This document shows positions 1 through 64,000 of a stretch of 64,000 nt of DNA, one piece after another; within the stretch, counting starts at the first letter, position 1, and every line of letters starts with the position of its first letter. A program made the translations under genes and the position numbers. This DNA comes from Raja brachyura (Eukaryota), in NCBI GenBank assembly GCA_963514005.1, contig OY740796.1, positions 9,672,001 through 9,736,000 on the forward strand, given 5' to 3'. The notes below the pieces were generated by a model. The model was not told the origin of the DNA. It saw only the letters and a program-made list of their open reading frames with translations, and made no database searches.

Positions 1-763
1 AGTAATTTCTCAATGTATATCTTGGTATGTTTCCGGACACTGCCATAGAATCCCAACTTAGTGACAGAACTCCACTAGTCATTTCCCAGTGCTGGAATGC
101 TCTAATATATACATTGAGAAAACTGGCTCTAAAATCCTCCATCGACTTACACATAGAGACTGCAAGTCTATGAGGAAAAAAATGTAAGGTTTTCAATTAG
201 TTGCAGTTTGGTTATTTTTTTGTTATTTAAAGAGTTTTTGGCAGCTTTAGTTTTTTTTACCTGTTGAAAAAATGTTTTTAATTATTTCCCATGTTTAATG
301 ATTTTTTAAAATCTGGAGATAGGTCATTGCCAGTTGAAAATAGATATCCCTTTTAATGTTATTTTGTGAGTAGGGTCTGTTGTAACTAACCTACATCATG
401 TCATTGTGTGGATTAGGAACGGCTCCCATTCAGAGCTTTGTAACTGCACCCAAGGAGAAAATGGAACGGTTTCCCAGATTTCACAGAAGTAATTTCAGGC
501 AAGCAATGCCAACAGGAAACAAATTTTGTGCACAGTCTAAACCAACATATCTCTTACTCATCATGAATGAGCCTAAAGAGTGGCAAGGGTAGGCAGGAGG
601 GAGGATGAGAAATAGTTGGCTTTTAACAGTCACAAATTCTCAGTTCAAGAAACGTTTGGAGAGGGCACATCCGAATTATTTCTTATAATGCAGATAAAAC
701 AATGGGTTCAAATGTGGATACTGCCTGGCTCATGGATATTGCCAAAGCTCTCACTGAATATAT

Positions 764-788
764 TGGGGGGGGGGGGGGGGGGGGGGGG
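764..788 (+). repeat. Poly-G run (~25 nt)
   Basis: Direct read. Similar G/C runs at ~24732-24756 and ~26284-26305. Confidence 0.9.
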
Positions 789-2849
789 AAGGGCTTGGGA
801 TGGTATTGTGACAGTTTAGAAAATGCTTTTTTTTTAAACTGCAACGGAAAGGTGAGAGTGAAAGAGGCAGATGTTCATCGACTTCCATCTCCTTCATTAG
901 TCATTTATTTTTACTGACTTTTCATTCTACTATAATATATCAAAAGAGATTCTATTCATAGCATCGAGTATAGCTGCCTAAACTAGTTACATGTTGAAAT
1001 TTTGATGGGCTAGTCATCTGATATATAACAAATATTGCACACATTCTTTGAATTCAAATTAATGTTATATAATCCTTATTTATTTCCCAAGTTTTGATTA
1101 CCACAGTAAACCGTGAAGGAGAACCATGGATTGAAACAACTGAGGTGTGAGAGTTTGGATTTATATTTACCATTGTTGAATTGTTGCAATAGATGATTTA
1201 GGGCAAGACCACAGAATTAAATACCAATTCCTTCTTTCCAATTCATGGTCAATGCCTTGTACAGTACAACATTTGAAGTGCACAATTAAATAACTTGTTT
1301 TAAGATGGTGCAAGAGCTTTGGCAGTGATTACTATACGGTCATGACTACTGCATAAGTTCACTTTTCTCACTCCCATCTAAGGGATATCAGTCCTTCCAT
1401 TATATTCTAAATAGATTTGACCTTATTTTAAACAGCGTAATTACATTTCCCCTTAGTATTCTCTAGACCAAAGATAACAAAGACATTCTATGTAGTATTT
1501 CCTCATGGCTAACTTTCTACAAGATGGGCGACATTGTCAAACCTCTTCAGTTCCCTTTCTATTGCAATCAGAATGGTGGCGAATGGAACTGTGCCCAGTA
1601 CTTTGTGGGCCGACTACTGGTCTATCCAGCACAACCTTTTCACTTATGCATTCTAAAACTGTTTCAACAAAGTATTCAGTCTTAGCTGCCTAAACTATTT
1701 CCTTTCGGGAGCTTGTGCACACACTCCTCTCAGCATCCTACCATAAATATGCATTTTATCCCTTATTTTCATCAAAAGTACCATGCGTATTCGATGGATC
1801 AAAATCAATTAAGTACTCTCCATCTCCAAGACCAGTTCATTGATTTTTTCCAATCATCTACAGCTTACCTTCATGATCAACCACCTTGCCAATTTGGGTA
1901 TTTTCTCAAAAAATTCTCAAACCACATTTGAACCTGAATTATTTATTCTGAAGCATTGTGAGAAATGTAGCATTGCAGTGAAGATATAAGTTTAGATCAT
2001 TGATCCTGAAATACAAGTTTGAAACCATCCATGGCAACTGCCTCATTTCATTTCAATTCAATTCAATTCAAATTATTACATCTCAACAAAGGCAATGGAT
2101 CTCAGTGAATGGATTTCTTTCTAATTTGTGCTTCATGTAAACCTATGTTGCAATGATGCTACAGCAAACAAGGTTTACATTGTACCTGTACCTTACCACA
2201 ATTGTGCATTTGACAATAAACTCAACTTGACTTGACACATAATGGATTGTTATTAAAACCATCTTTGGTTCACTTACATAACCAGAACTCAGTGTTCTGA
2301 CCTGGTGTCCATGTTCCATTTAGTTAATTGCCATCTACCTCCACAATTTAGGGGCAGTTAAAAAATGGACCAGCATTGCTCCATCAATAAATTGGATAAT
2401 TATATAATCAGGGGACATGGAAAAGTGCTCTGTAGAATCCCAAGGCAAACAACATAAAAACACACAACTAGAATCCTTTGCTTCCTGCCACAAAGTCAAT
2501 TTTGATCCAATTTGTCATTAACAATTCCCATAGACTTTTACTTTCTGAACAAAGTGTCATGTGCGACCATGCCAAAATCTATGTAGTTTGCTTCTTCTGT
2601 GCTTCTTCTATAAATCCTCTTATTGATCTCAAAAGATTCAACTAAAGTTTATTTGCTAAACTTCCTCTACAAAATCCATGCCTGCCTGTCTTGACTAATC
2701 AATGCACTTCTGAAAATGGTAATTGGACCTTGTGTGTACATTCAGATTTCATCACATTCCAGCTGAGAATGCATTGATTACCCAAATCAGAGTGCTACCT
2801 CTGGGGATGAGTGCAGGCAGCTGCTCTGGCTCTATATTGTCCACTTAGA

Positions 2850-3070
2850 AACACAGAACTGCAGATGCTGGTTTACCAAAAAAAATCACACAGTGCTGGA
2901 GTAACTTGGTGGGCCACGCAGCCCTTCTGGAGAACATGGACAGGTGATTTTTTTGGGTCGGGAACTGACGCCAATCCATTTTCTCCAGTGATGCTGCCTG
3001 ACCGGTCGAGTTACTTCAGCACCTTGTGTCATCGTTTGTATTCATGTTCCACCAATTACCTGCAGTACTA
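2850..3070. mobile_element. Palindromic (inverted dimer) Penelope-terminus element
   Basis: GAACTGCAGATGCTGG..GCTGGAGTAACT on the left, AGTTACTTCAGCAC..CTGCAGT on the right. Confidence 0.7.
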
Positions 3071-6000
3071 TTAAATAAGAGAGATGTATTGTCTGATAAA
3101 ACCCTGCAGCTCTTCCTTGTTAGAGTATGCTCCTTGGCTGCAGTAAAAAGTGTGGCCATATAAATGGTGAAGGAAGGAGACAACAAAGGGTAAAACCAAG
3201 AATAAAAAAACAAGTTTGGCAGTCAAAGAAAAATCCCACGGGGTTGATGCTAAGATGATTTATATTTTACTCAGTTTACGAGCCACTGATTCCTAAAGGT
3301 GACATTTCCAGATTCGGACAGAAGGGCTGGGGAGAAGTCATTGCCTTCCTGTAAGGAATTTCAACGCCATGCAGTCCAAGCTTCACCACTACATCAATGA
3401 ATCAAAGGAAGGAATGGGATTTTGAATTACTTAAAATAAATATTTAATGACTGCCAGTAAAAATTGATTTCAAACTAAACTTTTAAATTTTTTGGAGGCT
3501 GAGCTGAGAACACCGTAGGCCTGGAAATATTTTTAAATTAGATTACACTTATTTACCAATTAACAGATAAAACTCGATGGTCCTTTCCAAATCTACAGGA
3601 ATGCAATGCAAATTTGCCATGCAGTAAAGTTTGGTGCTATATAACATTTAGTCTACATGCACGAACAGTAGGAAGATATATCATGATTATCAGTAAAATT
3701 AATTGGCTCTCTAATGCTGGCTATTTCTGCCACTGGGTCATCTAATATGAAAAGGTTTACTTTAAGGCATTCAAAGATGAAGAATGTACTGTTTTTTTGC
3801 ACTGCCCAATGGAATAATCTTTGCTGTGAAAACAGTCATTAGAATCTTTTAATTAGAGTAAGCAATAATAAAAATAATAAGTCCTCACAAAACTAAATTT
3901 TGTGAGAATGTGTAATGTGTATCTGATATTGTCAAACTACTGCCATGCAATTACATTTTGGGCTTCTTTGCACAACCTTTAATCCTTTTTAACAAAAATG
4001 AAATAATCTATTTTTGGAGTTCTGGTGCCTTTTTCTCCCTTGAAATATCCTTGTTCCGAGTAAATTTATGGATTCAGGCACTTTACTAAATGTAATCTTA
4101 ACTTCTAATTTAGTATAGTTTTGGAGAATTACTTCAATGAATGGAGGATGAGAGATTGAAGGTTGTTATAATTAAATCCAAAAGACTGATTATCTTCTAA
4201 TTCTACCGAATGTCCTTGGTGATATAATCAGAATTAATGAAGTTCTAAGTAGGTCACCAATATCCAGTAACGTCTTTACATACATCACGGGACAAATAAA
4301 TTATTATTCCAGATTTCCATTTCTGAAATAACAGCATTCTATTTGTAATATAAATAAATGTTGACAATTTCTTCATCATTCATTCAGACTTTTTGAAAGG
4401 TCCTGCTTTTGCTGCTTGACTCTGAACTTTTTGAGCTGCAAAGTTGGCTGTTGGTTATTTCTTCAATTATTGACCAAAGCAAGGTTTTATGCAGGAGGAT
4501 GTCAGAAACAGATTCAATCGTAGCTTTGAAAAAAGGAATCAGATAAATACTTTGAGGCAAAAAAGAAATACAGACAATGAGAAAAGGATTAAGGAAATGG
4601 GACTAATTGGAGAACATTTTTTTAAAACTCCTGAAAAGCAGCACAGTTTCATCTCGTGATTCCATGAATAAGAAACTCAATGGACATTTGGGTCATTTGT
4701 CATTTGCAAATCCACACAATGTCCTTGGTGTCCCCATCACAGTAAAACTCCATCTTGAACTTTCACATTGCATCATAGCTTACTTGCAAACAGTCACTCT
4801 GCATTCTGAGTCCCTGAATGGCAGAAAAGTCAAGGAATCCTATGACTCTAACTAATTATATAGAATTATCATTCTTGGCAGCAAACTTGGCATACTGCAA
4901 ATTGTAATGCCTGTATTATAATACTTGGTGAAGTACGCAGAGAAGTAGGCAAAGAGACCAACTTGAATGCTGAGGGAACGCAGTGTAAGATCCACATTGA
5001 TTAATTGAAGAGAATTTAATTAATATTACTGAGGAAAATATAATTATCTGGCCTACATACAAGCTAGATTTCTTCTCAATGCTCAAGACAATCAACAATA
5101 TTTTGGACAATGCATTCATAACGAGGACAAACCAATAAATGGTAAACATTCTGAGATTGATCAATTCTTAATTTGTCCATCTGTCAGTAAAAAGAAACAT
5201 TAATTAATTCTACTTTCACAATTACTGTGACAGAGAGAAACACATTTCCATCAGAAAGCCTATGTAAAATAAATGACATGCAAAACTAAATACCAAACAG
5301 ATTTTTGCTGACTTTGGCCAGTGCTTATTTAATTCCATGAATGTTAGACTGGATTTGCATATGGTTTTATCGCAATTATTTTTTTCTGGCAAGTCAAAAT
5401 GAAATTTTGAACGAGCTGATTGCTTTTTGCCCGTTGCCAATTCCTGAATCATAAATAGTTTAAGCGAAATATTCCTTTTTCTAATGCTTTTACGTCACAT
5501 TTTAAGCACTTCAATTATATCCAATGGAATATGGAATTTAGGATACTGTAAAGTGTCTGTTAATAAAAGCCTTTTACAGTAATGAAAACTGTTGTTGATA
5601 TAACTGTTCAAGCAATAGCTCACCAACCAACCACCCACGCTGCATTCTATTACCGGCCCAGCTTTTGCACAGACAAGCTGTTGACAATAAATTTTTGTAG
5701 TGACACCTTCCGCAAATCTCACTTGCATTGCAAAACAACTTGTTAGCTGCCATACTGCTGCGACCCTTGCATTTATATTTACTGTAGGCTTGAACTCGAC
5801 TATACATTTCAACCTTATTGCCAAAAACGTGTTGAAGGTTTTTTTTTCCACAAACGCTACTCCACAAAACCACTGCAAATTGATACTTTCAATTAATGAA
5901 TTACGCAGGTTAGTTCATGAAATCCTCCAAAATAATTTGATTCGTGAATCCCGCAGATGAGCAATTCACTTTATTTTTTAAAGCTAAATATCACTCAGCA

Positions 6001-6856
6001 GACTTGGATCCAGTGAGCAATTCCTTTATTCTATGGAATGGTATTTCTGAGGAAAATGATTTCTACTATTTCATTCGTATATTACTTTCCATTCTGTTGA
6101 TGGGATTCATTTTTATTGTAATTTAGGACCTATTCCCAGAAATCTGGTCAATATATATCAAAGATAGGTCTTGGTAAATAACTTAAAATATTAACAATAT
6201 ATAGGTTCTAAAGAAAAAGATTCCTCATTCCATGGAAAGAAATTCTATTTAACGAGCGGTTAAAAGAATATACATGGCAGGCCAATAACTCTGTTATATT
6301 CAGGCACACATGCAGTCTCTCTACTTGGTGTCCTCATTCCCTGCAGAGCATTTGACACTTAAAATAAATGCATCGATATATTTAGCACAGAACACCTTTA
6401 TGTAGGTGATCCACTAACCTTAGCAGTCAACCATTTTGAGAAGAGGGACTGACATGGTAATAAGGTCTGTGAGATTGAAAATGAACCATGCATTGCAGGA
6501 GAAATGAGGCCAAGCTAAAGATAAGAGGAAATGGGTGCCTTAAGCTTTCTGTACAGTCACAATTTTAAAATGGAAAACCTATGTAGGACAGTAGCATAAT
6601 CATCTATTTTTGTTGTTTCAATTGTCATAGAGGAAGCCAGCAAAGGGATATTGCAGCTTGTTTCCAAATCCTGTCCTAGATTTTGCTGGTCTCACATTAT
6701 TGCCCACTAATTACACAAATTACCCTTTTTTTTATTTCAGCTTCCATTGGAAAGAACATTGCCATGCATGAGTCTAAACTCTCTGTGCTTCTGACATATA
6801 ATATTGGAGAAGAAATTTCCTTCAACTAGATATTGTTAAGACTGGCAAAATATTGT

Positions 6857-6955
6857 CAGTCTGAAGAAGGGGCTCGACCCGAAACGTTACCCATTCCTTC
6901 TCTCCAGAGATGCTGCCTATCCCGCTGAGTTACTGCAGCATTTTGTGTCTACTTT
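6857..6955 (+). mobile_element. Penelope-like terminus with a hammerhead-like motif
   Basis: CAGTCTGAAGAAGGGGCTCGACCCGAAACGTTACCCATTCCTTCTCTCCAGAGATGCTGCC..GCTGAGTTACT. Confidence 0.75.
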
Positions 6956-7764
6956 CTTATTGTTACGTCTAACGCTTTTATCAGCACGATATGCTGCAAA
7001 CTCCACTCCATACCTCTCCCCCACATCCTCACAAATGTCTGAGGCCAAAAAGGACTGCTTGTAGCTTATTTAACATTATCTGACCATGCATCCTATGAAC
7101 ACAAAGGAAGATTGTTTTCACCTCACCCGATTTCAGCTTTGCCTCCGTTCAACTGCTGCTGAAACCTGCACCCATCATATTTTCACATCCAGATGACCAT
7201 CCCAATGTGCCCCTGTTCGCTGTGATCTATAAAGTTGTGCCAATTCCAAACTCTCACATCCTTACCATTACTTGCGCTGTTCCATTTACCTATCATTCCT
7301 CTGCTTTCTAACTTAAGCATTGCCTTGATTAAAAAAAATGTAATCTTTCTTTCCAAAGCACATCTCAGTATCACCTCTTCTTTCACCATAAACCACTTCA
7401 GTTCTCCTATCCTCCTAGCTTCCCTGTGGATCTCCAATTGTGAACACTGCAGAATCCAAAAATCCATTCACTCCATCCTTCGCAGTTGTGCCTTCAGCTG
7501 CTGCAAGAAATTCTGGACTTCTCTCCCTAAAGCTTTCTGCCATTGGGCTTGAAGCAGCTTCTTAAAACTTTCAGGAGACATGAAGACCTGCAGATGCTAG
7601 TTTTCCCCAAAAACCCCCATAAAGAGCTGGAATAACTCAGCGGGTTGGGCCACACCTCTGGAAGACATGGATAGTTAACGTTATGGTTCGGGACCCTGCT
7701 GAATAAGGGTCCCAACCTGGAACATTGCCGATCCACATCTTTCGGAGATGTGGCCTGACCCGTT

Positions 7765-8008
7765 TATAAGTTAATAAGATATAGGAGTGGAATTAGGCCA
7801 TTGAGCCCATCATGGCTACTCTGCCATTCCATCACGGCTGATCTATCTTTCCCTCTCATCCCCATTCTCCTGCCTTCTCCCCATAACCCCAGACACCCAT
7901 ACTAATAAAGAATCTGTCAATCTACGCCTTAAAAATATCCATTGACTTGGCCTCCGCAGCCTTTGTGGCAATGAATTCCAAAGATTTACTACCCTCTAGC
8001 TAAAGAGG
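7765..8008 (-). mobile_element. CR1 3' UTR fragment inserted in a Penelope palindrome (7577-8035)
   Basis: TAAGATATAGGAGTGGAATTAGGCCATTGAGCCCATC..CCCATTCTCCTGCCTTCTCCCCATAACCCC. Confidence 0.75.
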
Positions 8009-11000
8009 TTATTCCAGCATTTCATGCGTTTTGTTATATTCTTAAATTTTTCTGTCATCTATTCTGGCATCTCCTCACATTGCTTGCTATGAAATTTTGT
8101 TTGATTACTCATCTGTGAAGTGCTCTGGGAAGTTGTGCTCTGTGACAGATGCTATACAAGTTCAAGTTGTTGCTGCTGCAGTTGCAACCTGATTTTACCA
8201 TAGCAAAAGAAACAGGCATCTGGAACGGGGTTGAAAGACAGAATCAGTGGTGTATCTTTTTTAATGATATCGAAGGACCAGGACAAAAAATTCAGGATCA
8301 CAAAAAGAGTGGAAAAAAAGGTGCAATCAGGTGCAAAAGAAGAGACAGACAGAGCAAGAAAGATCAGATTAAGCAAAGACTGTAAAATACGAAAAATAAA
8401 TACACTCTACAAATCTGCAAGAATTTACACCAATCAAAATTAGATGACATGGTTTCTGATATTCACTTTCTGAGCTAGGCTGTATCGGAGGAATATGAAT
8501 CTATCATCAAAGTGGTTATTATGTTGTTAAGTCGCAGCCCCAACTGCCTGCAGAAAGCTTAATTGGCAAGTAAAGCACCAATTCAGGAACTTGATACAGG
8601 GCAGGCTGCCATTTTCACAAAGTTAACAACTAATGTGTAAATCAACCCACAAGATGTGCAAATTTGGAATCCACAAGTATCTCTTCCTTGTCACACGTTG
8701 AAGGATGACCAAATAAAAATTTGCACAATAAACTCAATGTTATTTTGGCAGCTATATTTGGGATTAAGTTAGTTGCTCACATTGGTTACATTGAGTAGCT
8801 CAGCTCATCTGACCACACTGACACTATACCTCTCTTATGGCATCCCAACCCTGATCTCTGTCTATCGTTACACATCTTCAAGACTTATATTGTTTAAGTT
8901 TCAATTGTTTTCAGAAAAATAAGGAAAGTCTGCTCACATAAGGTTAAAAATGTTAAGTGCAGGTATGTTTGCCTGCAGATTTGTCAGTGATGCCAGTCAC
9001 GTGGAATGCCTAAATGCACATTGTACGCCTGGTTGCTCTTTCCAATCAAGCATTTGATGTAATGGGCATTTCTAGCAGTCTGATATTTGAAATCAGAATT
9101 AAAATACATTAGTTCTCTTCGTAATTTTGCCGTTAGGTGCTATAAAGCATTGCGTTATAAATAGATTTGTTATAATCTGTTTTCTGTACTAATGGAGAAG
9201 CTAGGAACGGTTTTCATATAATTGCAGACTGTCAATGGGCTTGCAAAAAGGCCACAGCTGCATGCAAAACCACTCGATTTTTCAAATTTAGACCTGGTCA
9301 AATGGATTTAGAGTCTGCATTCTTGCTAAATCATTCAAATGATTTCATAAATGATACATGTTGGAAAAAACACCTGGTTGTCCTTTGTGTAAGTGTTCCC
9401 ATAATGGATCATAAAGTAAAGTTGGTTAAGTACCATAATATGGCATCTACAAAAGCTCGTCTCACCATTGTTTGCATCAACACTGCAGGAACTGTGGCCA
9501 GAGCAAAATATATTTCAATGTCATAAAACATATACTATTTAATCCATAGAACGCATATATGAATGCTGAAATGAGCATATAATTTGAATACCATTTTTAG
9601 GCAGATCCACATTTCAATAAAATGTTATTACGCTTTATTTTCACCCCCAGCTTCCTTTCGAGAGTCACAACATGCAGCCAGATTGCATCATCATGCAGTA
9701 GATTGTAAGATCTGAACCAACCATGACAAACTCTTTTCACAGAAATTGGCACAATTTCATTAGGATACAGAAATAGGAACCGGCTCAGAAACAGCTCCTT
9801 TAACCCGGCGAGATTAAATTCCAGGTGATGATAAAATAGCTTTCCAGTACTTTACCATGTATCACTGCTCCTGATCAGATTAACAGAGGACTGTATCATC
9901 GATGTTCTTTATCAACTCAAACTATAACATTCAGGAAAGAACAAATTAGCTGGCATTGAGAAAGAACATCAAAATAATTTTGGAAGTTCGAAATTTGAAT
10001 CTTTTAAACATCTTCATTTATGGAAAAATATATATTCAAGTTATATGCCATGTCTGCCTTCTCTACCTTTCAAACATCACGAACTTTGGTAAGGATTAGC
10101 ATATTTCTGGGCACCATCGATTAGAGGCTCAAAGGCTATTTAGATTTATTATCATCCACTTGATTTCACATGTCCAAAACTGCATTCAAACCAACAAACT
10201 GGAAAATTACTCATCTTAATATCCTTCATCCACAGAATGGTAATGACCTTTGCCTTCTTTCAAATGAGACACTGTATTTGGAGCTCTATCCTGGTCACTG
10301 TGATTACCATCACAGTTTTCCGATGGTACATTTAGCATCAAAACGGTACAAATATTTGAAATTATGATTTTTTTCAAACTAACTTCTGCAATGCTGCATT
10401 TTTAAGAAGCACGCTGTATTTCCCAATGCTAAGGCATTAAATTGTGGGAGGTGGGTAATGCCTCTCCATGTGCATTTTTTCATTGGGCAAATGCATTTTC
10501 TTTCGAAATTACTTTCAAAAGAAGGTGGAAAGTGATGATATTGATCAGCTGTGAGCCACGCAGCATTAGGATATGGTTAAGGGTCAGTGAGTCTCTATTG
10601 CCAAGCTTGCAATCTCAGCTAAGCCATGAGAATCATCTAGCGCTGATGAGGCTTTTCAGGCATGCATGATAATAAAAGGAAATAAACGAAATGCAGAATA
10701 TGTACTCAAGATCTGACATGCTAGAAATCACAATGCGCCACAATGTCTGACCTACATCAAATATCTATCGCAGATCTGACAGGATTTGAGGCCAAGAGGA
10801 ATATTCGAATGACATGGAGATTAATTCGTGATCATTCCTTTTTGATCGTGTTCATATTCACAGTGTGAAGTTCTTAGGCATGAAATGTTCATTGATCAAT
10901 AAATGGACCTTTAGAAAATAAACATAAACATAAATGTCTACCCAGGAAATGCTTTTAGAACACCCAGTCTTTGGTGTTGCATACAATCCTCCATTGTATT

Positions 11001-14000
11001 TGATGGCGTACAGGAATAATTACACAGGATATCAATCTGGCGCTCAATGAGTTAATACTGGCCTCGGTAAATTTGGTTTAAAATGGAACACCATTTGGAA
11101 GATGCTGTGAAACCTTTTCCCACAGGAGGTTGGGGGAAAGTGGAAAGTGAGACAAGCCATGCCACTCTTGTGCATCTCCTAGTGGCCTATTCATGAATGG
11201 CACTGACAGAGGTGGAGAGCCAGGTTACCTGCTCATCCTCTGACAGAAGATGGTATATACTATTGGCAAAAGTCTGTACATATTGAAGACAAATTTAGGG
11301 AACAAGAATATAGAATGGTTTTCGAAACACAAAATTCCACGGTAAAATTTAAAAACAGAATTATGGTCTTATCAAAAGGTTAATCAAAATACTAAAATAA
11401 TAATACAATTTTATCAATTGATGATAATACCCGACAGAAAAATAAATTGTCGAAATAGCAGGTGCCTGTCACAGTAAACTCAGCCGCAAGAAAAGAAGAT
11501 TCCTCTTATCGAGCCATTATGGATCTGTTTATGCTCGATGCACTACCGTAAAGTATGGCATTTAATAATCAACATTAAAGTTGACAAGGTTAGTTACATG
11601 GAATGCTGCCCAGAATCTCTCATGGTCGGCATACACCAAATAAATGCATGCTGCATAAGAGGGGTCAGCAGAGGAAAATATCACATGAAATAAGGAAAAG
11701 CACTCAAACTTTCCCACATTGGAATTAAAACAATTGTTTTTTCACCCGAGTAAAAGTACACAGGATACACTTCATTAATAAAATATTAGCCTGTTTGATC
11801 GTTCGAAATAGTAGAGGACAGGTTTTTTTTAAAAAATCACTTAAGTTTTCATTTAACGCAAAGTAAAATTTGATACATGGTGCAAAACATAAAATCAGAT
11901 GCATGTACAGTTCTGGACTAGCTGTCTCTATACCATCATGCAGAAATATGCTACTGCTTATACTGCAGGGCAAGCGTACAGTTCATCCCTGCAGGTGGCA
12001 ATTCATATACTGCAGTTACAAACATGAGAGGATGCCAAAAAAAACAACATTTGAATGTTAAGAGGCAAGAGGCATAAGCCATGGAATAATACTTAAAGAT
12101 AGATTAAAAGCAGGTATAGGAAAAAGGAATGCAAAGTCTTGCCCCACAGTGTTTGTTTCCAGTCTCCCTCCCCTCCCCCACCCCCATAATGTGACAGTAA
12201 CGTATACAGGAACAAATGCCTACTGATAATAGAAACATCAATAAAACATGCTTTATTCGCTTTGGTGCTTACCTTTTGGATAAAAGCAATACATTAGACA
12301 TATCTGTCTGATAACTCCATGTTTCCAGAAAACATTAGAGCATCTAATAATCTAGAGCACTACGAAGCCACTGGTTAGACTTGTGCAGAACCACTTAGCT
12401 GCCACTGAAGCTGGAGTCCAAGGACAGACGATGAACTGAACTACTGCAGACTACAAATTGACAGCTTTCCTGCCACCCTCCCTGAATGCCTGGAGAATTC
12501 ACACTGCCCATAGAATACACGCACTGAAGATGCTAAACCAGGAATCAAATCATTCCATCTAAAAAATATAAATAGATAGATCACTTGCAGTTTTTCCGCC
12601 TATAAACAGACAGGGTCACTTGTAACACATTGCATTCTGAAGTGAACACCGGATATTTCAGCCTGAATAACTAAATCTAGGAAATATAAGGAATGTACAT
12701 TTATAACGGTTCTTTTTTTTTGCGTTCGCTTTCAGAGGTTATTTAAAAGGCAATTGCTTTTTGAATGGGTTAAACAGAATTAAAAGATGGCAAAATCATT
12801 AATGATAATATTGCACCAGAAACACACTGAAATTAAAAGAAAATCTTTCACAGTTCCCAGCCAATACGCAGCATGCAAGAAACAGCTCATAAAATATGAT
12901 GTGCTTTTTGATACCCCCCAAATTAATATTTCTGTAATTAAATTACCTTCTAGCAACACAGTCAGAAACATAATGCATCACTCTCTCCCAGCAATAGTGT
13001 CCACACCATTTTCTCCACAGGCTCTGAGAAAATCAAAAATCCTAACAAGTCAAACATTATATGCCAGTTAAAAAACCTCAGAATTTTATTCATCCGCTCT
13101 GCTTACTTACTTGGCTATGTTATAATCACAAATCCAAAATGATTTCAATTATACAGCAGACTAATCACAGTTCAGCATCTGTATGGGGTTGATAAGTAGG
13201 ACTACATTACAGGAGTCCTACTGCAGACTGCACCATCTCAACAGAGGAGCAGGGGAACCTGAATTTCTCGGATAATATGTTATTAATAAACCACGAGTGA
13301 AGAAACCACTTAAGCTCTTAATGCTGCAGCCTTCTGAACAAGACTAAATCAGGAGACATAGGATGCTGCACCAGGCAAGGATGCACTGGAAAGGTTTTAA
13401 TTTTAAACAGCACAGCATCATTTAGCAAATTTCAGTTTATCCCTGTAGGGCAATGACAAATATGGAAGATGGCACACTACCAGGAATATGCCACTTAATC
13501 AGAATAGGGAGAAACCTTCAAGGACAGACCGTCAACCTTCATCAGCAACACCGCACAAATTACACACCTCTGCACTCACCTACTTTCTTCCTCAATTGAG
13601 CATCTGTCAAATTTATGGTAAACTGTGCATTAAAATAACTATTTCCAAACCTTGCATCTATTTTTCTCACTATGATCCAGTTAGCTACTTTGCTAATTTC
13701 AAATTGAGCATTTTTTAAATTGCAAAATTCAGATAAAAGCAGATATAAAATAATACAATGTTAATCCAGGCTTAATGCCATTTAACCACAATGCTTTAAC
13801 TGCCTGCACTACAATAATGACACTGCCACAAGAATTTGCACATTAAAGGCACTAAATTACAATCTAATTAGGTAAATAAATAGGCTCCAGTTTTCCACAG
13901 GGCTTTCAGATGTCTCCCAGCAGAAAGTCACAGGAGAACCCATGAACATCAGGAAAACTGCCATTAATGCCAGGTTTCAACCCTTCTGGGAGTATTTTCA

Positions 14001-14139
14001 ATGTCTTGCAAAGACTAATATATCTATTTGCACCATCTTCCTCTTTGGCAGTCCCAAAGGGTTGAGATGAATTAATTCCGCTTTGATTTGGTACTTTCGT
14101 AGATGACAAATGAAAAAAACATGGAACTGCGAACACGTC

Positions 14140-14880
14140 AATAGATGGGCCAGTAGGTGCAGGTGGGCTGTTAGTTTGCGTGGTAGTGCCTCCTGCTGCC
14201 TCTGATGCAGAAGCTCTGTGGGCTCCTGATACAGGACCTTGAGGTCTCAATTCCTTCCTACATGCTTGTTCTCCACTTGGAATCAGAAGTTCCCAGGAGT
14301 TAGCAGAGGTGTTGCACCTCCTCAAGGAAGCTTGTAACATGTTGTTTCATTGTTTTTTTCTGACCACCTGGTAACCACCTTGAATGACAGAGTGTGGTTT
14401 CAGGAGGCTAGTGTCAGCATGCAAATGGCACAACATGTCCAAGGTAGCCAACTGTGGGTTACTAAGATTTCATGGCTGAGAATGTTGACCTGGGGATGGG
14501 CAATGACTTTGCTTCACTTAACCTTGCAGTGAATTGGAAGATTTTACCAAGACAGCATGCTGCAATTTTTCGGGAGCTTAGCGGTGCCTATGTTATATAG
14601 GCCAAGTCTCAGTAGCATTCAGGGGGGCAGGCTTTATTGGTGCCTAAAGTTTTATGCCAATTCCGATGGTCTTGACCCTCGAACCTTTGATCTTCAATCA
14701 AAAACGTTTAGAAGGTGGTGGTGACCTTTGTCAAGAGACGGATCCTGAGATATGGAAACTTATCCACATTTCCCAGAGACCAGTTGCGAGCATTTATTGT
14801 TGGTGCATCGTGAGTAGATTGGTAGCAGAACTTATTGGAAAATTCAGCCAGTTTTCATAGAACGTTGCAATCACCAACAG
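14140..14880 (-). mobile_element. RTE-clade LINE 3' fragment (degenerate)
   Basis: Minus-strand remnants RLPGGQK..MLQASLRRCNTSANSWE and CLGKIFQ resemble the RTE C-terminus GQRKRFKDTLKASLKKCNI..SWE. Confidence 0.7.
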
Positions 14881-14889
14881 TAAAGCGAA

Positions 14890-14965
14890 AAATAAGGCTA
14901 TTAAATAAAACAAATGCTCAGAACAGTCTGGTTCTGAGCATTTGTTTTATTTAATAGCCTTATTT
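14890..14965. repeat. Perfect 35-bp inverted repeat with a 6-nt loop
   Basis: AAATAAGGCTATTAAATAAAACAAATGCTCAGAAC-agtctg-GTTCTGAGCATTTGTTTTATTTAATAGCCTTATTT. Confidence 0.97.
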
Positions 14966-16065
14966 CCATCTCAATTATTAGGAGAAGTGAATTAAAGTAA
15001 TGTAAGAGTGGGAACTATAATCCTTCAAAGTTTTCTGGATTTGACAACTATTGCATTAAATTGAATTGTTATTTATGTTGCTTTGCTATTTATCCAAGCA
15101 AACATAGACCAATGCAACCATCATTTATTGTCAGAAAATGATTGGAAGCTATGGTTAAGATCTAGCTCTGGGTAAGATGAACATCTAGAACATATTCAGA
15201 AAGAACCTGCATTGCTTTGAATAGGATGGCTCACACATGACAAAGTTGATTCGATTTTTGAAGAGGTTGGGAAAGTAACGGACTAGGAAATGTCCACAAA
15301 TGTTATTTACATTGACTTTTAGAAGACATTTCAGATCCGTTAGCTGGTTGAAGATCTAGGATCTGAAAGCAAATAGTTTACTTGATTTGGATGCAGGCTG
15401 TGTGCCAGGAGACTGGGAATAACGTATAATGGACTCAAATTGGCAGGACATTGCTGGTAGTGTCTAGAATGGATTTATTTTGGCATGCAAATGCTAACCA
15501 TATTCATAAATTACTTCCATGATGGTTTAGAAACACACAAATCCAATTTTCCTGATAACACAGAGAGAGATGGCAAAGAAAGCATGCAGATGGAAGCATT
15601 ATAAAATAAAGTAACTTTGATCCAATAAGCAAATGGAAAAACAGATTTTCACCATGGAAAATATATTATCGTCTGCTTCAGATCACAAATAAACCTTGGA
15701 ATACTTTCCAAATGATGAACAGTTAGAAACAATGAAAATACAATGTGATTGGGAGCCCAACATATAATGATGATAGATCATGAAAAAAGTGCAGAAAATA
15801 ACCAGAGGATAATGAAATGCTAGCCTGTGTGTCTGGAATAGAAGGGGAGACACTGCACAAAGCCTTAGTTAAATCACACATGAAGAACTGTAAGCAGTTC
15901 TGACATGGGAATTAATATTGAGTATAGAAGTTGGGAGGCCACGTTGCACATATAAAAGACATTGGTGAGGCCACATTTAGAGTACTGTTTAAGAAAGAAC
16001 TGCAGATGCTGGAAAAATCGAAGGTGGACAAAAATGCTGGAGGAATTCAGCGGATGGAGAGAAGG

Positions 16066-16173
16066 AATAGTAAGATTGAACGAGAACTTACCAGTTCGAA
16101 GGTTGATCTTTATTTCATGAGGAGTTGCGATGAGGGATTTCGTGAAGAACCCGCCAGCACGCATGCGCGACAT
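16066..16173 (-). repeat. DIRS 3' terminal repeat with extension
   Basis: TTCGTGAAGAACCCGCCAGCACGCATGCGCGACAT (16139-16173) is inverted at 20950-20984. The outer part pairs only with the ICR. Confidence 0.9.
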
Positions 16174-16288
16174 TCTTCAAAGTAGTGGTGTGGAATCACA
16201 GAAAACAACAACAGAAATGACTTGGCATAGTGAGATTGAAGAGACTCTAATTACCAGTTGATTATGATCGAGGGTTGGCAGCGGAGGG

Positions 16289-16401
16289 CACGAAATCCCT
16301 CATCGCAACTCCTCATGAAATAAAGATCAACCTTCGAACTGGTAAGTTCTCGTTCAATCTTACTATTTCATTTCGGAGTCACGTGAGTGACTTCGTGAAG
16401 A
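16289..16401 (-). repeat. DIRS internal complementary region (ICR)
   Basis: 16289-16367 is the exact reverse complement of 16066-16144 (79 bp). 16363-16401 is the exact reverse complement of 20975-21013 (39 bp). The two halves overlap at CTATT. Confidence 0.95.
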
Positions 16402-16544
16402 CTTCAAAGCTCTGTGATTCCACGCCCTGGACCACGTCCATGCTGTCACACACCACTTATGAGGATGGATAGGAGTAATCAACTTTCCAGACTGCTTGTA
16501 CTGAAAAACAAGAGCAACATTTGTTAACAACAAAAGAAAACCCC

Positions 16545-17508
16545 TCATTCGGGGACATCTCCATGTTCTTGACCTGCATTCAGCATGGCCTCCGCGAACT
16601 GTAGAGGAGCGGCAACAGATGTATTGTAGAACCGCTGGAAGGTGGCTTCGTTCGTCATCCTACTGTGGCAAGAATATGGTCCATGGGCACCTCCATGACC
16701 CTTGCCGCCGACGTTGATGCATGCCCTGGTGGAATGGGATTTGAAGACATTAGTGTCAACACGTGACTTACCCAAGACGATCCTGAGCCCCATGGATATA
16801 GTCTGGACCGTCACTCTATGGTGAGGTTTCTCCATTCCTTCAGTTTTCTCGTCACTTTCACATAGTGACGGATATGGGCGGCTAAACATAGCCTTGCATC
16901 AGCGGGGTATGCCAGGAACTTCAGCTGCAGCCCTGTGCACCCAGGTCTATGCTGCTTGAGTAGCTCGTCTATGACGAAGACTACTTCTGCAGGGGTAGAG
17001 ATCATCCTGTCGATCCGGATTTTGTGGAGTGTCTGTACCCTCTGCGCTGAAGTCAGTGCCAGTAACATCACCAGCTTCAGGGTGAGTTTGTCCAGCTCCA
17101 GGCCCTCCATGGGCGACCACGTCCTGAGCAGGGTGAGTATTTCCCCGATATCACAGGTGATATTATAGCGTTGTCTGGGCGGATTCGAATTGAATATTCC
17201 CCGCATGAGTCTGGACACCAGCCTGTTGGATCCTACCTTAATATTGAGGTAAAATGACAGCGCACTCCTGGCGGTGTTGATGGCACTGTAGCTCAGGTGT
17301 TCATCATGGTGCAACCCCGCCAGGAATTCCAATACCTCGGTTATGGTTACAGCGTTATCAGTAATTTGGGAGCGGCTGCAGTAAATTACCACTTCCGGAT
17401 GTGTGAGAGGTATTGCCGCCAGGTGGACTCCCGGCATGACGCTCCGATGGCATCCATGGTTCTAGATGATAGACCATACCGCAGTAATGGCCTGTTCAGA
17501 ACCTTCAT
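16545..17508 (-). pseudogene. DIRS tyrosine recombinase (frameshifted)
   Basis: Pieces in ORFs 17386-17700, 16811-17437 and 16545-16889: N-terminal STWRQYLSHIRKW and LSYSAINTARSALS, catalytic R in SAQRVQTL, HxxR in FKSHSTRA, catalytic Y in EATFQRFY. Several indels. Confidence 0.92.
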
Positions 17509-17510
17509 GG

Positions 17511-18980
17511 TTATCGGCGGTCCTTGATATGTTTGGCCGGAAGTGGAGGTGCTGGGTTGAGCTGATAATGCGGCGCCCGCATTACCCATGCTGGCCGCTG
17601 GGGCCCTAGTCCTAGAAGGCCTCGGTTGTTGAGGCTGCCGAAATTGAGGCGGAGCTGGAGCATAGGTCCTTGCATAGGTCTGGAGGCGGAGCTGGAGCAT
17701 AGGTCTAACGGCAGGGCCTCGTGGCCTGAAAATGGCACTTCCCTGGCCTGCTACCTGGTCGAGATATGTGACCGCATGAGTCCCACCGTCTTAGCGTGGT
17801 CATCCAGCTCCTAGACCCTCTTCGGGAGGTCTTCCCCGAACAACTGTCTGGGTGGCGGCGTAGGAGGTGCTTTGCATAACCCCCCAAATTTTGGGTTCAG
17901 GGTGGGTTTAATGACGCTCTTCCTGAAGGCGTTTATCTCATATTGTGGTACACAATAGAGCCAGAGCATCCTCCTGCTTGGTGCTCAAATCCTCCCCATC
18001 CACCGACCGCACAAACGCGGTAATCCCAGCAGTGAGCAGCTTCAGGATCCGCTGGAGCTTCATCTCCTGGGTCCTGATCCTTGGGCTGATGTTGCCCCAG
18101 ATTGGCGTATTGACTATGGGCACGTTGAGGGAGTTGCAGTTCGCTGGGCCTTGTATCTGTTTATGGCCTCTGATAGGACCTCCTCCTGGAGCTGATGATT
18201 GGTCAGGAAGTCCACGGTGGCAGCCAGTTTGGGGTTGAGGGGAAGTCCCATGGTCTCCGGAGAGGCAAATTTCGCCGCCACATCAAGGAGTTCTTCCGGC
18301 GGCACCTCCGATGGAACCGGTGTAGGGTCTGCAAATTCCTCCTCCTCTGGCTGCCGCAGGCTGGCTGTTGAGACTGGTGAAACCTCCCTGTGCCTTTTGA
18401 TGATGGATGCCTCCTGTCGTTGGTTGTGTAAAAGGAGCTCCAATAGCTGCTCCATACGGTCAATACGCCCTTCGCCCTGAACACTCGGGCGGTCGGAGTC
18501 CTCATGCTCTGATGTACTGCTGAGGCTCCTTTCATCGGCCCGCACCTCGTCGAGGTGAACCCGGTGCCGGAAGTTGTCGCTGCCAGCCGCCGCAGCAAAG
18601 CTGAGCGATTCCCGCGCGGGAGGTGTGTTCGAACGCCTTCGTTTGGCGGAGCCTAATGCCGCTGCCACGGAGGGCAAACGCGGCGGGGAGTCGGCACCCA
18701 ATGCCTCAGCACGGTGACCCGACGCCCACGCGGGCTTGCCGGCTGCCCACATCGTGGACCTTGCCGACGCATGGTCTCTTCCTCCCATCCATGGGGGACT
18801 CGGCGACCGTGGCGGGAGCTCCACCCGAGTGACTCTTTCACCATTAGCTCCATCCTGGCCACGCGACCGCTGCCGCTGCACATGGACAACAGGTCGACTT
18901 CCCCAGGCCCTGATGAGTCGCTGGGGCTTCTGCCAGTAGGTCACACCTCTACGAAGTGGCTGACAGGTACTCGTCAGCAC
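17511..18980 (-). pseudogene. gag: DIRS gag-like ORF1 (frameshifted)
   Basis: Manual read across frames gives P.NC.SL.VP.VN.PIW, EMKLQRILKLL, EINAFRKSVIKPTLNPKFGGLCK and LFGEDLPKRV, typical of DIRS1 ORF1. It ends at TAA 17513-17511. The start is uncertain. Confidence 0.8.
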
Positions 18981-19555
18981 CCGCTCCTGCGGGGCCGAAC
19001 GACTTCCGCACGGACAACCCGCTAGCCCAGTGTCTCTCGGACCTCAGCGGCCTCTCTACCTGACGAGCAGGCAGAGGAAAGGAGTCGGAACCGGTCCCCA
19101 ATACCGGCTCCGTGGTCCGTGCAGGCACACCGTCACTCTCACCCCGCGGGTCTGTGACGGCGCTTGGCTGGCTTTACCCGTAGCAACGGGATCGCCTAAC
19201 CGTATGCTGCTGCCACCGGTCTGCGCTCCGGCAGCCTGTTCCGGTGCAGTGCCGGTACCTCCTGCTCCCGCAGGCTGTACGACTTCTGCACGGACATACC
19301 GCTTGTCCGCCGTCGTTCGGACCTAAGTGGCACCTCTGCCTGATGGGAAGGCAGAGGGAAGGATCGGTACCGGTCCCCATTACCGGCTCCGCTGTCCGTG
19401 CAGGCCTGCTGTCACCCTTAACCACACGGGTCCGTGAGGGCGCATAGCCGGCTTTCCCGTAGCAACGGGGATGCCTGGCCGTAAACTGCTGCCACCGGTC
19501 TGCGCTCCGGCAGCCTGTTCCGGTGGAACACCGGTACCTCCTGCTCCTGCAGGGC
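18975..19555. repeat. ~280-bp tandem repeat (about 2 copies) inside the DIRS
   Basis: GGCAGAGGRAAGGA..ACCGGTCCCCA at ~19070 and ~19350. CTGCTGCCACCGGTCTGCGCTCCGGCAGCCTGTTCCGGTG at ~19208 and ~19487. Confidence 0.85.
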
Positions 19556-20152
19556 TCCCCAACTTCCAGCAGATCCATCACCGGCCCGCAATCTAGCAGG
19601 TTACCCCCGGTGGTATGTCGATGCCTCCTGCTGCAGCGGGGCATGACCTGTGCGCAGCTCTCCCCCTGCTCTGGTACCTGCATAGTAGGGGAAACAAACA
19701 AGCCGCCGAGCGGGTCACATGTTACGCACCTTAGCCCCACTGTCACTATGCTTAGGTGACAGTGGTAGGGAGTCAAGGCCTACCCTGCTCCCGCGCGGTG
19801 CTCCACCAATTTGTGGCCCCATGGTCAGCCGTGGTGGAGAGACGGGTCCTGGCTACGCAGGGCTCCCCGACCTCCGCGTTCTACTGGAATGGTGGCTGCT
19901 GATTTCCATCTGAAGTCGCACGGCCCTAGGAGACCTGCTGTGGTGCCTTCATTCTGGTCTCCATCCATCTGTAAGCAAACTCTCATACAGACGCTTAGCT
20001 ATTCAAGGTTAGTCTCTTACCTGAGGGTCTTTAAGAAGTATGGTGACCAGCCTCTCATGTTTTAATAACTTCTATGTGCTGGCAGTCTCAACTTCTTGAA
20101 GAAATGCATACCCTGGAGTGGCAAGGCACTTTAATGTAGACAGGCCACAGTA

Positions 20153-20662
20153 TCCCTGCAGCTGCAGTGTGGAGTCAGACTGCCTTTGTATGCAAGCCTG
20201 CTCCTTCCTAAATGCCAGCAACCCGCAGAGACCCCTGCGGGCTGCGGTGTAGAGTCGGGCTGCTGCCCATGGCAAGCACTGCAACCCTTACTCCACATGC
20301 ACACCGTCAGCCCGCAGTATCACCCCCGCGGGCTGTGGTGTAGAGTCGGGGCTGCCGCTCTGCCGCTCCTAACTTTGAACGGCGAGCCTGCAAGCCCCAC
20401 TCCTGCATGCACACCGTCAGCCCGTGGTGTCCCCCGCGGGCTGTGGTGGAAAGTCGGGGCTGCCGCACTGCCGTTGAACCTTTTGACGGCGAGCCGACAA
20501 GCCCCACTCCGCTGCATGCCGCCAGCCTGCGGCGTCCCCCGCGGGCTGTAGCGCAAAGTCGGGGCTGCCGGTCTTTTGACGGCGAGCCAGCAAGCCCCAC
20601 TCCTGTGCGTGCCGCCAGCCCGTGGCGTTCCCTGCGGGCTGCGGTGTGGAGTCGGGCACCCC
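20153..20662. repeat. ~80-107-bp GC-rich tandem array (about 6 units) in the DIRS leader
   Basis: Recurrent CCCYGCGGGCTGYGGTGTRGAGTCGGG at ~20154 (degenerate), 20232, 20324, 20431, 20537 and 20630. Confidence 0.85.
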
Positions 20663-20949
20663 CTCTGCCGTCCTCCGCCGGCGAGAGTGTGACCCTGGAC
20701 CCTCCTGGGTCAACGGGCTTCCCGACTCCAAAGTATTGGAGCCACCGGTGAATGCCGCAGCAGTCCGATCCGAGGCGGCCTCACAAAGTTCCTGGACTCC
20801 TTCCACGTTCCTGTTAGGAGAGAAAACAGTCCCCACAACAGGAAAACACCAACTCTAGGGGGCTTAGCCTTACCTGAGTCGGCCCTCTGAAGGGCTGGTG
20901 GGGAGCCGCGCCCCACCTCCAGCCGTCGGCAGCAATGCGATGCGACGAT

Positions 20950-21013
20950 ATGTCGCGCATGCGTGCTGGCGGGTTCTTCACGAAGTCACTCACGTGACTC
21001 CGAAATGAAATAG
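20950..21013 (-). repeat. DIRS 5' terminal repeat
   Basis: Inverted copy of 16139-16173, and its outer 39 bp are complementary to the ICR. Confidence 0.9.
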
Positions 21014-23189
21014 ACAACATTTCGGGTTGAGACCCTTCTTCATACTGATGTCGGGGGGGCGGGAAAAAGAAAGGAAGAGGCAGAGACGGTAGGCTTGTGG
21101 AAGAGCTGGGAATGGGGAAGAAACCAAGGACTATCTGAAATTAGAGAAGTCAATGTTCAAACCACTGGGGTGTAAACTACCCATGCAAAATATGAGGTGT
21201 TGTTCCTCCAATTTGCGCTGGGCCTCATGGAGGCCTAGGTCAGAAAGGTTAGATTCGGAATGGGAAGGGGAGTTCAAGTGCTGAGCTGAAGTGCTGAAGT
21301 ATTGTGTTCAGTTTTGGGAACAATGATAAAGGAAAGATGTTGTCAAGATGGAAAGGATGCAGAGAAGATTTATGAGGATGTTGCCAGGACTTGAGCGTCT
21401 GAGCTTTCAGGATAGGTTGAGTAGACTAGGAGCGCAAGAGGATGAGTTTAGATGTATTCAAAACCATGAGAGGAATAGATTGGGTAAATACACAGAGTCT
21501 CTTGCCCAGAGTATGGGAATTGTGAACCAGAGGACATAGGTTTAAGGTGAAGGGAGGGGAAGATTTATTAGGAACCTGAGGAGTAACATTTTTATACACA
21601 AAGGGTGGGGGGCGGTGTATGGAACAAGGCATCGGAGGAGGTAGTTGAAGCAGGTGCTATCACAATGTTTAAGAAACATTTAGATCCGCACATGGATAGC
21701 ATAGGTTTAGAGGGATATGGGCCAAATGCAGGCAGATGGGACTAGTGTAGATGGGCCATGTTGGTTGGTGTGGGCAAGTTGGGCCAAAGGGCCTGCTTCT
21801 ACACTGTATAACTCTACGACTGTGAGAAAAGATGGATAATACAGCTTTAAAGTGTAGATTTATTTGAATGATACTTGGATGCTCGTGGTTAAATTACACA
21901 CTGGGTTTTTATTCCCAAAATACAGATAACAACTGGTTAATCGAATCAAATTTCCAGATGTCATGGAAAAATGATAGAGCAATTAGGCATAAGCAATTAC
22001 TGCCAGTTGGAGAATCTAAAACTGGGGGCTGAGACTATAACTTGGCATTAGGAAATACTTCTAGATGTTTGTTCACTGCAACTTTAAATACAGAAGTTTG
22101 GAACAATCCTCAGCATATAGGTTAATGCATCCAAAAACAGAAAACTACAGATGTGGCAAATTGGAATAACACAGAATATTCCAGAAATACTCAGCATTTC
22201 AGGTTGAACATTTATAGAGAAAGGAAATGAACCACAGGTCCATGAGTGGCCAAGGGCAATCATTGCCATCCAATGGGGGCAACATGGTTTGCTATGGTAT
22301 TCACAAGGGCATTATTATTGGGGCATTAGTTGCAGGTTCATGTACGTTTCATTTGAGAGTATTATCAATGATACCTGGGACTCTGCTGATGTCTCACGTC
22401 AGATAGATCGGGTAGTCGTCCAATTGATTACCTTTCTTTATTTTTGTTCCGACATATCTCGGCAATTTTTCATTTTGTCTTGGAGATCCCACTGCTGACT
22501 AAAGGTGCAGCATGTTCTGGAATGCAAGTCTTTAGTTCTACAATCAAGATGCCAAGACATTGCCTTGCCCACCGTCTTTATGATCTCCAGAGCTCCAGAC
22601 TGTTTTTGAATCAAATTGATTGAAGCCTGATTTCTGTGACAGTGGTGATCTCAGGTGGAAACGGATGCTTGATGCATAATGTTGTTAAATAAGATGTGGA
22701 TCCAGTAATGCGCGGTGACAAAAGGTTTTCAAGTCAGGATCCTGCACAACTTGGAGGAAACCAACACGTGGGGATGTTCCATTTGTCCATTGCCCTTGCC
22801 CTTCTTGGCGGTAGAGGCCATGGTGTCAGACTAGCCCAAGCATGGAACTGCCATGCATGACTTCTAGAGGAATATTTTTAAGAATGCTTCAGTCTTTTAT
22901 GGCCCTACCATCATTGAGATGCATGCTAGTAACTGAACTATGCATTGCTTTAAATTGCCAACAAAAAGCAGACTGATATAATCTCAGTCTGTATCACTTG
23001 CTCTTTGGAATACCAATGCACCTCATGATGCAAATTCTTAATGGCTTTGGCACGATGTAGGCGAAGGCAGTGTAAGCAAAGAGATAACTTCAATGCAAGA
23101 AAAGCAATCCAGAGATGCAAATTCAAAGCACAGCTGTGGGTTGATAATGTGGAATTAAAAAATGCCAGGCATAAGACATACAAACTCAA

Positions 23190-23370
23190 TACATCACAAA
23201 GCACTTTACAGCCAGTGAAATACTTGTTGATGTTGAGTTCACAATTGCAACTGCTGTCATGTAGAAATGTACGGTCAAACTCCACACATCCGAGTCCCAC
23301 AATCACCAATGTGATAACAACCAGATAATCTGTTATTTTAAGTGATATTGATTAAGGGATAGATATTAAC
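23190..23370 (-). mobile_element. Deu-domain SINE fragment
   Basis: CAAAGCACTTTACAGCCAGTGAAATACTT..CCCACAATCACCAATGTGATAACAACCAGATAATCTGTT. Confidence 0.6.
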
Positions 23371-26300
23371 CTTGATCATAGCCTATTTTTCTTACACTGC
23401 AGTGCCTTGCAGCAGAGATTCTATATATTGTAATTTCAGCATCATTGCAGCTGTTATAATATGATGGAGATATGCTTTCTGCGATTTCCAAAGAGAAACT
23501 TGTTCTCTCTGTACTATCAGATGTCTTATATTTAATTTGACAAACTTTTTTTTGTGTCCTTTCTTCTGAATTGGGTAGCATCTTGGCTCTTCAAAAGGCT
23601 GGTTACGACTCCTGGTACATCTAAATCAACTGGTTGCAGTCACATGATGTTGTTACTGAAGGAAGGCTTTGGGAATAAAGGATCCATGGCTGACACAGGA
23701 TAGAACACTCTGGTTTTCTTGGCCACCATCTCCGTTTCAATCCCACACATCAAATCAAGTAAGCTTTTTTGTTTGCCTTACTGCTTCGATTAGATTATTT
23801 TATCACTCGAACCACAAACAAACATTCCATCTCAGGTCACTGACATTGCTTCATATTCTTCCACTAAATTTGAATGTCTTTTGCAGAGACAGACATGGTG
23901 ATATCTCTACCGCTTTCAGGTCACTGCTGCAAGTAGTCCATGTGTCAGAGACATATCGAAGAGTAACTGGAGCATATTGACCATGATTTTTGTGCTGGGT
24001 CTAAGATGACTAAACATAGCAAATGGTTATGCAAGTACATTGAAAGAAATGGTGAATTTGGTCATCGTAATCTTCCCTGATACAGAGGGATACGGGAAAG
24101 CTGGTCATGTTTTAAGGGTGTCATTATTCACCTTTATTGTCCAAGGACAGTATTGCACAGCAAGGTCAGTTTGATGGAGGACTTATTTTACCATTGTTAA
24201 TTGTCCGGCATCTTCTCTCCTCTGCTTCAGTGAAGAAGTCAACAATGACTCTTTAAACGTGCACATTTGCTAGCATATCTGCATACTAAAGCTTCATTAC
24301 ATAGGTTGGAGTAACCTTCATTCTGGAGTGGAGGTGATCCATTTTTTCCATTTGATCCATTCCATTTTCCATTATTCCAGTGGGAAAAGTGGTGGAATGA
24401 GGTACAACAATTTGGTAATAAAGACTGAGAAATGCGTGTGCTTCGCACCACTCTGCATTGAAATTGGGCCTACTGTGGTCCCGTTGATTAGGGGTCTGGG
24501 TTGGATACCATCATGAAACGGATGAACATTTCTGCAGTCAGACAAACTTGAGAAGGATGCTTCTCAATCCCACTTTGCCTACAATGAGGGATTGTGAAGT
24601 CCTGGCATGAACTTTTCCAATATGAGAGAAGTGAGATCATACATTTATCACCAAAATTCCTCTTCATCAAGTTTTGGGGCCTGTTGAAGCCTCCTGTAAC
24701 AAGGTAGGGCTGCAGCCAGGTGTGTATGGGTCGGGGTGGGGGGGGGGGGGGGAGGGAGTGAGATGATCTGCAGGACTGGAGGGAAGAGTAGAAGGGGTGC
24801 AGCCAGGAGTGCTATAGCATACTACAATGTAATCACCTGTGGTTTCATGCGGCTTGTGACTGGATGCTAAACTTACAGCATAACACTACTCAGTTAATGG
24901 TGGATTGCAGTGTTCCTCCAGCCGGGAGATGTACCTGATCATTTACAGCACCATCTTGATGTACACTTTGAAACTTATTTCCATGAGGAAGACTGCTTTG
25001 TGATTTCCCTTCCCTGCTGCATTCAAAATTTGCACACTTTCAACATCATCTTTCAGTTCAAGAATACTATTCCCCATGGAAAATCCCCAGTGCATCCTCT
25101 GCACCTGATCATGGAAGTGCATGATTCACACACATTTTTACATACCCACAGGCTCGCTGGGAAGACTCCTTGTCCTCGACCCACCATTTTCTTTCTGTAC
25201 CGACCAAAAAAAATTCATAGTACGCAATTCCCCTGTGCATTTGCACTTTGACTCACAATTTGGTCTACTACATGCAGATTTACACTATCTACCTTGTTTT
25301 AATTTTGCTTGAAATATCCGTCAGTGAGCTTCAAGAACAAGTGCTGCTGTCTGGTAAAGCGAACACTGCAGCAAGCCTGCAAGCTCTCCTTGGCTCCATT
25401 TGATTTGACAAGCGGGTTCAACTCAGAATATAGTTCTTCAGCCTGCCGTTGGGCAATTCAACATTCAGGGTGGATTTTCTGTCACGCTTTGTTCTTCAGA
25501 ATGAAAGAATACCAGAATGAAAGAAAAGTACGAGGCTGATTTTGATTTTTTTATTCTTTTTATTTTGTATTTTAAACATCTGATCCTCTTTGCCAATTGT
25601 AACTTATCTTAAAGTGGTCCTTGGATACTGCTGGAATGCTGCTATGTTTTCTGTACCATAACAGTTGCAGAATATAGAGGCATCAAGGAGAACTGTTTTT
25701 CCTAACTCTTGCAACAAGAAGCTCCATATACATGGTGCTTTCATCATTTATATGTGAAGTACCTACTGTACATGACACATTTACATAACTATATACAGAT
25801 ACTAAATGTTGTAATTCATACAATGACTGGTCATAATTCTGTCAAACGTTACAAAGAACATTGCCAGCACTAGGGCTGAGACACAGAAGATGACGGCATC
25901 TCAATCCTTATGCTCTGTCGCACATTCCATCACGCTCGTGACACAATCACTTCTGATTTGGTGTCGACAGCCATTCTGCAAACACTTAAGGAGTAATGTA
26001 TTAGAAAACAAGGACAAAAAAGGTGCAGCAAAGAGATCCACTGATGGGATGGAAACAAAGTGCTGAATGGCGTTTGGAGTGTGAATTTGTGGTTAACTTC
26101 AATGTTGAGATTGTAACTAGGCAGATACTGTGATAACTGTCAACAGCGTGATGGTGATCTGGGAATCATAGTGGGATGGTGAATTGGACTACAGACAGTG
26201 AAAGCACTGTCTGCTAATTTCTTCCCTGCCAGAGATGGGCTCCCAACAAGAATCTTCGGCCCCTTCTTCCCCCTTCACATATTCCCCCCCCCCCCCCACC

Positions 26301-27339
26301 CCCCCAACACTCTTCTGGTAGTTTCATATATTTTTGTATCCTTTTTTCATTCTCATAAATATCCTGAACTCCATCTACATCCATAATTAAGTCAAAAAAG
26401 TAATTCCTTCTGCAAAATCCAATCAATTTAGACTTGGTTACAGAGTCATACCGTACAGAAACAGCCCTTTGACCCAACTTGCCCATACCGACCTAGATGC
26501 ACCATCTAGGCTAGTCCCATTTACCCATGTTTGGCCCATATCCCACTAAACCTGTTCCATCCATACCCTCCAAACCATTCTTTTCCACTTCAATAACTTG
26601 CATGAGATCTGGAAAAAGGAGATGCTCAAATCCTGAACTAAAATCAAACTGCTGGAGGTACTCAACAAACCAGGCAGCATTTATGAATGGAAATGCCCAG
26701 AAAGTGTTCAGGTTCAAACCTTTCTTCAGAATGAAGAAATGATCTGCATATTCTCCTTTCATAGCATGGGTAAGGATCCTACATGCTGTTAATTGATGCA
26801 TGCTAAATACATGCATGAGCTACATTACAGAGGTCAGATTTGTTACTGCTGGTGTTATACCCATATGGTACAAGATTTGATGTTACATTCAGCCAACTCT
26901 ACATATTTCTCTAATGTATTAGAGTACGATGACAAAAAAAAATTCTAATGTATTAGAGTACATTGACAGCAAAGAGAGCCATTCATGGGATGGAAAAGAG
27001 CAAATGCTTGCGCACAACGCAAGCAGCCAACCCACTTTCTCAATGTGGTAAATTCATGCAACAATCAGTCTTCATTTTGGCAATCGTGGAAACCAAACAG
27101 TGGATATTAAGGAGTTGATCATTGCTGCCTTAATATTTCAGATTGACGCCTTTTAAATACAGTTGGAATAACAGCAATGTATTCCAATATTTCCTTTGAA
27201 TGTTTATAGAATCAAACATCACAACGCAAGAGAATTCAAAAATAAGCCACAAGTGGTTATGCAGACATTCAAAAGCTTGTTTAAATTAGCTGATACGAAA
27301 CATCCCAGAGGAAGATCAGGAAGGTAAGGATGAGGATAC

Positions 27340-27880
27340 AAGAAACTGCAAATGTTGGTTTATCAAATAAGACACAAAGTGCTGGAGCAACTCAGCACAT
27401 CAGGCAGAACTGGTTGGAAGCCTTCTTCAGGTAAAAATGTGGAGAGATTTAGGAAGGAAAACTCTGGAGAGAAGTGAATGGGTGACGTTTCAGTTCAAAA
27501 CCCTTCTTCAGGCTGGTTAGGAATAAAGGAAACGAGAGATATAGACAATGATGTAGAGAGATAAAGAACAATGAATAAAAGATATGCAAAAAAGTAACGG
27601 TGATAAAGGAAACAGGCCATTGATTGCTGTTTGTTGGGTGAAAACGAGAAGTTAGTGCGACTTGGGTGGAGGAGGAATAGACGGAGAGGGAATGCCGGGG
27701 CTACCTGAAGTGAGAGAAATCAAGATTCATACCACTGGGCTGTAAGCTGCCCAAGCGAAATATGAGATGCTGTTCCTCCAATTTGCGTTTAGCCTCACTC
27801 TGACAATGGAAGAGACCTAGAACAGAAAGGTCTGTGTGGGAATGGGAAGGAGAATTCAAGTGTTTATCAACCAGGAGATT
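27340..27880 (-). mobile_element. Penelope-like element 3' fragment (GIY-YIG C-terminus plus 3' UTR/pLTR)
   Basis: HLNSPSHSHTDLSVLGLFHCQSEAKRKLEEQHLIFRLGSLQPSGMNLDFSHFR in ORF 27701-28072. The UTR is highly similar to 49431-49550. Confidence 0.85.
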
Positions 27881-29097
27881 TATTTTTTGTAGTGGATTAA
27901 CCAGTTTATTTAGATTAACAAGTAAAAAAAAATAGAAGCATGGAACCAAAACTGTGTTATCTTGCCTCAAAAACACATTGGGCTTGATCTTGATGTCTGT
28001 ACGCATCCTGTCAAATATAAATCTCAGACATACTAACAGATTTGAAAGGCCAACTCTGTCCGTTTGAACCATTACAGGTGTCCCGGTGGGAAGGATAAAA
28101 CTCCTCAGTTACTATACCGTCAGAACAACAGGATAGTCCTAGATTCGATTGATCTTAATGGGTTTATAGAGCCTGGAATGTGGAGGCAAAAGGAACGGGT
28201 AAATAACCATTTTTCATCAATTATTTTGGATTATTTTAATATCTTTCAAGAATTATATTGTGATTTGTGGTGTTTTAGGTCATAAAATATTGGATTTTTT
28301 ACTACTTAGTAAATATCTTTGAATGTTGCCAAATAATATTTGTTAAAAATCTCATACATCATTTAGAATCCACAACACTGCCTGACTACACTGATTGTCA
28401 GAGGCTTTTTGAGGGGGGAGGGGAGAGGGGGGAAACAGGATTTCTTCATTACCTTTCTTCATTTATTCATTACATTACCAGAGTCTTATCACCATTCAGA
28501 CCATGCCACTGGGCTTCACTTTGCTTCAGACCAGTTTGTGGCACCCTGATTTCAAACTAGGGAAGTACTGTAGAGGAGATCGTCTGGCAACAATTTTACG
28601 CTGAGTCACCAGCATATCAAGATCAAGATCAAGTCCAGTGTGACCTTTATGACAAGCTAACAGTTCTGGTTCCAAGAACCATTGCTGAATGGGAAATCCA
28701 CAATATCTTTCTTAATATATTAACCTAATAAAAACCATAAACTGACATTTTATATCTCAACAGAAAGTAACCAAGTTAATTTTTTAATATTTGTTTTTTC
28801 AAAAGATGTTCAATTCCTTTCCAGTTCCAAATCTACAAAGTGATGTTTATTGTCAGTAGTGTAAGTATGATGTGGTACAGGTACAAAGAAAAACCTTACT
28901 TACAACACCATCACAGCAACATAGACTCCGACAAACATACAACAACAAATTATGCACAAATTACACATTATAGGTATCATTTCTAAAAGAAAGAATGTGC
29001 AAAAAAATAAAATATTGGTACAAATATATAATTAGAAAAAAAAAGTATGGGGTAGTGCCAGAGGTGGACCACAGTGTTTTGTCATTGGGGTGCCATT

Positions 29098-29492
29098 AGA
29101 ATGAATGAATAAGTTTATTGGCCAAGTATTCACATACAAGGAATTTGCCATGGTGCTCCGCCCGCAAGTGACAACGACATAGAGTGACAGTTAAGAATGA
29201 CACATAAAACATTAAAAATTAATAATAAAACATTATTGATTAAACATGTGAATTAAATAAAATACCAGAGTAAAGGGAGGCTACATATTTTTGGTTATTG
29301 AGTAGAGCTACTACTCGTGGAAAAAAGCTGTTTTTATGTCTGGCTGTGGCGGCTTTGACAGTCCGGAGTCACCTTCCAGAGGGAAGTGATTCAAAGAGTT
29401 TGTGGCCAGGGATGATCTTACCCGCTCGCTTCCTGGCCCTTGCAGTGTACAGTTTGTCAATGGAGGGAAGGTTGCAGCCAATAACCTTCTCA
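29098..29492 (-). mobile_element. Rex1/Babar-like LINE 3' end
   Basis: HPGHKLFESLPSGR.LRTVKAATARHKNSFFP remnant and (ATTC)n tail. Confidence 0.8.
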
Positions 29493-30809
29493 AGAACCTG
29501 TTCCAGAACCTAAATCAATTTTCAGACAACCCTGTACGCAAATTAAACTTTAAACCAAGAGAAACAAAAGATTGTTCATGTGTGTAAATGAGCGACCACG
29601 CTGGTGTACCTCATCTAACTGTGATTATGAACTATAAGTAATGTTTTGTCAAATCACCCCAAAATGGTCCAATTCAGCAGTCAATTCAATTTCTGCAGCT
29701 GTCTGCTCCATCAAGTGAATCCTGATGCTGATGTTGGCTCTGAAGTCCAGATGTTGGCTTTGGACAGATTGCTTTCACTCCAGTCTTAAACTAGAATTGA
29801 AAATCCCTGCTCATGGCTGAGTTATAGCTATACATCTCCATAGTACATTGCTATAGAAATTCCATTTCAATCGCAGCTTATAAATTTTATTGCAGTGTTC
29901 ATCAACTGAATTTTATAAATGTTTTGGAAAAGGATGCCACCACTCTGCCTGAAAAATTGTTAGTGAAAGAAAAATTAGGCTATGCTCGGAGTCAGGCAAG
30001 AGAGCAATGATCGAAAATCATAAAGTATGGGTTCCTAAGCTGCCAAAGGGTCGTCATTAAATCCAACATACTCTCTGCCTTAAGTTATCCTTATCCATGG
30101 CCTTGTCCAGTGTCAGTCCATTCTGCCTGCACTTTGATTGTTATCCGCAGTACTGCTTTCACCTCATCTTAATGCACTGAGTCATCTTGCTGTCACCTGG
30201 TGACACAAAGCGGCTGCAGAATCCCATCATGTTGTGCCCTGCTGAATTACAATAAACTCGCCATGATGTAGAGGATACAGCCGTTCATCCAAAAACCTTG
30301 CATATTTGAGGATGTGTACGAAACACACAGCATTTTGAATAGTACAGAAGGGTTTATACCCATTTCCAAATCATAACATAGCGACATTGTACACACTTAA
30401 AATGTTCACTGCAATCAGATTTATTTTTCATATGCTCAGCATGTTAAATTATTTTGAAAAATTCCATTTCAATTACCCATCGATGTCGTACTTTGGTGCT
30501 GTATATTATTGGCTACTAATATTTAGGTTTGAATATCAGAAGTATGACCAAGAATGATATTGTATAAGGTAGGGCAAGCACTCCAGAATAACCATTTAAT
30601 TATATGAGCATGATATGAATTTATGAATCATACTCCCAAAACATTATGATGCAGCGGTGTGCACCTCTTCAAAAGGTCAATTTTAATCTACTGCCTTTGC
30701 CATTTAGTTAGTTAGTTTTAGTGAGTTTAGTTTATTGTCACATGTACCAAAGTAGAGTGAAACGTTTTTGTTGCATGCCAACCAGTCAGCAGAAAGACTT
30801 TAATCAGAC

Positions 30810-31550
30810 TTGGGTAGTGTGCATTTCCATTAGAATCAACATTCAGGTTGCTGTGGCAAGTAACATCCACACTACAACATTCCCAGACAATGGGCATTTC
30901 TGACAAGGGAGAATGTACCCATGATATTCAACAGCATTACCATCACTGTGAATCTTCCCACATCCTGCACCATCACCATTTTGGGGAGTCACTACCAAAC
31001 CAGAAACTTAACTGGATGAACCACAGGAATAAAAACAGCATGCTGCCACAGAAATGCCATCTGTTTGAAGATCTGACAGATTAACTCTCTATCTTTCTCC
31101 ACAGATGTGCCTAATCTGCTGAGTATCACTGGCACTTTCTGCTTTCTTTTCAGATTCTCAGTTTTAACAGTCCTTTGCTTCTCAGCCACATAACAACCAG
31201 ACACATGAGCCGATCAGAGGCTGGAATTTCCTGCTGAGCAACTCACCTCATGTCCTAATGCCTTCCGACCATGTACATGATGGAAAACTCTCCAATTGTT
31301 TGAATGTCTGCAGCTCGAAGCCGCACATCACCATCCAGGACAAAGCGGCCCACTTGAAAGACATACCATGCACCACCCTAACGACTCATTCTCTCAACCA
31401 CTGGTGCACTGTGACTACAACATACACAGCAAATACTCACCCCAACCTCTCTGACAGCCCTTGCAAACTACACCACCAAGGACAGCAGACACATAGCAAC
31501 ATCAACAACTGCATTTCCCCTCCAAGTCACTCACCATCCTTACTTTGAAA
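30810..31550 (+). mobile_element. Ancient L2/CR1-superfamily LINE fragment (similar pieces at 49960-50560 and 53000-54600)
   Basis: Shared ATTACCATCACTG..ACCAGAAACTTAACTGGA..CCATCCAGGACAAAGCGGCCCACTTGA motifs recur in the other pieces. Confidence 0.55.
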
Positions 31551-34248
31551 TATAATGATGTTATGAGGATGGGATATCTCAAGTCCTGTGACTGATTATT
31601 GTATAAAAGTTTCTCTTTTCAAGTATTCCATGCATAAAAATGGGTCCCAAACCAAAACCTCACTTATCCATGTCCTCCGGAGATGCTGCCTGACCCGCTG
31701 AGTTCCCGCAACAATTTGTATCCCTTTGTGTAAACCAGCATCTGCAGTTTCTTGCTTCTACTTAATCTAGGGGACCTTTGGATAGGATTTCCATCCCCAG
31801 AAGCAACCCACCTAAACACATAATACTTGCATGTATACCCTCCTCCCAGTGAAGGTCCCACGGCACCCATTAGAACATAATTAGAATGTACCGTGCCTAC
31901 GCAAGCAGCACCCATTATGCCTGTAAACATACTTAAAAGGGCAAAATGCATGACATTCACAAATACATGTTTATGCCTTGTCAATCATTTTCCACCTTTA
32001 TCTATGCTTGATCTAAAGAATATTTTCTCTTTTCATTCTGAGACAAAACCATTTAGACTCTTACTCCATTTATAAAGTTGTTGTTGCCACTCCAGATGGC
32101 ATACTTTTGTACAACATGGGGAAAATGCACATGCAGAACTATCCTAAATACCTTTGAATGTGGAAGCAAAATACACTGATTGATAGAATCTTGAAAAAGA
32201 AACAGAAAACGTTGGGAAATGCTGAGCGATTCAAGGAATATCTGTGGCGAGAGAATAAGAGCTAATATTTTGATTGATAATCTTTTATCGGAACTGAAAA
32301 ATGTTAATGGCAGAACGGTAGGTGTGAGGAGATGAGGGAGGGAAATGGGGCAGTCTGTTTGGAAGAGAGGAAAGGTTAATCAACAAATGCTGCAAATCCA
32401 AATGGTAAAAGTGGAAAAAAATGGTAAAGAGAAAGGTTTGGATGGGCATAGCAGAATCACGACCTAAGAATGCAGCCCAACGTGGGAGCAGTGGTTTTAA
32501 TCTCAAATTGTTTGAATGTAATGTAATTCTGAATGACAGCCCATCAAAATCAATCAAATTCAACTTAAAGGTGAAGTTCTTCAGATGACAGGGAGGCAAG
32601 GTGAAGAATTAGCGAAAGGCCATTTGTAGTCTGAGCTTTCTCGGGGGGAATTAATGGAGGTGTTCTGCAAATTCAGCACTCAATCTGTATTTTGTCTGCT
32701 TAATATTGAGGTAACCACATTTTGAGCTCATTAAAATGAGAGACATACAAGTAAATTGCTGTTTCACTGAGAAATAGTGGAAAGATATACATTGTAGCAT
32801 AACTTGTGTTTTCATAGGAAGTTTGTTAGATTATCAATAAAGTGCACCCATTTCTTAAAAATGCAGAAAGCTGAGGGGACAGAAAGATGGTTTTGGTGGT
32901 GGCATGATACTGAAGACACGATGATCAAAAACAAGCACAGAGTGCTGGATTGCAACAGCAGGTCAGGCAGCATCTCTGGAGAACATGGGTGGGTAACCTT
33001 TCCTCAAACTGATGGAGAAACAATGATCAGTTGTATATGGGGACAAACTGGTAAGGTGAGGGGAATGAATTCTGGAATAGTTGGAAATAGGTGAGAAAAA
33101 AAGTGTGAGAAATGGAACAGACACTCTCAAGAGCAGTTTCAATACATGGTGGTCAAAGAAATGGAGGAAGGGGTGGGAAAAGTTCAAATTAGATTATATG
33201 ACAGTGAAGGGAGAATTGAAATCGGATGCAAAGATGGAAAGAACAGTAAATAGTTCCTAATACAGTGATCACCATATCAGAAAAACAGGCGGGGGAGCGA
33301 AAAAGTGCAGGATTTAACCAAAATATTAATCACAAATCTCACAGCATGGCACACATGGATTGAACCGACAAGGATTACTCTAGTGACACCGATCTGCAGA
33401 GCTAATGGAGTCAGAAGAGAAGCTGTTGACTATAAATTTGTTCTGGGCAACTATCACAACAATTCACCACTCCAATTCCAATGTGACCCATTTCCTTCAC
33501 TGTTCCAAAGAAGCTCAATATAGGCTCCTATTTCAATTGAGGACTTCATAACCTTTCGGACTGTGCATGCAATTCAGCAATTTCAGAAAATATCTTCTGT
33601 TCACATTTTCTTCAACAGCGAGTGTTGGAAATGGTCTTGTAGTGCTAATGTATTCTTTCTCGATACCACCTTTTCTATCTAGGCATCTCATTTTCAAAAG
33701 GTAAAACAAACTGCAGACACAGTAAATGTTTCTGAAAATATTCAGGTCAGGCAGCATCTTGGAGGGAGTGAAGGGTTAATGTTTCAAGTTGTTAACCTTC
33801 TAATGAATGCGTCATAGGCATTTATTCCAGCATACAAACATATAAATGAAAGGTAGGAATTGGCCATGACCTAGATTTCAGCCCAACATTTCCTATTAAG
33901 ACCAGCCACCCATTCCAGGTGGATAAATCTTGGATAAATCTTCTCTGAATTGCTTCAATTTCTTCCAATGCTCATCAGCGAGTATATAATGTGAAGTAAT
34001 GAAGAGATAGGGAAAAGTCATCGTCCACATATGCAGCATGACCTATTGACACTATCCAGCAGTTTTATTTCATGATAACCCTTTGCTTCGGACAGTCCAT
34101 CAACCCTCTTCTTATTTAATCGCTCATGTAATTTTTCAGTTCTGATAAATGATCATTCACCTGAACAGTTTCTCCCCAGAGAGATGGTTCCTCGTCAAGT
34201 AATTTGTGGCACTTTACTTACTTTGATTCAGAAGGAAATCAATCCATT

Positions 34249-34563
34249 TAGTTTAGTTTGGTTTAGTTTAGATTAGGAAGACAGCGTGGAAACGTGCCTT
34301 TCAGCCCTCTGGGTCTGCGCCAACCAACAATCACCTGTATACTCATTCTATCCCACACACTAGGAACAATTTACAGAAGCCAATTAACCCAAAAACATGC
34401 ACATCTTTGGAATGTGGGACAAAACCGGAGCATCCGGAAAAAACCCAGCTGGTCACAGGGAGAATATGCAAACTCCGTACAAACAACACCCATTGTCAGG
34501 ATCGGACCCCGGGTTCTGGCGCTGTAAGGCAGAAATTCTACTGTTACGCCACTGTGCTGCCCC
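34249..34563 (-). mobile_element. HE1-type tRNA-derived V-SINE
   Basis: Minus-strand head GGGCAGCACAGTGGCGTAACAGTAG (A box-like) and GGTCCGATCC (B box-like), V/MER6-like core, CR1-like tail ending in (CTAAA)n. Confidence 0.85.
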
Positions 34564-34852
34564 GTCTACCAGTCTCTTTACCTGTCTCTTGTTTTCCTAT
34601 TGCCCATCAATTTGCTCACATCTCCCTTTATTTGTTTTGTCCTTCAGATGTCAATTAATCTAGCAGCTCATCTCCAGAAGATCAGACAGTATCTGTGGAA
34701 CGAAATGGGCAGATGACATTTATAGTCAGATGTCAGGATCCAGCAACTGCAGTCTCCTCTGTCCCCAGCTTAAATCCGCCTGTCATGAGAGGAATGTGCA
34801 AGCTCTGCACAAATACCACTTGAGGTCAGGATCTAACCCAGCTCCCTTGCTA

Positions 34853-35070
34853 ACTGCAGATCGATACAAAATGCTGGATAACTCTGTGGGTCAGGCAGTA
34901 CCTCTGGAGAAAAAGGATGGATGACATTTTATGTCGGGATCCTTCTTCAGACTGTGAAGAAGGGTCCCGACCCGAAACGTCACCCATCCTTTTTCGTCAG
35001 AGATAACGCCTGGCCCGCTAAATTACTCCAGCAATAAGCAAAGGTATAAATCGGCAGTTCTTTGTTTCCA
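34853..35070. mobile_element. Palindromic Penelope-terminus element
   Basis: Symmetry centre CTTCTTCAGACTGTGAAGAAG at ~34952. The arms carry opposite-strand hammerhead-like cores. Confidence 0.75.
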
Positions 35071-35479
35071 CATTTTCCTTTGCTAACTGTTTCCTCAATG
35101 TCCCAGATGTTTCTGCTTATTTTATACATTTAAATACATAATTACATGCCGTTAATAATTGTTTATATAATGTAAACAGGACAATTCCCATATCTAGGTT
35201 TTCCAAAGGTTGCAATTATAACCTGTAAATATTCACTTAATATATCAAAAACATTTGCACACAGTTGTGGTTTAGACCTCGGGATTGCAGGAATGTATAA
35301 AAGATTTTTATAAAATATTTAATAAAACATGAATAAAAGCAAAAAAGTCACTTAATTCATTGACTTTCTATATAATTTAAAATAAATTCATCTATTTCTG
35401 TCATGACCATATCCATTTTCCTTTTATTTACTCGTATTATAATTCCGTCCCATTGGAGATGTTTGAACACAAAATCATG

Positions 35480-35800
35480 GCTGGCAAACCCAGGCCGGCA
35501 CTGTCAGAGGTGTCACCTTTCAGAAGAAATTAAAAAAACATCTCTAGTTTTTGGACAAATATGACTCCAAGGCAACATTTCACAGAAAGGCAGGATATTT
35601 CTCCCAATGCACTGTCCCTCTGCTAACATCACTGGAACAGGTTACCTACTCATTTACCTCGATGTTGTTTGTAGGACCATGCAGTACCTGAATTAGCTGC
35701 AATATTTTCTGCATACAAAACTATTTAATAGTATGTAAAGCCCTTTGGGAAATTCTGAGCTCATGAAAGATGCCGCATAGATGTATGTTGTTCTTTCTTT
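35480..35800 (+). mobile_element. Deu-domain SINE (SacSINE1/AmnSINE1-like), degenerate
   Basis: AACAGGTTACCTACTCATTTACCTCGATGTTGTTTGTAGGACC..TGTAAAGCCCTTTGGGA..GAAAGATGCCGCATAGATG resembles the Deu core and L2-like tail (from memory). Confidence 0.55.
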
Positions 35801-36106
35801 CAACAAGGCAGTAAAACACAAAGAAAAACAGCAAATAGATAATCACCATCTCACTACTGTCACCATATTCCAAACTAATCTATTATGCACAACAAAATTG
35901 AAAATGTTATCCATTCTGGCACATTTTGGTAGGAAGAATTAATTTGTGCATCTGAACTAGACAGCTGTAGTACGTGATTCAATGGTCTTTGTAACCTAGA
36001 TTTCTTCAACTATGGCAGTATGAATTTTTTCCCTTTGGCCTAACATTATAAAAGCTCAATCAAATAAGCTCAGAGAAAAAAAACAAATGGCATCAGGTTG
36101 TGGAAT

Positions 36107-36240
36107 GTCTGAAGAAGGGTCCTGGCCCAAAATATCATCCATCCATTTTCTCCAGAGATGCTGCCTGACCCATTGAGTTACTCCAGCACTTTGTGCCTAT
36201 ATTCAGTATAAACCAACACCTTGGGTTCCTTTCTACACAG
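36107..36240 (+). mobile_element. Penelope-like terminus fragment
   Basis: GTCTGAAGAAGGGTCCTGGCCCAAAATATCATCC..CTCCAGAGATGCTGCCTGACC. Confidence 0.7.
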
Positions 36241-36279
36241 ACAGCTACCTATGCCTTATTTCTATATCTGAACGTGATA

Positions 36280-36800
36280 TTAACAACATCAGGAGCAAAC
36301 TGATTTTCTCAAGAAGCCAACAGCCGAGTTCAATGCAGTTTAATCAGCTGCACTTTGATCCCGGGATGTCCATGCGGCAGCAGAAGACTCCCGACCCAGC
36401 GGGCCGCTGCCTGTAGGGGGGAAGCTCAGAAGCTGCCGAGCTTGGCCCCGAAGACCAGAGAGTCAAGGAGGAGGGAGCCGCTGGTGACGACGGACATGAG
36501 GAGTGGGCAGGTAGGAGAGGAACTGGGGTATTGCCTCCAACATCTTCAAGGTCAGCTGCAGGAGTCACCCACAGGACACAGGAGAGGGACGTCAGTTCGC
36601 GGACAGACCCAGTCGGGGGCAATGGAGGAGGCCCTGCAGCGGCCTGGGTTTACCTGGATCAGAAGCTGCTCCAACACATCGAGCATCGACTTGGACTTTT
36701 CTAAATGGTGCCAAAGTGTGGCGACTCATACATGTGTGATCTACGCAAAAAGAATTTCACTTTGCAGTGTACAGACGACAATAAAAAAAGAACCATTGTA
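36280..36800 (+). mobile_element. GC-rich non-autonomous retroelement fragment with a LINE-like tail
   Basis: GC-rich body ending AAAAGAATTTCACTTTGCAGTGTACAGACGACAATAAA, like the Rex/L2-type tails elsewhere in the window. Confidence 0.45.
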
Positions 36801-37879
36801 CGTTCCTTAGAAATGCAACTTTCCTAATAATCACCGATATACATAAAACACTGGTGAGTATTTTAACTCCAGGATGGAACAGGTAGGCAAAAGGGATCAC
36901 CTGTTCCTGCTGGCAATAGACTTAGTTTACTCCTAAACCTTTACCTTGTCAACAGTGACTACCAAATGAACATCAGCCCAATTAACATTAGATAGCCCAG
37001 AACCAATCCAGCAAGATGGTAAGTAGACAGGTTGCCATGAGGATGGATTGAAATTAATCGAACTGGGAATGGTGAGGGAGGTGGAAGCTGACACGCCGAT
37101 TAGTACGTTATACTTTTGGAAGCTACAACAGCTCACCTCGATCACACAAAAATAAATGTTGCTTATATTTGCCCAGATCCTGCAAATCCCATGCACAACA
37201 TTGGACTGTAATCTAAATCAAGGTTTGAGGCTCGGAACTGACTCAGACAGGCACCGATACATTTCAGCAGAAAGCCAGGAAAAAATGCATTTAAGCATTA
37301 GCTGGACAGTAAATGGTGCACAGCAATTTTAACTCGGCTTCTCTCTCAGTTCTAACAAGCAGGCCAAGTTAAAATTGGCCATCCTATTTCAGTATGCTGG
37401 GTATTAGCACACATTGCCATAGTCCCATGCTAATAAGCAATCTCAGTTGACAGCTTTAACTATCATTCATGGAGAATTCCCCAGTGTTTGCCTTGGGTCT
37501 GTTGGATGCAATGATTCCAAATACTGGACTCATTCCACGTGAAGAGGAAAAAAGTGCCAATGGAGTAAAAAGTTCATCCAACAAGCTTCACCTCTTGTAC
37601 TTTCCCATCTAAAAGAGGAAGCAAACGGAGTAAATGAAAAAACGGGAGACTGGCAAATAAGAAATGTGCTACTGAGGAAGTAGGAAGAGCTATGAAGGAA
37701 AAATCTTGGAATCAGACCATAGTGTGCAGATACAAGTCTCTGGTCCAAACCTCTGACAGTATTCTTAATAGATAACAAAGTGAAACTATTTTTATTCTAA
37801 ATTTAAAAGTATTGCATTCTGTTAACCTATTCATCTCTGCAACATAATGCAGATGAAACATTAAAATGATACATGCATT

Positions 37880-39620
37880 TGGAATCATAGAGCACAGAAA
37901 TTGATCCCTTACCCCAATTTATCCATGTTGACCAGAATGTCCATCTGAGCTAGTTCCATTTCCTCACATTTGATCTATTTCCCACCAAACCTTTGCTATC
38001 TATTGATTTGTTCAAATGTCTTTTAAATGTGTCTGTTGTACCTGCCTCAACCACTTCATCTGCCATGTACCATCCTCTGTATGACAAGGTTGTCCCTCAG
38101 GTTCCTATTAAATCTTTCCCCTCGTCATACATCTGTACCCTCTAGTTCCCGATTAGTCAACCCTGGTGATAAAAAGACAATGAACATTCACCATATCTGT
38201 GCCCCTCCTGATTTTATACACCCGTAGGGGATCACCCCTCACTCCTATCCTCCAAGGAAAGAAGTCTTAGACTGATGATGAAGGTTCTCAACCTGAAACA
38301 TCACCCATGCCTTCTGTCCAGAGATGCTGCCTGTCCCGCTGAGTTACTCCAGCAGTTTGTGTCTACCGAGCCAAAAGCTTTCTTCATCACTCCGCCTACC
38401 TGTGGCACCACACCCAGGGAACTGTGTGGTTGTACTCCCAGGTCCCCCTGTTTAGTTTAGTTTAAGATATACCTTTTTAGGCCCTGGAGATTCATCCAAC
38501 TTCATACATTTTAAGGCATCCAGCACTTTCTCCACTGTAATGCATACTATCCCCAAGGTCACTCCACTAACTTTCCTGAGTTTCCTCATCTTTATGTCTT
38601 TCTCCATGCCCAAATACAGAGGTGAAATGTTCATTGAGGACCTCACCCACACCCTGGAGCTTTGCACATAGATGTCCACTTTGGCTTTCGAGGGGCCATC
38701 CTCTCGACCTAGTTACTCTTTTAACCTTGGTACACATAAAATCTCATTGGATCCTCCTTACTCTTGTCTGCCAAAGCTTTCTCATGCCCTCCCAATTACC
38801 TGCTGAAATATACTCCAGCATTTCCTATACATTTCTGGAGATCCACTTGATCCCGGCTGCCTGTTTGCATCTTTTTTTCAGTCCACAGCTTCTAACCAGG
38901 GTTCCCCACTGCCAGCCTTGCCCTTCACTCTAATAGGAACATGGAGACCTTGAACACTCACAATGTCACTTTTAAAAGCCTCCCACTTGTTTAATACCCA
39001 TTTGCCCACAAACAACTTACTCCAATCAACTTTTACAACTGCCTGTCAAATACTAAGCTGCACATTGGCACAGTTGTTAGAGCTGCTGCCTCACAGTACA
39101 AGATACCTGGGTCCCATCCTGACCGGCTGCTGTCTGTGTGGAGTTAGCACGTTCTCCCTGTGACCAAATCAGTTTCCTTTGGGTGTTCCAGTTTCCTCCC
39201 ACATTCCAAAGACATACTGGTTTGTAGATTAACCTACCTCTGCAAAAACTGCCCCACTAACATGTAGGGAACGACTAGATAGTGAGATAACAAACAACTA
39301 GTGTGAATGGGTAATCAATTATTGGCGAGAACTCAGTGGGGCTATTTTCACACTATATCTCTAAGCCATCAAAATTCACCTTGCCCCAATGTAATAAAAC
39401 CTGTGCAGCAGTTCTGCTCTATTCAATACCTATTTGACAACTAATAGAACTATTAGTCTTGAAGTACACCCTCACTGACCCCTCAGTACTTGCTTTGCCC
39501 TGTTTCCCAAGAGTAGTTCAAGTTTTGTCATCACCCTGGTAGGGCCTTTTATATATTACCTGAGGAAACTTTCCTGAATACACGCAAAACAAATTCCACC
39601 CCATCTAAGCCCTTTATTAA
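37880..39620 (-). mobile_element. Cluster of degenerate CR1 fragments interrupted by a Penelope terminus (~38270-38370) and an HE1 SINE
   Basis: CR1 UTR at 37880-38270. ITVEKVLDALKCMKLDESPGP at ~38480-38550. DGVEF..CIQESFLR.Y at ~39540-39610. Confidence 0.7.
39058..39365 (+). mobile_element. HE1-type V-SINE
   Basis: TGGCACAGTTGTTAGAGCTGCTGCCTCACAG..GGGTCCCATCCTGACC..GTCTGTGTGGAGTTAGCACGTTCTCCCTGTGACC..TTTCCTCCCACATTCCAAAGAC. Confidence 0.85.
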
Positions 39621-40224
39621 AGAACAAATGGTAATTTGTTTTTAATCCAGATTTTTCAAGAATAGTTTAAATTGCAACAAAAAAATGTTCCCCTCCCTCC
39701 TCCTTTTCCAAATAAATTTGGCTAAAACCTGAAGTGCACCAAGTGAGTTTGAATGAGTTATTTCAAGGAGAATCAATCTTCATAAACCACATAGAATTCC
39801 TAATTCGTTTATTCTTCGTTTATTCTTAAAAAGCTGGAATTTTTTTAATTATTTGCCTGATAATATAAAAATCCTAAGCAATTCTAAAAAAACAAGCAAA
39901 ATTGGTAAGATATTCCTGTTAGAAAAAAGGTTCAGATATACACATTGACAGACATAAGGTGCCAAGGTAAAATCTACATAGCTTTTCTTATTTTATCTTA
40001 GAGCTTCAAGCCAGATTATTCATATGTTAAATTATTATAACCTGTGCTGCAGTAAACCTGATGTGTGCACTTTTCTATAATGCATTTAGCAAACGCATCA
40101 AGCATCTCTGTTGAGGTCAGACCACAGTGCTACCTGACAACCACAAATTGTCCAAAAATAGTAAATGAAGCTTAACTAACCTATTGCCTCCTTTCACAGA
40201 AACCAAGAACCTAAAATATATTCA

Positions 40225-40710
40225 AAGGCCTGGCCCACTTGCATGCGATTGTATGCGTTTGGCGTGACCAAACGGAAGAGGAGTTTGCGCTAAGTTTGCA
40301 GTAAGTACGTGCTAAGTTCGCGCTAAGTTCGTGCGTGACGTAATTCACGTCATACTCACCAATCAGCTGGGCAGGAAGCGGGCTGACTCAATTTGGGCGT
40401 CGCACGGCGTCGGGCGGTGACGTCATCGTGCAATGCCACGCGCTAGGCGTACGCCGTCAAGATGCTGCGTACGACGTCAAGACGTTGCGTACGCCCTCAA
40501 TGCGCCTGCGGGCCGACAGGCCGCTGGCGCGTGAAATGTTCGGACAGTGCGGGATTTTTGGAGCCCCGCGCGATGTCAGGACCAGCCCCGCACAACTCCA
40601 TACGCCTCCGCACTTGGAAGTGGGACCGGCCCGGCGTGGCCCGTATGCCTCCAGCGACCACGTTTGGTCGCGCCAGATGCATGCAATCGTGTGTAAGTGG
40701 GATAGGCCCT
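40225..40710. mobile_element. Non-autonomous DNA transposon (MITE), probably PIF/Harbinger
   Basis: ~50-bp imperfect TIRs: AAGGCCTGGCCCACTTGCATGCGATTG..GACCAAACG and CGTTTGGTC..CAATCGTGTGTAAGTGGGATAGGCCCT. CpG-rich. The TNA-like flanks are not identical (TCA vs TGA). Confidence 0.85.
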
Positions 40711-42279
40711 TGACTCTGTTCTAAATCATGCAAACTCCTCTTGCTGAATTTATGAATTAATCTTATCTCACTTCCTGGACCTCAATATCTTTAATAATTG
40801 TTTGACTAATATTCTATAAATATAGCAAGTTATTTACAAAAATGTAGACCGGGGGAAATGGTATGCATTCACTATTTGTTGAGACACAAAGCAGTCACAA
40901 TGAATGTATTATTTTCTGCTCTCAATCTCGATCACATTGGAAGTTACTGTTTTGAACCATCCTCGTCTGAAAGCAGTAATTTGGATTAGAGAATCCAACT
41001 GACAGAAGGGAAGTGTAACTGTTTCAGAACTCTTCAATAATATTTGTGGAGCACCCATATTCTGAACGATATTTCCAGATTGCAATCACTTGTCCACGAA
41101 GGGATCAGTAGAAAACAAAGAAAAGGTCAATAAATGTTTTGAACTGAAGGTTCTGAAGGTATGTGGAGGTGGCCAGGAGGAGGAGGGAGATTCATGGATG
41201 GCTTGTGACCATGTCCCCCATTCTCCAATCCACCATCTCAGCCAGTAGTGCTATTACCAAACTACTTTTAGCAACAGACATGGAAGGCCTTCACTGACAT
41301 CACCACTGACCAAGCTGACTAAAGTTCTTATATAGATAGAGGGGAAGATATAACACAGAAAAATCCAAGTAGCATGCTGATAAGTCAGGTGATCAGTGGC
41401 ACAGCCAACAAATCAGATCAAAGCTCCAAGGACCTGCTATATATGTTATGCATGGTAATGGATAATTCAACAACTAGTAAGAAGAGGACGCTCTGCTAAC
41501 TTTCGTATCTTCAGTGATGGCAGAGCCAAGGAAGAATAAATGAAAGATGACAAATAAAATATTTGAACTCATTTTTGGACATAAATTTTAAATTGCAATC
41601 TATTACAATCTCTTTCTGAAGGGATGTATATTGTTCTCTCGAGGTCTTTAGAAAATTAATTCCATACAATCTCAAAACTAGCTACAATACAGCTGTTTGC
41701 AAAATGTAGCCCTATCTCTCTATAAATCATCCCCTTACAACTTGGGTATCCATCCACTAAAATGTTAAATTACCCAATTAATAGTAGACCAAATCCACAA
41801 TAGTCAATTCCCCCTTCGTCTATACTCTAAATAGAAAGAAGGACATTTTCATCAATCATGCAAATAAGGGGCATTTACTAACCGCTAATGCTCGCCAATT
41901 CATTCCCAGACCTCATTGTACCCTTGATCCAAACATGGTGAATAAGTCATTACCAAAGATGAAATGACAGCAATTATCCTTCACATTTAGGCATTATTTC
42001 TCAAAGAGTCTCAGTAAGGACCCTGAGGAAAATTGAAGTCAATGAGAATTATCTATTGCCTCCCTATGTTGCATCCAAGTGTTGATGGTGAAGTCTCGGG
42101 GGAGAAAAGAGATGAGTCACTTAATGTGGATAACCTATTTGTGATCTATTTTAGTGACTGTGACAACTCCCAAATCCACAAGTTCTACCATCTAGAGAGT
42201 TTAGGTGTTTAGGACGTAACCATATACAAGTTCTCACCCAAACACCTACAAGCCAGTCAGCGTTACGGAAAATGTTAGA

Positions 42280-42945
42280 AATTATAAGTAGGGACATTAC
42301 TAGTTATCATTTGGACTAGCGTGGGTGGATGAGTGAAAGCAAGCAAGGATTTCTTAAAGGGAAATTGTGTTTGATTAACTTGATTGATCGATTGTGATGA
42401 GGTAAAGTTAATGGGGAAGAGCATTGATATATTGTATAAGGACTTTCAAAAGCCATTTTAAAAAGTGCCACGTAAAAAGTTAATCATCAAGACTAATGAA
42501 AGAGAATTGGAGCAGTATGGATCGAAAATGAGTTAAATGAACTCAGGGATCTGTGCAGTGATGTTCCCCAGGTCTCAGTGGAGCCACATACTCAATCACA
42601 GACCTATACAGCATGGAAACAGATCCTCCAAACCAAATCATCCATGCCAACCAAAGCTCGGATGCAAAACTTTAATATCAGAGATAAACATTTAAAGGAG
42701 ATGTATGGGACAAGTTATTTTTACACAGAGATAGATGGGTGCACGCAACACACTGTCGGGGGAAGTGGTAAAAGCAAATATATTGGTGACATTTAAGAGA
42801 CCTTTAGATTGGCACTTGTATAAGCAGGGAATGGGGGGATGTGGATCACATGCAGGCAGAGGAAATTAGTTTAACTTGGCATCATATTCAGTGCAGACAT
42901 TGTGGGTCGATGGACCTGTTTCTGGGCTGTGCTGTTCTATGTTCC
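42280..42945 (+). mobile_element. Degenerate CR1 RT fragment plus CR1 3' tail
   Basis: GFLKGKLCLINLID..DIVYKDFQKPF remnant and tail GTGGGTCGATGGACCTGTTTCTGGGCTGTGCTGTTCTATGTTC. Confidence 0.65.
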
Positions 42946-42949
42946 ACAA

Positions 42950-43470
42950 AGTATACATTATAAACAGTATATATAAAATGATGATAAATACAATAATAAA
43001 TGCAATGATTACTGCAAAACGGCAGACTTGTGCAAAATTGTCATGCAAACCGCAAACAGTACAAAAGAATAAAGCAGTACAATAATGGAATAAACATTGA
43101 GGTAGAGTTAAGAGTAGGAGTACATGGCAACACCTCAGGGAAGGAAGTATAAAAGAGGTGGTTAGTTCAGGAGTTGAATAGTAGTGGGGAAGAGGCAATT
43201 TTTCAATCTCCTGTACCTTCTCCCAGAAGGTAGAAGAGAAAAGAGAATGGCCTGGGTGGCAAGCATCCTAGACAATGCTTCCAGCTTTGCTGATGCAACA
43301 TATTGTGAAGATGGACTGAATGGAAGGAAGTGATGAACATGTGATGGACTGTGCTGTGTTCAGCACTCCCTGTAGGTTCAGATGTTCAAGAGCAGAACAG
43401 CTTCTGTACAAACTGAGATGCATCCAGTCAGAATACTTTCAGTAGTGCATCTGTAGAAACACAACATATG
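42950..43470 (-). mobile_element. Rex1/Babar-like LINE 3' fragment
   Basis: FYRCTTESILTGCISV and HPGHSLFSLLPSGRRYR remnants. Confidence 0.7.
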
Positions 43471-44114
43471 GAAGTGTTGTGAACTGCGAAGGGGATGGTA
43501 ATAGACTTGAAGAGGATATAGACTAAATGGCATTTGATGATATATAAAGCAAGATGTCATGTTTTGGAAGAATGAAGAGAAGCGATGTAAACGAGGACAC
43601 AATCATAAAAAGGGATCCAGGGGCCAAAGGAGATGTGGAGGTACATATGCATAAATCATTGGAAATAACAGGTCAGGGTGAGAACGCTGTTAAAAGATTC
43701 TCAAGAGAACATGTGTTTTATTAATAGAGGCATCGAATCAGTCAAGCCGACTTTTATAAAAGAAAATCACAAAGTTGCAAATGCTGGAAGTCTGAAATAG
43801 AGACAGAAAATACTAGATGCACTCAGCAGGTCAGGCATTATCTGTGGAAAGTCAAAGACCCTTGGTCAGAACTTTAACAGCTCTTGAATTCCAAGATCCC
43901 TCCAGATCTTCCTCTTCATCACTTTCCTCCAAATGACAATTCTTTATTAGCTGTTCATGGAATATGGAATATGGACTGTGGAATAAATCGCCCATTTCCA
44001 AACCATCTAGAACATTCCATCTGTTATAATTATAAAATACTGATTCTGTCACAACTGCAATGTATGTCCACTTCTGGACACCACATTTTAAGAACGATGT
44101 GAGCATGCAGTAGA

Positions 44115-44420
44115 GTTAACACTGAAACAGGCTCTGTAGCCCAGTAAGTCCACGCAGATCAAACACCCCTTCACATTACTCTTACATCTACACAACTTTT
44201 TATTCTCACCAAGTTCTCCCCCCAGATTCTACCACTCACTGACACTAGGGACAATCTAGAGTGACCAATTAACCTACCAACCCACACGTCTTTGAGCAGT
44301 GTGAAGAAACCAAAACGGAGGCAACGCATGTTGTCAGAAGAAGGCTGTGCAACCTGCATACGGAGAGTGCCCGAGCATGGGCACTGTGGGGTGGCTGTTC
44401 ATCCATCAGCACCATTGTGC
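44115..44420 (-). mobile_element. HE1-type V-SINE (degenerate)
   Basis: CCAATTAACCTACCAACCCACACGTCTTTG core, similar to 34380-34420. Confidence 0.7.
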
Positions 44421-44746
44421 AGTGGGCCTTTCATTATGTACGGAGATTGAAGAAGCTGGTGTTGTTCCTGAGAAAAGAGGTGGTCTCAAGAACCGAAGAA
44501 TGTTGAATGAAGGTGAGTGGCTAAAGAGCCGAGCCAAAAGAGATTTTTTTTTTAAAGGCAGTGAAATATTAAGATGTAAAATATATTGAACGATTGGTAG
44601 CTGAAGAAAGGTGGAGGCAATTAATTAGTTGCATTCAATGATGAACTGTACAAGATACTTTTTTTTTCAATTTTGAAAATGAAAACAAATTTGCGGAGCT
44701 ACAGAGTAATTGGACTAGTTGGCCTGCTCTTGTTTTGAGTTAGATG

Positions 44747-44950
44747 GACACAAAAAGCTGGAGTAACTCAGTGGGAAAGGAAACATCTTGGAGAGAAGGA
44801 ATGGGTGACGTTGTGGGTCGAGACCCTTCTTCTTCTCGACCCGAAATATCACCCATTCCTTCTCTCCAGAGATGCTGGCTGTCCTGCTGAGTTACTCCAG
44901 TTTTTTTGTGTCAATTTTCAGTTTAAACCAGCTTCTGTTGTTCCTTCATA
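44747..44950. mobile_element. Palindromic Penelope-terminus element
   Basis: GACACAAAAAGCTGGAGTAACTCAG..GAGAGAAGGAATGGGTGA / TCACCCATTCCTTCTCTCC..CTGAGTTACTCCAG..TGTGTC. Confidence 0.8.
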
Positions 44951-47900
44951 CATACTTGTATTGAGTTAGCCCAATTGTGATGGGCGGAATGGCAGCAATC
45001 TCTGCCTCCTTGTAATCCAGTAACGGCAACCTCCACTGTTGCTGTATCAAAAACCGAGAATTCCCCACTTATCAGTGCTGTGGGAGTTACAAAAATATTG
45101 CAGATGCTGTACTCTTGAGCAAAACACAAAGGAGTGGAGGAACTCAGCTGGCTGGAATAAACCCAAAATGTTGTCTGTTCATTCCCTCCATAGATGCTGC
45201 CAGACCCACTGAGTTCCTCCAGTTCGTGTTTTGCACTGTGGTCTTACCTTCATCGTCCCTGGCAGATGTGGTTCTTACTACTACCACCTCGTGGATATTT
45301 AGGGATTCCTAATAAATGCTCATCTTGCCATGATTTCCTCAACCGATAAAGATTAATTTAATATCTTATATTTTCTACACAATTATTGAGTTAATGTGCA
45401 TGGCCCAATTTTAGTAGATCCTCGTGCACTAGGGTTGTACATTGTTTTTCATCTTTCCACAATGATACTAGTTTTCCTTTGGATCAATTTTATTGCTTTC
45501 ATTCTTTTAAAGTAACAGCTAAATGAAATGGCACTCCTGAAAACAAGTTTATTAAGGTCATTAATTATACTGAACATTTCAAGAATTCTATTAGCTTTAA
45601 AATAGTTATAGATAAAGACTGGGCGGGGTGCGTTAAAATTCTGAACTTGAACAAGTCTAACTTTGCTGATATCAGTCAGGAACTTGTGAAAGTTGATTGG
45701 ACTTGGTTGTTTGCGGCCAAAGGGACATCCATACTGTGGGATGATGAGAGTTCAAGGCAAGAATGTTCCTATTAGACTGGACAAAGCAGGTGGGTCGAAG
45801 GAAGCTTGGATGGTGAGAGAGATTTTAGTACTGGTCTGAAAAGACAAGGAAGTATGGGCCACGTAAAGGAAGTTTGGATCAAGTTTATCCCTGGAGAAGT
45901 TTCCTGATATTGATGTGACATTGTGGTCAGCGTGGACAGGTTGGCTCGAAGGGTCTATTTCCTTGCTGTACGAGTCAATTACTATAATATAATATTATGT
46001 CAGTACTATGGATATTAAATTGTTAGTGCTCTTAATGCTAATCAGATATTATTTAGTAATTTATGTTATATTTACAGAATACAAATTTACAGTTGCAGAA
46101 TTCCTCTCGTGATTTCAACCAAACGGCAATACCTTTGCCAAATAGTGATATTTAAATACCACGCAGGATTGTCAGAACATTTTTGCTCAAATTGAAACAA
46201 TAACCGTCCGAATCAGAAGCAAGAAGAACTTCTTTGTTTTTAATACTTTTCCATTTTCTGTACCAGCTCGAATCTTAAAGGACAACATTTCATGTAACTC
46301 CTCGTGATAATTATGGATTTAATAACTTACACTGCTAACAATATTTTGTTTTATGTATCACAACACAGGAAGGAGGCCATTCACCACATACGGTGAATGT
46401 CAATTCCTAGCAGAATCATCCAGTCATTCCCACTGCCCATCTTCCCACGACCCTCTACCCCTGAAACTCACTCTCTCTCACATGCCTATCATTGCTCCCT
46501 TCATCTTTTTTTATCACTACACAGTACTTTGCTCATAATCAGGAATGTGTAAAATAGGTAAATGTGTCATTTTTGATAGTTCTCGTGGTTTGAGTATTTT
46601 TGACTGTGGCCATTATTTTCAGAACATCTGACTTGAGGAGGGGAGTTAAATGCAGCAGGCAGAGTGTTGAACCCTGCCCAATCACACTAGGTGTACAACA
46701 TGCACACAACTAACCACCAATGGTTTAAAACTCTGCTACTGAAACTCAATTTTAACAAGGATTCCATTAAATGATACCGCAGCTTGTTGCAATGTAACGT
46801 ACTCCACATAACTCTTCCACAAATATTCCTTGACAGATCATTGGGACTTTGCACAGTCAGGAAAAATAATTTGGTCAAATGTTCTGGTAATCATTTTTGC
46901 CTTTGTAGACTAGCATAAATTATCGGCCAAAACTGTTGGTTTCTGCAAGCCAGTCAAGACCATACCCTCCTTGCATAAACTCTGTTTCTATAGATTCTGC
47001 CTTCAAGAAAACTACATATAAATGTAGGCACAAATATTAAATTATGTTTACTGATTTTGTAGCTGTACCTATCAACCTTACTGTCTGATTGCCTAAGTGC
47101 AAAACCACATCAGCCTTTGAGGAATGAAGGGATCAAATATCCATCTAGAAAGAAATCCACCATCCTTTACTGAACGTCTAAATGTATCTCCAGACCCAAG
47201 AAGTTTCAACAGATCTCTGAAACGTCTTAGCAAGTCACCCTATTCAAGGACCACCCATGATTAGAAATCAATGCTTGTCCGATCATTGGCACCCATATCC
47301 CATGTACAAATGTAAAAAAACTAATTTCATTTTGCTTAGCAAGAAGATATGAAATCTGATGATTTATTCACCTCACATTAAATCCTAACAGAAACCCTGC
47401 TTATTCAGGTATCGCAATTTACTGTTGCACAATGGAAGCTGCTCTGGCTGGTCCAAATCCCGAGTTAATGAAGCACCCTCTCGGTTTGAGTCTAGGATAT
47501 GAATCAAAAATGTTGCATGTAGGAACAAAGATTCCTGAACTTCAGGGTAAAGAGGATCCAATCAAAGTTAGCAGTTTTAACTCAGTTTACATTGTTTGAG
47601 CGACCTATCACTCGGCTTTCTGGTGAATTGGAGATGAGGATGGGATATATGGCAGAAAATGTTCCGTGCCTGACCTTCAGGAATATGTATAGAGGCGACT
47701 TATTATGGCAGATCGGGGTAGGTCAGATAACAGCTCAAAAAATAGAAAATGAATGTGCAATTGATGTGGCCTAGATAATACTCTGATCATCTTTAACTTG
47801 ATGTGTGACATTGAACATGCATTTATTGACCACAATCTGAAGTTATCAACTCAAAAGTTGTGTTAATTAAAATAAATGATTCTTATTCTTATACATTGAC

Positions 47901-48469
47901 ATGAAGATAATAATAAGGGATACATCTACCTGAAAATGTGCAAATTTGCAGATATTTCACTATTCAAAAATCTCAAACAAACAATCAATGGAATTCAATG
48001 AAAAGATAATAGGTGGGAAAAATAAACAGAAGCATGAAATATTTGAAATTGGTATTGGAGATAAAAGATTGGGTTAATACAGTAGATAATTAGTTGGAAG
48101 GCAGAATTAATTAATTGTTCATCTTTCATTTCTGAGATCAAATCTCAAGGTCTGCATTGCATTTTACTATAAAAACATCACTCGGGGCAACAGGTTAAAT
48201 GTTTCATATGGACCTGATCTGTTCTTACTCCATCTCATTGCATCATCTAGCTTTCTAATTCCTTTAGTCATCATGTATAGTTTCCCCTAAAATATACCTG
48301 TCCATCTCATGTTTTTATATGCATTCCATCATAAACCTGTAATGGCAAGCTCCTGATTCAACTTTCCCAATGCAGATAGCATAAAAGTCTCTTCTCTCTG
48401 CTGGATATTCTTAATCCTGCTTCCTGTGAAGGCATTCCCACATAAGGCATTGCCAGAAGAAGGCCGCAT

Positions 48470-48800
48470 TTTTCATCAAGGATCCAGCTAATGCCCTCTT
48501 CTTGCCATTATCATCAGTCAGGAGGTACAGAAGCCTGAAGTCCAATACCACCATGTACAGGAACAGCTACTTACCTACGACCATCAGGTTTTTAAACCAA
48601 CCTGCGCAACTCTAATCTTACCTTGACAATGGAACACGACAAACCACCTCTTGCTCTACCATGGACTTGTCTTATAATTCTATTTTGCGGCTCCATCTTG
48701 TGGAATGTGTTTAATTATGTATAATTTAGATTTACCGGTACCTCACCATACTCCTGTATATGCCAATAAACAAGACAATAACGTCGGTTTGACTTGACTT
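48470..48800 (+). mobile_element. Rex1/Babar-like LINE 3' fragment
   Basis: IKDP..ALFLPLSSVRRYRSLKSNTTMYRNSYLP, followed by an AATAAA..TTGACTTGAC tail. Confidence 0.7.
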
Positions 48801-49344
48801 TTATAGAAATGTCAACTTCTTCCTCTGAGATTACTTAAAGGCTTTTTGTTGGAGAATGGAATAATTGTGGATGCTGAAGATGAACCAGGATGGAAGAGCA
48901 CAGAGAAAAGGGATTCTTTGCGTATTCTGAGCAGAGAAGGTACTATATCAATCATTACCTTTTTTGAAATGGTGATCTGAAAATAGATTGTGCAGCATTG
49001 TGTGCACATAAGGTGAGAAAATATAAATTTCCCAGAACTAATATTTTGCACTTCCAGTGGCACAAGATTTATATATTTTTTAAAGGCTTTCAAAATAAAA
49101 GTTAATAAAATTGGTTAATATTCAATGTGAGATACTCTGGGAAAAATATGCCAATTGGATTAAAATCAGGGCTAGAATAAAAGGAGGCTAGAGTCTCAAG
49201 GACAGTATGTGGAGTGTGGGAGAGAGTGGGTTTATGCTGAAAACATCAAGAAACAATTGACAGGGCACCCTACCCACTATTTCATCCAAAATGTAATCTG
49301 CCAGTATGATAATTTTTTTTCACATTCCTGCCTCACTTGAAGGA

Positions 49345-49550
49345 GATAGACACAAAAACCTGGAGTAACTCGGCGGGACAGGCAACATCTCTAGAGAAAA
49401 GGAATGGGTGACGTTTCGGGTTGCGCCCCTTCTTCAGACTGGTTAGGGATAAGGGAAACAAGAGATATAGACGGTGATGTGGAGGGATAAAGAACAATGA
49501 ATGAAAGATATGCAAAAAAGTAACAATGATAAAGGAAACAGGCCATTGTC
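49345..49550 (-). mobile_element. Penelope-like 3' UTR/pLTR fragment with a hammerhead-like motif
   Basis: Same family as 27470-27620. Minus strand reads AGTCTGAAGAAGGGGCGCAACCCGAAACGTCACCC. Confidence 0.8.
49405..49441 (-). ncRNA. Minimal type I hammerhead ribozyme-like motif (Penelope-associated)
   Basis: CUGANGA core, GGG/CCC stem II, GAAA and CGUC cleavage context. Stem I is weak, so activity is unproven. Confidence 0.5.
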
Positions 49551-52500
49551 CTTCGAGGAGAGTCACAGGAAAATAGTCACCAGTCCCTTATTCTTGTTAA
49601 AGTCTCAGTGGGTTACATTTTAAGTCAGTGCACCAAATTCATATTGAAAATACATATCACATTCTAAAACATTAAAAGTAATTTGTGTCTGAAGCTAATT
49701 ACTTTAATTTTGCATAGTAATTAAATTTAGGTCATTGCTTTGAATGTTATTTTCTGCCATACCTAGCTGCAGAGAAGTAAATCCTGCAATGGCTCATTCT
49801 GAACATTGTTACTACGAGTACGTCTCCTCACCAAATTAAAAAGCACGTGCCTGCACACAGCAAGGTCAAGACTATATTCAGGCATAGGTTGATAATGACC
49901 AGTAATATTAACATCACATTTACGCCAAGAAATGCCCATGCCCAACACAAGCATCTAATATTACTCATATTATTCAATGGCATTGCCATCACCAAATCCC
50001 TATCATCAAGGTACTTGCGGGTCATTATTACCAGAAATTAAACTAAACCAGTTACATAAAAACTGTCGCTCCACGAACAGGTCAGAGACTGAATATCCTG
50101 TGGCAAGTGACACACCTTCAAACACCATGGGATTAAAGTGCAAGAGCATGGTGAAATGATTTCCACTTACTGTACCTGCATGAGTGCAGCATTAATACAT
50201 TTCAAGAATCTTCACACCAGATTAAAGCACTCTGCTTGATTGCTGCCCATAGCCAGAAGTTCAATCCCTTCAGCACTAGTGTGTAGCCTTTACAAAAGGA
50301 ACAATCATTGCTTACCCATGCTACTCCAACAATACTTGCCAAAGCTTTGCTATCCTCCAGCCAGATGGAATACCACCATCTTCAGTTTTTTATTCACTCT
50401 GCATACAATCATGACTTGTCACTGGACTTGAACCTTTGTAACTTCCTACAAATTGCACTGTAGAAATACCTTCAACAGAATACCTTCTCAAAATCAATGT
50501 GAGGTGGACAAGTAATTGGGGCTGAAGTAATATTATCCTTGCAAGTGATGCTCACATCTTGAAATTGAATTTAAAAAAATAAATTACACATAAAATTCCA
50601 ATACAAATTGAAAACTACAATGTTTAGAAAGTGTTAACTCTATTCGTGCAAAAGCGAGATATTGTCAGTATTTCACGTCAATGAGCTTTTCACAAAGCTG
50701 GGGTGGATGAACAACATTTGAGATCCAGAGAAAAGAGGTGTAGGGGGGAAATAAATAGAAAAAATTGATAAGTTGTTCAACAGAAAAGGCTTAATGACAA
50801 AAGAGATAATAAGATAGGTGATGGAACAAATGAGAGAACAGGAGTTAGGTAGAAAATTAGTGAATATATCTGGGAAGATAAAGTATTATCTGGAATGATT
50901 TATGCAAGGAGCTCTGAATGCTCAAAGAGTAAAATAAAAATTTTGGAAATACTAAATTTCTGAAAATGCTGAACAATGATTCGACTGGAAGGCTGCATCA
51001 TGCCTCTGCGTATAACTGTTAAATCCTTAAGCTTGATACCAAATTTTATCGGCAATTTCTTGCCTTCTCCACGTCCCTCTCTGCATCTTAAAATGTAGCT
51101 ATTTCTAACTTTGCCCCCAATCTATCTGTGGAATTCTCTGCCCAAGAGAGTTGTAGAAGCTAGTTCATTTTAGAGATTTAGAGTGGAGGAAGCTCCATTT
51201 CTAAAAGAGCAGGCAAATTGGGATCTGATGCAGAGACGGGGTTGAGGCACATGATAGACCATGATCACAATGAAAAGCAGAATAGACGAAGACCAGGTGG
51301 CCTCCTCCTGCTCCAATTTCCTTGCATTCCTATGTTTTTGCATGTATCCAAATCCAACCAAAACAGAACACAACAAAGAGGACATAAATATGTCAAAGGA
51401 GCCACTGAAATAATTTTTCTTTCCGGGCATTTTTATGCCTGAATATTAGTAATGCAAATTGGACGAGTGAAGGTATATTATATACTTGGTGAATCAGAGT
51501 GGGACAAACTGGAAAAAGAGGTCCACAGTCACAAACACATTCCCAAACCACGCATAATGCACATATGCACACACACCGTATTAAAACGATTTAAATTCCT
51601 TTCACATTGTTACAACCACACAAGCACCAGTTAAAGTACATACTGTAATTTTAAACTATTTTAAACATATTTGGCTTTGTCTGGGAAACTGAAGGGTAAA
51701 GTCATATGAATTCAATTTGGAAAAACAATGCAAAACTGCTGAAAGTCTCCCATTATTTTAGCAATACAGCAGACGTTGAATGCAGCCCAACAAAACCACG
51801 ACCGTATAGAGACTTTGCTAACGTTTAATTTCCATTTGGATGCCAGTGGGAAATATTCTGTATAAAAATCAAAATATGCCCACATCCAGCCATCGCACAA
51901 TAGTTGAGGTACAGTAGGTCATGATGGCTTGTCAATGTATCCAATGCAAAGATGTGCTGAAACATTTTTTGAGGTTTTCTAATAAGCAATTATATTCATT
52001 TTCAAATATATTAAAATTAAGGACCTGTATGGCAATTGATTAATCATGTCTTTTAATGTTAACAATCTATTTTGAAGATTTAGTGATACCTTTAATTTAA
52101 TTAGTTCTGAAAATCTGAAATTTTAAGTTGCCTGTGGTCTTCAAAATACTCAATCCAAGAATGGGTATTATTCAATTTATTATCAACATCCTTTACTGTT
52201 AGTAATCTCTCAAAAAGATTTAGCACATTAATTGGTTATATTTTCTGCAGTGAATATGCAAGATTTCATTTCTTTGCCTTTGGCTTGACAGATATAGTTA
52301 TCTCAATTACACTTGCTTTATTTCAGCTTTAAAATAAAAGTGAAATATTAATGTGTTGCATTATACTTATAATTCATTAGCATGTGGAGGAAAAGTTGTC
52401 TGCTTTATGCAGAAAATTATAATAAAGACTATTCTCAGGCTCTGAATTTGGCATTTAAATTTCCTGTCAACATATAAAGTCATTTAAAAGAATGATTTAA

Positions 52501-53624
52501 TCTTGACATGGGTTGTAGCTTAGCTGGTAATAAATTACTTCTGGAAACCTTATTGCTCATTTTGCATGCAAAACATCCTACTGTGGTAACTAATTTTAAT
52601 GCTAAACAATAAATAGGCATTCAATAACATTTATAATTCTGTCTCCATGGTCACAGTGTAATATATATCATGGCGCAGCGATGGGCTTGCATGTTATTTA
52701 AATTGATTTATTGTTAATTTACTCTCAGGAAATGCTAAATATACCATTAAATTTAATTTCCTCTTCAATTAAATACATATGTTACTCAATTTACTTTGGT
52801 TACTATAAAAATATCTCCAAACCCAACTTCTACTAGTCTAAAAAAGGATTAATAATCAAAGTAGCGATATGGTAGAGTTATTTCAAATGCGTCACAGACT
52901 GCACATTTACTTATTCCATCTTAAATTATTTATATTCTCAACCAAAAAGAAACTTTAGCATTACTGAATGATTTTTTTTATAATAGATTACTGGAAGTGG
53001 GTATCATTAGCAGAGCCAGTACTAATTCCCTTCAGAAACTAATGGCAAAGCATATGTTCAAATGTACTGTCGTCTCTGGTGAATGTCTTTACTCGGTGCT
53101 GTTAAACAAGTAACTCAACGTTTTCAATATTGATGATGAAGGAATGGTGTTATATTTCCAAGTTTGCATATTATATCACTAGGAGAGCAATTTGGAGATG
53201 GTGGTGTTCCCATTTGCCCGCTGCATTTGGATAATGGAAGTATTATGGTGTGTAAGGTTTTTTTTAAAGAAAAACAGGCTTTAACAAACTTATACTGCAT
53301 CGTGTAGATGGCAAATACTGCAGTGTCAGTGCACACATGATGAAAGAAGTGCATGTTTATCTTAATAGTATCTCACATTCTGATTGTGTGAGCTGCTTTT
53401 TTCTTAATGGTAGTCAATCTCTTCAACATTGTTGAAACTGCAATTATCCACAAGGAAGAGAGGTTTTCATCATACCCCAGACTTTATACTTAGTGGATGA
53501 CAAAATAATTTTATTGGCCGTGAGGCGAGTTAGTTATTGCAGGTTACCCTGTATCTGTCTGCTTTTACAGCTATAGAACTTGGAGCTGGTTCAATTGCAT
53601 TTCTGGACAACTGCAACTTTATTT

Positions 53625-53711
53625 TTAGACTTGAGGATGTGGCGACCATGTGGCGACCGCATAGTCTCCTGCAGTCACCTAAAAAGTCGCCTAAGTGGGA
53701 CAGGCCCATAA
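53625..53711. mobile_element. One end of a related Harbinger-like MITE
   Basis: AAGTGGGACAGGCCCA followed by TAA, same TIR family as the 40.2-kb MITE. Confidence 0.65.
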
Positions 53712-56609
53712 GTCACTTAGCAGGTAAATTGTCATCATAGTATCTGAGAATAGTGACCAATCTGAAAGACATGTTCCACTGACCCAATCAACCAAGAGCA
53801 TCATAGACAATTATTCCAGACTCATTCATCATTTACCTGAACAACAGCTCTGCAAGCTTTGATTTTTAATAGCTGCACAGGGCTTGGAACTCTCCTAACA
53901 ACAATATTAAGTAAACACCCAATTGTCTATCTGTTTCCTCTATACAAAGGAGAACATAAGGGACAAAGCTGATTATTATCAAAACTGCCATCTGATGTCT
54001 TTTTTACCACGGTCCTCATTATTATGGATACCAGTATCTACCAATTCAGTGTGAAAACACTTCAATGTTATTCTACCAGACACCTGAGTGGACTAGGCTC
54101 AGTAAAACATGTGAAGCCCAATAACATGGTAAAACCGCAAGAACGAGCAACTGCTTTTATGAAGATGTGTTAGTACAACAGTGACTACCATCTGTCCAAC
54201 AATACACCAATGTCGTCTGATATAATCAATCTTTTAAATAACCGATAAAGTTGCCTTGGCCAATTGACAGCTAGAACTCTTCCTACACAATTGATAATGG
54301 ATGCAGGAGGTTATTAACGGCCTCACCAAGCAGAATCTACTTGCAAACCACCTGGTCACTGATATTCAATTTTGTTTCTATCAGAATATTGAAGCTTCAC
54401 ATTCCAATATAATCTTAGTCCAGGTGCAAAATTGAGTTGTAAAGCAATGGAAGCAACTATCTTTCATAGCAAAGGATCCTTTGCCCAAGATGCCACCAAG
54501 GAACAGCAAAATAACTGGTGGGATTTATCAACAGGGCTTGGAATCACATCTAATTTAAAGAAACGTTGGTCATTAGAATTCAAGATCATCACTGCCTGTT
54601 TCATACAAATATCTTTCCTTCATCAGACATAGGGTTTGAACGTTCAGCTTCAATTGTTAGTTACTGAAAGAATACACACAGGTTATTTATACCATGTTTC
54701 GTTATATTTTTTACACACCCATTTTATAACATCAGCCATGTATTTGCTTGAAAAATGTTCTCAGAATCTAGAATATTTAAATATATTGCTAACTAATTAA
54801 TTTTATTTGTCAATCGATAATAGACTGTGGTAGATAGACTGTGTAGTAACACTACATGGAAGAAATCCTGGAATAATAAAACTTTGCAGCAAAGGCAAAT
54901 TGGATGGCTCAGATATTATCATTGGCACTATCAATACAATTGCAACTTATTATGGAAGTTAAAAGATGATGCATTTACCTATAGAAACAACTTACTCCTC
55001 TGTTATTAGGTTTCTAAATGCTCCGTTCATAAGCTGAGGTACTGTCTGATTCACCTCTACTCCATTGCAGACGTTGCTCTTGTATATGGAACTGGTGCAC
55101 TACAATGATGAGAACCATATTCTGCACTGTGTGGTTTCCCCTGTGCTCTATCTATTATACTTGTACTTCAGGTTGGGTTGATTGCATTTATTGTGGTATT
55201 ATCTGATCTTATTGGATAGCATGAAAATCAAAGCTTTTCACTGTACCTCAGTACACATGACAGAAAACCAACACAGTTTTGCAAAACAATGATTACACAC
55301 CAAGTAATTCAAAGCCTACTCTTAAAGTGGAGCTCGTTAGTGAATTTTCCTCAGTATTCAAGCTGCACTTCCTGAAGCGGTGAAACAGGCAATAGTGGTT
55401 CCCAGCAAGTGTCGCTCAACTAGACCGTGATAATAACTGGAGAAAAATTATATATGAATCACATGTGGCAGTTGGTGATAGCATTGAACCCATCTTCATT
55501 TCATAGTCCAGGTTATCAGAATTACAAAGCAAGATTCCATAAGTGGGTCAACCCTTGTTTCACAGTAGGGGAACCGATATCAATATCAACTTTCTGGCTT
55601 TCCAATCACAGTCCTAAGGTAAATAAACTATTTAATTCAAGATTAATTATGCATCTTGTCAGTGTGAAGATCTTGATTATGTTCTAGTTCCAAGTAAGTG
55701 TGAAGCTAATTCAATGAGGCTTGCACAAATAATTAACTAAGTTAAATAATAAAGCCATCTTTACACACAAAATCTCACCCCTGCAAATTGCCATCTTTTT
55801 GAAGCGTTGATACGCAAACTGCACACAATATTCCAAGGACAGTTGCACTTATGAGATTTTTGCATCTTTAGGATTTGGAACAGCTTGTTAATGACAATGA
55901 CCTGATACTTTGATCCTAATCATTAAAGATAGCAGCTTAAATATTTTGCTGGGAATAAACATAAGCAACCTTTTGATGATCACTTAGAGTTATAACTTCA
56001 TTTATTTTATTGGAAGAGTAATGTTGTGTGACTTTAAAGAAATAATGATAAAAGGGGGAATGATAACCATTTACTCTCACAAATGCCAAATCACCATCAG
56101 AATAGTTACTAACCATTAGTACAGCTGTGCAATTTAAACTGAACACCAGTTTTGATGAATATGATAAAAAAAAAATATATATATACATGTAATAAAATTA
56201 ATTTAGTATGTATTTGTACTTTTCTTACATTTGGAAGTTCAAATATATGAACAATTTAATTCAGTTTTAGTATTTTTGTTTCTTTAAGAGTCAGAAACAT
56301 TTAGGATATTTCTGACATGTTTGACAGCCAGCTAAGCTAATGGTTGTCTGTCAAACATTTGTTCTGCTTTTCCAAACCTGCACTTCCAAATTCCCTTAAA
56401 CACTTCCTTTCCCCATGGTGAGACAGTAACATTACGACAATTTCAGGAAGGGATTTCTCACTGGGGAAATTGACAACATGTACAGATATGATGTAGGTAA
56501 GTACATGGCACTTCCCACTCACTGTTTACCAAACAGAACTGTATTAAAATATCTCTTGTCCTTAGCTAAGCTGTGCATATAAACATATTAACCTATATTT
56601 GCTTTAGCA

Positions 56610-57060
56610 CATAGAATAATACAGTACAGAAACAGACCTTTCAGCCCAACTCATCCATGCTGACAAAGATGCCTATCATATGCCAGGCATTTTCCTGCCT
56701 TGGGCCCCACATTAAATGTAGAGAAGTACAGCACAACAACAGGCCCCTCAGCCCACATCTCAACTCCTTTCCTATTTATGAACCTGTCCAAATGTATTTT
56801 TAACATTTTACCTGCCTCTACCACCTCCTCTGGCAGCTCGTTCCTTATACCACATACTCTGCATGACAAACATACCACTCAGATCCCATTTATATCTATT
56901 CCTTCTCACCTTAAATCTCTATTTTCAGACTCCCTATCCTGGGAAGAAGAATGTGATTTTCTGCTCTATCTGTGCCCCTCATAAGCTTATAAACCTCTAT
57001 AAGATCATCCCCCAGCCTCCTTCACTCCAAAGCAAATAAATGCAGCAGATCAGCCAAAAT
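56610..57060 (-). mobile_element. Older CR1 3' end (continues at ~60430-60560), host of the younger CR1
   Basis: NELPEEVVEAG..HLDRFINRKG in ORF 56651-56878 plus CR1 UTR. Confidence 0.7.
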
Positions 57061-57109
57061 AACTCAGTTGGGAGAGCGTTACCCTGAAGATCTAAATGTC
57101 CATGGTTCA

Positions 57110-60100
57110 ATAACCATATAACCATATAACAATTACAGCATGGAAACAGGCCCTCTCGGCCCTTCCCGTCCATGCCGAACATTTATTTTCCCCTAGTCCC
57201 ATCTACCTGCACTCAGACCATACCCCTCCATTCCCTTCCCGTCCATATACCTATCCACTTTACTTTTAAATGTTAAAATCGATCCTGCCTCCACCACTTC
57301 TACTGGAAGCTCATTCCACACAGCCACCACTCTCTGAGTAAAGAAGTTCCCCCTCATGAACCCCTAAACTCTGTCCCTTAATTCTCATGTCATGCCCTCG
57401 TGTTTGAATCTTCCCTACCCTCAATGGGAAAAGCTTATCCATGTCAACTCTGTCTATCCCTTTCATCATTTTAAAGACCTCAATCAAGTCCCCCCTTAAC
57501 CTTCTGTGCTCCAAAGAATAAAGACCTAACTTGTTCAACCTTTCTCTGTAACTTAGTTGCTGGAACCCAGGCAACATTCAGTAAATCTCCTCTGTACTCT
57601 CTCTATTTTGTTGACATCCTTCCTATAATTAGGCGACCAAAATTGTACACCATACTCCAGAATTGGTCTAACCAATGCCTTGTACAATTTTAACATTACT
57701 TCCCTACTCCTATATTCAATGCTCTGATTTATAAAGGGCAGCACACCAAAAGCTTTCTTCACCACCCTATCTACATGCAATTCCACCTTCAGGGAACTGA
57801 GCACAGTTATTCCTAGATCCCTCTGTTCCACAGCATTCCTCAATTCCCTACCATTTACCATGTACGTCCTATTTTGATTTGTCCTGCCAAGATGTAGCAC
57901 CTCACACTTATCAGCATTAAACTCCATCTGCCATCTTTCAGCCCACTCTTCCAAATGGCCCAAATCTCTCTGTAGACTTTGAAAATCTACTTCATTATTC
58001 ACAACACCACATATCTTAGTATCATCTGCATACTTACTTATCCAATTTTCCACCCCCTCATCCAGATCATTGATGTACATGACAAACAACAGTGGACCCA
58101 GCACAGATCCCTGAGGCACGCCACTGGTCACCGGCTTCCAACCTGACAAACAGCCATCCACCATTACTCTCTGGCATCTCCCATTCAGCCACTGTTGAAT
58201 CCATCTTGCTACTCCGCCATTAACACCCAAAGGTTGAACCTTCTTAACCAACCTTCTATGGGGAACCTTGTCAAAGGCCTTACTGAAATCCATATAGACA
58301 ACATCCACTGCTTTACCCTCATCAATTTCCCTAGTAACCTCTTCAAAAAATTCAAGAAGGTTTATCAAACATGACCTTCCAGGCACAAATCCATGTTGAC
58401 TGTTCGTGATCAGACCCTGTTTATCCAGATGCTTCTATATATTATTTCTAAGTACCGTTTCCATTAATTTGCCCACCACAGATGTCAAACTAACAGGTCT
58501 ATAATTGCTAGGTTTATTCTTTGAACCCTTTTTAAACAATGGAACAACATGCTCAGTACGCCAATCCTCCGGCACTATTTCCATTTCTAATGACATTTGA
58601 AATATTTCTGTCATAGCCCCTGCTATTTCTACACTAACTTCCCTCAATGTCCTAGGGAATATCCTGTCAGGACCTGGAGACTTATCCACTTTTATATTTT
58701 TCCAAAGTGTCAGTACTTCCTCCTCTTTGAATCTCATAGTTTCCATAGCTACTCTACTTTTTTCCCTTACCTCACAGAGTTCAATATCCTTCTCCTTGGT
58801 GAATACCGAAGAAAAGAAATTGTTCAATATCTCCCCCATCTCTTTTGCCGCTGCAGATAGCTGTCCATTCTGGCTCTCTAATGGTCCAATTTTATCCCTC
58901 GTTATCCTTTTGCTAATAATATAGCTGTAGAAACCCTTTGGATTTACTTTCACCTTTCTTGCCAAAGCAACCTCATATCTTCTTTTAGCTTTTCTAATTT
59001 CTTTCTTAAGATTCTTTTTACACTCTTTATACACCTCTAGCACCTCATTTACTCCATGCCTCCTATAAATATTGTAGATATCTCTCCTTTTTCGAACCAA
59101 GTGTCCAATTTCCCTTGAAAACCATGGCTCTTTCCAATTTTTACTATTTCCTTTCAACCGAACAGGGACATAAAGATTCTGTACTCTTTCAATTTCCCCA
59201 TAAATGTCCTCCATTTTTCTTCTACATCCTTCCCATAAAACAAAATGTCCTAATTCACTCCTTTTAAACCCTTACGCATTCCCTCAAAGTTAGCCTTTCT
59301 CCAATCAAAAATCTCAACCCGAGGTCCAGTTCTGACTCTCTCCATAATTATATTGAAACTAATGGTATTGTGATCACTGGTCCCGAAGTGCTCACCAACG
59401 CATACCTCTGTCACCTGACCTGCCTCATTTCCTAACAGGAGGTCCAGCACTGCCCCTTCTCTGGTCGATACCTCTATGTATTGCTGCAAAAAACTATCCT
59501 GCACACATTTTACAAACTCCAAACCATCCAGCCCATTTACAGAATGTGTTTCCCAGTCTATTTTAGGAAAATTGAAATCTCCCACAATCACTACCTTGTG
59601 CTTTCTACTAATATCTGCTATCTCCTTACATATTTGCTCTTCCAATTCTCGCTCCCCATTTGGCGGTCTATAATACACCCCTAAAAGTGTTTCTGCACCG
59701 TTTCCACTTCTCAGTTCCACCCAAATAGCCTCCCTAGACGAGCCCTCTAATCTATCCTGCCAAAGCACTGCTGTAATATCTTCTCTGACAAGCAATGCAA
59801 CACCTCCACCTCTGGTCCCTCCAATTCTATCACACCTGAAACAACGAAATCCTGGAATATTTAGTTTCCAATCACAGCCCTCCCGCAACCATGTTTCACT
59901 GATTGCCACAACATCATATTTCCAGGTGTCAATCCAGGCTCTAAGTTCATTCACCTTTCTCACAATGCTCCTAGCATTAAAATATACACATTTTTGAAAC
60001 CCACCATCCCTTATTCTCTTTTTATTATCTTTTTCCTCTTTCTCGCCTACATTTTGGGTCCCAGTGCTTCCCTTCTCTGCCTCTTGCCCCACACCCTGTC

Positions 60101-60278
60101 CCCTAGCCCCCTCTCCCCGAGTCCCTCCCCCCAGCCTTTCTAGTTTAAAGTCTCCTTTGCAAATCTCCTCGCCAGGATATTGGTCCCCCTCGGGTTCAAG
60201 TTCAACCCGTCCTTTTTATACAGGTGGTGCCTTCCCCAAAAGAGGTCCCAGTGATCAAGAAACTTGAATCCCTGCCCA
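57110..60278 (-). mobile_element. CR1 LINE, 5'-truncated, relatively young
   Basis: ORF1 esterase tail (FLDHWDLFWGR..DGLNLNPRGT) at 60160-60278, ORF2 APE and RT, 3' UTR ending in (TATGGTTA)n at ~57110-57130. Confidence 0.95.
57311..60092 (-). pseudogene. CR1 ORF2 endonuclease/reverse transcriptase (broken by stops and frameshifts)
   Basis: YFNARS, ISETW, GDFN and SDH (APE domain); NYRPVSLTS, DFSKAFDKV, GVPQGSVLGP and YADD (RT domain). Split over four ORFs. Confidence 0.95.
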
Positions 60279-60989
60279 CTTCAATCACAGGTTTCAGCAA
60301 TACTGCCGTATATTTCTGGGAGAGGCAAGAGAATGGGGTTAGGAATGAGAGATAGATCAGCCATGATTAAATGACGGAGTGGACTTCATGGACTGAATGG
60401 CCTCATTCTGCTGCTATCACTAATGAACATGCTTATCTAACCTCGCCTTTTAACTCAAGCCCTCCAGTCCAGCCAACATGCCTGTGATGTTTTTCTGCAC
60501 CCTCTCTAACTTAATCACATCTCTCCCCTAACATGGCATCCAGAACTGCACACAATCACAGCCCTCTTCACAATTAGTGACGTTTACTAAGTGAAAAATA
60601 TCATAAAAATATATTGAATTGATGCAATAGTTCCCATCTGACTAGTTAGCTACAGATATAACAACTTTTTAAAGGACCATAAGCACCCATAAAGTATTTT
60701 ATGACATCAAGAGCACAGCCAAGAATTGGCAAGAGTCTTTGCCTGACTGAGTTATACATGTGGGCATAAGAAATTGCAAAAAAATTAACTGGAAAAAATA
60801 TCATAAATTCCTCATCTGCTTCTACATTCAATAAAATCTAGCTGTCATTGCATATAATTCACATCCCTATGTACCACCCATTTCTACTATAATTGGCTGA
60901 TCTCCACTTTCAAAGTATTCAATGACAAAACATTCCACAGTCCACAGGAAGAATCATAGAATTTTTGAAATTATCCTAATTCTAAATGT

Positions 60990-61518
60990 TGACAGTTGCA
61001 TCAGGATACAAGTGACAGGAAAAGGGAAGCATGGACAGGAAAAGGAGCCAGCCCTGATCTTAAGGGGATATGGGGAAAGAGTGGAAAGGTGGTAGCCCCC
61101 TGTTGCATTAGGCAGACACTGATGGAATGCCACCGTGGAATGGACCATGCCCACCTAATCAAGAAGGATTGGTGGTAACCAGGGGTCGGAAGAGACATAG
61201 CCAAATATTGTCAATGGTGTGTCAAGTGCGCACAGTATAATCCTGGCCCCCCTGTGAAAATCTGTATGGTACCAAGGCCCTAGAGGAGCAGCAACAAAAA
61301 TGGGTAGATGTGCTACCTACGGTCTTGATAAACCCCCAACCGGACTATTAACCTATCAACTAATGACGGGACGAGCAATGCAATTACGACATGGGATAGT
61401 TATGGGGGGAGAGGAAGTAGGACCAGTAAGCGACCGGATACGCAAATATATAGTGGAACTTAGCAGTCAGTTAAAGGGAATGAGACAGAAAGTACGAGAG
61501 AGACAAGAAGAAAATTGA
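60990..61518 (+). mobile_element. LTR-retroelement (ERV-like) integrase remnant
   Basis: Zn-finger region CHRGMDH..WW*PGVGRDIAKYCQWCVKCAQYNPG, then the post-core motif TGLLTYQLMTGRAM. The DDE core is missing. Confidence 0.65.
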
Positions 61519-61967
61519 CAGAAGTTTACTCCATATCCTGACATTGTGTCCTGAAGCTCTTGACTATGTTTCATTGGGATGTCCTTTTGGCCTTCTAAAC
61601 TCCAATGAGTATAGGCGAACCACATTGCAATATCTTTCCCCAGCATTTATGTGAACCTACATTGCACTGACTCCCAGACAACTCACCCTGTATACCCAGT
61701 TTCAGCAGAGGAGAGACTAATGAAGAGATTGAATTGAAAACAGTAATTTTTCCTCATAATTGTGTAATTAAACATTCATGCTACTCGAAGCAAAGAATAA
61801 AAGTTTACATACTACCCTCAACATCCGCTTACCTTGGGGGTATAGATTAGGAATGCAATCAGGCTTTATCCACAGGAAGGGAAATTAAAAACTAAAGGGC
61901 ATTATTTATAACCAGACAATAATAGTGCAAACTGGAGTATGTAGTGTAACCTAAATAAAGTCCATAG

Positions 61968-62450
61968 CAGACAATAGGCAATAGACAATATGTGCAGGAG
62001 TAGGCCCTTTTAGCAAGCACCGCCATTCAATGTGATCATGGCTGATCATCCACAATCAGTACCCCATTCCTGCCTTCTCTCTACATCCCCTGACTCTACC
62101 ATCTTTAAGAGCCCTATCTAACTCTCTCTTGAAAGTATCCAGAGAGCCAACTTCACCACCCTCTGAGGCAGGGAATTCCACAGACTCACAATGCTCTGTA
62201 TGAAAAGTATTTCCTCATCTCCGTTCTAAATGGCTTACCCCATATTCTTAAACTGTGGCCCCTGGTTCTGGACTCCCCCAACATCGGGAACATGTTTCCT
62301 GCCTCTAGCGTGTCCAAACCCTTAATAATCTTATATGTTTCAATAAGATCCCCTCTAATCCTTCTAAATTCCAGAGTATACAAGCCCAGCAGCTCCATTC
62401 TCTCAGCATATGACAGTCCTGCCATCCCGGGAATTAACCTTGTGAACCTA
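61968..62450 (-). mobile_element. CR1 3' fragment
   Basis: FTRLIPGMAGLSYAERMELLGLYTLEFRRIRGDLIETYKI, tail (TATTGTC)n-like. Confidence 0.9.
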
Positions 62451-62499
62451 AAAATGATTAAGTAGATCATTGCTGAGAAAGGGTTGTGGCTTTGCTTGC

Positions 62500-62900
62500 A
62501 CAGAGTGGTTCAAGAGCATGATGGTTGTAGGAAACAAGCTGTCTTGAACCCGAGGGTCACGATTCTCAGGCTCCTACATCTTGTCCCCACTGTAGCAGCG
62601 ACATGAGAGCATGGCCAGGATGGTGTGGGTCTTGGATGATATTCACTGTCTTTTTCAGATAGCACCTCCTGTGTATCCCTTCAGTGCTGGGAAGGTGAAA
62701 ACACATGATGGATCTGCAGTCTCCTTTATTCTTGTGCACTCAAGTTACCGAACCAGGCTGTGACACAACCAGTGCATATGCTCTCTATTGTACACCAGTG
62801 GAAGTTCAATCCAGTATTGGGTGAAATGCCAAACTGCCTCAATCTCCCAAGGAAGTAGAGATATTGATGAGCTTTCTTTAAAGTTGCATGTCTAGAGTAG
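62500..62900 (-). mobile_element. Rex1/Babar-like LINE RT C-terminal fragment
   Basis: KKAHQYLYFLGRLRQFG..CTIESICTGCVTAWFGN. Confidence 0.8.
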
Positions 62901-64000
62901 ACAACAGTGCCCCTGAAAAACATTCACATCTTATCAACTTGGAATACATCCAGTTCAACATGTTGTCAGTATATCAGCTGCAGGAGCTCACACCAAATTA
63001 TTTGTAGAAATCTCTCAATACCCCCACGGGTTTTTCTGCCCAGCACATTCTTTGGCATAACCTCCCCCTTTTCTACCTCAACTCTGCAAAAATGTTCTAT
63101 TAATTTACTGAAGTAATCATTCTACTAATTACCTGGCCATGTCATAGATAAGAAAGGCCTGTTGTGAATATTCAGTGAGGCACACATGGAATCGATGCTA
63201 CACACATCAAATGTGCTGATGTAACTTTCCTCTTCAACCTCCTCGTGCTGCAGAGATAAACACTTTGAGGGAGGTCAACAAGGAGGACCATTTACAGTTA
63301 CACTCAATTAGGCATCTTTCTGTCTTTGCCTCATGTTTTGCAGGTCTATAATGTTCAATAATTTATCTAGTTGTTGGATATTACAAAGAGAAAGCAAGTC
63401 CTTAATGTTGTTAATAATTGTTTTCACTGCATGACCTATCAGGAGGCTTGGACAAGTGCTCTGGAGTTTGACTTGTTTAACTCTACATTGTTGCCATGGG
63501 GATATATCTCCATAAACCTCTTTTGCTCAAAGCTATAGTCTCTGGAGAAAACCTTGAATCATGTCCAAAACCACATAGCAAGACTATTTTTTTTAAGTAC
63601 ATGTAGGGCACTAAAGCTGAAGAGAGCAGGTCCCTATTTGTTTTTGCAGATGATCCACACACTGCTATCAGGGTGGGTCACCATTCTCAAGTCTTGGTCA
63701 GTGGGAAATATAGACTAGACTTGAGCTTGCATTGCTTTCAAACCTCATTCTTCATAGTTCCACAGATCTGAACAATTGCAAAATTAGAAAATGTAATCTA
63801 CATTCTTGATTTGAAATGGGATTCATAATGCCTTGTGATTCAAATGCCTTGTATACTTCCTGAATTGTGTCCAGAAGATTTGTACTCTTTTAACACATCC
63901 TACAAAAATTCCAGGTATGAATATTTTACATTATATTCGCATGGGAACAGTGCGGAAGAAAATAGGTCACCTAAATATATTTCACATTAGAGAAAAAAAA

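Follow-up and report, generated by a model that had tools for sequence, protein, structure and literature searches.

A DIRS1-type retrotransposon without pol, probably founded by a spliced RNA

The window, as we call the whole 64,000-nt stretch of DNA analysed here, contains a DIRS1-type element on the minus strand (21011-16066; 4,946 nt) with intact termini (Table 1). ATT stands at both element ends, the insertion is precisely at an ATT, and the circle junction reads AAT. The inverted terminal repeats (ITRs; 21012-20950 and 16111-16173) are 87.5% alike, and both ICRs (internal complementary regions), which overlap at the 3-bp circle junction, match the element ends at 37/37 and 79/79 nt. An empty site composed of the flanks and one ATT gave an ungapped alignment with further copies of a host repeat (86% over 51 nt), and the insertion is of the DIRS1-like kind, by recombination at a trinucleotide without a longer target duplication. 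The host repeat, which may resemble cartilaginous-fish SINEs, belongs to a dispersed short family (2943-3033, 6862-6952, 31635-31725, 34955-35045, 36110-36200, 38276-38366, 44824-44914 and 45146-45236). With the element in one copy, this family is possibly a preferred target. No second copy of the element was found in the 64,000-nt window, an Rfam search gave 0 matches, and the ESM Atlas and a bacterial promoter scan yielded nothing informative.

Table 1. Features of the element and of its insertion site, in window positions
Feature	Position	Strand	Remarks
Left half of target host repeat	21012..21048	-	ungapped alignment of one-ATT empty site to other repeat copies
Left terminus / left ITR	20950..21011	-	starts with ATT; first 37 nt exactly complementary to left ICR; pairs with right ITR
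Candidate 5' leader intron, retained, weak	20810..20873	-	top-scoring donor and acceptor of element (weight-matrix scores)
5' leader, GC-rich tandem units	20209..20663		~91-108 nt each
Second candidate leader intron, retained, weak	19677..20020	-	
Tandem duplication	18980..19553		279 nt, ~81% identical
gag remnant, start uncertain	17511..18752	-	at least 2 frameshifts, 2 premature stops; matches DIRS gag regions by tblastn and phmmer
Stop-free stretch, -1 (pol/YR) frame	17503..17613	-	37 codons, over gag end, finishing ATG AAG
Junction	17502..17503	-	~1.9 kb pol (RT-RH-MT) missing
YR (tyrosine recombinase) remnant	16545..17508	-	88% identical to P0001; 4 frameshifts, 1 stop
Leftover pol C-terminal tail	17345..17504	-	frame overlapping YR start
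Internal complementary region	16289..16401	-	left and right ICR overlapping at AAT circle junction
Right ITR and right extension	16066..16173	-	ends with ATT; last 79 nt exactly complementary to right ICR
Right half of target host repeat	16030..16065	-	

Both ORFs of the element, gag and YR, are dead. The gag remnant, a broken version of the DIRS1-like gag ORF1, matched DIRS gag regions with at best 50.6 bits by phmmer, and its landmarks are an LFG motif at 17843, an FLG-like motif near 17615 and a probable stop at 17513-17511. That this TAA is the gag stop is plausible but unproven: it shares its frame with the conserved LFG motif, but the YR frame is open as well, from 17790 to the junction. 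In 9 relatives the segment comparable to the stop-free stretch measures 27-41 residues. The YR ORF, as expected of a DIRS1-like element, is present but broken, with its catalytic-residue motifs (R, K, HxxR and Y) in pieces, and the reading frame that begins with MKV is closed by a stop at 17388-17386. Pfam searches with the broken window ORFs gave nothing above the cut-off. Relatives of YR carry PF00589 and PF13495, and the predicted model of one relative, P0011, matches Cre (TM 0.67, E 5e-10).

Cryptons are RT-less YR DNA transposons with YR only, no gag and no ITR/ICR system, and this assignment was rejected because gag, ICR and a pol tail are present; Ngaro/PAT elements, with split direct repeats, were rejected because the terminal repeats here are inverted. 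The internal tandem duplications (18980-19553 and 20209-20663) make the leader longer. With pol put back, the length of the element would be ~6.8 kb.

A pol profile was built from 120 of 150 pol proteins (the best 150 of 54,828 pol matches). Run against the whole window in six frames, the profile of these 120 DIRS pol segments gave no match (best -1.8 bits), and tblastn with 15 relatives found matches to gag and YR only. The first-pass annotation had seen no RT, RH or MT anywhere in the element; this was correct for the domains, but a pol C-terminal tail of ~54 codons is still there after the junction (19.3 bits; best of 300 shuffles, 7.6). Because only this overlapping tail of the pol ORF is left, we regard the element as a non-autonomous derivative of a DIRS1-like element. 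The minus-strand sequence quoted by the annotation was found as given, with the TAA followed by an ATG at 17508-17506 and the junction between 17503 and 17502. Pol is lost with precise in-frame ends, the gap beginning at the end of gag and stopping at the first helix of YR; the chance that a random deletion would be as precise is ~1.5e-4. The AAG/G at the junction (the stroke marks the join), previously taken as an exon-exon signature, is uninformative by itself: AGG is found at 2.7% of positions, and stop-ATG-NAG-G recurs at 16582. The evidence for splicing comes from relatives.

For the 3' breakpoint, a YR search gave 204 matches, of which 120 were listed. Among the matches listed, P0001 is the closest relative (88% identity), and it has L-Q before the valine of the junction. 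Scored against a matrix from 107 pols, its N-terminal extension, decoded in the pol frame, proved to be a methyltransferase C-terminal motif ending L-A-C-R (27.9 bits). Among the controls, shuffled sequences scored 7.5±6.0, with 1 of 2000 reaching the observed value, the other frame scored 7.3, and the window's own upstream DNA -22.8. Since the pol C-terminal motif stands directly before the valine in P0001, the window family had pol directly before the junction valine. The residue after the C of the motif is R in 19 pols and K in 5, making CAG ~80% likely, i.e. YTGCAG/G. The 3' end of the missing segment was probably YAG/G, as read from the P0001 protein rather than from DNA.

Altogether, 145 YR proteins were examined, and 68 could be anchored. 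K occurred one residue before the valine in 0 of 53 relatives and would there put a stop in pol; the AAG of the window thus probably came from the 5' side. In the P0011 model helix 1 comprises residues 2-11, which places the junction at the very start of the recombinase. The register also fits, since the window's ATG falls at a position held by M in 22 of 53 relatives and used as the start by 14 of 31 short ORFs (offsets -24/-25). An MKV start was seen in 0 of 3 close relatives: one shows the unspliced arrangement, and P0002 and P0003 start at internal methionines and are hence uninformative on the junction. Searches for the gag or pol of the window family with the gag end and the pol tail gave 0 of 85 candidates. 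One of 25 matches for longer YR forms, the gag-YR gene model P0123, joins mid-gag to mid-YR and so is not the predicted product.

For the 5' breakpoint, a phase-0 donor translated into protein reads [QKE]V[S/R/G/N] or MV[S...], and we scored the 60 residues that precede the first conserved motif of pol. From the best 150 of 54,828 pol matches, 103 had at least 5 residues before this motif and 47 were left out. The relaxed pattern [QKEM]V[SRGNC] was present in 37 of 103 proteins versus 13.9 after shuffling (0 of 2000 shuffles as high), and the strict pattern [QKE]V[SR] in 15 of 103 versus 6.6 (5 of 2000); because the motif sets were chosen after viewing the data, the enrichment test was not blind. 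Same-length stretches inside pol averaged 5.3, and neither reversed motifs nor I/L/A/T decoys were enriched at the pol starts of these 103 proteins. When a 20-member clade defined on a tree was removed, 24 of 83 proteins versus 8.8 retained the motif. An overlapping gag stop could by itself imitate this signal, but the donor-poor patterns compatible with such a stop were not enriched (T/I/M, 4 versus 5.0; A/D/E/V, 8 versus 12.2). Enrichment was ~3.3-fold for S, G and N after the donor-like V and lacking for [QKE]VR (3 versus 3.1). The donor excess was weak among 14 single-ORF Gag-Pol proteins outside the clade (69 of 2000), and 66 of 103 pols had no donor motif. Phase-1 donors, G[EK][FLSYCW], were enriched in the clade only (10 of 20 versus 1.9; outside, 6 of 83 versus 3.7).

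A GTDB contig scan provided full-length relatives at the DNA level, with 2 of 44 candidates confirmed (L001 and L002). These are distant relatives (40-45%) and near-complete DIRS, in which pol has RVT_1 and Dam-like domains and runs over the end of gag in the -1 frame. The first-pass annotation had asked where such relatives place RT, and the answer agrees with it: the gene order is gag-pol-YR, with pol between gag and YR in both. L001 (1-4731) and L002 (1-5373) are whole contigs of a Sedimenticola MAG record, yet they are eukaryote-type DIRS and are probably host DNA binned into the MAG.

Splice sites in L001 and L002 were scored with a weight matrix, and the score cut-off of 2.9 was set after seeing the data. 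GT donors follow the gag stop after 11 nt in L001 (rank 5 of 319) and 14 nt in L002 (rank 9 of 303); the window junction lies 8 nt after the gag stop, and all three have the same phase. With the cut-off set afterwards, a donor near the gag stop has a chance of ~3% per 20-nt stretch, or 1% with the phase. At the YR start, L002 has its second-best acceptor of 336, 8 nt downstream and in YR phase 2, unlike that of the window; L001 has none there, its best nearby site (rank 14 of 296) being 21 nt upstream. Thus, 3 of 4 predicted splice sites are present. The segment equivalent to the missing pol measures 1,866 nt in L001 and 1,931 nt in L002. The best acceptor of L001, at position 63, is also in the 5' leader. 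We also observed that an S-G in pol is conserved (102 and 90 of 120) and can encode TCAG/G (L002 3559); this site, in YR phase 2, is a candidate for a general acceptor, and its joining to the boundary donor would give the gag frame.

The best explanation of the locus, to which we assign a probability of roughly 0.65, is that a spliced RNA was reverse transcribed and so gave rise to a non-autonomous DIRS1-type retrotransposon. The parent transcript would have had a 5' splice site just past the gag stop and a 3' site (YAG/G) at the YR start, and with the pol intron out, YR would have entered the frame held by pol, akin to retroviral env splicing past pol. Because the spliced RNA would retain leader, ICR and termini, the RT and YR of an autonomous partner could copy and insert it, and the lineage would have gone on jumping in trans as its ORFs decayed. 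Such an origin suggests that a spliced DIRS RNA yields the integration enzyme and can itself jump. The earlier proposal that pol was removed as a GT-AG intron is partly supported, in that pol once stood directly before the junction, the loss was precise and in frame, and the 3' end was probably YAG/G. On the donor side, relatives have same-phase donor-like sites at the gag/pol boundary, but the window family's own GT donor was not seen. The retention of the candidate leader introns in the window copy also speaks against splicing, although these (20873-20810 and 20020-19677) score little above antisense controls.

Further points against splicing, namely that the junction is observed in one copy, that L001 has no acceptor, and that AG/GT at both ends would be a 4-nt microhomology, are also what a one-off internal deletion draws on. 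In this unlikely alternative, RT template switching or microhomology-mediated repair at the short AG/GT match would have founded a non-autonomous lineage without the spliceosome. The ends would share imperfect similarity further upstream as well, and the element folds back on itself via its ITRs and ICRs. However, a deletion leaves unexplained both why one end falls at the gag stop and the other at YR's first helix, in frame, as few random ends would, and why relatives have donor-like sites at the same boundary. Improbable, in our judgement, is that the ATG is YR's own start codon, with the breakpoint just upstream and the AAG/G junction illusory. M does occur at exactly this position in 22 of 53 relatives, and CAG to AAG needs one substitution; however, P0001, the closest relative among the matches listed, has L-Q and not M-K, the three residues before the valine all differ between it and the window, and the K, absent from the 53 relatives, would stop pol. 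An assembly collapse or a chimera between repeat copies could account for the many single-base frameshifts but is very improbable, given the precise ATT insertion between both halves of one host repeat, the error-free termini, and a junction in frame and at domain boundaries.

The later history of the element can be read from its decay. The YR differs at 11 of 151 residues common to three relatives, whereas the 116 nt compared between termini and ICRs contain no difference (P ~6e-4). According to the replication model outlined in part of PMC5633606, DIRS termini are rebuilt from the ICR in every cycle. Perfect termini on decayed ORFs therefore indicate that the last jump came after the decay and occurred in trans. 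The idea that this is a fresh copy of an intact mRNA was not borne out, as the ORFs had decayed before the last jump. For the nearby right end, gene conversion instead of a recent jump is an alternative. Within the available text of PMC7192593, the RT of DIRS-1 works in trans and a spliced reporter RNA is retrotransposed, and a truncated DIRS-1 construct did not finish the transposition cycle.

We found no explanation in the literature examined for the translation of the downstream overlapping YR ORF of DIRS. The suggestion that YR borrows the pol start codon is doubtful, since the stretch from gag stop to donor contains no pol-frame ATG in either L001 or L002; L002 shows its first Met in the pol frame 37 residues beyond the first conserved motif of pol. 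In both, a slippery heptamer lies in frame within the gag/pol overlap (L001 1473-1479; L002 1479-1485), the only one in the 392 codons of L001 and one of four in L002. None survives at the equivalent site of the window, and before pol the slippery-site motif F[FS]R is weakly enriched (5 of 47 versus 1.5; 28 of 2000). Given pol in the -1 frame, the slippery heptamers and the 37 open codons in the window, -1 frameshifting may reach pol and, after splicing, YR. These sequence features suggest that -1 frameshifting operates in DIRS, for which no paper was found in our literature search. The spliced YR might be started by re-initiation at the ATG that lies 2 nt past the stop, which is not a family rule, or might be reached by a -1 frameshift from gag, giving Gag-linker-YR; both routes are tentative and about equally probable. 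A direct in-frame Gag-YR fusion seems unlikely.

A possible second intron was noticed in a clade of relatives. Among 19 clade proteins, 10 FLG motifs lie upstream of pol, one of them at a different position, and in 10 of 10 the next residue is K or E (background 15%), which reads as a G/GT RAG donor. Further on, 11 of the 19 proteins show the acceptor-like [CF]R (YAG/G), against 3.8 after shuffling, and 0 show [CF]K. All three marks are present in 9 proteins; their spacer measures 33-91 residues and contains few GC-coded residues (0.10 versus 0.43 and 0.32), and the next segment measures 27-41 residues. These 9 (P0189, P0200, P0208, P0211, P0213, P0215, P0228, P0236 and P0245) are single-ORF Gag-Pols in which a donor-like FLG[KE] is followed by an in-frame, AT-rich spacer and then by an acceptor-like [CF]R. 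The FLG spacer is apparently a read-through intron switching between Gag and Gag-Pol, which we regard as a lead only. In the window, the frame relation and length are as expected after removal of both introns; the window family could not be placed in the two-intron clade, as its best gag matches fall outside the clade. We tentatively propose that animal DIRS1-group elements might make their three proteins from a single transcript that is alternatively spliced, with pol as an intron that has its donor at the end of gag and whose removal delivers the recombinase and, in one clade, with a small AT-rich FLG intron (retained, Gag-Pol; spliced, Gag). The window element would then be a fossil of a spliced, possibly doubly spliced, RNA turned mobile non-autonomous lineage.

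Among known systems, the element is most directly compared with DIRS1-like elements (PMC3266345, PMC9210276, each available in part), with which it has in common ITRs, a pair of ICRs that overlap at a 3-bp circle junction, a right extension, and gag followed by YR. ATT...ATT ends with an AAT junction occur in mollusc elements in Table 3 of that work. The window element differs in being without RT-RH-MT. In the available text of these two papers 'splic' occurs 0 times, and neither intron nor splicing is mentioned. The literature searched contained no account of splicing in natural DIRS or of RT-less DIRS derived by splicing, which does not establish the absence of such an account from print. 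DIRS can make up 26-30% of a vertebrate genome (PMC8498967, in the part available). If our reading is true, the splice route would be a regular source of non-autonomous, pol-less DIRS that RT-based surveys overlook, and splicing would be a point for host control of transposition. The genomic fossil and the clade-wide splice signatures give exact coordinates to test in existing RNA-seq data and genomes.

In retroviral and gypsy env expression, a 3' ORF is reached by splicing out pol, with donors usually before gag; here, in contrast, gag would stay in the RNA and the gene at the 3' side is the equivalent of an integrase. The window element is a candidate for working like a SpIRE or an env-type splice product. 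SpIREs, the spliced integrated LINE-1 copies described in the available part of PMC5860796, are spliced retrotransposon RNAs that were reverse transcribed and inserted, as is proposed for the window element, and L1 splicing is described there as inhibitory and a dead end. In our case, the splice would remove exactly one gene and restore the frame, and the product apparently kept moving. The spliced subgenomic GAG RNA of Ty1/Copia (PMC5580714, in part) involves splicing near the gag/pol boundary that sets protein output, as would be the case here. However, Copia splicing leads to a short Gag mRNA with early termination, whereas the RNA proposed here would retain its 3' end for the downstream recombinase.
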